A stretch of 64,000 nucleotides of DNA from Auanema rhodensis. Its lineage: Eukaryota; Animalia; Nematoda. The notes beneath the pieces are model-generated. The model saw only the letters and a list, made by a program, of their open reading frames with translations. It was not told the origin of the DNA and did not search any database. Below, one piece after another: positions 1 to 64,000 of this stretch. The position numbers and the translations under genes are program-made. The DNA is taken from contig OZ059895.1 of assembly GCA_964057225.1 (NCBI GenBank), positions 1,488,001 through 1,552,000 of the forward strand, read 5' to 3'. Each line of letters begins with the position of its first letter. Positions within the stretch are counted from its first letter, which is position 1.

Positions 1-3000
1 CAAAATGTTTTTGGAAGCAATGTTGAGTGTACATGGAAACTCAACATACACTAATGCATCATTTTTCAAACGATCATAACTAATTTTTGTATCACGCGTT
101 TCTCAATGTAGTATAGTGCATTCGATGCGGATTTTTAAGCTGCGTCGCTCTGTGTTATCAGATTTGCGCTAGCTTAAAAATGCACCGAGATATCAACTGA
201 TATAAGTTCACACTTATATCCTCGATTTTCACCCTGAAGAATTAATTTTTTCGTTGAATAACATTGTCCATCGTCTTTGCCTTGAAAAATGGAATCTAAA
301 AACATCTACTTTCTGCTAAATTATTTTGAAATTTTTCGAAAAAATTTTTGTCAAAATGTTTTTGGAAGCAATGTTGAGTGTACATGGAAACTCAACATAC
401 ACTAATTCATCATTTTTCAAACGATCATAACTAATTTTTGTATCAAGCGCTTCTTGATGTAGTATAGTGCATTCGATGCGGATTTTTAAGCTGCGTCGAT
501 CTGTGTTATCAGATTTGCGCTAGCTTAAAAATGCACCGAGATATCAACTGATATAAGTTCACACTTATATCCTCGATTTTCACCCTGAAGAATTAATTTT
601 TTCGTTGAATAACATTGTCCATCGTCTTTGCCTTGAAAAAAGGAATCTAAAAACATCTACTTTTTGCTAAATTATTTTGAAATTTTTCGAAAAAATTTTT
701 GTCAAAATGTTTTTGGAAGCAATGTTGAGTGTACATGGAAACTCAACATACACTAATGCATCATTTTTCAAACGATCATAACTAATTTTTGTATCACGCG
801 TTTCTCAATGTAGTATAGTGCATTCGATGCGGATTTTTAAGCTGCGTCGCTCTGTGTTATCAGATTTGCGCTAGCTTAAAAATGCACCGAGATATCAACT
901 GATATAAGTTCACACTTATATCCTCGATTTTCACCCTGAAGAATTAATTTTTTCGTTGAATAACATTGTCCATCGTCTTTGCCTTGAAAAAAGGAATCTA
1001 AAAACATCTACTTTTTGCTAAATTATTTTGAAATTTTTCGAAAAAATTTTTGTCAAAATGTTTTTGGAAGCAATGTTGAGTGTACATGGAAACTCAACAT
1101 ACACTAATGCATCATTTTTCAAACGATCATAACTAATTTTTGTATCACGCGTTTCTCAATGTAGTATAGTGCATTCGATGCGGATTTTTAAGCTGCGTCG
1201 CTCTGTGTTATCAGATTTGCGCTAGCTTAAAAATGCACCGAGATATCAACTGATATAAGTTCACACTTATATCCTCGATTTTCACCCTGAAGAATTAATT
1301 TTTTCGTTGAATAACATTGTCCATCGTCTTTGCCTTGAAAAATGAAATCTAAAAACATCTACTTTCTGCTAAATTATTTTGAAATTTTTCGAAAAAATTT
1401 TTGTCAAAATGTTTTTGGAAGCAATGTTGAGTGTACATGGAAACTCAACATACACTAATGCATCATTTTTCAAACGATCATAACTAATTTTTGTATCAAG
1501 CGCTTCTTAATGTAGTATAGTGCATTCGATGCGGATTTTTAAGCTGCGTCGATCTGTGTTATCAGATTTGCGCTAGCTTAAAAATGCACCGAGATATCAA
1601 CTGATATAAGTTCACACTTATATCCTCGATTTTCACCCTGAAGAAATAATTTTTTCGTTGAGTAACATCGTCCATCGTCTTTGCCTTGAAAAAAGGAATC
1701 TAAAAACATCTACTTTTTGCTAAATTATTTTGAAATTTTTCGAAAAAATTTTTGTCAAAATGTTTTTGGAAGCAATGTTGAGTGTACATGGAAACTCAAC
1801 ATACACTAATGCATCATTTTTCAAACGATCATAACTAATTTTTGTATCACGCGTTTCTCAATGTAGTATGGTGCATTCGATGCGGATTTTTAAGCTGCGT
1901 CGATCTGTAATATCAGATTTGCGCTAGCTTAAAAATGCACCGAGATATCAACTGATATAAGTTCACACTTATATCCTCGATTTTCACCCTGAAGAATTAA
2001 TTTTTTCGTTGAATAACATTGTCCATCGTCTTTGCCTTGAAAAATGGGATCTAAAAACATCTACTTTTCGCTAAATTATTTTGAAATTTTTCAAAAAAAT
2101 TTTTGTCAAAATGTTTTTGGAAGCAATGTTGAGTGTACATGGAAACTCAACATACACTAATGCATCATTTTTCAAACGATCATAACTAATTTTTGTATCG
2201 AGCGTTTCTTAATGTAGTATAGTGCATTCGATGCGGATTTTTAAGCTGCGTCGATCTGTGTTATCAGATTTGCGCTAGCTTAAAAATGCACCGAGATATC
2301 AACTGATATAAGTTCACACTTATATCCTCGATTTTCACCCTGAAGAAATAATTTTTTCGTTGAATAACATTGTCCATCGTCTTTGCCTTGAAAAAAGGAA
2401 TCTAAAAACATCTACTTTTTGCTAAATTATTTTGAAATTTTTCGAAAAAATTTTTGTCAAAATGTTTTTGGAAGCAATGTTGAGTGTACATGGAAACTCA
2501 ACATACACTAATGCATCATTTTTCAAACGATCATAACTAATTTTTGTATCACGCGTTTCTTAATGTAGTATAGTGCATTCGATGCGGATTTTTAAGCTGC
2601 GTCGCTCTGTGTTATCAGATTTGCGCTAGCTTAAAAATGCACCGAGATATCAACTGATATAAGTTCACACTTATATCCTCGATTTTCACCCTGAAGAATT
2701 AATTTTTTCGTTGAATAACATTGTCCATCGTCTTTGCCTTGAAAAATGGAATCTAAAAACATCTACTTTCTGCTAAATTATTTTGAAATTTTTCGAAAAA
2801 ATTTTTGTCAAAATGTTTTTGGAAGCAATGTTGAGTGTACATGGAAACTCAACATACACTAATGCATCATTTTTCAAACGATCATAACTAATTTTTGTAT
2901 CAAGCGCTTCTTAATGTAGTATAGTGCATTCGATGCGGATTTTTAAGCTGCGTCGATCTGTGTTATCAGATTTGCGCTAGCTTAAAAATGCACCGAGATA

Positions 3001-6000
3001 TCAACTGATATAAGTTCACACTTATATCCTCGATTTTCACCCTGAAGAAATAATTTTTTCGTTGAATAACATCGTCCATCGTCTTTGCCTTGAAAAAAGG
3101 AATCTAAAAACATCTACTTTTTGCTAAATTATTTTGAAATTTTTCGAAAAAATTTTTGTCAAAATGTTTTTGGAAGCAATGTTGAGTGTACATGGAAACT
3201 CAACATACACTAATGCATCATTTTTCAAACGATCATAACTAATTTTTGTATCACGCGTTTCTCAATGTAGTATGGTGCATTCGATGCGGATTTTTAAGCT
3301 GCGTCGATCTGTAATATCAGATTTGCGCTAGCTTAAAAATGCACCGAGATATCAACTGATATAAGTTCACACTTATATCCTCGATTTTCACCCTGAAGAA
3401 TTAATTTTTTCGTTGAATAACATTGTCCATCGTCTTTGCCTTGAAAAATGGGATCTAAAAACATCTACTTTTCGCTAAATTATTTTGAAATTTTTCGAAA
3501 AAATTTTTGTCAAAATGTTTTTGGAAGCAATGTTGAGTGTACATGGAAACTCAACATACACTAATGCATCATTTTTCAAACGATCATAACTAATTTTTGT
3601 ATCAAGCGTTTCTTAATGTAGTATAGTGCATTCGATGCGGATTTTTAAGCTGCGTCGATCTGTGTTATCAGATTTGCGCTAGCTTAAAAATGCACCGAGA
3701 TATCAACTGATATAAGTTCACACTTATATCCTCGATTTTCACCCTGAAGAAATAATTTTTTCGTTGAATAACATTGTCCATCGTCTTTGCCTTGAAAAAA
3801 GGAATCTAAAAACATCTACTTTTTGCTAAATTATTTTGAAATTTTTCGAAAAAATTTTTGTCAAAATGTTTTTGGAAGCAATGTTGAGTGTACATGGAAA
3901 CTCAACATACACTAATGCATCATTTTTCAAACGATCATAACTAATTTTTGTATCACGCGTTTCTTAATGTAGTATAGTGCATTCGATGCGGATTTTTAAG
4001 CTGCGTCGCTCTGTGTTATCAGATTTGCGCTAGCTTAAAAATGCACCGAGATATCAACTGATATAAGTTCACACTTATATCCTCGATTTTCACCCTGAAG
4101 AATTAATTTTTTCGTTGAATAACATTGTCCATCGTCTTTGCCTTGAAAAATGGAATCTAAAAACATCTACTTTCTGCTAAATTATTTTGAAATTTTTCGA
4201 AAAAATTTTTGTCAAAATGTTTTTGGAAGCAATGTTGAGTGTACATGGAAACTCAACATACACTAATGCATCATTTTTCAAACGATCATAACTAATTTTT
4301 GTATCAAGCGCTTCTTAATGTAGTATAGTGCATTCGATGCGGATTTTTAAGCTGCGTCGATCTGTGTTATCAGATTTGCGCTAGCTTAAAAATGCACCGA
4401 GATATCAACTGATATAAGTTCACACTTATATCCTCGATTTTCACCCTGAAGAAATAATTTTTTCGTTGAATAACATTGTCCATCGTCTTTGCCTTGAAAA
4501 AAGGAATCTAAAAACATCTACTTTTTGCTAAATTATTTTGAAATTTTTCGAAAAAATTTTTGTCAAAATGTTTTTGGAAGCAATGTTGAGTGTACATGGA
4601 AACTCAACATACACTAATGCATCATTTTTCAAACGATCATAACTAATTTTTGTATCACGCGTTTCTCAATGTAGTATGGTGCATTCGATGCGGATTTTTA
4701 AGCTGCGTCGATCTGTAATATCAGATTTGCGCTAGCTTAAAAATGCACCGAGATATCAACTGATATAAGTTCACACTTATATCCTCGATTTTCACCCTGA
4801 AGAATTAATTTTTTCGTTGAATAACATTGTCCATCGTCTTTGCCTTGAAAAATGGGATCTAAAAACATCTACTTTTCGCTAAATTATTTTGAAATTTTTC
4901 GAAAAAATTTTTGTCAAAATGTTTTTGGAAGCAATGTTGAGTGTACATGGAAACTCAACATACACTAATGCATCATTTTTCAAACGATCATAACTAATTT
5001 TTGTATCAAGCGTTTTTCAACGTAGTATAGTGCATTCGATGCGGATTTTTAAGCTGCGTCGATCTGTGTTATCAGATTTGCGCTAGCTTAAAAATGCACC
5101 GAGATATCAACTGATATAAGTTCACACTTATATCCTCGATTTTCACCCTGAAGAATTAATTTTTTCGTTGAATAACATTGTCTATCGTCTTTGCCTTGAG
5201 AAATGGAATCTAAAAACATCTACTTTTTGCTAAATTATTTTGAAATTTTTCGAAAAAATTTTTGTCAAAATGTTTTTGGAAGCAATGTTGAGTGTACATG
5301 GAAACTCAACATACACTAATGCATCATTTTTCAAACGATCATAACTAATTTTTGTATCAAGCGTTTCTTGATGTAGTATAGTGCATTCGATGCGGATTTT
5401 TGAGCTGCGTCGATCTGTGTTATCAGATTTGCGCTAGCTTAAAAATGCACCGAGATATCAACTGATATAAGTTCACACTTATATCCTCGATTTTCACCCT
5501 GAAGAAATAATTTTTTCGTTGAATAACATTGTCCATCGTCTTTGCCTTGAAAAAAGGAATCTAAAAACATCTACTTTTTGCTAAATTATTTTGAAATTTT
5601 TCGAAAAAATTTTTGTCAAAATGTTTTTGGAAGCAATGTTGAGTGTACATGGAAACTCAACATACACTAATGCATCATTTTTCAAACGATCATAACTAAT
5701 TTTTGTATCAAGCGCTTCTTAATGTAGTATAGTGCATTCGATGCGGATTTTTAAGCTGCGTCGATCTGTGTTATCAGATTTGCGCTAGCTTAAAAATGCA
5801 CCGAGATATCAACTGATATAAGTTCACACTTATATCCTCGATTTTCACCCTGAAGAAATAATTTTTTCGTTGAATAACATCGTCCATCGTCTTTGCCTTG
5901 AAAAAAGGAATCTAAAAACATCTACTTTTTGCTAAATTATTTTGAAATTTTTCGAAAAAATTTTTGTCAAAATGTTTTTGGAAGCAATGTTGAGTGTACA

Positions 6001-8424
6001 TGGAAACTCAACATACACTAATGCATCATTTTTCAAACGATCATAACTAATTTTTGTATCACGCGTTTCTCAATGTAGTATGGTGCATTCGATGCGGATT
6101 TTTAAGCTGCGTCGATCTGTAATATCAGATTTGCGCTAGCTTAAAAATGCACCGAGATATCAACTGATATAAGTTCACACTTATATCCTCGATTTTCACC
6201 CTGAAGAATTAATTTTTTCGTTGAATAACATTGTCCATCGTCTTTGCCTTGAAAAATGGGATCTAAAAACATCTACTTTTCGCTAAATTATTTTGAAATT
6301 TTTCGAAAAAATTTTTGTCAAAATGTTTTTGGAAGCAATGTTGAGTGTACATGGAAACTCAACATACACTAATGCATCATTTTTCAAACGATCATAACTA
6401 ATTTTTGTATCAAGCGTTTCTTAATGTAGTATAGTGCATTCGATGCGGATTTTTAAGCTGCGTCGATCTGTGTTATCAGATTTGCGCTAGCTTAAAAATG
6501 CACCGAGATATCAACTGATATAAGTTCACACTTATATCCTCGATTTTCACCCTGAAGAAATAATTTTTTCGTTGAATAACATTGTCCATCGTCTTTGCCT
6601 TGAAAAAAGGAATCTAAAAACATCTACTTTTTGCTAAATTATTTTGAAATTTTTCGAAAAAATTTTTGTCAAAATGTTTTTGGAAGCAATGTTGAGTGTA
6701 CATGGAAACTCAACATACACTAATGCATCATTTTTCAAACGATCATAACTAATTTTTGTATCACGCGTTTCTTAATGTAGTATAGTGCATTCGATGCGGA
6801 TTTTTAAGCTGCGTCGCTCTGTGTTATCAGATTTGCGCTAGCTTAAAAATGCACCGAGATATCAACTGATATAAGTTCACACTTATATCCTCGATTTTCA
6901 CCCTGAAGAATTAATTTTTTCGTTGAATAACATTGTCCATCGTCTTTGCCTTGAAAAATGGAATCTAAAAACATCTACTTTCTGCTAAATTATTTTGAAA
7001 TTTTTCGAAAAAATTTTTGTCAAAATGTTTTTGGAAGCAATGTTGAGTGTACATGGAAACTCAACATACACTAATGCATCATTTTTCAAACGATCATAAC
7101 TAATTTTTGTATCAAGCGCTTCTTAATGTAGTATAGTGCATTCGATGCGGATTTTTAAGCTGCGTCGATCTGTGTTATCAGATTTGCGCTAGCTTAAAAA
7201 TGCACCGAGATATCAACTGATATAAGTTCACACTTATATCCTCGATTTTCACCCTGAAGAATTAATTTGTTCGTTGAATAACATTGTCCATCGTCTTTGC
7301 CTTGAAAAATGGAATCTAAAAACATCTACTTTCTGCTAAATTATTTTGAAATTTTTCGAAAAAATTTTTGTCAAAATGTTTTTGGAAGCAATGTTGAGTG
7401 TACATGGAAACTCAACATACACTAATGCATCATTTTTCAAACGATCATAACTAATTTTTGTATCACGCGTTTCTCAATGTAGTATGGTGCATTCGATGCG
7501 GATTTTTAAGCTGCGTCGATCTGTAATATCAGATTTGCGCTAGCTTAAAAATGCACCGAGATATCAACTGATATAAGTTCACACTTATATCCTCGATTTT
7601 CACCCTGAAGAATTAATTTTTTCGTTGAATAACATTGTCCATCGTCTTTGCCTTGAAAAATGGGATCTAAAAACATCTACTTTTCGCTAAATTATTTTGA
7701 AATTTTTCGAAAAAATTTTTGTCAAAATGTTTTTGGAAGCAATGTTGAGTGTACATGGAAACTCAACATACACTAATGCATCATTTTTCAAACGATCATA
7801 ACTAATTTTTGTATCAAGCGTTTTTCAACGTAGTATAGTGCATTCGATGCGGATTTTTAAGCTGCGTCGATCTGTGTTATCAGATTTGCGCTAGCTTAAA
7901 AATGCACCGAGATATCAACTGATATAAGTTCACACTTATATCCTCGATTTTCACCCTGAAGAATTAATTTTTTCGTTGAATAACATTGTCTATCGTCTTT
8001 GCCTTGAGAAATGGAATCTAAAAACATCTACTTTTTGCTAAATTATTTTGAAATTTTTCGAAAAAATTTTTGTCAAAATGTTTTTGGAAGCAATGTTGAG
8101 TGTACATGGAAACTCAACATACACTAATGCATCATTTTTCAAACGATCATAACTAATTTTTGTATCAAGCGTTTCTTGATGTAGTATAGTGCATTCGATG
8201 CGGATTTTTGAGCTGCGTCGATCTGTGTTATCAGATTTGCGCTAGCTTAAAAATGCACCGAGATATCAACTGATATAAGTTCACACTTATATCCTCGATT
8301 TTCACCCTGAAGAAATAATTTTTTCGTTGAATAACATTGTCCATCGTCTTTGCCTTGAAAAAAGGAATCTAAAAACATCTACTTTTTGCTAAATTATTTT
8401 GAAATTTTTCGAAAAAATTTTTGT

Positions 8425-8747
8425 CAAAATGTTTTTGGAAGCAATGTTGAGTGTACATGGAAACTCAACATACACTAATGCATCATTTTTCAAACGATCA
8501 TAACTAATTTTTGAGCTGCGTCGCTCTGTCTTAAGCTGCGTCGCTCTGTGTTATCAGATTTGCGCTAGCTTAAAAATGCACCGAGATATCAACTGATATA
8601 AGTTCACACTTATATCCTCGATTTTCACCCTGAAGAATTAATTTTTTCGTTGAATAACATTGTCCATCGTCTTTGCCTTGAAAAATGGAATCTAAAAACA
8701 TCTACTTTTTGCTAAATTATTTTGAAATTTTTCGAAAAAATTTTTGT
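8425..8747. repeat. 323-bp rearranged satellite monomer (48-bp deletion plus 20-bp local duplication)
   Basis: Reads ...CTAATTTTTGAGCTGCGTCGCTCTGTCTTAAGCTGCGTCGCTCTGTG... and the next monomer starts at 8748. Confidence 0.95.
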
Positions 8748-11555
8748 CAAAATGTTTTTGGAAGCAATGTTGAGTGTACATGGAAACTCAACATACACTA
8801 ATGCATCATTTTTCAAACGATCATAACTAATTTTTGTATCAAGCGCTTCTTAATGTAGTATAGTGCATTCGATGCGGATTTTTAAGCTGCGTCGATCTGT
8901 GTTATCAGATTTGCGCTAGCTTAAAAATGCACCGAGATATCAACTGATATAAGTTCACACTTATATCCTCGATTTTCACCCTGAAGAAATAATTTTTTCG
9001 TTGAATAACATTGTCCATCGTCTTTGCCTTGAAAAAAGGAATCTAAAAACATCTACTTTTTGCTAAATTATTTTGAAATTTTTCGAAAAAATTTTTGTCA
9101 AAATGTTTTTGGAAGCAATGTTGAGTGTACATGGAAACTCAACATACACTAATGCATCATTTTTCAAACGATCATAACTAATTTTTGTATCACGCGTTTC
9201 TCAATGTAGTATGGTGCATTCGATGCGGATTTTTAAGCTGCGTCGATCTGTAATATCAGATTTGCGCTAGCTTAAAAATGCACCGAGATATCAACTGATA
9301 TAAGTTCACACTTATATCCTCGATTTTCACCCTGAAGAATTAATTTTTTCGTTGAATAACATTGTCCATCGTCTTTGCCTTGAAAAATGGGATCTAAAAA
9401 CATCTACTTTTCGCTAAATTATTTTGAAATTTTTCGAAAAAATTTTTGTCAAAATGTTTTTGGAAGCAATGTTGAGTGTACATGGAAACTCAACATACAC
9501 TAATGCATCATTTTTCAAACGATCATAACTAATTTTTGTATCAAGCGTTTTTCAATGTAGTATAGTGCATTCGATGCGGATTTTTAAGCTGCGTCGATCT
9601 GTGTTATCAGATTTGCGCTAGCTTAAAAATGCACCGAGATATCAACTGATATAAGTTCACACTTATATCCTCGATTTTCACCCTGAAGAATTAATTTTTT
9701 CGTTGAATAACATTGTCCATCGTCTTTGCCTTGAAAAATGGGATCTAAAATCATCTACTTTTCGCTAAATTATTTTGAAATTTTTCGAAAAAATTTTTGT
9801 CAAAATGTTTTTGGAAGCAATGTTGAGTGTACATGGAAACTCAACATACACTAATGCATCATTTTTCAAACGATCATAACTAATTTTTGTATCAAGCGTT
9901 TCTTAATGTAGTATAGTGCATTCGATGCGGATTTTTGAGCTGCGTCGATCTGTGTTATCAGATTTGCGCTAGCTTAAAAATGCACCGAGATATCAACTGA
10001 TATAAGTTCACACTTATATCCTCGATTTTCACCCTGAAGAATTAATTTTTTCGTTGAATAACATTGTCCATCGTCTTTGCCTTGAAAAATGAAATCTAAA
10101 AACATCTACTTTTTGCTAAATTATTTTGAAATTTTTCGAAAAAATTTTTGTCAAAATGTTTTTGGAAGCAATGTTGAGTGTACATGGAAACTCAACATAC
10201 ACTAATGCATCATTTTTCAAACGATCATAACTAATTTTTGTATCAAGCGTTTTTCAATGTAGTATAGTGCATTCGATGCGGATTTTTAAGCTGCGTCGAT
10301 CTGTGTTATCAGATTTGCGCTAGCTTAAAAATGCACCGAGATATCAACTGATATAAGTTCACACTTATATCCTCGATTTTCACCCTGAAGAATTAATTTT
10401 TTCGTTGAATAACATTGTCCATCGTCTTTGCCTTGAAAAATGAAATCTAAAAACATCTACTTTTTGCTAAATTATTTTGAAATTTTTCGAAAAAATTTTT
10501 GTCAAAATGTTTTTGGAAGCAATGTTGAGTGTACATGGAAACTCAACATACACTAATGCATCATTTTTCAAACGATCATAACTAATTTTTGTATCAAGCG
10601 TTTCTTAATGTAGAATAGTGCATTCGATGCGGATTTTTAAGCTGCGTCGATCTGTGTTATTAGATTTGCGCTAGCTTAAAAATGCACCGAGATATCAACT
10701 GATATAAGTTCACACTTATATCCTCGATTTTCACCCTGAAGAAATAATTTTTTCGTTGAATAACATTGTCCATCGTCTTTGCCTTGAAAAAAGGAATCTA
10801 AAAACATCTACTTTTTGCTAAATTATTTTGAAATTTTTCGAAAAAATTTTTGTCAAAATGTTTTTGGAAGCAATGTTGAGTGTACATGGAAACTCAACAT
10901 ACACTAATGCATCATTTTTCAAACGATCATAACTAATTTTTGTATCACGCGTTTCTCAATGTAGTATAGTGCATTCGATGCGGATTTTTAAGCTGCGTCG
11001 ATCTGTAATATCAGATTTGCGCTAGCTTAAAAATGCACCGAGATATCAACTGATATAAGTTCACACTTATATCCTCGATTTTCACCCTGAAGAATTAATT
11101 TTTTCGTTGAATAACATTGTCCATCGTCTTTGCCTTGAGAAATGGAATCTAAAAACATCTACTTTTTGCTAAATTATTTTGAAATTTTTCGAAAAAATTT
11201 TTGTCAAAATGTTTTTGGAAGCAATGTTGAGTGTACATGGAAACTCAACATACACTAATGCATCATTTTTCAAACGATCATAACTAATTTTTGTATCAAG
11301 CGTTTCTTAATGTAGTATAGTGCATTCGATGCGGATTTTTGAGCTGCGTCGATCTGTGTTATCAGATTTGCGCTAGCTTAAAAATGCACCGAGATATCAA
11401 CTGATATAAGTTCACACTTATATCCTCGATTTTCACCCTGAAGAAATAATTTTTTCGTTGAATAACATTGTCCATCGTCTTTGCCTTGAAAAAAGGAATC
11501 TAAAAACATCTACTTTTTGCTAAATTATTTTGAAATTTTTCGAAAAAATTTTTGT

Positions 11556-11878
11556 CAAAATGTTTTTGGAAGCAATGTTGAGTGTACATGGAAACTCAAC
11601 ATACACTAATGCATCATTTTTCAAACGATCATAACTAATTTTTGAGCTGCGTCGCTCTGTCTTAAGCTGCGTCGCTCTGTGTTATCAGATTTGCGCTAGC
11701 TTAAAAATGCACCGAGATATCAACTGATATAAGTTCACACTTATATCCTCGATTTTCACCCTGAAGAATTAATTTTTTCGTTGAATAACATTGTCCATCG
11801 TCTTTGCCTTGAAAAATGGAATCTAAAAACATCTTCTTTTCGCTAAATTATTTTGAAATTTTTCGAAAAAATTTTTGT
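11556..11878. repeat. Second copy of the 323-bp rearranged monomer
   Basis: Identical junction at about 11636-11680, 3131 bp (323 + 8x351) after the first copy. Confidence 0.95.
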
Positions 11879-14800
11879 CAAAATGTTTTTGGAAGCAATG
11901 TTGAGTGTACATGGAAACTCAACATACACTAATGCATCATTTTTCAAACGATCATAACTAATTTTTGTATCAAGCGCTTCTTAATGTAGTATAGTGCATT
12001 CGATGCGGATTTTTAAGCTGCGTCGATCTGTGTTATCAGATTTGCGCTAGCTTAAAAATGCACCGAGATATCAACTGATATAAGTTCACACTTATATCCT
12101 CGATTTTCACCCTGAAGAAATAATTTTTTCGTTGAATAACATTGTCCATCGTCTTTGCCTTGAAAAAAGGAATCTAAAAACATCTACTTTTTGCTAAATT
12201 ATTTTGAAATTTTTCGAAAAAATTTTTGTCAAAATGTTTTTGGAAGCAATGTTGAGTGTACATGGAAACTCAACATACACTAATGCATCATTTTTCAAAC
12301 GATCATAACTAATTTTTGTATCACGCGTTTCTCAATGTAGTATGGTGCATTCGATGCGGATTTTTAAGCTGCGTCGATCTGTAATATCAGATTTGCGCTA
12401 GCTTAAAAATGCACCGAGATATCAACTGATATAAGTTCACACTTATATCCTCGATTTTCACCCTGAAGAATTAATTTTTTCGTTGAATAACATTGTCCAT
12501 CGTCTTTGCCTTGAAAAATGGGATCTAAAAACATCTACTTTTCGCTAAATTATTTTGAAATTTTTCGAAAAAATTTTTGTCAAAATGTTTTTGGAAGCAA
12601 TGTTGAGTGTACATGGAAACTCAACATACACTAATGCATCATTTTTCAAACGATCATAACTAATTTTTGTATCAAGCGTTTTTCAATGTAGTATAGTGCA
12701 TTCGATGCGGATTTTTAAGCTGCGTCGATCTGTGTTATCAGATTTGCGCTAGCTTAAAAATGCACCGAGATATCAACTGATATAAGTTCACACTTATATC
12801 CTCGATTTTCACCCTGAAGAATTAATTTTTTCGTTGAATAACATTGTCTATCGTCTTTGCCTTGAGAAATGGAATCTAAAAACATCTACTTTTTGCTAAA
12901 TTATTTTGAAATTTTTCGAAAAAATTTTTGTCAAAATGTTTTTGGAAGCAATGTTGAGTGTACATGGAAACTCAACATACACTAATGCATCATTTTTCAA
13001 ACGATCATAACTAATTTTTGTATCAAGTGTTTCTCAATGTAGTATAGTGCATTCGATGCGGATTTTTAAGCTGCGTCGATCTGTGTTATCAGATTTGCGC
13101 TAGCTTAAAAATGCACCGAGATATCAACTGTTATAAGTTCACACTTATATCCTCGATTTTCACCCTGAAGAAATAATTTTTTCGTTGAATAACATTGTCC
13201 ATCGTCTTTGCCTTGAAAAAAGGAATCTAAAAACATCTACTTTTTGCTAAATTATTTTGAAATTTTTCGAAAAAATTTTTGTCAAAATGTTTTTGGAAGC
13301 AATGTTGAGTGTACATGGAAACTCAACATACACTAATGCATCATTTTTCAAACGATCATAACTAATTTTTGTATCACGCGTTTCTCAATGTAGTATAGTG
13401 CATTCGATGCGGATTTTTAAGCTGCGTCGATCTGTGTTATCAGATTTGCGCTAGCTTAAAAATGCACCGAGATATCAACTGATATAAGTTCACACTTATA
13501 TCCTCGATTTTCACCCTGAAGAATTAATTTTTTCGTTGAATAACATTGTCCATCGTCTTTGCCTTGAAAAATGGGATCTAAAATCATCTACTTTTCGCTA
13601 AATTATTTTGAAATTTTTCGAAAAAATTTTTGTCAAAATGTTTTTGGAAGCAATGTTGAGTGTACATGGAAACTCAACATACACTAATGCATCATTTTTC
13701 AAACGATCATAACTAATTTTTGTATCAAGCGTTTCTTAATGTAGTATAGTGCATTCGATGCGGATTTTTGAGCTGCGTCGATCTGTGTTATCAGATTTGC
13801 GCTAGCTTAAAAATGCACCGAGATATCAACTGATATAAGTTCACACTTATATCCTCGATTTTCACCCTGAAGAATTAATTTTTTCGTTGAATAACATTGT
13901 CCATCGTCTTTGCCTTGAAAAATGAAATCTAAAAACATCTACTTTTTGCTAAATTATTTTGAAATTTTTCGAAAAAATTTTTGTCAAAATGTTTTTGGAA
14001 GCAATGTTGAGTGTACATGGAAACTCAACATACACTAATGCATCATTTTTCAAACGATCATAACTAATTTTTGTATCAAGCGTTTTTCAATGTAGTATAG
14101 TGCATTCGATGCGGATTTTTAAGCTGCGTCGATCTGTGTTATCAGATTTGCGCTAGCTTAAAAATGCACCGAGATATCAACTGATATAAGTTCACACTTA
14201 TATCCTCGATTTTCACCCTGAAGAATTAATTTTTTCGTTGAATAACATTGTCCATCGTCTTTGCCTTGAAAAATGAAATCTAAAAACATCTACTTTTTGC
14301 TAAATTATTTTGAAATTTTTCGAAAAAATTTTTGTCAAAATGTTTTTGGAAGCAATGTTGAGTGTACATGGAAACTCAACATACACTAATGCATCATTTT
14401 TCAAACGATCATAACTAATTTTTGTATCAAGCGTTTCTTAATGTAGTATAGTGCATTCGATGCGGATTTTTAAGCTGCGTCGATCTGTGTTATTAGATTT
14501 GCGCTAGCTTAAAAATGCACCGAGATATCAACTGATATAAGTTCACACTTATATCCTCGATTTTCACCCTGAAGAAATAATTTTTTCGTTGAATAACATT
14601 GTCCATCGTCTTTGCCTTGAAAAAAGGAATCTAAAAACATCTACTTTTTGCTAAATTATTTTGAAATTTTTCGAAAAAATTTTTGTCAAAATGTTTTTGG
14701 AAGCAATGTTGAGTGTACATGGAAACTCAACATACACTAATGCATCATTTTTCAAACGATCATAACTAATTTTTGTATCACGCGTTTCTCAATGTAGTAT

Positions 14801-17800
14801 AGTGCATTCGATGCGGATTTTTAAGCTGCGTCGCTCTGTGTTATCAGATTTGCGCTAGCTTAAAAATGCACCGAGATATCAACTGATATAAGTTCACACT
14901 TATATCCTCGATTTTCACCCTGAAGAATTAATTTTTTCGTTGAATAACATTGTCCATCGTCTTTGCCTTGAAAAATGGAATCTAAAAACATCTACTTTCT
15001 GCTAAATTATTTTGAAATTTTTCGAAAAAATTTTTGTCAAAATGTTTTTGGAAGCAATGTTGAGTGTACATGGAAACTCAACATACACTAATGCATCATT
15101 TTTCAAACGATCATAACTAATTTTTGTATCAAGCGCTTCTTAATGTAGTATAGTGCATTCGATGCGGATTTTTAAGCTGCGTCGATCTGTGTTATCAGAT
15201 TTGCGCTAGCTTAAAAATGCACCGAGATATCAACTGATATAAGTTCACACTTATATCCTCGATTTTCACCCTGAAGAAATAATTTTTTCGTTGAATAACA
15301 TCGTCCATCGTCTTTGCCTTGAAAAAAGGAATCTAAAAACATCTACTTTTTGCTAAATTATTTTGAAATTTTTCGAAAAAATTTTTGTCAAAATGTTTTT
15401 GGAAGCAATGTTGAGTGTACATGGAAACTCAACATACACTAATGCATCATTTTTCAAACGATCATAACTAATTTTTGTATCACGCGTTTCTCAATGTAGT
15501 ATGATGCATTCGATGCGGATTTTTAAGCTGCGTCGATCTGTAATATCAGATTTGCGCTAACTTAAAAATGCACCGAGATATCAACTGATATAAGTTCACA
15601 CTTATATCCTCGATTTTCACCCTGAAGAATTAATTTTTTCGTTGAATAACATTGTCCATCGTCTTTGCCTTGAAAAATGGGATCTAAAAACATCTACTTT
15701 TCGCTAAATTATTTTGAAATTTTTCGAAAAAATTTTTGTCAAAATGTTTTTGGAAGCAATGTTGAGTGTACATGGAAACTCAACATACACTAATGCATCA
15801 TTTTTCAAACGATCATAACTAATTTTTGTATCAAGCGTTTCTTAATGTAGTATAGTGCATTCGATGCGGATTTTTAAGCTGCGTCGATCTGTGTTATCAG
15901 ATTTGCGCTAGCTTAAAAATGCACCGAGATATCAACTGATATAAGTTCACACTTATATCCTCGATTTTCACCCTGAAGAAATAATTTTTTCGTTGAATAA
16001 CATTGTCCATCGTCTTTGCCTTGAAAAAAGGAATCTAAAAACATCTACTTTTTGCTAAATTATTTTGAAATTTTTCGAAAAAATTTTTGTCAAAATGTTT
16101 TTGGAAGCAATGTTGAGTGTACATGGAAACTCAACATACACTAATGCATCATTTTTCAAACGATCATAACTAATTTTTGTATCACGCGTTTCTCAATGTA
16201 GTATAGTGCATTCGATGCGGATTTTTAAGCTGCGTCGATCTGTGTTATCAGATTTGCGCTAGCTTAAAAATGCACCGAGATATCAACTGATATAAGTTCA
16301 CACTTATATCCTCGATTTTCACCCTGAAGAAATAATTTTTTCGTTGAATAACATTGTCCATCGTCTTTGCCTTGAAAAAAGGAATCTAAAAACATCTACT
16401 TTTTGCTAAATTATTTTGAAATTTTTCGAAAAAATTTTTGTCAAAATGTTTTTGGAAGCAATGTTGAGTGTACATGGAAACTCAACATACACTAATGCAT
16501 CATTTTTCAAACGATCATAACTAATTTTTGTATCACGCGTTTCTCAATGTAGTATAGTGCATTCGATGCGGATTTTTAAGCTGCGTCGATCTGTAATATC
16601 AGATTTGCGCTAGCTTAAAAATGCACCGAGATATCAACTGATATAAGTTCACACTTATATCCTCGATTTTCACCCTGAAGAATTAATTTTTTCGTTGAAT
16701 AACATTGTCCATCGTCTTTGCCTTGAAAAATGGAATCTAAAAACATCTACTTTCTGCTAAATTATTTTGAAATTTTTCGAAAAAATTTTTGTCAAAATGT
16801 TTTTGGAAGCAATGTTGAGTGTACATGGAAACTCAACATACACTAATGCATCATTTTTCAAACGATCATAACTAATTTTTGTATCAAGCGCTTCTTAATG
16901 TAGTATAGTGCATTCGATGCGGATTTTTAAGCTGCGTCGATCTGTGTTATCAGATTTGCGCTAGCTTAAAAATGCACCGAGATATCAACTGATATAAGTT
17001 CACACTTATATCCTCGATTTTCACCCTGAAGAAATAATTTTTTCGTTGAATAACATCGTCCATCGTCTTTGCCTTGAAAAAAGGAATCTAAAAACATCTA
17101 CTTTTTGCTAAATTATTTTGAAATTTTTCGAAAAAATTTTTGTCAAAATGTTTTTGGAAGCAATGTTGAGTGTACATGGAAACTCAACATACACTAATGC
17201 ATCATTTTTCAAACGATCATAACTAATTTTTGTATCACGCGTTTCTCAATGTAGTATAGTGCATTCGATGCGGATTTTTAAGCTGCGTCGATCTGTAATA
17301 TCAGATTTGCGCTAGCTTAAAAATGCACCGAGATATCAACTGATATAAGTTCACACTTATATCCTCGATTTTCACCCTGAAGAATTAATTTTTTCGTTGA
17401 ATAACATTGTCCATCGTCTTTGCCTTGAAAAATGGAATCTAAAAACATCTACTTTCTGCTAAATTATTTTGAAATTTTTCGAAAAAATTTTTGTCAAAAT
17501 GTTTTTGGAAGCAATGTTGAGTGTACATGGAAACTCAACATACACTAATGCATCATTTTTCAAACGATCATAACTAATTTTTGTATCAAGCGCTTCTTAA
17601 TGTAGTATAGTGCATTCGATGCGGATTTTTAAGCTGCGTCGATCTGTGTTATCAGATTTGCGCTAGCTTAAAAATGCACCGAGATATCAACTGATATAAG
17701 TTCACACTTATATCCTCGATTTTCACCCTGAAGAAATAATTTTTTCGTTGAATAACATCGTCCATCGTCTTTGCCTTGAAAAAAGGAATCTAAAAACATC

Positions 17801-20800
17801 TACTTTTTGCTAAATTATTTTGAAATTTTTCGAAAAAATTTTTGTCAAAATGTTTTTGGAAGCAATGTTGAGTGTACATGGAAACTCAACATACACTAAT
17901 GCATCATTTTTCAAACGATCATAACTAATTTTTGTATCACGCGTTTCTCAATGTAGTATGGTGCATTCGATGCGGATTTTTAAGCTGCGTCGATCTGTAA
18001 TATCAGATTTGCGCTAGCTTAAAAATGCACCGAGATATCAACTGATATAAGTTCACACTTATATCCTCGATTTTCACCCTGAAGAATTAATTTTTTCGTT
18101 GAATAACATCGTCCATCGTCTTTGCCTTGAAAAAAGGAATCTAAAAACATCTACTTTTTGCTAAATTATTTTGAAATTTTTCGAAAAAATTTTTGTCAAA
18201 ATGTTTTTGGAAGCAATGTTGAGTGTACATGGAAACTCAACATACACTAATGCATCATTTTTCAAACGATCATAACTAATTTTTGTATCACGCGTTTCTC
18301 AATGTAGTATGGTGCATTCGATGCGGATTTTTAAGCTGCGTCGATCTGTAATATCAGATTTGCGCTAGCTTAAAAATGCACCGAGATATCAACTGATATA
18401 AGTTCACACTTATATCCTCGATTTTCACCCTGAAGAATTAATTTTTTAGTTGAATAACATTGTCCATCGTCTTTGCCTTGAAAAATGGGATCTAAAAACA
18501 TCTACTTTTCGCTAAATTATTTTGAAATTTTTCGAAAAAATTTTTGTCAAAATGTTTTTGGAAGCAATGTTGAGTGTACATGGAAACTCAACATACACTA
18601 ATGCATCATTTTTCAAACGATCATAACTAATTTTTGTATCAAGCGTTTTTCAATGTAGTATAGTGCATTCGATGCGGATTTTTAAGCTGCGTCGATCTGT
18701 GTTATCAGATTTGCGCTAGCTTAAAAATGCACCGAGATATCAACTGATATAAGTTCACACTTATATCCTCGATTTTCACCCTGAAGAATTAATTTTTTCG
18801 TTGAATAACATTGTCTATCGTCTTTGCCTTGAGAAATGGAATTTAAAAACATCTACTTTTTGCTAAATTATTTTGAAATTTTTCGAAAAAATTTTTGTCA
18901 AAATGTTTTTGGAAGCAATGTTGAGTGTACATGGAAACTCAACATACACTAATGCATCATTTTTCAAACGATCATAACTAATTTTTGTATCAAGCGTTTC
19001 TTAATGTAGTATAGTGCATTCGATGCGGATTTTTGAGCTGCGTCGATCTGTGTTATCAGATTTGCGCTAGCTTAAAAATGCACCGAGATATCAACTGATA
19101 TAAGTTCACACTTATATCCTCGATTTTCACCCTGAAGAAATAATTTTTTCGTTGAATAACATTGTCCATCGTCTTTGCCTTGAGAAAAGGAATCTAAAAA
19201 CATCTACTTTTTGCTAAATTATTTTGAAATTTTTCGAAAAAATTTTTGTCAAAATGTTTTTGGAAGCAATGTTGAGTGTACATGGAAACTCAACATACAC
19301 TAATGCATCATTTTTCAAACGATCATAACTAATTTTTGTATCAAGCGCTTCTTAATGTAGTATAGTGCATTCGATGCGGATTTTTAAGCTGCGTCGATCT
19401 GTGTTATCAGATTTGCGCTAGCTTAAAAATGCACCGAGATATCAACTGATATAAGTTCACACTTATATCCTCGATTTTCACCCTGAAGAAATAATTTTTT
19501 CGTTGAATAACATTGTCCATCGTCTTTGCCTTGAAAAAAGGAATCTAAAAACATCTACTTTTTGCTAAATTATTTTGAAATTTTTCGAAAAAATTTTTGT
19601 CAAAATGTTTTTGGAAGCAATGTTGAGTGTACATGGAAACTCAACATACACTAATGCATCATTTTTCAAACGATCATAACTAATTTTTGTATCACGCGTT
19701 TCTCAATGTAGTATGGTGCATTCGATGCGGATTTTTAAGCTGCGTCGATCTGTAATATCAGATTTGCGCTAGCTTAAAAATGCACCGAGATATCAACTGA
19801 TATAAGTTCACACTTATATCCTCGATTTTCACCCTGAAGAATTAATTTTTTCGTTGAATAACATTGTCCATCGTCTTTGCCTTGAAAAATGGGATCTAAA
19901 AACATCTACTTTTCGCTAAATTATTTTGAAATTTTTCGAAAAAATTTTTGTCAAAATGTTTTTGGAAGCAATGTTGAGTGTACATGGAAACTCAACATAC
20001 ACTAATGCATCATTTTTCAAACGATCATAACTAATTTTTGTATCAAGTGTTTTTCAATGTAGTATAGTGCATTCGATGCGGATTTTTAAGCTGCGTCGAT
20101 CTGTGTTATCAGATTTGCGCTAGCTTAAAAATGCACCGAGATATCAACTGATATAAGTTCACACTTATATCCTCGATTTTCACCCTGAAGAAATAATTTT
20201 TTCGTTGAATAACATTGTCCATCGTCTTTGCCTTGAAAAAAGGAATCTAAAAACATCTACTTTTTGCTAAATTATTTTGAAATTTTTCGAAAAAATTTTT
20301 GTCAAAATGTTTTTGGAAGCAATGTTGAGTGTACATGGAAACTCAACATACACTAATGCATCATTTTTCAAACGATCATAACTAATTTTTGTATCACGCG
20401 TTTCTCAATGTAGTATAGTGCATTCGATGCGGATTTTTAAGCTGCGTCGCTCTGTGTTATCAGATTTGCGCTAGCTTAAAAATGCACCGAGATATCAACT
20501 GATATAAGTTCACACTTATATCCTCGATTTTCACCCTGAAGAATTAATTTTTTCGTTGAATAACATTGTCTATCGTCTTTGCTTTGAAAAATGGAATCTA
20601 AAAACATCTACTTTTTGCTAAATTATTTTGAAATTTTTCGAAAAAATTTTTGTCAAAATGTTTTTGGAAGCAATGTTGAGTTTACATGGAAACTCAACAT
20701 ACACTAATGCATCATTTTTCAAACGATCATAACTAATTTTTGTATTGAGCGTTTCTCAATGTAGTATAGTGCATTCGATGCCGATTTTTAAGCTGCGTCG

Positions 20801-21391
20801 ATCTGTGTTATCAGATTTGCGCTAGCTTAAAAATGCACCGAGATATCAACTGATATAAGTTCACACTTATATCCTCGATTTTCATCCTGAAGAATTAATT
20901 TTTTCGTTGAATAACATTGTCCATCGTCTTTGCCTTGAAAAAAAGAATCTAAAAACATCTACTTTTTGCTAAATTATTTTGAAATTTTTCGAAAAAATTT
21001 TTGTCAAAATGTTTTTGGAAGCAATGTTGAGTGTACATGGAAACTCAACATACACTAATGCATCATTTTTCAAACGATCATAACTAATTTTTGTATTAAG
21101 CGTTTCTCAATGTAGTATAGTGCATTCGATGCCGATTTTTAAGCTGCGTCGATCTGTGTTATCAGATTTGCGCTAGCTTAAAAATGCACCGAGATATCAA
21201 CTGATATAAGTTCACACTTATATCCTCGATTTTCACCCTGAAGAATTAATTTTTTCGTTGAATAACATTGTCTATCGTCTTTGCCTTGAAAAATGGAATC
21301 TAAAAACATCTACTTTTTGCTAAATTATTTTGAAATTTTTCGAAAAAATTTTTGTCAAAATGTTTTTGGAAGCAATGTTGAGTGTACATGG

Positions 21392-21395
21392 AAAC
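21392..21395. other. Target-site duplication AAAC, left copy
   Basis: Empty monomer reads TGG-AAAC-TCAAC. The left junction is TGG-AAAC|LTR and the other junctions are LTR|AAAC-TCAAC (21775-21778 and 25292-25295). Confidence 0.85.
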
Positions 21396-21774
21396 AATCA
21401 AAGAACGAAAAATAAAAAGAGAAAGATTTATTAAAAAAAAACAAAAAAAAATACAAAAAAATTCAAGAGAAAATTCCAAACTGAAAAAAATATAAAAAAA
21501 TTCCTTATCACAATAATTTTAGGACAAAAACAACTAAATATTGTTTTAATCAGATTACGGTAGTTGATTATCAACAGTTCACTGTTTACCAACAATCTCT
21601 AAATGGAGCGCGATTACTATGGATTGTTTTATCAATGGGTCATTTTATTCAAATTATTCATTTTATTTAATTTTTTGATGAATAATTGTTATCTTAATAT
21701 TTTATATAAATTATATTATATATTTATCTTCATTTATACTATTCATTTTAGTATCTATAGCCATATTCTTGACA
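21396..21774 (-). repeat. 3' LTR (or solo LTR), 379 bp
   Basis: Direct repeat of 24914-25291 differing by one A in a homopolymer (A9 vs A8). Minus strand begins TGTCAAGAA and ends TTCTTTGATT. Flanked by AAAC on both sides. Confidence 0.92.
21427..21432 (-). promoter_or_regulatory. Candidate LTR polyadenylation signal AATAAA
   Basis: AATAAA on the minus strand about 30 nt from the LTR end, within T-rich sequence. The AT-rich context makes a chance match possible. Confidence 0.45.
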
Positions 21775-22115
21775 AAACTCAACATACACTAATGCATCAT
21801 TTTTCAAACGATCATAACTAATTTTTGTATTAAGCGTTTCTCAATGTAGTATAGTGCATTCGATGCCGATTTTTAAGCTGCGTCGATCTGTGTTATCAGA
21901 TTTGCGCTAGCTTAAAAATGCACCGAGATATCAACTGATATAAGTTCACACTTATATCCTCGATTTTCACCCTGAAGAATTAATTTTTTCGTTGAATAAC
22001 ATTGTCTATCGTCTTTGCTTTGAAAAATGGAATCTAAAAACATCTACTTTTTGCTAAATTATTTTGAAATTTTTCGAAAAAATTTTTGTCAAAATGTTTT
22101 TGGAAGCAATGTTGA
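21775..22115. repeat. 341-bp near-complete satellite monomer located between the LTR and the internal region
   Basis: Runs from AAACTCAACATAC to GCAATGTTGA. It carries the same variants (TATTAAGCG, GATGCCGAT, GTCTATC, GCTTTG) as the monomer at 25292-25632. Confidence 0.96.
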
Positions 22116-22175
22116 ACAATAAAAATAAACATTTACAACATACATGAGAAAATTTAAATTTCAACAAGAAATTAG

Positions 22176-22472
22176 TTATGGTGCTGTTTTTTTAAACTGT
22201 TGTTGAGGCTTATGGGTTTTGTGCATCTCATTCAGTGCAGTCAGCTTTTCAGTCCAATTCTCGGACTCCCATTTACCGACAATCTCTCCTTTCTTTATCG
22301 TGGTTGGCTGGCATGTCATGTTAGCCACAATCACTGTAGTGGAACTATTGGTGTCCACTTTACATATTCCCGTGGGTATATCACTCCTATGGGATACCAG
22401 TAAGCTATCTTTCTGCTCGTCACATGAGATTTGTAGCGTTCTACTTTTATTCGCAGGTATATAAACTCTCTG
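22176..22472 (-). pseudogene. In-frame continuation of gag-pro beyond the TGA (98 codons, post-protease polyprotein region), truncated before RT
   Basis: Manual translation after TGA is stop-free: QRVYIPANKSRTLQISCDEQKDSLLVSHRSDIPTGICKVDTNSSTTVIVANMTCQPTTIKKGEIVGKWESENW...TAP*. It includes the 60-aa track ORF, which is in the same frame. Confidence 0.7.
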
Positions 22473-24485
22473 TCAGGCTATGGCCTCCTTTCTATAAAAC
22501 TTCAAAGATATGCCCAAATCTTTCAGGGCATTCGTACCAATAAGTATAGAATCATCTCTACTTTTTCTCACCAAAAAACATACTTGTGCAGTTTTTTTAC
22601 TTTCTGAGCAATAAACTTCACAGCTTATTGCTCCAACAAAATTCATTCGCGTACCCGAGGCATTCGCTATGAACTTATCTCCATTCCAAGGAAGTTGAGT
22701 TACACTTCTATCTAAGTCAACCCCTTCATTCATCAAATTAACTAGAGCTTGTGACGACATCACTGATATTTGTGATCCCGTGTCAATAAGAACTTTTTTA
22801 TTTCTCATGCTGCAGATTAACATAGGTAGTAAACTCTGCTCACCAATCAATTTTGCATCATAGCTGTTGTTGCATGTTTTGATAGTTTTGTTCCATGCAA
22901 CAGCTTGCTTATTCATAACAGAACCCATATTGTTCTGTTCTTCTTCAATTCTTTTAGAATTGTCTGATGGTCGTTTTCTCTCAGCACAATGTGTTGCTAT
23001 ATGACCACTTCTGTTACATATGTAACAAATAACTTCTTTTCTCTGTGGAAAATTACGAACCTTTTCAGTTACGTAACTGCCACGATTGGTCATGTGTTGA
23101 CCACTAGCAGTATTATTCTGCTTCAAAAATCTCAGCCTGGGCAGGTTTACTTCAGGTATTCTGTCCTTTCTATGCTGATTGTAGTGAATGCGCTTATTTC
23201 TTTCACAACGTAAAGCGACCTCTTTCACCTTCTCATACACCTCCCCTTCTTCACTAGTCTCTATTGTCTCAAGTACTTGTAATGCACAAGTACATTCTCT
23301 GAGTACCTCATACAAGACTTGAGCTCTTGTGAACGATAACTTTGACATAGACAATCCGGGGTAAGCCTTCCTAGAAGTTTCTTCTAGTTTCTTACAAAAG
23401 CTTATTAGATTGCTATTGTTGTCAAACTTCAAAGATTTAAGAGCAGCTATGGCATCTAACCTACTTGCTCTCTTAGAATACTCATGTTGCTTATTCAGTT
23501 CCTCTATTATTTTGTCGAGCGAACTGTTTCTGATTATTTCAGGCAACTCATCATACCTATCTCTCGCCTCTCCTCTTAATTTTTCTACAAACAGCGTTCT
23601 GCGGCCGCTTGCCGACAACGTGCTTTTTGGGTATTTCAGGTGAAACCCTTCTACAAAATGGTTCCATTTCTCGAACGACCCACTCGAAAAACTTGGAACA
23701 TCAGGCAGCAATTGCGCTCGCATTATGTCCAAAAACGCTTCATTCTGCGCGCTGAGTCCATTAAAAGGCAAAGATGACTCACCCTTGGAGTCTAATCCCT
23801 CTTTTTTCTCCTGTTCCTGTTGAACATCCGTCAACCATTTCTGAGTTGTTCCTAACTCCTTCTGTCGATGCAACTGTAAAATATATTCAATTTCAGAATT
23901 TTCCTCTTCTATTTTACCTGCTGCTTTATCATCAATCATCATATCCGCCATAGCTAATTGCGCTTGGCTCTCGATAGCTGCTGATCTCTGCAAATTAAAA
24001 CTATTAAATATTTCATGCTTCAAAGATTTTTTATCACATTTGAAAAAATCGCAAAAATCTTTCATAGTACTATTACTGGCCCTCATCTCGTCCACTATCT
24101 CACTTTCATTGAGTTGGAAAATCTCACAAATGAATTTAGTTGTTTCCGCTCGTTTATCAGCTAACTTCAGAGTATTACCCAACTCTGAAGGCTTTTTGAG
24201 CCCACTCTTGTTCATTACTGTAATAATGGACTGGATAAATCTCCAATTTTGCCCTTTTCGCAATTCACTAGTTAAATTTTGCTTCATTGAGTTTATCAAA
24301 TTAGCAACTTTCTGCTCTGCTCTCCTTTTCTCAGCAGAATTTCTGATTTTTTCCGTAAAATCTTTACGTAAACAATCATTCAACGGCTCAATAGCCGATA
24401 ATATTTCAGAGATGAATGAATTCAACATTACCTCTTCAAATGCGCTCTCGAAGTCCATATCGAGCAATTCATTCACAAATGACAT
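22473..24485 (-). CDS. gag: Retrotransposon Gag-aspartic protease polyprotein, 670 aa from the first ATG
   Basis: Capsid-like segment (LPDVPSFS...WNHFVEGF...LRGEARDRYDELP), zinc knuckle CYICNRSGHIATHC (22986-23027), protease VLIDTGSQISVM (DTG at 22776-22784) and ILIGTNAL. The track start at 24497 is TTG; the first ATG is at 24485. Confidence 0.9.
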   Translation of the reverse strand: MSFVNELLDMDFESAFEEVMLNSFISEILSAIEPLNDCLRKDFTEKIRNSAEKRRAEQKVANLINSMKQNLTSELRKGQNWRFIQSIITVMNKSGLKKPSELGNTLKLADKRAETTKFICEIFQLNESEIVDEMRASNSTMKDFCDFFKCDKKSLKHEIFNSFNLQRSAAIESQAQLAMADMMIDDKAAGKIEEENSEIEYILQLHRQKELGTTQKWLTDVQQEQEKKEGLDSKGESSLPFNGLSAQNEAFLDIMRAQLLPDVPSFSSGSFEKWNHFVEGFHLKYPKSTLSASGRRTLFVEKLRGEARDRYDELPEIIRNSSLDKIIEELNKQHEYSKRASRLDAIAALKSLKFDNNSNLISFCKKLEETSRKAYPGLSMSKLSFTRAQVLYEVLRECTCALQVLETIETSEEGEVYEKVKEVALRCERNKRIHYNQHRKDRIPEVNLPRLRFLKQNNTASGQHMTNRGSYVTEKVRNFPQRKEVICYICNRSGHIATHCAERKRPSDNSKRIEEEQNNMGSVMNKQAVAWNKTIKTCNNSYDAKLIGEQSLLPMLICSMRNKKVLIDTGSQISVMSSQALVNLMNEGVDLDRSVTQLPWNGDKFIANASGTRMNFVGAISCEVYCSESKKTAQVCFLVRKSRDDSILIGTNALKDLGISLKFYRKEAIA

Positions 24486-24898
24486 TTCACCTATCAATGA
24501 AAAAAATTACTAGAAATTCCTCTACTAATTTATTGCTATTTGAAAGAATCAAACAAGCACTTATATCAAGAAAATTGAATTTACTTGATATTAGTTACTA
24601 CTACCCAAGTTCTGAATGTAGTTCACAGCGGAAGAAATCAGAAAAAGTGTTTAAAAGAAAACACTTTAACCAAAAACAACCGTACAACAATATACCAAGA
24701 GACACTGTTGTTACCAACACTGTCAAATGATAATTGTTCTGTAAACTTCACTTTTATTCGGCAAATACCAAACAAAATTGAATGAATACAAACAGAACCC
24801 TATTCAGGTAGCAGTGACTTTTTCACCAAACTCTATTCGAGCTTTCAAACAGGGTTATATGAGCAATTAGCTCAACCCAAACAATAAAATAGTGAAGA

Positions 24899-24913
24899 CC
24901 GGTTCGGCCCCCA
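24899..24913 (-). promoter_or_regulatory. Primer-binding site TGGGGGCCGAACCGG, tRNA-Pro type
   Basis: Directly follows the 5' LTR and starts with TGG. Its complement CCGGTTCGGCCC-CCA matches the 3' end of nematode tRNA-Pro as I recall it (not database-checked). Confidence 0.85.
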
Positions 24914-25291
24914 AATCAAAGAACGAAAAATAAAAAGAGAAAGATTTATTAAAAAAAACAAAAAAAAATACAAAAAAATTCAAGAGAAAATTCCAAACTG
25001 AAAAAAATATAAAAAAATTCCTTATCACAATAATTTTAGGACAAAAACAACTAAATATTGTTTTAATCAGATTACGGTAGTTGATTATCAACAGTTCACT
25101 GTTTACCAACAATCTCTAAATGGAGCGCGATTACTATGGATTGTTTTATCAATGGGTCATTTTATTCAAATTATTCATTTTATTTAATTTTTTGATGAAT
25201 AATTGTTATCTTAATATTTTATATAAATTATATTATATATTTATCTTCATTTATACTATTCATTTTAGTATCTATAGCCATATTCTTGACA
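24914..25291 (-). repeat. 5' LTR, 378 bp
   Basis: Direct repeat of 21396-21774, followed on the minus strand by the PBS, a leader of about 410 bp and gag. Confidence 0.93.
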
Positions 25292-25295
25292 AAAC
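25292..25295. other. Target-site duplication AAAC, right copy
   Basis: ...TTCTTGACA|AAAC-TCAACATAC resumes the satellite at monomer position 37. Confidence 0.85.
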
Positions 25296-28200
25296 TCAAC
25301 ATACACTAATGCATCATTTTTCAAACGATCATAACTAATTTTTGTATTAAGCGTTTCTCAATGTAGTATAGTGCATTCGATGCCGATTTTTAAGCTGCGT
25401 CGATCTGTGTTATCAGATTTGCGCTAGCTTAAAAATGCACCGAGATATCAACTGATATAAGTTCACACTTATATCCTCGATTTTCACCCTGAAGAATTAA
25501 TTTTTTCGTTGAATAACATTGTCTATCGTCTTTGCTTTGAAAAATGGAATCTAAAAACATCTACTTTTTGCTAAATTATTTTGAAATTTTTCGAAAAAAT
25601 TTTTGTCAAAATGTTTTTGGAAGCAATGTTGAGTGTACATGGAAACTCAACATACACTAATGCATCATTTTTCAAACGATCATAACTAATTTTTGTATTA
25701 AGCGTTTCTCAATGTAGTATAGTGCATTCGATGCGGATTTTTAAGCTGCGTCGATCTGTGTTATCAGATTTGCGCTAGCTTAAAAATGCACCGAGATATC
25801 AACTGATATAAGTTCACACTTATATCCTCGATTTTCACCCTGAAGAATTAATTTTTTCGTTGAATAACATTGTCTATCGTCTTTGCTTTGAAAAATGGAA
25901 TCTAAAAACATCTACTTTTTGCTAAATTATTTTGAAATTTTTCGAAAAAATTTTTGTCAAAATGTTTTTGGAAGCAATGTTGAGTGTACATGGAAACTCA
26001 ACATACACTAATGCATCATTTTTCAAACGATCATAACTAATTTTTGTATTAAGCGTTTCTCAATGTAGTATAGTGCATTCGATGCCGATTTTTAAGCTGC
26101 GTCGATCTGTGTTATCAGATTTGCGCTAGCTTAAAAATGCACCGAGATATCAACTGATATAAGTTCACACTTATATCCTCGATTTTCACCCTGAAGAATT
26201 AATTTTTTCGTTGAATAACATTGTCTATCGTCTTTGCCTTGAAAAATGGAATCTAAAAACATCTACTTTTTGCTAAATTATTTTGAAATTTTTCAAAAAA
26301 ATTTTTGTCAAAATGTTTTTGGAAGCAATGTTGAGTGTACATGGAAACTCAACATACACTAATGCATCATTTTTCAAACGATCATAACTAATTTTTGTAT
26401 TAAGCGTTTCTCAATGTAGTATAGTGCATTCGATGCCGATTTTTAAGCTGCGTCGATCTGTGTTATCAGATTTGCGCTAGCTTAAAAATGCACCGAGATA
26501 TCAACTGATATAAGTTCACACTTATATCCTCGATTTTCACCCTGAAGAATTAATTTTTTCGTTGAATAACATTGTCTATCGTCTTTGCCTTGAAAAATGG
26601 AATCTAAAAACATCTACTTTTTGCTAAATTATTTTGAAATTTTTCGAAAAAATTTTTGTCAAAATGTTTTTGGAAGCAATGTTGAGTGTACATGGAAACT
26701 CAACATACACTAATGCATCATTTTTCAAACGATCATAACTAATTTTTGTATTAAACGTTTCTCAATGTAGTATAGTGCATTCGATGCGGATTTTTAAGCT
26801 GCGTCGATCTGTGTTATCAGATTTGCGCTAGCTTAAAAATGCACCGAGATATCAACTGATATAAGTTCACACTTATATCCTCGATTTTCACCCTGAAGAA
26901 TTAATTTTTTCGTTGAATAACATTGTCTATCGTCTTTGCTTTGAAAAATGGAACCTAAAAACATCTACTTTTTGCTAAATTATTTTGAAATTTTTCGAAA
27001 AAATTTTTGTCAAAATGTTTTTGGAAGCAATGTTGAGTGTACATGGAAACTCAACATACACTAATGCATCATTTTTCAAACGATCATAACTAATTTTTGT
27101 ATTAAGCGTTTCTCAATGTAGTATAGTGCATTCGATGCCGATTTTTAAGCTGCGTCGATCTGTGTTATCAGATTTGCGCTAGCTTAAAAATGCACCGAGA
27201 TATCAACTGATATAAGTTCACACTTATATCCTCGATTTTCACCCTGAAGAATTAATTTTTTCGTTGAATAACATTGTCTATCGTCTTTGCCTTGAAAAAT
27301 GGAATCTAAAAACATCTACTTTTTGCTAAATTATTTTGAAATTTTTCGAAAAAATTTTTGTCAAAATGTTTTTGGAAGCAATGTTGAGTGTACATGGAAA
27401 CTCAACATACACTAATGCATCATTTTTCAAACGATCATAACTAATTTTTGTATTAAACGTTTCTCAATGTAGTATAGTGCATTCGATGCGGATTTTTAAG
27501 CTGCGTCGATCTGTGTTATCAGATTTGCGCTAGCTTAAAAATGCACCGAGATATCAACTGATATAAGTTCACACTTATATCCTCGATTTTCACCCTGAAG
27601 AATTAATTTTTTCGTTGAATAACATTGTCTATCGTCTTTGCTTTGAAAAATGGAATCTAAAAACATCTACTTTTTGCTAAATTATTTTGAAATTTTTCGA
27701 AAAAATTTTTGTCAAAATGTTTTTGGAAGCAATGTTGAGTGTACATGGAAACTCAACATACACTAATGCATCATTTTTCAAACGATCATAACTAATTTTT
27801 GTATTAAACGTTTCTCAATGTAGTATAGTGCATTCGATGCGGATTTTTAAGCTGCGTCGATCTGTGTTATCAGATTTGCGCTAGCTTAAAAATGCACCGA
27901 GATATCAACTGATATAAGTTCACACTTATATCCTCGATTTTCTTCCTGAAGAATTAATTTTTTCGTTGAATAACATTGTCCATCGTCTTTGCCTTGAAAA
28001 AAAGAATCTAAAAACATCTACTTTTTGCTAAATTGTATTGAAATTTTTCGAAAAAATTTTTGTCAAAATGTTTTTGGAAGCAATGTTGAGTGTACATGGA
28101 AACTCAACATACACTAATGCATCATTTTTCAAACGATCATAACTAATTTTTGTATTAAGCGTTTCTCAATGTAGTATAGTGCATTCGATGCGGATTTTTA

Positions 28201-31200
28201 AGCTGCGTCGATCTGTGTTATCAGATTTGCGCTAGCTTAAAAATGCACCGAGATATCAACTGATATAAGTTCACACTTATATCCTCGATTTTCATCCTGA
28301 AGAATTAATTTTTTCGTTGAATAACATTGTCCATCGTCTTTGCCTTAAAAAAAAAAATCTAAAAACATCTACTTTTTGCTAAATTATTTTGAAATTTTTC
28401 GAAAAAATTTTTGTCAAAATGTTTTTGGAAGCAATGTTGAGTGTACATGGAAACTCAACATACACTAATGCATCATTTTTCAAACGATCATAACTAATTT
28501 TTGTATTAAGCGTTTCTCAATGTAGTATAGTGCATTCGATGCGGATTTTTAAGCTGCGTCGATCTGTGTTATCAGATTTGCGCTAGCTTAAAAATGCACC
28601 GAGATATCAACTGATATAAGTTCACACTTATATCCTCGATTTTCATCCTGAAGAATTAATTTTTTCGTTGAATAACATTGTCCATCGTCTTTGCCTTAAA
28701 AAAAAAATCTAAAAACATCTACTTTTTGCTAAATTATTTTGAAATTTTTCGAAAAAATTTTTGTCAAAATGTTTTTGGAAGCAATGTTGAGTGTACATGG
28801 AAACTCAACATACACTGATGCATCATTTTTCAAACGATCATAACTAATTTTTGTATTAAGCGTTTCTCAATGTAGTATAGTGCATTCGATGCGGATTTTT
28901 AAGCTGCGTCGATCTGTGTTATCAGATTTGCGCTAGCTTAAAAATGCACCGAGATATCAACTGATATAAGTTCACACTTATATCCTCGATTTTCATCCTG
29001 AAGAATTAATTTTTTCGTTGAATAACATTGTCCATCGTCTTTGCCTTAAAAAAAAAAATCTAAAAACATCTACTTTTTGCTAAATTATTTTGAAATTTTT
29101 CGAAAAAATTTTTGTCAAAATGTTTTTGGAAGCAATGTTGAGTGTACATGGAAACTCAACATACACTGATGCATCATTTTTCAAACGATCATAACTAATT
29201 TTTGTATTATGCTTTTCTCAATGTAGTATAGTGCATTCGATGCCGATTTTTAAGCTGCGTCGATCTGTGTTATCAGATTTGCGCTAGCTTAAAAATGCAC
29301 CGAGATATCAACTGATATAAGTTCACACTTATATCCTCGATTTTCACCCTGAAGAATTAATTTTTTTGTTGAATAACATTGTCTATCGTCTTTGCCTTGA
29401 AAAATGGAATCTAAAAACATCTACTTTTTGCTAAATTATTTTGAAATTTTTCGAAAAAATTTTTGTCAAAATGTTTTTGGAAGCAATGTTGAGTGTACAT
29501 GGAAACTCAACATACACTAATGCATCATTTTTCAAACGATCATAACTAATTTTTGTATTAAGCGTTTCTCAATGTAGTATAGTGCATTCGATGCCGATTT
29601 TTAAGCTGCGTCGATCTGTGTTATCAGATTTGCGCTAGCTTAAAAATGCACCGAGATATCAACTGATATAAGTTCACACTTATATCCTCGATTTTCACCC
29701 TGAAGAATTAACTTTTTCGTTGAATAACATTGTGTATCGTCTTTGCCTTGAAAAATGGAATCTAAAAACATCTACTTTTTGCTAAATTATTTTGAAATTT
29801 TTCGAAAAAATTTTTGTCAAAATGTTTTTGGAAGCAATGTTGAGTGTACATTGAAACTCAACATACACTAATGCATCTTTTTTCAAACGATCATAACTAA
29901 TTTTTGTATTAAGCGTTTCTCAATGTAGTATAGTGCATTCGATGCGGATTTTTAAGCTGCGTCGATCTGTGTTATCAGATTTGCGCTAGCTTAAAAATGC
30001 ACCGAGATATCAACTGATATAAGTTCACACTTATATCCTCGATTTTCATCCTGAAGAATTAATTTTTTCGTTGAATAACATTGTCCATCGTCTTTGCCTT
30101 AAAAAAAAAAATCTAAAAACATCTACTTTTTGCTAAATTATTTTGAAATTTTTCGAAAAAATTTTTGTCAAAATGTTTTTGGAAGCAATGTTGAGTGTAC
30201 ATGGAAACTCAACATACACTAATGCATCATTTTTCAAACGATCATAACTAATTTTTGTATTAAGCGTTTCTCAATGTAGTATAGTGCATTCGATGCCGAT
30301 TTTTAAGCTGCGTCGATCTGTGTTATCAGATTTGCGCTAGCTTAAAAATGCACCGAGATATCAACTGATATAAGTTCACACTTATATCCTCGATTTTCAC
30401 CCTGAAGAATTAACTTTTTCGTTGAATAACATTGTGTATCGTCTTTGCCTTGAAAAATGGAATCTAAAAACATCTACTTTTTGCTAAATTATTTTGAAAT
30501 TTTTCGAAAAAATTTTTGTCAAAATGTTTTTGGAAGCAATGTTGAGTGTACATGGAAACTCAACATACACTAATGCATCTTTTTTCAAACGATCATAACT
30601 AATTTTTGTATTAAGCGTTTCTCAATGTAGTATAGTGCATTCGATGCAAATTTTTAAGCTGCGTCGATCTGTGTTATCAGATTTGCGCTAACTTAAAAAT
30701 GCACCGAGATATCAACTGATATAAGTTCACACTTATATCCTCGATTTTCACACTGGAGAATTAATTTTTTCGTTGAATAACATTGTGTATCGTCTTTGCC
30801 TTGAAAAATGGAATCTAAAAACATCTACTTTTTGCTAAATCATTTTGAAATTTTTCGAAAAAATTTTTGTCAAAATGTTTTTGGAAGCAATGTTGAGTGT
30901 ACATGGAAACTCAACATACACTAATGCATCATTTTTCAAACGATCATAACTAATTTTTGTATCAAGCGTTTCTCAATGTAGTAAAGTGCATTCGATGCGG
31001 ATTTTTAAGCTGCGTCGATCTGTGTTATCAGATTTGCGCTAGCTTAAAAATGCACCGAGATATCAACTGATATAAGTTCACACTTATATCCTCGATTTTC
31101 ACCCTGAAGAATTAATTTTCTCGTTGAATAACATTGTCCATCGTCTTTGCCTTGAAAAAAAGAATCTAAAAACATCTACTTTTTGCTAAATTATTTTGAA

Positions 31201-34200
31201 ATTTTTCGAAAAAATTTTTGTCAAAATGTTTTTGGAAGCAATATTGAGTGTACATGGAAACTCAACATACACTAATGCATCATTTTTCAAACGATCATAA
31301 CTAATTTTTGTATTAAGCGTTTCTCAATGTAGTATAGTGCATTCGATGCCGATTTTTAAGCTGCGTCGATCTGTGTTATCAGATTTGCGCTAGCTTAAAA
31401 ATGCACCGAGATATCAACTGATATAAGTTCACACTTATATCCTCGATTTTCACCCTGAAGAATTAATTTTTTCGTTGAATAACATTGTCTATCGTCTTTG
31501 CCTTGAAAAATGGAATCTAAAAACATCTACTTTTTGCTAAATTATTTTGAAATTTTTCGAAAAAATTTTTGTCAAAATGTTTTTGGAAGCAATGTTGAGT
31601 GTACATGGAAACTCAACATACACTAATGCATCATTTTTCAAACGATCATAACTAATTTTTGTATTAAGCTTTTCTCAATGTAGTATAGTGCATTCGATGC
31701 GGATTTTTAAGCTGCGTCGATCTGTGTTATCAGATTTGCGCTAGCTTAAAAATGCACCGAGATATCAACTGATATAAGTTCACACTTATATCCTCGATTT
31801 TCACCCTGAAGAATTAATTTTTTCGTGGAATAACATTGTCTATCGTCTTTGCCTTGAAAAATGGAATTTCAAAACATCTACTTTTTGCTAAATTATTTTT
31901 AAATTTTTCGAAAAAATTTTTGTCAAAATGTTTTTGGAAGCAATGTTGAGTGTACATGGAAACTCAACATACACTAATGCATCATTTTTCAAACGATCAT
32001 AACTAATTTTTGTATCAAGCGTTTCTCAATGTAGTATAGTGCATTCGATGCAGATTTTTAAGCTGCGTCGATCTGTGTTATCAGATTTGCGCTAGCTTAA
32101 AAATGCACCGAGATATCAACTGATATAAGTTCACACTTATATCCTCGATTTTCACCCTGAAGAATTAATTTTTTCGTTGAATAACATTGTCTATCGTCTT
32201 TGCCTTGAAAAATGGAATCTAAAAACATCTACTTTTTGCTAAATTATTTTGAAATTTTTCGAAAAAATTTTTGTCAAAATGTTTTTGGAAGCAATGTTGA
32301 GTGTACATGGAAACTCAACATACACTAATGCATCATTTTTCAAACGATCATAACTAATTTTTGTATTAAGCGTTTCTCAATGTAGTATAGTGCATTCGAT
32401 GCCGATTTTTAAGCTGCGTCGATCTGTGTTATCAGATTTGCGCTAGCTTAAAAATGCACCGAGATATCAACTGATATAAGTTCACACTTATATCCTCGAT
32501 TTTCACCCTGAAGAATTAACTTTTTCGTTGAATAACATTGTGTATCGTCTTTGCCTTGAAAAATGGAATCTAAAAACATCTACTTTTTGCTAAATTATTT
32601 TGAAATTTTTCGAAAAAATTTTTGTCAAAATGTTTTTGGAAGCAATGTTGAGTGTACATGGAAACTCAACATACACTAATGCATCTTTTTTCAAACGATC
32701 ATAACTAATTTTTGTATTAAGCGTTTCTCAATGTAGTATAGTGCATTCGATGCAGATTTTTAAGCTGCGTCGATCTGTGTTATCAGATTTGCGCTAACTT
32801 AAAAATGCACCGAGATATCAACTGATATAAGTTCACACTTATATCCTCGATTTTCATCCTGAAGAATTAATTTTTTCGTTGAATAACATTGTCCATCGTC
32901 TTTGCCTTAAAAAAAAAATCTAAAAACATCTACTTTTTGCTAAATTATTTTGAAATTTTTCGAAAAAATTTTTGTCAAAATGTTTTTGGAAGCAATGTTG
33001 AGTGTACATGGAAACTCAACATACACTAATGCATCATTTTTCAAACGATCATAACTAATTTTTGTATTTAGCGTTTCTCAATGTAGTATAGTGCATTCGA
33101 TGCCGATTTTTAAGCTGCGTCGATCTGTGTTATCAGATTTGCGCTAGCTTAAAAATGCACCGAGATATCAACTGATATAAGTTCACACTTATATCCTCGA
33201 TTTTCACCCTGAAGAATTAACTTTTTCGTTGAATAACATTGTGTATCGTCTTTGCCTTGAAAAATGGAATCTAAAAACATCTACTTTTTGCTAAATTATT
33301 TTGAAATTTTTCGAAAAAATTTTTGTCAAAATGTTTTTGGAAGCAATGTTGAGTGTACATGGAAACTCAACATACACTAATGCATCTTTTTTCAAACGAT
33401 CATAACTAATTTTTGTATTAAGCGTTTCTCAATGTAGTATAGTGCATTCGATGCAAATTTTTAAGCTGCGTCGATCTGTGTTATCAGATTTGCGCTAACT
33501 TAAAAATGCACCGAGATATCAACTGATATAAGTTCACACTTATATCCTCGATTTTCACACTGGAGAATTAATTTTTTCGTTGAATAACATTGTGTATCGT
33601 CTTTGCCTTGAAAAATGGAATCTAAAAACATCTACTTTTTGCTAAATTATTTTGAAATTTTTCGAAAAAATTTTTGTCAAAATGTTTTTGGAAGCAATGT
33701 TGAGTGTACATGGAAACTCAACATACACTAATGCATCATTTTTCAAACGATCATAACTAATTTTTGTATCAAGCGTTTCTCAATGTAGTAAAGTGCATTC
33801 GATGCGGATTTTTAAGCTGCGTCGATCTGTGTTATCAGATTTGCGCTAGCTTAAAAATGCACCGAGATATCAACTGATATAAGTTCACACTTATATCCTC
33901 AATTTTCACCCTGAAGAATTAATTTTCTCGTTGAATAACATTGTCCATCGTCTTTGCCTTGAAAAAAAGAATCTGAATACATCTACTTTTTGCTAAATTA
34001 TTTTGAAATTTTTCGAAAAAATTTTTGTCAAAATGTTTTTGGAAGCAATATTGAGTGTACATGGAAACTCAACATACACTAATGCATCATTTTTCAAACG
34101 ATCATAACTAATTTTTGTATTAAGCTTTTCTCAATGTAGTATAGTGCATTCGATGCGGATTTTTAAGCTGCGTCGATCTGTGTTATCAGATTTGCGCTAG

Positions 34201-37200
34201 CTTAAAAATGCACCGAGATATCAACTGATATAAGTTCACACTTATATCCTCGATTTTCACCCTGAAGAATTAATTTTTTCGTGGAATAACATTGTCTATC
34301 GTCTTTGCCTTGAAAAATGGAATTTTCAAAACATCTACTTTTTGCTAAATTATTTTTAAATTTTTCGAAAAAATTTTTGTCAAAATGTTTTTGGAAGCAA
34401 TGTTGAGTGTACATGGAAACTCAACATACACTAATGCATCATTTTTCAAACGATCATAACTAATTTTTGTATCAAGCGTTTCTCAATGTAGTATAGTGCA
34501 TTCGATGCAGATTTTTAAGCTGCGTCGATCTGTGTTATCAGATTTGCGCTAGCTTAAAAATGCACCGAGATATCAACTGATATAAGTTCACACTTATATC
34601 CTCGATTTTCACCCTGAAGAATTAATTTTTTCGTTGAATAACATTGTCTATCGTCTTTGCCTTGAAAAATGGAATCTAAAAACATCTACTTTTTGCTAAA
34701 TTATTTTGAAATTTTTCGAAAAAATTTTTGTCAAAATGTTTTTGGAAGCAATGTTGAGTGCACATGGAAACTCAACATACACTAACGCATCATTTTTCAA
34801 ACGATCATAACTAATTTTTGTATTAAGCGTTTCTCAATGTAGTATAGTGCATTCGATGCCGATTTTTAAGCTGCGTCGATCTGTGTTATCAGATTTGCGC
34901 TAGCTTAAAAATGCACCGAGATATCAACTGATATAAGTTCACACTTATATCCTCGATTTTCACCCTGAAGAATTAATTTTTTCGTTGAATAACATTGTCT
35001 ATCGTCTTTGCCTTGAAAAATGGAATCTAAAAACATCTACTTTTTGCTAAATTATTTTGAACTTTTTCGAAAAAATTTTTGTCAAAATGTTTTTGGAAGC
35101 AATGTTGAGTGTACATGGAAACTCAACATACACTAATGCATCATTTTTCAAACGATCATAACTAATTTTTGTATTAAGCTTTTCTCAATGTAGTATAGTG
35201 CATTCGATGCGGATTTTTAAGCTGCGTCGATCTGTGTTATCAGATTTGCGCTAGCTTAAAAATGCACCGAGATATCAACTGATATAAGTTCACACTTATA
35301 TCCTCGATTTTCACCCTGAAGAATTAATTTTTTCGTGGAATAACATTGTCTATCGTCTTTGCCTTGAAAAATGGAATTTCAAAACATCTACTTTTTGCTA
35401 AATTATTTTGAAATTTTTCGAAAAAATTTTTGTCAAAACGTTTTTGGAAGCAATGTTGAGTGTACATGGAAACTCAACATACACTAATGCATCTTTTTTC
35501 AAACGATCATAACTAATTTTTGTATTAAGCGTTTCTCAATGTAGTATAGTGCATTCGATGCAGATTTTTAAGCTGCGTCGATCTGTGTTATCAGATTTGC
35601 GCTAACTTAAAAATGCACCGAGATATCAACTGATATAAGTTCACACTTATATCCTCGATTTTCACACTGGAGAATTAATTTTTTCGTTGAATAACATTGT
35701 GTATCGTCTTTGCCTTGAAAAATGGAATCTAAAAACATCTACTTTTTGCTAAATTATTTTGAAATTTTTCGAAAAAATTTTTGTCAAAATGTTTTTGGAA
35801 GCAATGTTGAGTGTACATGGAAACTCAACATACACTAATGCATCATTTTTCAAACGATCATAACTAATTTTTGTATCAAGCGTTTCTCAATGTAGTAAAG
35901 TGCATTCGATGCGGATTTTTAAGCTGCGTCGATCTGTGTTATCAGATTTGCGCTAGCTTAAAAATGCACCGAGATATCAACTGATACAAGTTCACACTTA
36001 TATCCTCGATTTTCACCCTGAAGAATTAATTTTCTCGTGGAATAACATTGTCTATCGTCTTTGCCTTGAAAAATGGAATCTAAAAACATCTACTTTTTGC
36101 TAAATTATTTTGAAATTTTTCGAAAAAATTTTTGTCAAAATGTTTTTGGAAGCAATGTTGAGTGTACATGGAAACTCAACATACACTAATGCATCATTTT
36201 TCAAACGATCATAACTAATTTTTGTATTAAGCTTTTCTCAATGTAGTATAGTGCATTCGATGCGGATTTTTAAGCTGCGTCGATCTGTGTTATCAGATTT
36301 GCGCTAGCTTAAAAATGCACCGAGATATCAACTGATATAAGTTCACACTTATATCCTCGATTTTCACCCTGAAGAATTAATTTTTTCGTGGAATAACATT
36401 GTCTATCGTCTTTGCCTTGAAAAATGGAATTTAAAAACATCTACTTTTTGCTAAATTATTTTTAAATTTTTCGAAAAAATTTTTGTCAAAATGTTTTTGG
36501 AAGCAATGTTGAGTGTACATGGAAACTCAACATACACTAATGCATCATTTTTCAAACGATCATAACTAATTTTTGTATCAAGCGTTTTTCGATGTAGTAA
36601 AGTGCATTCGATGCGGATTTTTAAGCTGCGTCGATCTGTGTTATCAGATTTGCGCTAGCTTAAAAATGCACCGAGATATCAACTGATATAAGTTCACACT
36701 TATATCCTCGATTTTCACCCTGAAGAATTAATTTTCTCGTTGAAAAACATTGTCCATCGTCTTTGCCTTGAAAAAAAGAATCTAAAAACATCTACTTTTT
36801 GCTAAATTATTTTGAAATTTTTCGAAAAAATTTTTGTCAAAATGTTTTTGGAAGCAATGTTGAGTGTACATGGAAACTCAACATACACTAATGCATCATT
36901 TTTCAAACGATCATAACTAATTTTTGTATTAAGCGATTCTCAATGTAGTATAGTGCATTCGATGCCGATTTTTAAGCTGCGTCGATTTGTGTTATCAGAT
37001 TTGCGCTAGCTTAAAAATGCACCGAGATATCAACTAATATAAGTTCACACTTATATCCTCGATTTTCACCCTGAAGAATTAATTTTTTCGTTGAATAACA
37101 TTGTCTATCGTCTTTGCCTTGAAAAATGGAATCTAAAAACATCTACTTTTTGCTAAATTATTTTGAAATTTTTCGAAAAAATTTTTGTCAAAATGTTTTT

Positions 37201-40200
37201 GGAAGCAATGTTGAGTGTACATGGAAACTCAACATACACTAATGCATCATTTTTCAAACGATCATAACTAATTTTTGTATTAAGCGTTTCTCAATGTAGT
37301 ATAGTGCATTCGATGCGGATTTTTAAGCTGCGTCGATCTGTGTTATCAGATTTGCGCTAGCTTAAAAATGCACCGAGATATCAACTGATATAAGTTCACA
37401 CTTATATCCTCGATTTTCACCCTGAAGAATTAATTTTTTCGTGGAATAACATTGTCTATCGTCTTTGCCTTGAAAAATGGAATTTAAAAACATCTACTTT
37501 TTGCTAAATTATTTTGAAATTTTTCGAAAAAATTTTTGTCAAAATGTTTTTGGAAGCAATGTTGAGTGTACATGGAAACTCAACATACACTAATGCATCA
37601 TTTTTCAAACGATCATAACTAATTTTTGTATTAAGCGTTTCTCAATGTAGTATAGTGCATTCGATGCGGATTTTTAAGCTGCGTCGATCTGTGTTATCAG
37701 ATTTGCGCTAGCTTAAAAATGCACCGAGATATCAACTGATATAAGTTCACACTTATATCCTCGATTTTCACCCTGAAGAATTAATTTTCTCGTTGAATAA
37801 CATTGTCCTTCGTCTTTGCCTTGAAAAAAAGAATCTAAAAACATCTACTTTTTGCTAAATTATTTTGAAATTTTTCGAAAAAATTTTTGTCAAAATGTTT
37901 TTGGAAGCAATGTTGAGTGTACATGGAAACTCAACATACACTAATGCATCATTTTTCAAACGATCATAACTAATTTTTGTATTAAGCGTTTCTCAATGTA
38001 GTATAGTGCATTCGATGCGGATTTTTAAGCTGCGTCGATCTGTGTTATCAGATTTGCGCTAGCTTAAAAATGCACCGAGATATCAACTGATATAAGTTCA
38101 CACTTATATCCTCGATTTTCATCCTGAAGAATTAATTTTTTCGTTGAATAACATTGTCCATCGTCTTTGCCTTGAAAAAACGAATCTAACAACATCTACT
38201 TTTTGCTAAATTATTTTGAAATTTTTCGAAAAAATTTTTGTCAAAATGTTTTTGGAAGCAATGTTGAGTGTACATGGAAACTCAACATACACTAATGCAT
38301 TATTTTTCAAACGATCATAACTAATTTTTATATTAAGCGTTTCTCAATGTAGTATAGTGCATTCGATGCCGATTTTTAAGCTGCGTCGATCTGTGTTATC
38401 AGATTTGCGCTAGCTTAAAAATGCACCGAGATATCAACTGATATAAGTTCACACTTATATCCTCGATTTTCACCCTGAAGAATTAATTTTTTCGTTGAAT
38501 AACATTGTCTATCGTCTTTGCCTTGAAAAATGGAATCTAAAAACATCTACTTTTTGCTAAATTATTTTGAAATTTTTCGAAAAAATTTTTGTCAAAACGT
38601 TTTTGGAAGCAATGTTGAGTGTACATGGAAACTCAACATACACTAATGCATCTTTTTTCAAACGATCATAACTAATTTTTGTATTAAGCGTTTCTCAATG
38701 TAGTATAGTGCATTCGATGCAGATTTTTAAGCTGCGTCGATCTGTGTTATCAGATTTGCGCTAACTTAAAAATGCACCGAGATATCAACTGATATAAGTT
38801 CACACTTATATCCTCGATTTTCACACTGGAGAATTAATTTTTTCGTTGAATAACATTGTGTATCGTCTTTGCCTTGAAAAATGGAATCTAAAAACATCTA
38901 CTTTTTGCTAAATTATTTTGAAATTTTTCGAAAAAATTTTTGTCAAAATGTTTTTGGAAGCAATGTTGAGTGTACATGGAAACTCAACATACACTAATGC
39001 ATCATTTTTCAAACGATCATAACTAATTTTTGTATCAAGCGTTTCTCAATGTAGTAAAGTGCATTCGATGCGGATTTTTAAGCTGCGTCGATCTGTGTTA
39101 TCAGATTTGCGCTAGCTTAAAAATGCACCGAGATATCAACTGATACAAGTTCACACTTATATCCTCGATTTTCACCCTGAAGAATTAATTTTCTCGTGGA
39201 ATAACATTGTCTATCGTCTTTGCCTTGAAAAATGGAATCTAAAAACATCTACTTTTTGCTAAATTATTTTGAAATTTTTCGAAAAAATTTTTGTCAAAAT
39301 GTTTTTGGAAGCAATGTTGAGTGTACATGGAAACTCAACATACACTAATGCATCATTTTTCAAACGATCATAACTAATTTTTGTATTAAGCTTTTCTCAA
39401 TGTAGTATAGTGCATTCGATGCGGATTTTTAAGCTGCGTCGATCTGTGTTATCAGATTTGCGCTAGCTTAAAAATGCACCGAGATATCAACTGATATAAG
39501 TTCACACTTATATCCTCGATTTTCACCCTGAAGAATTAATTTTTTCGTGGAATAACATTGTCTATCGTCTTTGCCTTGAAAAATGGAATTTAAAAACATC
39601 TACTTTTTGCTAAATTATTTTTAAATTTTTCGAAAAAATTTTTGTCAAAATGTTTTTGGAAGCAATGTTGAGTGTACATGGAAACTCAACATACACTAAT
39701 GCATCATTTTTCAAACGATCATAACTAATTTTTGTATCAAGCGTTTTTCGATGTAGTAAAGTGCATTCGATGCGGATTTTTAAGCTGCGTCGATCTGTGT
39801 TATCAGATTTGCGCTAGCTTAAAAATGCACCGAGATATCAACTGATATAAGTTCACACTTATATCCTCGATTTTCACCCTGAAGAATTAATTTTCTCGTT
39901 GAAAAACATTGTCCATCGTCTTTGCCTTGAAAAAAAGAATCTAAAAACATCTACTTTTTGCTAAATTATTTTGAAATTTTTCGAAAAAATTTTTGTCAAA
40001 ATGTTTTTGGAAGCAATGTTGAGTGTACATGGAAACTCAACATACACTAATGCATCATTTTTCAAACGATCATAACTAATTTTTGTATTAAGCGATTCTC
40101 AATGTAGTAAAGTGCATTCGATGCGGATTTTTAAGCTGCGTCGATCTGTGTTATCAGATTTGCGCTAGCTTAAAAATGCACCGAGATATCAACTGATATA

Positions 40201-43200
40201 AGTTCACACTTATATCCTCGATTTTCACCCTGAAGAATTAATTTTTTCGTGGAATAATATTGTCTATCGTCTTTGCCTTGAAAAATGGAATTTAAAAACA
40301 TCTACTTTTTGCTAAATTATTTTTAAATTTTTCGAAAAAATTTTTGTCAAAATGTTTTTGGAAGCAATGTTGAGTGTACATGGAAACTCAACATACACTA
40401 ATGCATCATTTTTCAAACGATCATAACTAATTTTTGTATCAAGCGTTTTTCGATGTAGTATAGTGCATTCGATGCGGATTTTTAAGCTGCGTCGATCTGT
40501 GTTATCAGATTTGCGCTAGCTTAAAAATGCACCGAGATATCAACTGATATAAGTTCACACTTATATCCTCGATTTTCACCCTGAAGAATTAATTTTCTCG
40601 TTGAATAACATTGTCCTTCGTCTTTGCCTTGAAAAAAAGAATCTAAAAACATCTACTTTTTGCTAAATTAGTTTGAAATTTTTCGAAAAAATTTTTGTCA
40701 AAATGTTTTTGGAAGCAATGTTGAGTGTACATGGAAACTCAACATACACTAATGCATCATTTTTCAAACGATCATAACTAATTTTTGTATTAAGCGTTTC
40801 TCAATGTAGTATAGTGCATTCGATGCGGATTTTTAAGCTGCGTCGATCTGTGTTATCAGATTTGCGCTAGCTTAAAAATGCACCGAGATATCAACTGATA
40901 TAAGTTCACACTTATATCCTCGATTTTCATCCTGAAGAATTAATTTTTTCGTTGAATAACATTGTCCATCGTCTTTGCCTTGAAAAAACGAATCTAACAA
41001 CATCTACTTTTTGCTAAATTATTTTGAAATTTTTCGAAAAAATTTTTGTCAAAATGTTTTTGGAAGCAATGTTGAGTGTACATGGAAACTCAACATACAC
41101 TAATGCATTATTTTTCAAACGATCATAACTAATTTTTATATTAAGCGTTTCTCAATGTAGTATAGTGCATTCGATGCCGATTTTTAAGCTGCGTCGATCT
41201 GTGTTATCAGATTTGCGCTAGCTTAAAAATGCACCGAGATATCAACTGATATAAGTTCACACTTATATCCTCGATTTTCACCCTGAAGAATTAATTTTTT
41301 CGTTGAATAACATTGTCTATCGTCTTTGCCTTGAAAAATGGAATCTAAAAACATCTACTTTTTGCTAAATTATTTTGAAATTTTTCGAAAAAATTTTTGT
41401 CAAAATGTTTTTGGAAGCAATGTTGAGTGTACATGGAAACTCAACATACACTAATGCATCATTTTTCAAACGATCATAACTAATTTTTGTATTAAGCGTT
41501 TCTCAATGTAGTATAGTGCATTCGATGCAGATTTTTAAGCTGCGTCGATCTGTGTTATCAGATTTGCGCTAACTTAAAAATGCACCGAGATATCAACTGA
41601 TATAAGTTCACACTTATATCCTCGATTTTCACCCTGAAGAATTAATTTTTTCGTGGAATAACATTGTCTATCGTCTTTGCCTTGAAAAATGGAATTTAAA
41701 AACATCTACTTTTTGCTAAATTATTTTGAAATTTTTCGAAAAAATTTTTGTCAAAATGTTTTTGGAAGCAATGTTGAGTGTACATGGAAACTCAACATAC
41801 ACTAATGCATTATTTTTCAAACGATCATAACTAATTTTTATATTAAGCGTTTCTCAATGTAGTATAGTGCATTCGATGCCGATTTTTAAGCTGCGTCGAT
41901 CTGTGTTATCAGATTTGCGCTAGCTTAAAAATGCACCGAGATATCAACTGATATAAGTTCACACTTATATCCTCGATTTTCACCCTGAAGAATTAATTTT
42001 TTCGTTGAATAACATTGTCTATCGTCTTTGCCTTGAAAAATGGAATCTAAAAACATCTACTTTTTGCTAAATTATTTTGAAATTTTTCGAAAAAATTTTT
42101 GTCAAAATGTTTTTGGAAGCAATGTTGAGTGTACATGGAAACTCAACATACACTAATGCATCATTTTTCAAACGATCATAACTAATTTTTGTATTAAGCG
42201 TTTCTCAATGTAGTATAGTGCATTCGATGCAGATTTTTAAGCTGCGTCGATCTGTGTTATCAGATTTGCGCTAACTTAAAAATGCACCGAGATATCAACT
42301 GATATAAGTTCACACTTATATCCTCGATTTTCACACTGGAGAATTAATTTTTTTGTTGAATAACATTGTGTATCGTCTTTGCCTTGAAAAATGGAATCTA
42401 AAAACATCTACTTTTTGCTAAATTATTTTGAAATTTTTCGAAAAAATTTTTGTCAAAATGTTTTTGGAAGCAATGTTGAGTGTACATGGAAACTCAACAT
42501 ACACTAATGCATCATTTTTCAAACGATCATAACTAATTTTTGTATCAAGCGTTTCTCAATGTAGTAAAGTGCATTCGATGCGGATTTTTAAGCTGCGTCG
42601 ATCTGTGTTATCAGATTTGCGCTAGCTTAAAAATGCACCGAGATATCAACTGATACAAGTTCACACTTATATCCTCGATTTTCACCCTGAAGAATTAATT
42701 TTCTCGTGGAATAACATTGTCTATCGTCTTTGCCTTGAAAAATGGAATCTAAAAACATCTACTTTTTGCTAAATTATTTTGAAATTTTTCGAAAAAATTT
42801 TTGTCAAAATGTTTTTGGAAGCAATGTTGAGTGTACATGGAAACTCAACATACACTAATGCATCATTTTTCAAACGATCATAACTAATTTTTGTATTAAG
42901 CTTTTCTCAATGTAGTATAGTGCATTCGATGCGGATTTTTAAGCTGCGTCGATCTGTGTTATCAGATTTGCGCTAGCTTAAAAATGCACCGAGATATCAA
43001 CTGATATAAGTTCACACTTATATCCTCGATTTTCACCCTGAAGAATTAATTTTTTCGTGGAATAACATTGTCTATCGTCTTTGCCTTGAAAAATGGAATT
43101 TAAAAACATCTACTTTTTGCTAAATTATTTTTAAATTTTTCGAAAAAATTTTTGTCAAAATGTTTTTGGAAGCAATGTTGAGTGTACATGGAAACTCAAC

Positions 43201-46200
43201 ATACACTAATGCATCATTTTTCAAACGATCATAACTAATTTTTGTATCAAGCGTTTTTCGATGTAGTAAAGTGCATTCGATGCGGATTTTTAAGCTGCGT
43301 CGATCTGTGTTATCAGATTTGCGCTAGCTTAAAAATGCACCGAGATATCAACTGATATAAGTTCACACTTATATCCTCGATTTTCACCCTGAAGAATTAA
43401 TTTTCTCGTTGAAAAACATTGTCCATCGTCTTTGCCTTGAAAAAAAGAATCTAAAAACATCTACTTTTTGCTAAATTATTTTGAAATTTTTCGAAAAAAT
43501 TTTTGTCAAAATGTTTTTGGAAGCAATGTTGAGTGTACATGGAAACTCAACATACACTAATGCATCATTTTTCAAACGATCATAACTAATTTTTGTATTA
43601 AGCGATTCTCAATGTAGTATAGTGCATTCGATGCCGATTTTTAAGCTGCGTCGATTTGTGTTATCAGATTTGCGCTAGCTTAAAAATGCACCGAGATATC
43701 AACTGATATAAGTTCACACTTATATCCTCGATTTTCACCCTGAAGAATTAATTTTTTCGTTGAATAACATTGTCTATCGTCTTTACCTTGAAAAATGGAA
43801 TCTAAAAACATCTACTTTTTGCTAAATTATTTTGAAATTTTTCGAAAAAATTTTTGTCAAAATGTTTTTGGAAGCAATGTTGAGTGTACATGGAAACTCA
43901 ACATACACTAATGCATCATTTTTCAAACGATCATAACTAATTTTTGTATTAAGCGTTTCTCAATGTAGTATAGTGCATTCGATGCGGATTTTTAAGCTGC
44001 GTCGATCTGTGTTATCAGATTTGCGCTAGCTTAAAAATGCACCGAGATATCAACTGATATAAGTTCACACTTATATCCTCGATTTTCACCCTGAAGAATT
44101 AATTTTTTCGTGGAATAACATTGTCTATCGTCTTTGCCTTGAAAAATGGAATTTAAAAACATCTACTTTTTGCTAAATTATTTTGAAATTTTTCGAAAAA
44201 ATTTTTGTCAAAATGTTTTTGGAAGCAATGTTGAGTGTACATGGAAACTCAACATACACTAATGCATCATTTTTCAAACGATCATAACTAATTTTTGTAT
44301 TAAGCGTTTCTCAATGTAGTATAGTGCATTCGATGCGGATTTTTAAGCTGCGTCGATCTGTGTTATCAGATTTGCGCTAGCTTAAAAATGCACCGAGATA
44401 TCAACTGATATAAGTTCACACTTATATCCTCGATTTTCACCCTGAAGAATTAATTTTCTCGTTGAATAACATTGTCCTTCGTCTTTGCCTTGAAAAAAAG
44501 AATCTAAAAACATCTACTTTTTGCTAAATTATTTTGAATTTTTTCGAAAAAATTTTTGTCAAAATGTTTTTGGAAGCAATGTTGAGTGTACATGGAAACT
44601 CAACATACACTAATGCATCATTTTTCAAACGATCATAACTAATTTTTGTATTAAGCGTTTCTCAATGTAGTATAGTGCATTCGATGCGGATTTTTAAGCT
44701 GCGTCGATCTGTGTTATCAGATTTGCGCTAGCTTAAAAATGCACCGATATATCAACTGATATAAGTTCACACTTATATCCTCGATTTTCATCCTGAAGAA
44801 TTAATTTTTTCGTTGAATAACATTGTCCATCGTCTTTGCCTTGAAAAAACGAATCTAACAACATCTACTTTTTGCTAAATTATTTTGAAATTTTTCGAAA
44901 AAATTTTTGTCAAAATGTTTTTGGAAGCAATGTTGAGTGTACATGGAAACTCAACATACACTAATGCATTATTTTTCAAACGATCATAACTAATTTTTAT
45001 ATTAAGCGTTTCTCAATGTAGTATAGTGCATTCGATGCCGATTTTTAAGCTGCGTCGATCTGTGTTATCAGATTTGCGCTAGCTTAAAAATGCACCGAGA
45101 TATCAACTGATATAAGTTCACACTTATATCCTCGATTTTCACCCTGAAGAATTAATTTTTTCGTTGAATAACATTGTCTATCGTCTTTGCCTTGAAAAAT
45201 GGAATCTAAAAACATCTACTTTTTGCTAAATTATTTTGAAATTTTTCGAAAAAATTTTTGTCAAAATGTTTTTGGAAGCAATGTTGAGTGTACATGGAAA
45301 CTCAACATACACTAATGCATCATTTTTCAAACGATCATAACTAATTTTTGTATTAAGCGTTTCTCAATGTAGTATAGTGCATTCGATGCCGATTTTTAAG
45401 CTGCGTCGATCTGTGTTATCAGATTTGCGCTAGCTTAAAAATGCACCGAGATATCAACTGATATAAGTTCACACTTATATCCTCGATTTTCACCCTGAAG
45501 AATTAATTTTTTCGTTGAATAACATTGTCTATAGTCTTTGCCTTGAAAAATTGAATCTAAAAACATCTACTTTTTGCTAAATTATTTTGAAATTTTTCGA
45601 AAAAATTTTTGTCAAAATGTTTTTGGAAGCAATGTTGAGTGTACATGGAAACTCAACATACACTAATGCATCATTTTTCAAACGATCATAACTAATTTTT
45701 GTATTAAGCGTTTCTCAATGTAGTATAGTGCATTCGATGCCGATTTTTAAGCTGCGTCGATCTGTGTTATCAGATTTGCGCTAGCTTAAAAATGCACCGA
45801 GATATCAACTGATATAAGTTCACACTTATATCCTCGATTTTCACCCTGAAGAATTAATTTTTTCGTTGAATAACATTGTCTATAGTCTTTGCCTTGAAAA
45901 ATTGAATCTAAAAACATCTACTTTTTGCTAAATTATTTTGAAATTTTTCGAAAAAATTTTTGTCAAAATGTTTTTGGAAGCAATGTTGAGTGTACATGGA
46001 AACTCAACATACACTAATGCATCATTTTTCAAACGATCATAACTAATTTTTGTATTAAGCGTTTCTCGATGTAGTATAGTGCATTCGATGCGGATTTTTA
46101 AGCTGCGTCGATCTGTGTTATCAGATTTGCGCTAGCTTAAAAATGCACCGAGATATCAACTGATATAAGTTCACACTTATATCCTCGATTTTCACCCTGA

Positions 46201-49200
46201 AGAATTAATTTTTTCGTTGAATAACATTGTCTATCGTCTTTGCTTTGAAAAATGGAATCTAAAAACATCTACTTTTTGCTAAATTATTTTGAAATTTTTC
46301 GAAAAAATTTTTGTCAAAATGTTTTTGGAAGCAATGTTGAGTGTACATGGAAACTCAACATACACTAATGCATCATTTTTCAAACGATCATAACTAATTT
46401 TTGTATTAAGCGTTTCTCAATGTAGTATAGTGCATTCGATGCCGATTTTTAAGCTGCGTCGATCTGTGTTATCAGATTTGCGCTAGCTTAAAAATGCACC
46501 GAGATATCAACTGATATAAGTTCACACTTATATCCTCGATTTTCACCCTGAAGAATTAATTTTCTCGTTGAATAACATTGTCCATCGTCTTTGCCTTGAA
46601 AAAAAGAATCTAAAAACATCTACTTTTTGCTAAATTATTTTGAATTTTTTCGAAAAAATTTTTGTCAAAATGTTTTTGGAAGCAATGTTGAGTGTACATG
46701 GAAACTCAACATACACTAATGCATCATTTTTCAAACGATCATAACTAATTTTTGTATTAAGCGTTTTTCAATGTAGTATAGTGCATTCGATGCCGATTTT
46801 TAAGCTGCGTCGATCTGTGTTATCAGATTTGCGCTAGCTTAAAAATGCACCGAGATATCAACTGATATAAGTTCACACTTATATCCTCGATTTTCACCTT
46901 GAAGAATTAATTTTTTCGTTGAATAACATTGTCTATCGTCTTTGCTTTGAAAAATAGAATCTAAAAACATCTACTTTTTGCTAAATTATTTTGAAATTTT
47001 TCGAAAAAATTTTTGTCAAAATGTTTTTGGAAGCAATGTTGAGTGTACATGGAAACTCAACATACACTAATGCATCATTTTTCAAACGATCATAACTAAT
47101 TTTTATTTTAAGCGTTTCTCAATGTAGTATAGTGCATTCGATGCGGATTTTTAAGCTGCGTCGATCTGTGTTATCAGATTTGCGCTAGCTTAAAAATGCA
47201 CCGAGATATCAACTGATATAAGTTCACACTTATATCCTCGATTTTCATCCTGAAGAATTAATTTTTTCGTTGAATAACATTGTCCATCGTCTTTGCCTTG
47301 AAAAAACGAATCTAACAACATCTACTTTTTGCTAAATTATTTTGAAATTTTTCGAAAAAATTTTTGTCAAAATGTTTTTGGAAGCAATGTTGAGTGTACA
47401 TGGAAACTCAACATACACTAATGCATCATTTTTCAAACGATCATAACTAATTTTTGTATTAAGCGTTTCTCAATGTAGTATAGTGCATTCGATGCCGATT
47501 TTTAAGCTGCGTCGATCTGTGTTATCAGATTTGCGCTAGCTTAAAAATGCACCGAGATATCAACTGATATAAGTTCACACTTATATCCTCGATTTTCACC
47601 CTGAAGAATTAATTTTTTCGTTGAATAACATTGTCTATCGTCTTTGCCTTGAAAAATGGAATCTAAAAACATCTACTTTTTGCTAAATTATTCTGAAATT
47701 TTTCGAAAAAATTTTTGTCAAAATGTTTTTGGAAGCAATGTTGAGTGTACATGGAAACTCAACATACACTAATGCATCATTTTTCAAACGATCATAACTA
47801 ATTTTTGTATTAAGCGTTTCTCAATGTAGTATAGTGCATTCGATGCCGATTTTTAAGCTGCGTCGATCTGTGTTATCAGATTTGCGCTAGCTTAAAAATG
47901 CACCGAGATATCAACTGATATAAGTTCACACTTATATCCTCGATTTTCACCCTGAAGAATTAATTTTTTCGTTGAATAACATTGTCTATCGTCTTTGCCT
48001 TGAAAAATGGAATCTAAAAACATCTACTTTTTGCTAAATTATTTTGAAATTTTTCGAAAAAATTTTTGTCAAAATGTTTTTGGAAGCAATGTTGAGTGTA
48101 CATGGAAACTCAACATACACTAATGCATCATTTTTCAAACGATCATAACTAATTTTTGTATTAAGCGTTTTTCAATGTAGTATAGTGCATTCGATGCCGA
48201 TTTTTAAGCTGCGTCGATCTGTGTTATCAGATTTGCGCTAGCTTAAAAATGCACCGAGATATCAACTGATATAAGTTCACACTTATATCCTCGATTTTCA
48301 CCCTGAAGAATTAATTTTTTCGTTGAATAACATTGTCTATAGTCTTTGCCTTGAAAAATTGAATCTAAAAACATCTACTTTTTGCTAAATTATTTTGAAA
48401 TTTTTCGAAAAAATTTTTGTCAAAATGTTTTTGGAAGCAATGTTGAGTGTACATGGAAACTCAACATACACTAATGCATCATTTTTCAAACGATCATAAC
48501 TAATTTTTGTATTAAGCGTTTCTCGATGTAGTATAGTGCATTCGATGTGGATTTTTAAGCTGCGTCGATCTGTGTTATCAGATTTGCGCTAGCTTAAAAA
48601 TGCACCGAGATATCAACTGATATAAGTTCACACTTATATCCTCGATTTTCACCCTGAAGAATTAATTTTTTCGTTGAATAACATTGTCTATCGTCTTTGC
48701 TTTGAAAAATGGAATCTAAAAACATCTACTTTTTGCTAAATTATTTTGAAATTTTTCGAAAAAATTTTTGTCAAAATGTTTTTGGAAGCAATGTTGAGTG
48801 TACATGGAAACTCAACATACACTAATGCATCATTTTTCAAACGATCATAACTAATTTTTGTATTAAGCGTTTCTCAATGTAGTATAGTGCATTCGATGCC
48901 GATTTTTAAGCTGCGTCGATCTGTGTTATCAGATTTGCGCTAGCTTAAAAATGCACCGAGATATCAACTGATATAAGTTCACACTTATATCCTCGATTTT
49001 CACCCTGAAGAATTAATTTTCTCGTTGAATAACATTGTCCATCGTCTTTGCCTTGAAAAAAAGAATCTAAAAACATCTACTTTTTGCTAAATTATTTTGA
49101 ATTTTTTCGAAAAAATTTTTGTCAAAATGTTTTTGGAAGCAATGTTGAGTGTACATGGAAACTCAACATACACTAATGCATCATTTTTCAAACGATCATA

Positions 49201-52200
49201 ACTAATTTTTGTATTAAGCGTTTTTCAATGTAGTATAGTGCATTCGATGCCGATTTTTAAGCTGCGTCGATCTGTGTTATCAGATTTGCGCTAGCTTAAA
49301 AATGCACCGAGATATCAACTGATATAAGTTCACACTTATATCCTCGATTTTCACCTTGAAGAATTAATTTTTTCGTTGAATAACATTGTCTATCGTCTTT
49401 GCTTTGAAAAATAGAATCTAAAAACATCTACTTTTTGCTAAATTATTTTGAAATTTTTCGAAAAAATTTTTGTCAAAATGTTTTTGGAAGCAATGTTGAG
49501 TGTACATGGAAACTCAACATACACTAATGCATCATTTTTCAAACGATCATAACTAATTTTTATTTTAAGCGTTTCTCAATGTAGTATAGTGCATTCGATG
49601 CGGATTTTTAAGCTGCGTCGATCTGTGTTATCAGATTTGCGCTAGCTTAAAAATGCACCGAGATATCAACTGATATAAGTTCACACTTATATCCTCGATT
49701 TTCATCCTGAAGAATTAATTTTTTCGTTGAATAACATTGTCCATCGTCTTTGCCTTGAAAAAACGAATCTAACAACATCTACTTTTTGCTAAATTATTTT
49801 GAAATTTTTCGAAAAAATTTTTGTCAAAATGTTTTTGGAAGCAATGTTGAGTGTACATGGAAACTCAACATACACTAATGCATCATTTTTCAAACGATCA
49901 TAACTAATTTTTGTATTAAGCGTTTCTCAATGTAGTATAGTGCATTCGATGCCGATTTTTAAGCTGCGTCGATCTGTGTTATCAGATTTGCGCTAGCTTA
50001 AAAATGCACCGAGATATCAACTGATATAAGTTCACACTTATATCCTCGATTTTCACCCTGAAGAATTAATTTTTTCGTTGAATAACATTGTCTATCGTCT
50101 TTGCCTTGAAAAATGGAATCTAAAAACATCTACTTTTTGCTAAATTATTCTGAAATTTTTCGAAAAAATTTTTGTCAAAATGTTTTTGGAAGCAATGTTG
50201 AGTGTACATGGAAACTCAACATACACTAATGCATCATTTTTCAAACGATCATAACTAATTTTTGTATTAAGCGTTTCTCAATGTAGTATAGTGCATTCGA
50301 TGCCGATTTTTAAGCTGCGTCGATCTGTGTTATCAGATTTGCGCTAGCTTAAAAATGCACCGAGATATCAACTGATATAAGTTCACACTTATATCCTCGA
50401 TTTTCACCCTGAAGAATTAATTTTTTCGTTGAATAACATTGTCTATCGTCTTTGCCTTGAAAAATGGAATCTAAAAACATCTACTTTTTGCTAAATTATT
50501 TTGAAATTTTTCGAAAAAATTTTTGTCAAAATGTTTTTGGAAGCAATGTTGAGTGTACATGGAAACTCAACATACACTAATGCATCATTTTTCAAACGAT
50601 CATAACTAATTTTTGTATTAAGCGTTTCTCAATGTAGTATAGTGCATTCGATGCCGATTTTTAAGCTGCGTTGATCTGTGTTATCAGATTTGCGCTAGCT
50701 TAAAAATGCACCGAGATATCAACTGATATAAGTTCACACTTATATCCTCGATTTTCACCCTGAAGAATTAATTTTTTCGTTGAATAACATTGTCTATAGT
50801 CTTTGCCTTGAAAAATTGAATCTAAAAACATCTACTTTTTGCTAAATTATTTTGAAATTTTTCGAAAAAATTTTTGTCAAAATGTTTTTGGAAGCAATGT
50901 TGAGTGTACATGGAAACTCAACATACACTAATGCATCATTTTTCAAACGATCATAACTAATTTTTGTATTAAGCGTTTCTCGATGTAGTATAGTGCATTC
51001 GATGCGGATTTTTAAGCTGCGTCGATCTGTGTTATCAGATTTGCGCTAGCTTAAAAATGCACCGAGATATCAACTGATATAAGTTCACACTTATATCCTC
51101 GATTTTCACCCTGAAGAATTAATTTTCTCGTTGAATAACATTGTCCATCGTCTTTGCCTTGAAAAAAAGAATCTAAAAACATCTACTTTTTGCTAAATTA
51201 TTTTGAATTTTTTCGAAAAAATTTTTGTCAAAATGTTTTTGGAAGCAATGTTGAGTGTACAGGAAACTCAACATACACTAATGCATCATTTTTCAAACGA
51301 TCATAACTAATTTTTGTATTAAGCGTTTTTCAATGTAGTATAGTGCATTCGATGCCGATTTTTAAGCTGCGTCGATCTGTGTTATCAGATTTGCGCTAGC
51401 TTAAAAATGCACCGAGATATCAACTGATATAAGTTCACACTTATATCCTCGGTTTTCACCCTGAAGAATTAATTTTTTCGTTGAATAACATTGTCTATCG
51501 TCTTTGCTTTGAAAAATCGAATCTAAAAACATCTACTTTTTGCTAAATTATTTTGAAATTTTTCGAAAAAATTTTTGTCAAAATGTTTTTGGAAGCAATG
51601 TTGAGTGTACATGGAAACTCAACATACACTAATGCATCATTTTTCAAACGATCATAACTAATTTTTGTATTAAGCGTTTCTCAATGTAGTATAGTGCATT
51701 CGATGCCGATTTTTAAGCTGCGTCGATCTGTGTTATCAGATTTGCGCTAGCTTAAAAATGCACCGAGATATCAACTGATATAAGTTCACACTTATATCCT
51801 CGATTTTCACCCTGAAGAATTAATTTTTTCGTTGAATAACATTGTCTATAGTCTTTGCCTTGAAAAATTGAATCTAAAAACATCTACTTTTTGCTAAATT
51901 ATTTTGAAATTTTTCGAAAAAATTTTTGTCAAAATGTTTTTGGAAGCAATGTTGAGTGTACATGGAAACTCAACATACACTAATGCATCATTTTTCAAAC
52001 GATCATAACTAATTTTTGTATTAAGCGTTTTTCGATGTAGTATAGTGCATTCGATGCGGATTTTTAAGCTGCGTCGATCTGTGTTATCAGATTTGCGCTA
52101 GCTTAAAAATGCACCGAGATATCAACTGATATAAGTTCACACTTATATCCTCGATTTTCACCCTGAAGAATTAATTTTCTCGTTGAATAACATTGTCCAT

Positions 52201-55200
52201 CGTCTTTGCCTTGAAAAAAAGAATCTAAAAACATCTACTTTTTGCTAAATTATTTTGAATTTTTTCGAAAAAATTTTTGTCAAAATGTTTTTGGAAGCAA
52301 TGTTGAGTGTACATGGAAACTCAACATACACTAATGCATCATTTTTCAAACGATCATAACTAATTTTTGTATTAAGCGTTTTTCAATGTAGTATAGTGCA
52401 TTCGATGCCGATTTTTAAGCTGCGTCGATCTGTGTTATCAGATTTGCGCTAGCTTAAAAATGCACCGAGATATCAACTGATATAAGTTCACACTTATATC
52501 CTCGATTTTCACCCTGAAGAATTAATTTTTTCGTTGAATAACATTGTCTATCGTCTTTGCTTTGAAAAATGGAATCTAAAAACATCTACTTTTTGCTAAA
52601 TTATTTTGAAATTTTTCGAAAAAATTTTTGTCAAAATGTTTTTGGAAGCAATGTTGAGTGTACATGGAAACTCAACATACACTAATGCATCATTTTTCAA
52701 ACGATCATAACTAATTTTTGTATTAAGCGTTTCTCAATGTAGTATAGTGCATTCGATGCCGATTTTTAAGCTGCGTCGATCTGTGTTATCAGATTTGCGC
52801 TAGCTTAAAAATGCACCGAGATATCAACTGATATAAGTTCACACTTATATCCTCGATTTTCACCCTGAAGAATTAATTTTTTCGTTGAATAACATTGTCT
52901 ATCGTCTTTGCCTTGAAAAATGGAATCTAAAAACATCTACTTTTTGCTAAATTATTCTGAAATTTTTCGAAAAAATTTTTGTCAAAATGTTTTTGGAAGC
53001 AATGTTGAGTGTACATGGAAACTCAACATACACTAATGCATCATTTTTCAAACGATCATAACTAATTTTTGTATTAAGCGTTTCTCAATGTAGTATAGTG
53101 CATTCGATGCCGATTTTTAAGCTGCGTCGATCTGTGTTATCAGATTTGCGCTAGCTTAAAAATGCACCGAGATATCAACTGATATAAGTTCACACTTATA
53201 TCCTCGATTTTCACCCTGAAGAATTAATTTTTTCGTTGAATAACATTGTCTATCGTCTTTGCCTTGAAAAATGGAATCTAAAAACATCTACTTTTTGCTA
53301 AATTATTTTGAAATTTTTCGAAAAAATTTTTGTCAAAATGTTTTTGGAAGCAATGTTGAGTGTACATGGAAACTCAACATACACTAATGCATCATTTTTC
53401 AAACGATCATAACTAATTTTTGTATTAAGCGTTTCTCAATGTAGTATAGTGCATTCGATGCCGATTTTTAAGCTGCGTTGATCTGTGTTATCAGATTTGC
53501 GCTAGCTTAAAAATGCACCGAGATATCAACTGATATAAGTTCACACTTATATCCTCGATTTTCACCCTGAAGAATTAATTTTTTCGTTGAATAACATTGT
53601 CTATAGTCTTTGCCTTGAAAAATTGAATCTAAAAACATCTACTTTTTGCTAAATTATTTTGAAATTTTTCGAAAAAATTTTTGTCAAAATGTTTTTGGAA
53701 GCAATGTTGAGTGTACATGGAAACTCAACATACACTAATGCATCATTTTTCAAACGATCATAACTAATTTTTGTATTAAGCGTTTCTCGATGTAGTATAG
53801 TGCATTCGATGCGGATTTTTAAGCTGCGTCGATCTGTGTTATCAGATTTGCGCTAGCTTAAAAATGCACCGAGATATCAACTGATATAAGTTCACACTTA
53901 TATCCTCGATTTTCACCCTGAAGAATTAATTTTCTCGTTGAATAACATTGTCCATCGTCTTTGCCTTGAAAAAAAGAATCTAAAAACATCTACTTTTTGC
54001 TAAATTATTTTGAATTTTTTCGAAAAAATTTTTGTCAAAATGTTTTTGGAAGCAATGTTGAGTGTACAGGAAACTCAACATACACTAATGCATCATTTTT
54101 CAAACGATCATAACTAATTTTTGTATTAAGCGTTTTTCAATGTAGTATAGTGCATTCGATGCCGATTTTTAAGCTGCGTCGATCTGTGTTATCAGATTTG
54201 CGCTAGCTTAAAAATGCACCGAGATATCAACTGATATAAGTTCACACTTATATCCTCGGTTTTCACCCTGAAGAATTAATTTTTTCGTTGAATAACATTG
54301 TCTATCGTCTTTGCTTTGAAAAATCGAATCTAAAAACATCTACTTTTTGCTAAATTATTTTGAAATTTTTCGAAAAAATTTTTGTCAAAATGTTTTTGGA
54401 AGCAATGTTGAGTGTACATGGAAACTCAACATACACTAATGCATCATTTTTCAAACGATCATAACTAATTTTTGTATTAAGCGTTTCTCAATGTAGTATA
54501 GTGCATTCGATGCCGATTTTTAAGCTGCGTCGATCTGTGTTATCAGATTTGCGCTAGCTTAAAAATGCACCGAGATATCAACTGATATAAGTTCACACTT
54601 ATATCCTCGATTTTCACCCTGAAGAATTAATTTTTTCGTTGAATAACATTGTCTATAGTCTTTGCCTTGAAAAATTGAATCTAAAAACATCTACTTTTTG
54701 CTAAATTATTTTGAAATTTTTCGAAAAAATTTTTGTCAAAATGTTTTTGGAAGCAATGTTGAGTGTACATGGAAACTCAACATACACTAATGCATCATTT
54801 TTCAAACGATCATAACTAATTTTTGTATTAAGCGTTTTTCGATGTAGTATAGTGCATTCGATGCGGATTTTTAAGCTGCGTCGATCTGTGTTATCAGATT
54901 TGCGCTAGCTTAAAAATGCACCGAGATATCAACTGATATAAGTTCACACTTATATCCTCGATTTTCACCCTGAAGAATTAATTTTCTCGTTGAATAACAT
55001 TGTCCATCGTCTTTGCCTTGAAAAAAAGAATCTAAAAACATCTACTTTTTGCTAAATTATTTTGAATTTTTTCGAAAAAATTTTTGTCAAAATGTTTTTG
55101 GAAGCAATGTTGAGTGTACATGGAAACTCAACATACACTAATGCATCATTTTTCAAACGATCATAACTAATTTTTGTATTAAGCGTTTTTCAATGTAGTA

Positions 55201-58200
55201 TAGTGCATTCGATGCCGATTTTTAAGCTGCGTCGATCTGTGTTATCAGATTTGCGCTAGCTTAAAAATGCACCGAGATATCAACTGATATAAGTTCACAC
55301 TTATATCCTCGATTTTCACCCTGAAGAATTAATTTTTTCGTTGAATAACATTGTCTATCGTCTTTGCTTTGAAAAATGGAATCTAAAAACATCTACTTTT
55401 TGCTAAATTATTTTGAAATTTTTCGAAAAAATTTTTGTCAAAATGTTTTTGGAAGCAATGTTGAGTGTACATGGAAACTCAACATACACTAATGCATCAT
55501 TTTTCAAACGATCATAACTAATTTTTGTTTTAAGCGTTTCTCAATGTAGTATAGTGCATTCGATGCGGATTTTTAAGCTGCGTCGATCTGTGTTATCAGA
55601 TTTGCGCTAGCTTAAAAATGCACCGAGATATCAACTGATATAAGTTCACACTTATATCCTCGATTTTCATCCTGAAGAATTAATTTTTTCGTTGAATAAC
55701 ATTGTCCATCGTCTTTGCCTTGAAAAAACGAATCTAACAACATCTACTTTTTGCTAAATTATTTTGAAATTTTTCGAAAAATTTTTTGTCAAAATGTTTT
55801 TGGAAGCAATGTTGAGTGTACATGGAAACTCAACATACACTAATGCATCATTTTTCAAACGATCATAACTAATTTTTGTATTAAGCGTTTCTCGATGTAG
55901 TATAGTGCATTCGATGCGGATTTTTAAGCTGCGTCGATCTGTGTTATCAGATTTGCGCTAGCTTAAAAATGCACCGAGATATCAACTGATATAAGTTCAC
56001 ACTTATATCCTCGATTTTCATCCTGAAGAATTAATTTTTTCGTTGAATAACATTGTCCATCATCTTTGCCTTAAAAAAAGGAATCTAAAAACATCTACTT
56101 TTTGCTAAATTATTTTGAAATTTTTCGAAAAAATTTTTGTCAAAATGTTTTTGGAAGCAATGTTGAGTGTACATGGAAACTCAACATACACTAATGCATC
56201 ATTTTTCAAACGATCATAACTAATTTTTGTATTAAGCGTTTCTCAATGTAGTATAGTGCATTCGATGCCGATTTTTAAGCTGCGTCGATCTGTGTTATCA
56301 GATTTGCGCTAGCTTAAAAATGCACCGAGATATCAACTGATATAAGTTCACACTTATATCCTCGATTTTCACCCTGAAGAATTAATTTTTTCGTTGAATA
56401 ACATTGTCTATCGTCTTTGCCTTGAAAAATGGAATCTAAAAACATCTACTTTTTGCTAAATTATTTTGAAATTTTTCGAAAAAATTTTTGTCAAAATGTT
56501 TTTGGAAGCAATGTTGAGTGTACATGGAAACTCAACATACACTAATGCATCATTTTTCAAACGATCATAACTAATTTTTGTATTAAGCGTTTCTCAATGT
56601 AGTATAGTGCATTCGATGCCGATTTTTAAGCTGCGTCGATCTGTGTTATCAGATTTGCGCTAGCTTAAAAATGCACCGAGATATCAACTGATATAAGTTC
56701 ACACTTATATCCTCGATTTTCACCCTGAAGAATTAATTTTTTCGTTGAATAACATTGTCTATCGTCTTTGCCTTGAAAAATGGAATCTAAAAACATCTAC
56801 TTTTTGCTAAATTATTTTGAAATTTTTCGAAAAAATTTTTGTCAAAATGTTTTTGGAAGCAATGTTGAGTGTACATGGAAACTCAACATACACTAATGCA
56901 TCATTTTTCAAACGATCATAACTAATTTTTGTATTAAGCGTTTCTCAATGTAGTATAGTGCATTCGATGCCGATTTTTAAGCTGCGTCGATCTGTGTTAT
57001 CAGATTTGCGCTAGCTTAAAAATGCACCGAGATATCAACTGATATAAGTTCACACTTATATCCTCGATTTTCACCCTGAAGAATTAATTTTCTCGTTGAA
57101 TAACATTGTCTATAGTCTTTGCCTTGAAAAATTGAATCTAAAAACATCTACTTTTTGCTAAATTATTTTGAAATTTTTCGAAAAAATTTTTGTCAAAATG
57201 TTTTTGGAAGCAATGTTGAGTGTACATGGAAACTCAACATACACTAATGCATCATTTTTCAAATGATCATAACTAATTTTTGTATTAAGCGTTTTTCAAT
57301 GTAGTATAGTGCATTCGATGCCGATTTTTAAGCTGCGTCGATCTGTGTTATCAGATTTGCGCTAGCTTAAAAATGCACCGAGATATCAACTGATATAAGT
57401 TCACACTTATATCCTCGATTTTCACCCTGAAGAATTAATTTTCTCGTTGAATAACATTGTCTATAGTCTTTGCCTTGAAAAATTGAATCTAAAAACATCT
57501 ACTTTTTGCTAAATTATTTTGAAATTTTTCGAAAAAATTTTTGTCAAAATGTTTTTGGAAGCAATGTTGAGTGTACATGGAAACTCAACATACACTAATG
57601 CATCATTTTTCAAACGATCATAACTAATTTTTGTATTAAGCGTTTCTCAATGTAGTATAGTGCATTCGATGCCGATTTTTAAGCTGCGTCGATCTGTGTT
57701 ATCAGATTTGCGCTAGCTTAAAAATGCACCGAGATATCAACTGATATAAGTTCACACTTATATCCTCGATTTTCACCCTGAAGAATTAATTTTCTCGTTG
57801 AATAACATTGTCTATAGTCTTTGCCTTGAAAAATTGAATCTAAAAACATCTACTTTTTGCTAAATTATTTTGAAATTTTTCGAAAAAATTTTTGTCAAAA
57901 TGTTTTTGGAAGCAATGTTGAGTGTACATGGAAACTCAACATACACTAATGCATCATTTTTCAAATGATCATAACTAATTTTTGTATTAAGCGTTTTTCA
58001 ATGTAGTATAGTGCATTCGATGCCGATTTTTAAGCTGCGTCGATCTGTGTTATCAGATTTGCGCTAGCTTAAAAATGCACCGAGATATCAACTGATATAA
58101 GTTCACACTTATATCCTCGATTTTCACCCTGAAGAATTAATTTTTTCGTTGAATAACATTGTCTATCGTCTTTGCTTTGAAAAATGGAATCTAAAAACAT

Positions 58201-61200
58201 CTACTTTTTGCTAAATTATTTTGAAATTTTTCGAAAAAATTTTTGTCAAAATGTTTTTGGAAGCAATGTTGAGTGTACATGGAAACTCAACATACACTAA
58301 TGCATCATTTTTCAAACGATCATAACTAATTTTTGTATTAAGCGTTTCTCAATGTAGTATAGTGCATTCGATGCCGATTTTTAAGCTGCGTCGATCTGTG
58401 TTATCAGATTTGCGCTAGCTTAAAAATGCACCGAGATATCAACTGATATAAGTTCACACTTATATCCTCGATTTTCACCCTGAAGAATTAATTTTTTCGT
58501 TGAATAACATTGTCTATAGTCTTTGCCTTGAAAAATTGAATCTAAAAACATCTACTTTTTGCTAAATTATTTTGAAATTTTTCGAAAAAATTTTTGTCAA
58601 AATGTTTTTGGAAGCAATGTTGAGTGTACATGGAAACTCAACATACACTAATGCATCATTTTTCAAACGATCATAACTAATTTTTGTATTAAGCGTTTCT
58701 CGATGTAGTATAGTGCATTCGATGCGGATTTTTAAGCTGCGTCGATCTGTGTTATCAGATTTGCGCTAGCTTAAAAATGCACCGAGATATCAACTGATAT
58801 AAGTTCACACTTATATCCTCGATTTTCACCCTGAAGAATTAATTTTCTCGTTGAATAACATTGTCCATCGTCTTTGCCTTGAAAAAAAGAATCTAAAAAC
58901 ATCTACTTTTTGCTAAATTATTTTGAATTTTTTCGAAAAAATTTTTGTCAAAATGTTTTTGGAAGCAATGTTGAGTGTACATGGAAACTCAACATACACT
59001 AATGCATCATTTTTCAAACGATCATAACTAATTTTTGTATTAAGCGTTTTTCAATGTAGTATAGTGCATTCGATGCCGATTTTTAAGCTGCGTCGATCTG
59101 TGTTATCAGATTTGCGCTAGCTTAAAAATGCACCGAGATATCAACTGATATAAGTTCACACTTATATCCTCGATTTTCACCTTGAAGAATTAATTTTTTC
59201 GTTGAATAACATTGTCTATCGTCTTTGCTTTGAAAAATGGAATCTAAAAACATCTACTTTTTGCTAAATTATTTTGAAATTTTTCGAAAAAATTTTTGTC
59301 AAAATGTTTTTGGAAGCAATGTTGAGTGTACATGGAAACTCAACATACACTAATGCATCATTTTTCAAACGATCATAACTAATTTTTATTTTAAGCGTTT
59401 CTCAATGTAGTATAGTGCATTCGATGCCGATTTTTAAGCTGCGTCGATCTGTGTTATCAGATTTGCGCTAGCTTAAAAATGCACCGAGATATCAACTGAT
59501 ATAAGTTCACACTTATATCCTCGATTTTCACCCTGAAGAATTAATTTTTTCGTTGAATAACATTGTCTATAGTCTTTGCCTTGAAAAATTGAATCTAAAA
59601 ACATCTACTTTTTGCTAAATTATTTTGAAATTTTTCGAAAAAATTTTTGTCAAAATGTTTTTGGAAGCAATGTTGAGTGTACATGGAAACTCAACATACA
59701 CTAATGCATCATTTTTCAAACGATCATAACTAATTTTTGTATTAAGCGTTTCTCGATGTAGTATAGTGCATTCGATGCGGATTTTTAAGCTGCGTCGATC
59801 TGTGTTATCAGATTTGCGCTAGCTTAAAAATGCACCGAGATATCAACTGATATAAGTTCACACTTATATCCTCGATTTTCACCCTGAAGAATTAATTTTC
59901 TCGTTGAATAACATTGTCCATCGTCTTTGCCTTGAAAAAAAGAATCTAAAAACATCTACTTTTTGCTAAATTATTTTGAATTTTTTCGAAAAAATTTTTG
60001 TCAAAATGTTTTTGGAAGCAATGTTGAGTGTACATGGAAACTCAACATACACTAATGCATCATTTTTCAAACGATCATAACTAATTTTTGTATTAAGCGT
60101 TTTTCAATGTAGTATAGTGCATTCGATGCCGATTTTTAAGCTGCGTCGATCTGTGTTATCAGATTTGCGCTAGCTTAAAAATGCACCGAGATATCAACTG
60201 ATATAAGTTCACACTTATATCCTCGATTTTCACCTTGAAGAATTAATTTTTTCGTTGAATAACATTGTCTATCGTCTTTGCTTTGAAAAATGGAATCTAA
60301 AAACATCTACTTTTTGCTAAATTATTTTGAAATTTTTCGAAAAAATTTTTGTCAAAATGTTTTTGGAAGCAATGTTGAGTGTACATGGAAACTCAACATA
60401 CACTAATGCATCATTTTTCAAACGATCATAACTAATTTTTATTTTAAGCGTTTCTCAATGTAGTATAGTGCATTCGATGCCGATTTTTAAGCTGCGTCGA
60501 TCTGTGTTATCAGATTTGCGCTAGCTTAAAAATGCACCGAGATATCAACTGATATAAGTTCACACTTATATCCTCGATTTTCACCCTGAAGAATTAATTT
60601 TTTCGTTGAATAACATTGTCTATAGTCTTTGCCTTGAAAAATTGAATCTAAAAACATCTACTTTTTGCTAAATTATTTTGAAATTTTTCGAAAAAATTTT
60701 TGTCAAAATGTTTTTGGAAGCAATGTTGAGTGTACATGGAAACTCAACATACACTAATGCATCATTTTTCAAACGATCATAACTAATTTTTGTATTAAGC
60801 GTTTCTCGATGTAGTATAGTGCATTCGATGCGGATTTTTAAGCTGCGTCGATCTGTGTTATCAGATTTGCGCTAGCTTAAAAATGCACCGAGATATCAAC
60901 TGATATAAGTTCACACTTATATCCTCGATTTTCACCCTGAAGAATTAAATTTCTCGTTGAATAACATTGTCCATCGTCTTTGCCTTGAAAAAAAGAATCT
61001 AAAAACATCTACTTTTTGCTAAATTATTTTGAATTTTTTCGAAAAAATTTTTGTCAAAATGTTTTTGGAAGCAATGTTGAGTGTACATGGAAACTCAACA
61101 TACACTAATGCATCATTTTTCAAACGATCATAACTAATTTTTGTATTAAGCGTTTTTCAATGTAGTATAGTGCATTCGATGCCGATTTTTAAGCTGCGTC

Positions 61201-64000
61201 GATCTGTGTTATCAGATTTGCGCTAGCTTAAAAATGCACCGAGATATCAACTGATATAAGTTCACACTTATATCCTCGATTTTCACCTTGAAGAATTAAT
61301 TTTTTCGTTGAATAACATTGTCTATCGTCTTTGCTTTGAAAAATGGAATCTAAAAACATCTACTTTTTGCTAAATTATTTTGAAATTTTTCGAAAAAATT
61401 TTTGTCAAAATGTTTTTGGAAGCAATGTTGAGTGTACATGGAAACTCAACATACACTAATGCATCATTTTTCAAACGATCATAACTAATTTTTATTTTAA
61501 GCGTTTCTCAATGTAGTATAGTGCATTCGATGCGGATTTTTAAGCTGCGTCGATCTGTGTTATCAGATTTGCGCTAGCTTAAAAATGCACCGAGATATCA
61601 ACTGATATAAGTTCACACTTATATCCTCGATTTTCATCCTGAAGAATTAATTTTTTCGTTGAATAACATTGTCCATCGTCTTTGCCTTGAAAAAACGAAT
61701 CTAACAACATCTACTTTTTGCTAAATTATTTTGAAATTTTTCGAAAAAATTTTTGTCAAAATGTTTTTGGAAGCAATGTTGAGTGTACATGGAAACTCAA
61801 CATACACTAATGCATCATTTTTCAAACGATCATAACTAATTTTTGTATTAAGCGTTTCTCAATGTAGTATAGTGCATTCGATGCGGATTTTTAAGCTGCG
61901 TCGATCTGTGTTATCAGATTTGCGCTAGCTTAAAAATGCACCGAGATATCAACTGATATAAGTTCACACTTATATCCTCGATTTTCACCCTGAAGAATTA
62001 ATTTTCTCGTTGAATAACATTGTCCATCGTCTTTGCCTTGAAAAAAAGAATCTAAAAACATCTACTTTTTGCTAAATTATTTTGAATTTTTTCGAAAAAA
62101 TTTTTGTCAAAATGTTTTTGGAAGCAATGTTGAGTGTACATGGAAACTCAACATACACTAATGCATCATTTTTCAAACGATCATAACTAATTTTTGTATT
62201 AAGCGTTTTTCAATGTAGTATAGTGCATTCGATGCCGATTTTTAAGCTGCGTCGATCTGTGTTATCAGATTTGCGCTAGCTTAAAAATGCACCGAGATAT
62301 CAACTGATATAAGTTCACACTTATATCCTCGATTTTCACCCTGAAGAATTAAATTTCTCGTTGAATAACATTGTCCATCGTCTTTGCCTTGAAAAAAAGA
62401 ATCTAAAAACATCTACTTTTTGCTAAATTATTTTGAATTTTTTCGAAAAAATTTTTGTCAAAATGTTTTTGGAAGCAATGTTGAGTGTACATGGAAACTC
62501 AACATACACTAATGCATCATTTTTCAAACGATCATAACTAATTTTTGTATTAAGCGTTTTTCAATGTAGTATAGTGCATTCGATGCCGATTTTTAAGCTG
62601 CGTCGATCTGTGTTATCAGATTTGCGCTAGCTTAAAAATGCACCGAGATATCAACTGATATAAGTTCACACTTATATCCTCGATTTTCACCTTGAAGAAT
62701 TAATTTTTTCGTTGAATAACATTGTCTATCGTCTTTGCTTTGAAAAATGGAATCTAAAAACATCTACTTTTTGCTAAATTATTTTGAAATTTTTCGAAAA
62801 AATTTTTGTCAAAATGTTTTTGGAAGCAATGTTGAGTGTACATGGAAACTCAACATACACTAATGCATCATTTTTCAAACGATCATAACTAATTTTTATT
62901 TTAAGCGTTTCTCAATGTAGTATAGTGCATTCGATGCGGATTTTTAAGCTGCGTCGATCTGTGTTATCAGATTTGCGCTAGCTTAAAAATGCACCGAGAT
63001 ATCAACTGATATAAGTTCACACTTATATCCTCGATTTTCATCCTGAAGAATTAATTTTTTCGTTGAATAACATTGTCCATCGTCTTTGCCTTGAAAAAAC
63101 GAATCTAACAACATCTACTTTTTGCTAAATTATTTTGAAATTTTTCGAAAAAATTTTTGTCAAAATGTTTTTGGAAGCAATGTTGAGTGTACATGGAAAC
63201 TCAACATACACTAATGCATCATTTTTCAAACGATCATAACTAATTTTTGTATTAAGCGTTTCTCAATGTAGTATAGTGCATTCGATGCGGATTTTTAAGC
63301 TGCGTCGATCTGTGTTATCAGATTTGCGCTAGCTTAAAAATGCACCGAGATATCAACTGATATAAGTTCACACTTATATCCTCGATTTTCACCCTGAAGA
63401 ATTAATTTTCTCGTTGAATAACATTGTCCATCGTCTTTGCCTTGAAAAAAAGAATCTAAAAACATCTACTTTTTGCTAAATTATTTTGAATTTTTTCGAA
63501 AAAATTTTTGTCAAAATGTTTTTGGAAGCAATGTTGAGTGTACATGGAAACTCAACATACACTAATGCATCATTTTTCAAACGATCATAACTAATTTTTG
63601 TATTAAGCGTTTTTCAATGTAGTATAGTGCATTCGATGCCGATTTTTAAGCTGCGTCGATCTGTGTTATCAGATTTGCGCTAGCTTAAAAATGCACCGAG
63701 ATATCAACTGATATAAGTTCACACTTATATCCTCGATTTTCACCCTGAAGAATTAATTTTTTCGTTGAATAACATTGTCTATCGTCTTTGCTTTGAAAAA
63801 TGGAATCTAAAAACATCTACTTTTTGCTAAATTATTTTGAAATTTTTCGAAAAAATTTTTGTCAAAATGTTTTTGGAAGCAATGTTGAGTGTACATGGAA
63901 ACTCAACATACACTAATGCATCATTTTTCAAACGATCATAACTAATTTTTGTTTTAAGCGTTTCTCAATGTAGTATAGTGCATTCGATGCGGATTTTTAA
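25292..64000. repeat. 351-bp tandem satellite array, right arm (about 110 monomers; continues beyond window end)
   Basis: Same monomer and orientation as the left arm, with occasional 350- or 352-bp units from 1-bp indels. Confidence 0.99.

Follow-up and report, generated by a model that had tools for sequence, protein, structure and literature searches.

A copy of a Ty3/gypsy-type LTR element in Auanema rhodensis carries a satellite monomer immediately in front of its 3'LTR, and this structure is best read as a one-off scar of local DNA repair and not as a new element family that carries satellite. The wider class of explanations, in which one insertion was followed by local recombination at the DNA level, has in our estimate a probability of about 0.85. 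The locus was read as assembled, in a stretch of 64,000 nucleotides (the window; positions 1,488,001-1,552,000 of OZ059895.1, GCA_964057225.1) which is one 351-bp satellite array throughout and is probably soma-eliminated DNA. On its own the rearranged copy matters little. It is a clean, very young and base-resolved case of LTR-anchored conversion running into flanking DNA, and it shows a route by which a satellite monomer can enter a retroelement transcription unit in an animal that probably discards its satellite blocks from somatic cells.

Organisation of the element

All features lie on the minus strand, in the order 5'LTR, PBS-like site, gag-protease, 341 bp of satellite and 3'LTR. All boundaries were read again and verified by script; the anatomy described in an earlier, sequence-only reading holds at every one of them, and the AAAC that it had placed at the outer edges is a 4-bp target-site duplication, GTTT, present on both sides. 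The upstream GTTT (25295-25292) is formed by the last 4 nt of the flanking monomer and the downstream one (AAAC on the plus strand) occupies 21392-21395. The 5'LTR (24914-25291, 378 bp) runs from TGTCAAG to TTTGATT, while the 3'LTR (21396-21774, 379 bp) has one T more in a T-run. The LTRs start with TG but end in ...GATT in all copies, departing from the TG...CA form, and their ends make up only an imperfect inverted repeat. An 18-mer beginning with TGG directly adjoins the 5'LTR (24896-24913) and does not vary among the 20 copies with a 5'LTR; one-mismatch matches to this PBS-like site are also present elsewhere in the genome.

The gag-protease frame, identified as an open reading frame with weak Pfam matches, extends over 670 codons (22473-24485) to an in-frame stop at 22475-22473, and the same frame continues for 98 codons (22176-22472) across a pol-deletion junction. 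The Pfam matches are to DUF1759, zf-CCHC and gag-asp_proteas, all below the curated cut-offs, and the translation shows CCHC and DTG motifs. The stop codon is private to this copy, the other copies of the same 3.64-kb form reading on to about 769 codons. RT, RNase H and IN domains are absent from this copy. A Bel/Pao assignment, hinted at by the weak DUF1759 match, was dropped once the pol domains of full-length relatives were seen: RVT_1, RT_RNaseH(_2), Integrase_H2C2 and rve occur there in the Ty3/gypsy order (PR-RT-RNase H-IN), and by this order the family is assigned to Ty3/gypsy. Downstream of the frame lies a leftover 3' untranslated tail (22116-22175) ending in ATTGT(T), which aligns with all other copies up to that point; the AT-rich tail of about 60 bp noticed earlier (22175-22116) is the 3' untranslated end that copies of this family normally have. 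The internal satellite copy (21775-22115, 340-341 bp), one 351-bp monomer minus 10 bp, fills the remaining space up to the 3'LTR.

A gag-protease subfamily that shares one pol deletion

The loss of RT, RNase H and IN is due to a deletion of about 4 kb which has a junction of its own at 22226-22228. This junction, including a 2-nt filler, is identical in the present copy and in all 3.64-kb copies, and the shared filler means that the pol deletion arose once. A tree of the 5' 2.7 kb from 17 copies was too poorly resolved to settle whether the 3.64-kb copies form a single clade, and the filler junction is the better evidence. The loss of pol is older than the local satellite event. The sequence-only reading had placed the satellite copy in place of both pol and the PPT, of which the second part stands, 84 nt with the PPT having been replaced, while the first does not, pol having gone in the older, family-wide deletion.

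The pol-deletion junction is found at this locus, at 21.30 Mb, 2.38-2.40 Mb and 3.22-3.245 Mb of C7 and at 2.34 Mb of C5. These places differ in flanks or orientation, so that the 3.64-kb form occupies five or more independent insertion sites, and 4-bp target duplications are seen in nine other copies too. Clearly, this is a gag-protease-only Ty3/gypsy subfamily mobilised in trans, and its copies are found almost exclusively in terminal satellite. On C7 the element together with satellite units has been amplified as higher-order repeats with a period of 5749 bp. The subfamily, its location in satellite and this co-amplification are possibly the more useful by-products of the analysis. Non-autonomous deletion derivatives of plant LTR elements (PMC13570524) are similar in that one internal deletion has left LTRs, PBS and PPT intact and that insertion, each time with its own target duplication, has taken place independently at several sites. 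The present subfamily differs in its long gag-protease frame and in residing nearly always in satellite.

Source of the internal satellite

The internal satellite is identical at 341 of 341 positions to the monomer beside the 5'LTR (25292-25632), which is the only such monomer in the window: among 167-170 monomers there is no second identical one, 13 are one site away, and the monomer directly downstream of the element differs at one site. The shared haplotype, already pointed out from the letters alone, is a unique combination of common variants and not a private SNP. As had also been proposed, the true direct repeat is about 720 bp long (21396-22115 and 24914-25632), and its two halves differ solely by one T in the T8/T9 run of the LTR. 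The satellite/LTR join is the same at both LTRs, as the sequence-only reading had noted. The satellite is thus of local source, and delivery from another array was ruled out, satellite copies on other contigs reaching just 96-99% identity to the internal one. Derivation of the satellite from the element was ruled out as well; when the monomer was compared with a full-length copy by low-stringency BLAST, nothing beyond chance matches of up to 20 nt appeared.

In every other copy an 84-nt segment with the purine-rich end GAGAGGCCGGGGA stands directly before the 3'LTR, and the other 3.64-kb copies keep this PPT-bearing segment and have no internal satellite. The present copy parts from all others exactly after ATTGT(T), where the alignment leaves a single shared T at the element/satellite junction (22115-22116); the 84 nt including the PPT are missing and satellite abuts the 3'LTR instead. 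A search with a 36-nt pattern of this junction, allowing up to 3 mismatches, returned no second site in the 181-Mb assembly. The satellite/LTR junction occurs twice in the assembly, both times at this locus, the 3518-bp spacing between LTRs is found for this pair only among 39 LTRs in the genome, and no other copy in the genome sits at this GTTT site. The junctions are confined to one locus and the satellite is of local source, in agreement with the preference for a single insertion expressed in the sequence-only reading.

The same reading had raised the idea of a non-autonomous family that carries and spreads satellite. A long gag-protease frame has indeed been kept and a transcript of this copy would hold a full monomer, but the 22115/22116 junction has one match in the assembly, at this locus, the satellite is local, the copy has no PPT and all other members of the subfamily lack internal satellite. 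The idea thus fails, for this assembly, the junction test which that reading had itself set for it, and such a family is extremely improbable. An assembly artefact could be suspected in an array so long and so repetitive; however, mis-joins fall in shared repeats, while this junction is novel and non-homologous and must exist in reads, and the array phase around the element and the target duplication are intact. We regard an artefact as very improbable.

Formation of the rearranged copy

Within the wider class we tentatively favour a one-step, LTR-anchored repair that would have placed a copy of the 5' flank ahead of the 3'LTR. A pol-deleted 3.64-kb member of the Ty3/gypsy family first inserted normally into the satellite, creating the GTTT duplication. 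A later DNA break within or beside the PPT/3'LTR region would then have been repaired out of register, the LTR-side end having paired, either on the sister chromatid or within the same molecule, with the 5'LTR identical to it. Extension would have proceeded leftward from the LTR across 340 nt of the 5'-flanking monomer until the extending end left its template on entering the next satellite hairpin, and the extended end would have been joined to the other broken end via the single shared T. Such a course would leave the 84-nt PPT segment swapped for a satellite monomer and a 720-bp direct repeat behind. Of the break-repair model in the sequence-only reading, the LTR-to-LTR copying of the 5' flank is retained in this scheme; its deletion of RT and IN is not, the loss here being one of 84 nt. 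With the PPT lost in this event and a private stop codon in its frame, the copy is now a dead end and is not expected to move.

The type of end joining and the stalling at a hairpin are suggested by the two ends of the copied tract. Junction homology of 1 nt is the hallmark of end joining by polymerase theta in the C. elegans germline (PMC4490562), and tandem duplications in that species have been explained by extension of a break end on the sister chromatid followed by end joining (PMC7368036). We assume here that the repair biases of Auanema rhodensis may be like those of C. elegans. At its far end (25632/25631) the copied tract stops 2-3 nt inside the 3' arm of an intact satellite hairpin (25626-25653; 9-bp arms, 10-nt loop; DNA fold -7.4 kcal/mol, z -3.1), a coincidence for which the chance is about 8% (28/351). 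As a general integration target of the family the hairpin was ruled out by the positions of the other copies, which sit at at least 8 other monomer positions, in a 176-bp satellite and in non-satellite DNA.

The same structure, with the same 1-nt junction, would result from two steps, namely a tandem duplication, mediated by microhomology, of a unit of 3517 bp (340 bp of flank, the 5'LTR and the internal region to ATTGTT) and a subsequent LTR-LTR recombination removing the second internal region. Exchange between LTRs is frequent in this genome, as seen from LTR-int-LTR-int tandems on C5 and C6 and from a solo LTR bounded by a target duplication of its own, and C. elegans is known to undergo kb-scale tandem duplication with microhomology (PMC7368036). 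This course requires two events where one is enough, and no intermediate is present anywhere in the assembly; we hold it to be unlikely. On one sequence it is inseparable from the one-step repair, and the two LTRs are too similar to reveal a conversion tract.

A third course, again leading to the same final structure, starts from two copies, or a copy and a solo LTR, that occupied the same monomer base at a distance of one monomer, an arrangement which either unequal crossover in the satellite or renewed insertion at that site could have produced. A 476-bp deletion covering the PPT segment together with the first 3'LTR and 14 bp of satellite would have followed, the second copy being reduced to a solo LTR. 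The higher-order repeats on C7 show that element and satellite are amplified together, an illegitimate interior/satellite junction cuts off another copy as well, and one monomer site (ATTT) is used by three clusters, so that repeated hits on one site do occur. Three events would be needed, however, the GTTT site is used by no other copy in the genome, and the internal monomer is an exact match to the 5' flank, with no hybrid signature, although the downstream monomer differs at one site. We consider this course improbable.

Capture at the RNA level would invoke reverse transcription of a read-in transcript from the upstream satellite, in which minus-strand DNA is extended to the hairpin in the RNA and then switches non-homologously to just upstream of the PPT, and the resident copy is converted by the aberrant cDNA. 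Such a course would account for the exact U3 boundary, for a tract that ends at the hairpin and for how little homology the junction has. The cDNA would, however, have to find its own locus again among about 20 homologous copies, plus-strand priming of a product that has no PPT would be left unexplained, and the outer LTR ends carry a normal GTTT duplication, which shows that the insertion itself was canonical; we judge such a capture to be quite improbable. Were it true, the copy would record transduction of a 5' flank by an LTR element, element RNA could carry a germline-restricted satellite monomer, and a possible first step to retroelement-mediated satellite seeding would be at hand.

Comparison with known systems

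Internal-to-flank conversion is already known from rice and maize LTR elements. In PMC5751070, conversion between interior and flank is cited for 3 of 77 rice elements (Vitte & Panaud 2003) and 1 of 53 grass elements (Ma et al. 2005). The favoured one-step repair would resemble these plant cases, as they are presented there, in that the flank of one LTR is copied inside the other, anchored by LTR homology, rarely and in single copies. It differs in the satellite monomer as flank, the nematode host, the replaced PPT and the tract end at a hairpin.

Polymerase-theta end joining in the C. elegans germline (PMC4490562, PMC7368036) is alike in the 1 nt of homology and in the extension of an end on a homologous template before joining. 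Its templated inserts measure a few to tens of nucleotides, whereas 340 nt and part of an LTR would have been copied here, and the invasion would have been out of register between two LTRs.

Plant elements of the Ogre/Retand type (PMC7004042, PMC11963269) also have satellite-like sequence between the coding region and the 3'LTR, and their tandem repeats between pol and the 3'LTR seed satellites. Those repeats are family-wide and transpose with the element, in contrast to the one flank-captured monomer in a single copy that has no PPT. Nematode Ty3/gypsy elements of the Cer1 type are alike in layout, with a single long gag-pol frame (PR-RT-RNase H-IN), LTRs and a 4-bp target duplication.

Architecture of the window's copy

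The whole 64-kb window is filled by one array of a 351-bp satellite (31% GC), which is broken once, by 3.9 kb at 21396-25291. Re-reading of the minus strand bore out the anatomy and coordinates of the sequence-only reading. On this strand, the upstream satellite ends in GTTT before the 378-bp 5'LTR (25291-24914), which is followed directly by an 18-nt site resembling a primer-binding site (PBS) and beginning with TGG, a 415-nt leader and the gag-protease frame (24485-22473, continued in frame for 98 more codons as far as 22176). An AT-rich tail of 60 nt then leads to the internal satellite of 341 bp (22115-21775) and the 379-bp 3'LTR (21774-21396), after which GTTT is seen again and the satellite resumes with its phase unbroken. 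The in-frame stop at 22475-22473 is private to the window's copy, the other copies reading through. Pfam matches of the gag-protease part (DUF1759, zf-CCHC and gag-asp_proteas) are all sub-threshold, and CCHC and DTG motifs are visible in it. The complement of the PBS-like site has ten one-mismatch matches outside the element copies (contigs C8 at 26.31 Mb, C80, C82 and C7 at 4.04 Mb of assembly G000), which could represent genes for the primer tRNA or a different element family.

A mobile subfamily with a shared pol deletion

In the 181-Mb assembly, 39 matches to the LTR were counted. Sorted by LTR spacing, they fall into structural classes of ~7.6 kb (three loci), 6.7, 4.9, 4.3 and 3.64 kb, of which the last is the commonest; among these matches a spacing of 3518 bp is seen for the window's pair only. 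Full-length relatives contain a single long frame with RT, RNase H, integrase zinc domain and integrase core in Ty3/gypsy order. In these copies, ~400-500 residues C-terminal of the integrase and its SH3-like part are without a Pfam match (1626-2810, minus strand, of the stretch L039, and the C-terminal part of the frame in L040); given the location of the family, this part could serve chromatin targeting or be envelope-like.

A single deletion of ~4.0 kb, with a 2-nt filler at its junction, separates the 3.64-kb class from the full-length copies, and exactly this junction is present in the window's copy at 22226-22228. The pol-deleted derivative is found at the window's locus, C7 21.30 Mb, C5 2.34 Mb, C7 2.38-2.40 Mb and C7 3.22-3.245 Mb. 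As these five loci are set apart by their flanks, their orientation or their 4-bp target duplication, the class is a non-autonomous subfamily mobilised in trans; the mobility of this pol-less subfamily is what is new here. Loss of pol is thus an older, family-wide property and not one of the window's locus, and the earlier description of the satellite as standing in place of pol does not hold, the same deletion junction being present at the four other loci.

The element/satellite junction occurs at one locus

What is specific to the window's copy lies further downstream. In the alignment of copies, ATTGTT is followed in all other copies of every class by 84 nt that close with a purine-rich tract (purines at 11 of 13 positions) adjoining the 3'LTR. 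This segment is missing from the window's copy, where the satellite follows directly after ATTGT(T); homology between the element tail and the satellite is 1 nt, the common T, and the 13 nt now preceding the 3'LTR are not purine-rich. An assembly artefact is an improbable explanation of this arrangement, since the junction is non-homologous, as judged from the assembled sequence.

A 36-nt pattern across the element/satellite boundary, searched in the whole genome with up to three mismatches, gave one match, and 100-nt BLAST recovered the full junction at the window's locus only among the candidates scored. The satellite/LTR junction occurs exactly twice in the genome, both times at this locus. 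By the criterion set out in the sequence-only reading, a transposing, non-autonomous family that carries and spreads satellite, one of its three models, is therefore refuted for this assembly.

Origin of the internal satellite

At 341/341 positions the internal satellite matches the monomer flanking the 5'LTR (25632-25292), and it is identical to no other of the ~167 monomers in the window. Thirteen window monomers, including the one directly downstream of the element, are one site away, and monomers on other contigs are 96-99% identical. Judged from these identities, the internal satellite is local, and it was either copied from the 5' flank or is shared with it. No homology was found between satellite and element. 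The 720-bp repeat of satellite and LTR has a single difference, one T in a homopolymer run; the event is a very recent one. Upstream of the element, the seven monomers at 25292-27738 are 99.1-100% mutually identical while those further off differ by 2-3%, which points to recent, local growth of the array beside the element.

One canonical insertion followed by local DNA-level recombination is our main reading, with a probability of about 0.85 for the whole class of such routes. This part of the sequence-only reading stands together with the structure; pol loss as a local event and the satellite-spreading family do not. Within the class we tentatively favour one-step, LTR-anchored repair. A break would arise near the polypurine tract (PPT)/3'LTR and the LTR-side broken end would pair with the 5'LTR, be extended by 340 nt into the 5' flank, and then be released and end-joined at the one common T. 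The copied tract reaches, at its far end, 2-3 nt into the 3' arm of the next satellite hairpin, an intact one with 9-bp arms (-7.4 kcal/mol, z -3.1), and the copying polymerase might have stalled there; the probability of such a meeting by chance is ~8%. Error-prone repair of breaks in the C. elegans germline proceeds by polymerase-theta end joining, for which one nucleotide of homology is enough (PMC4490562), and extension of one break end on the sister chromatid followed by end joining has been offered as explanation of tandem duplications (PMC7368036). Conversion between LTR-element interior and flanking DNA is cited for 3 of 77 elements in rice and 1 of 53 in grasses (in PMC5751070). The structure is therefore a single-copy repair scar of a kind already on record, in a newly characterised, non-autonomous family.

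The same end product would result if a tandem duplication of 3517 bp, mediated by microhomology, were followed by recombination between LTRs, a course that we consider the less likely. It would also result from two copies one monomer apart, if 476 bp were then deleted and the second copy collapsed to a solo LTR. Every step of this route has local precedent: clusters on C7 repeat the element together with six monomers in a higher-order period of 5749 bp, one C7 copy is cut at an illegitimate interior/satellite junction, and a solo LTR and LTR-internal-LTR-internal tandems are present in the genome; even so, we regard it as improbable. Reverse transcription, in which a read-in transcript, a switch at the RNA hairpin and conversion of the resident copy by cDNA would be needed, is less economical than one-step repair and very improbable.

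Terminal satellites and other copies

Most of the 351-bp satellite is found on C1, C3, C5, C6 and C7, no more than a few Mb from their ends. The germline genome of Auanema rhodense has been described as 180 Mb in seven chromosomes, with terminal multi-megabase blocks built of two autosomal repeats, repeat units of 167-504 nt and elimination of about 61% of the genome (bioRxiv 10.64898/2026.08.27.747507). From its location, the 351-bp satellite is probably the second terminal, eliminated repeat. The AT-1 FISH probe of that study has exact matches at 176-bp spacing in the satellite around the copy at C6 16.52 Mb (one per unit in L042 1-1110 and 7821-9000; also in the stretches L027 and L028). 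The matches fit A. rhodense as the source of this genome, and they show that the family inserts in the other terminal satellite as well.

The 3.64-kb element is co-amplified with six to nine monomers as higher-order repeats at C7 2.377-2.398 Mb (L031-L033) and C7 3.222-3.244 Mb (L036-L038), one example having its 5749-bp period repeated three times; array dynamics, besides transposition, therefore spread this element. Three subfamily clusters (L031/L032, L036/L037 and L034, C7 21.30 Mb) are inserted at one monomer ATTT, ~30 bp from the window's site; one is reversed in orientation, and two belong to separate, well-supported clades. A preferred target site within the satellite may lie behind this reuse. 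The copy at L031 6294-9314 (C7 2.3849 Mb) has a 5'LTR and gag-protease, ends inside the post-protease region without a 3'LTR and is joined straight to satellite; homology at this join is no more than 2 nt. The tandems at L035 (C5 2.34 Mb) and L041 (C6 19.46 Mb) have a common middle LTR, as unequal exchange between LTRs would be expected to produce.

At C1 18.37-18.58 Mb (L050-L058), a 328-bp variant of the satellite, with interspersed 91-bp sub-duplications, is without 23 bp that correspond to the 5' arm and loop of the hairpin. In two variant monomers (8461-8773 and 11592-11904), ~45 bp is swapped for a duplicated motif of 17-20 bp; their distance of 3131 bp hints at a nine-monomer higher-order period.
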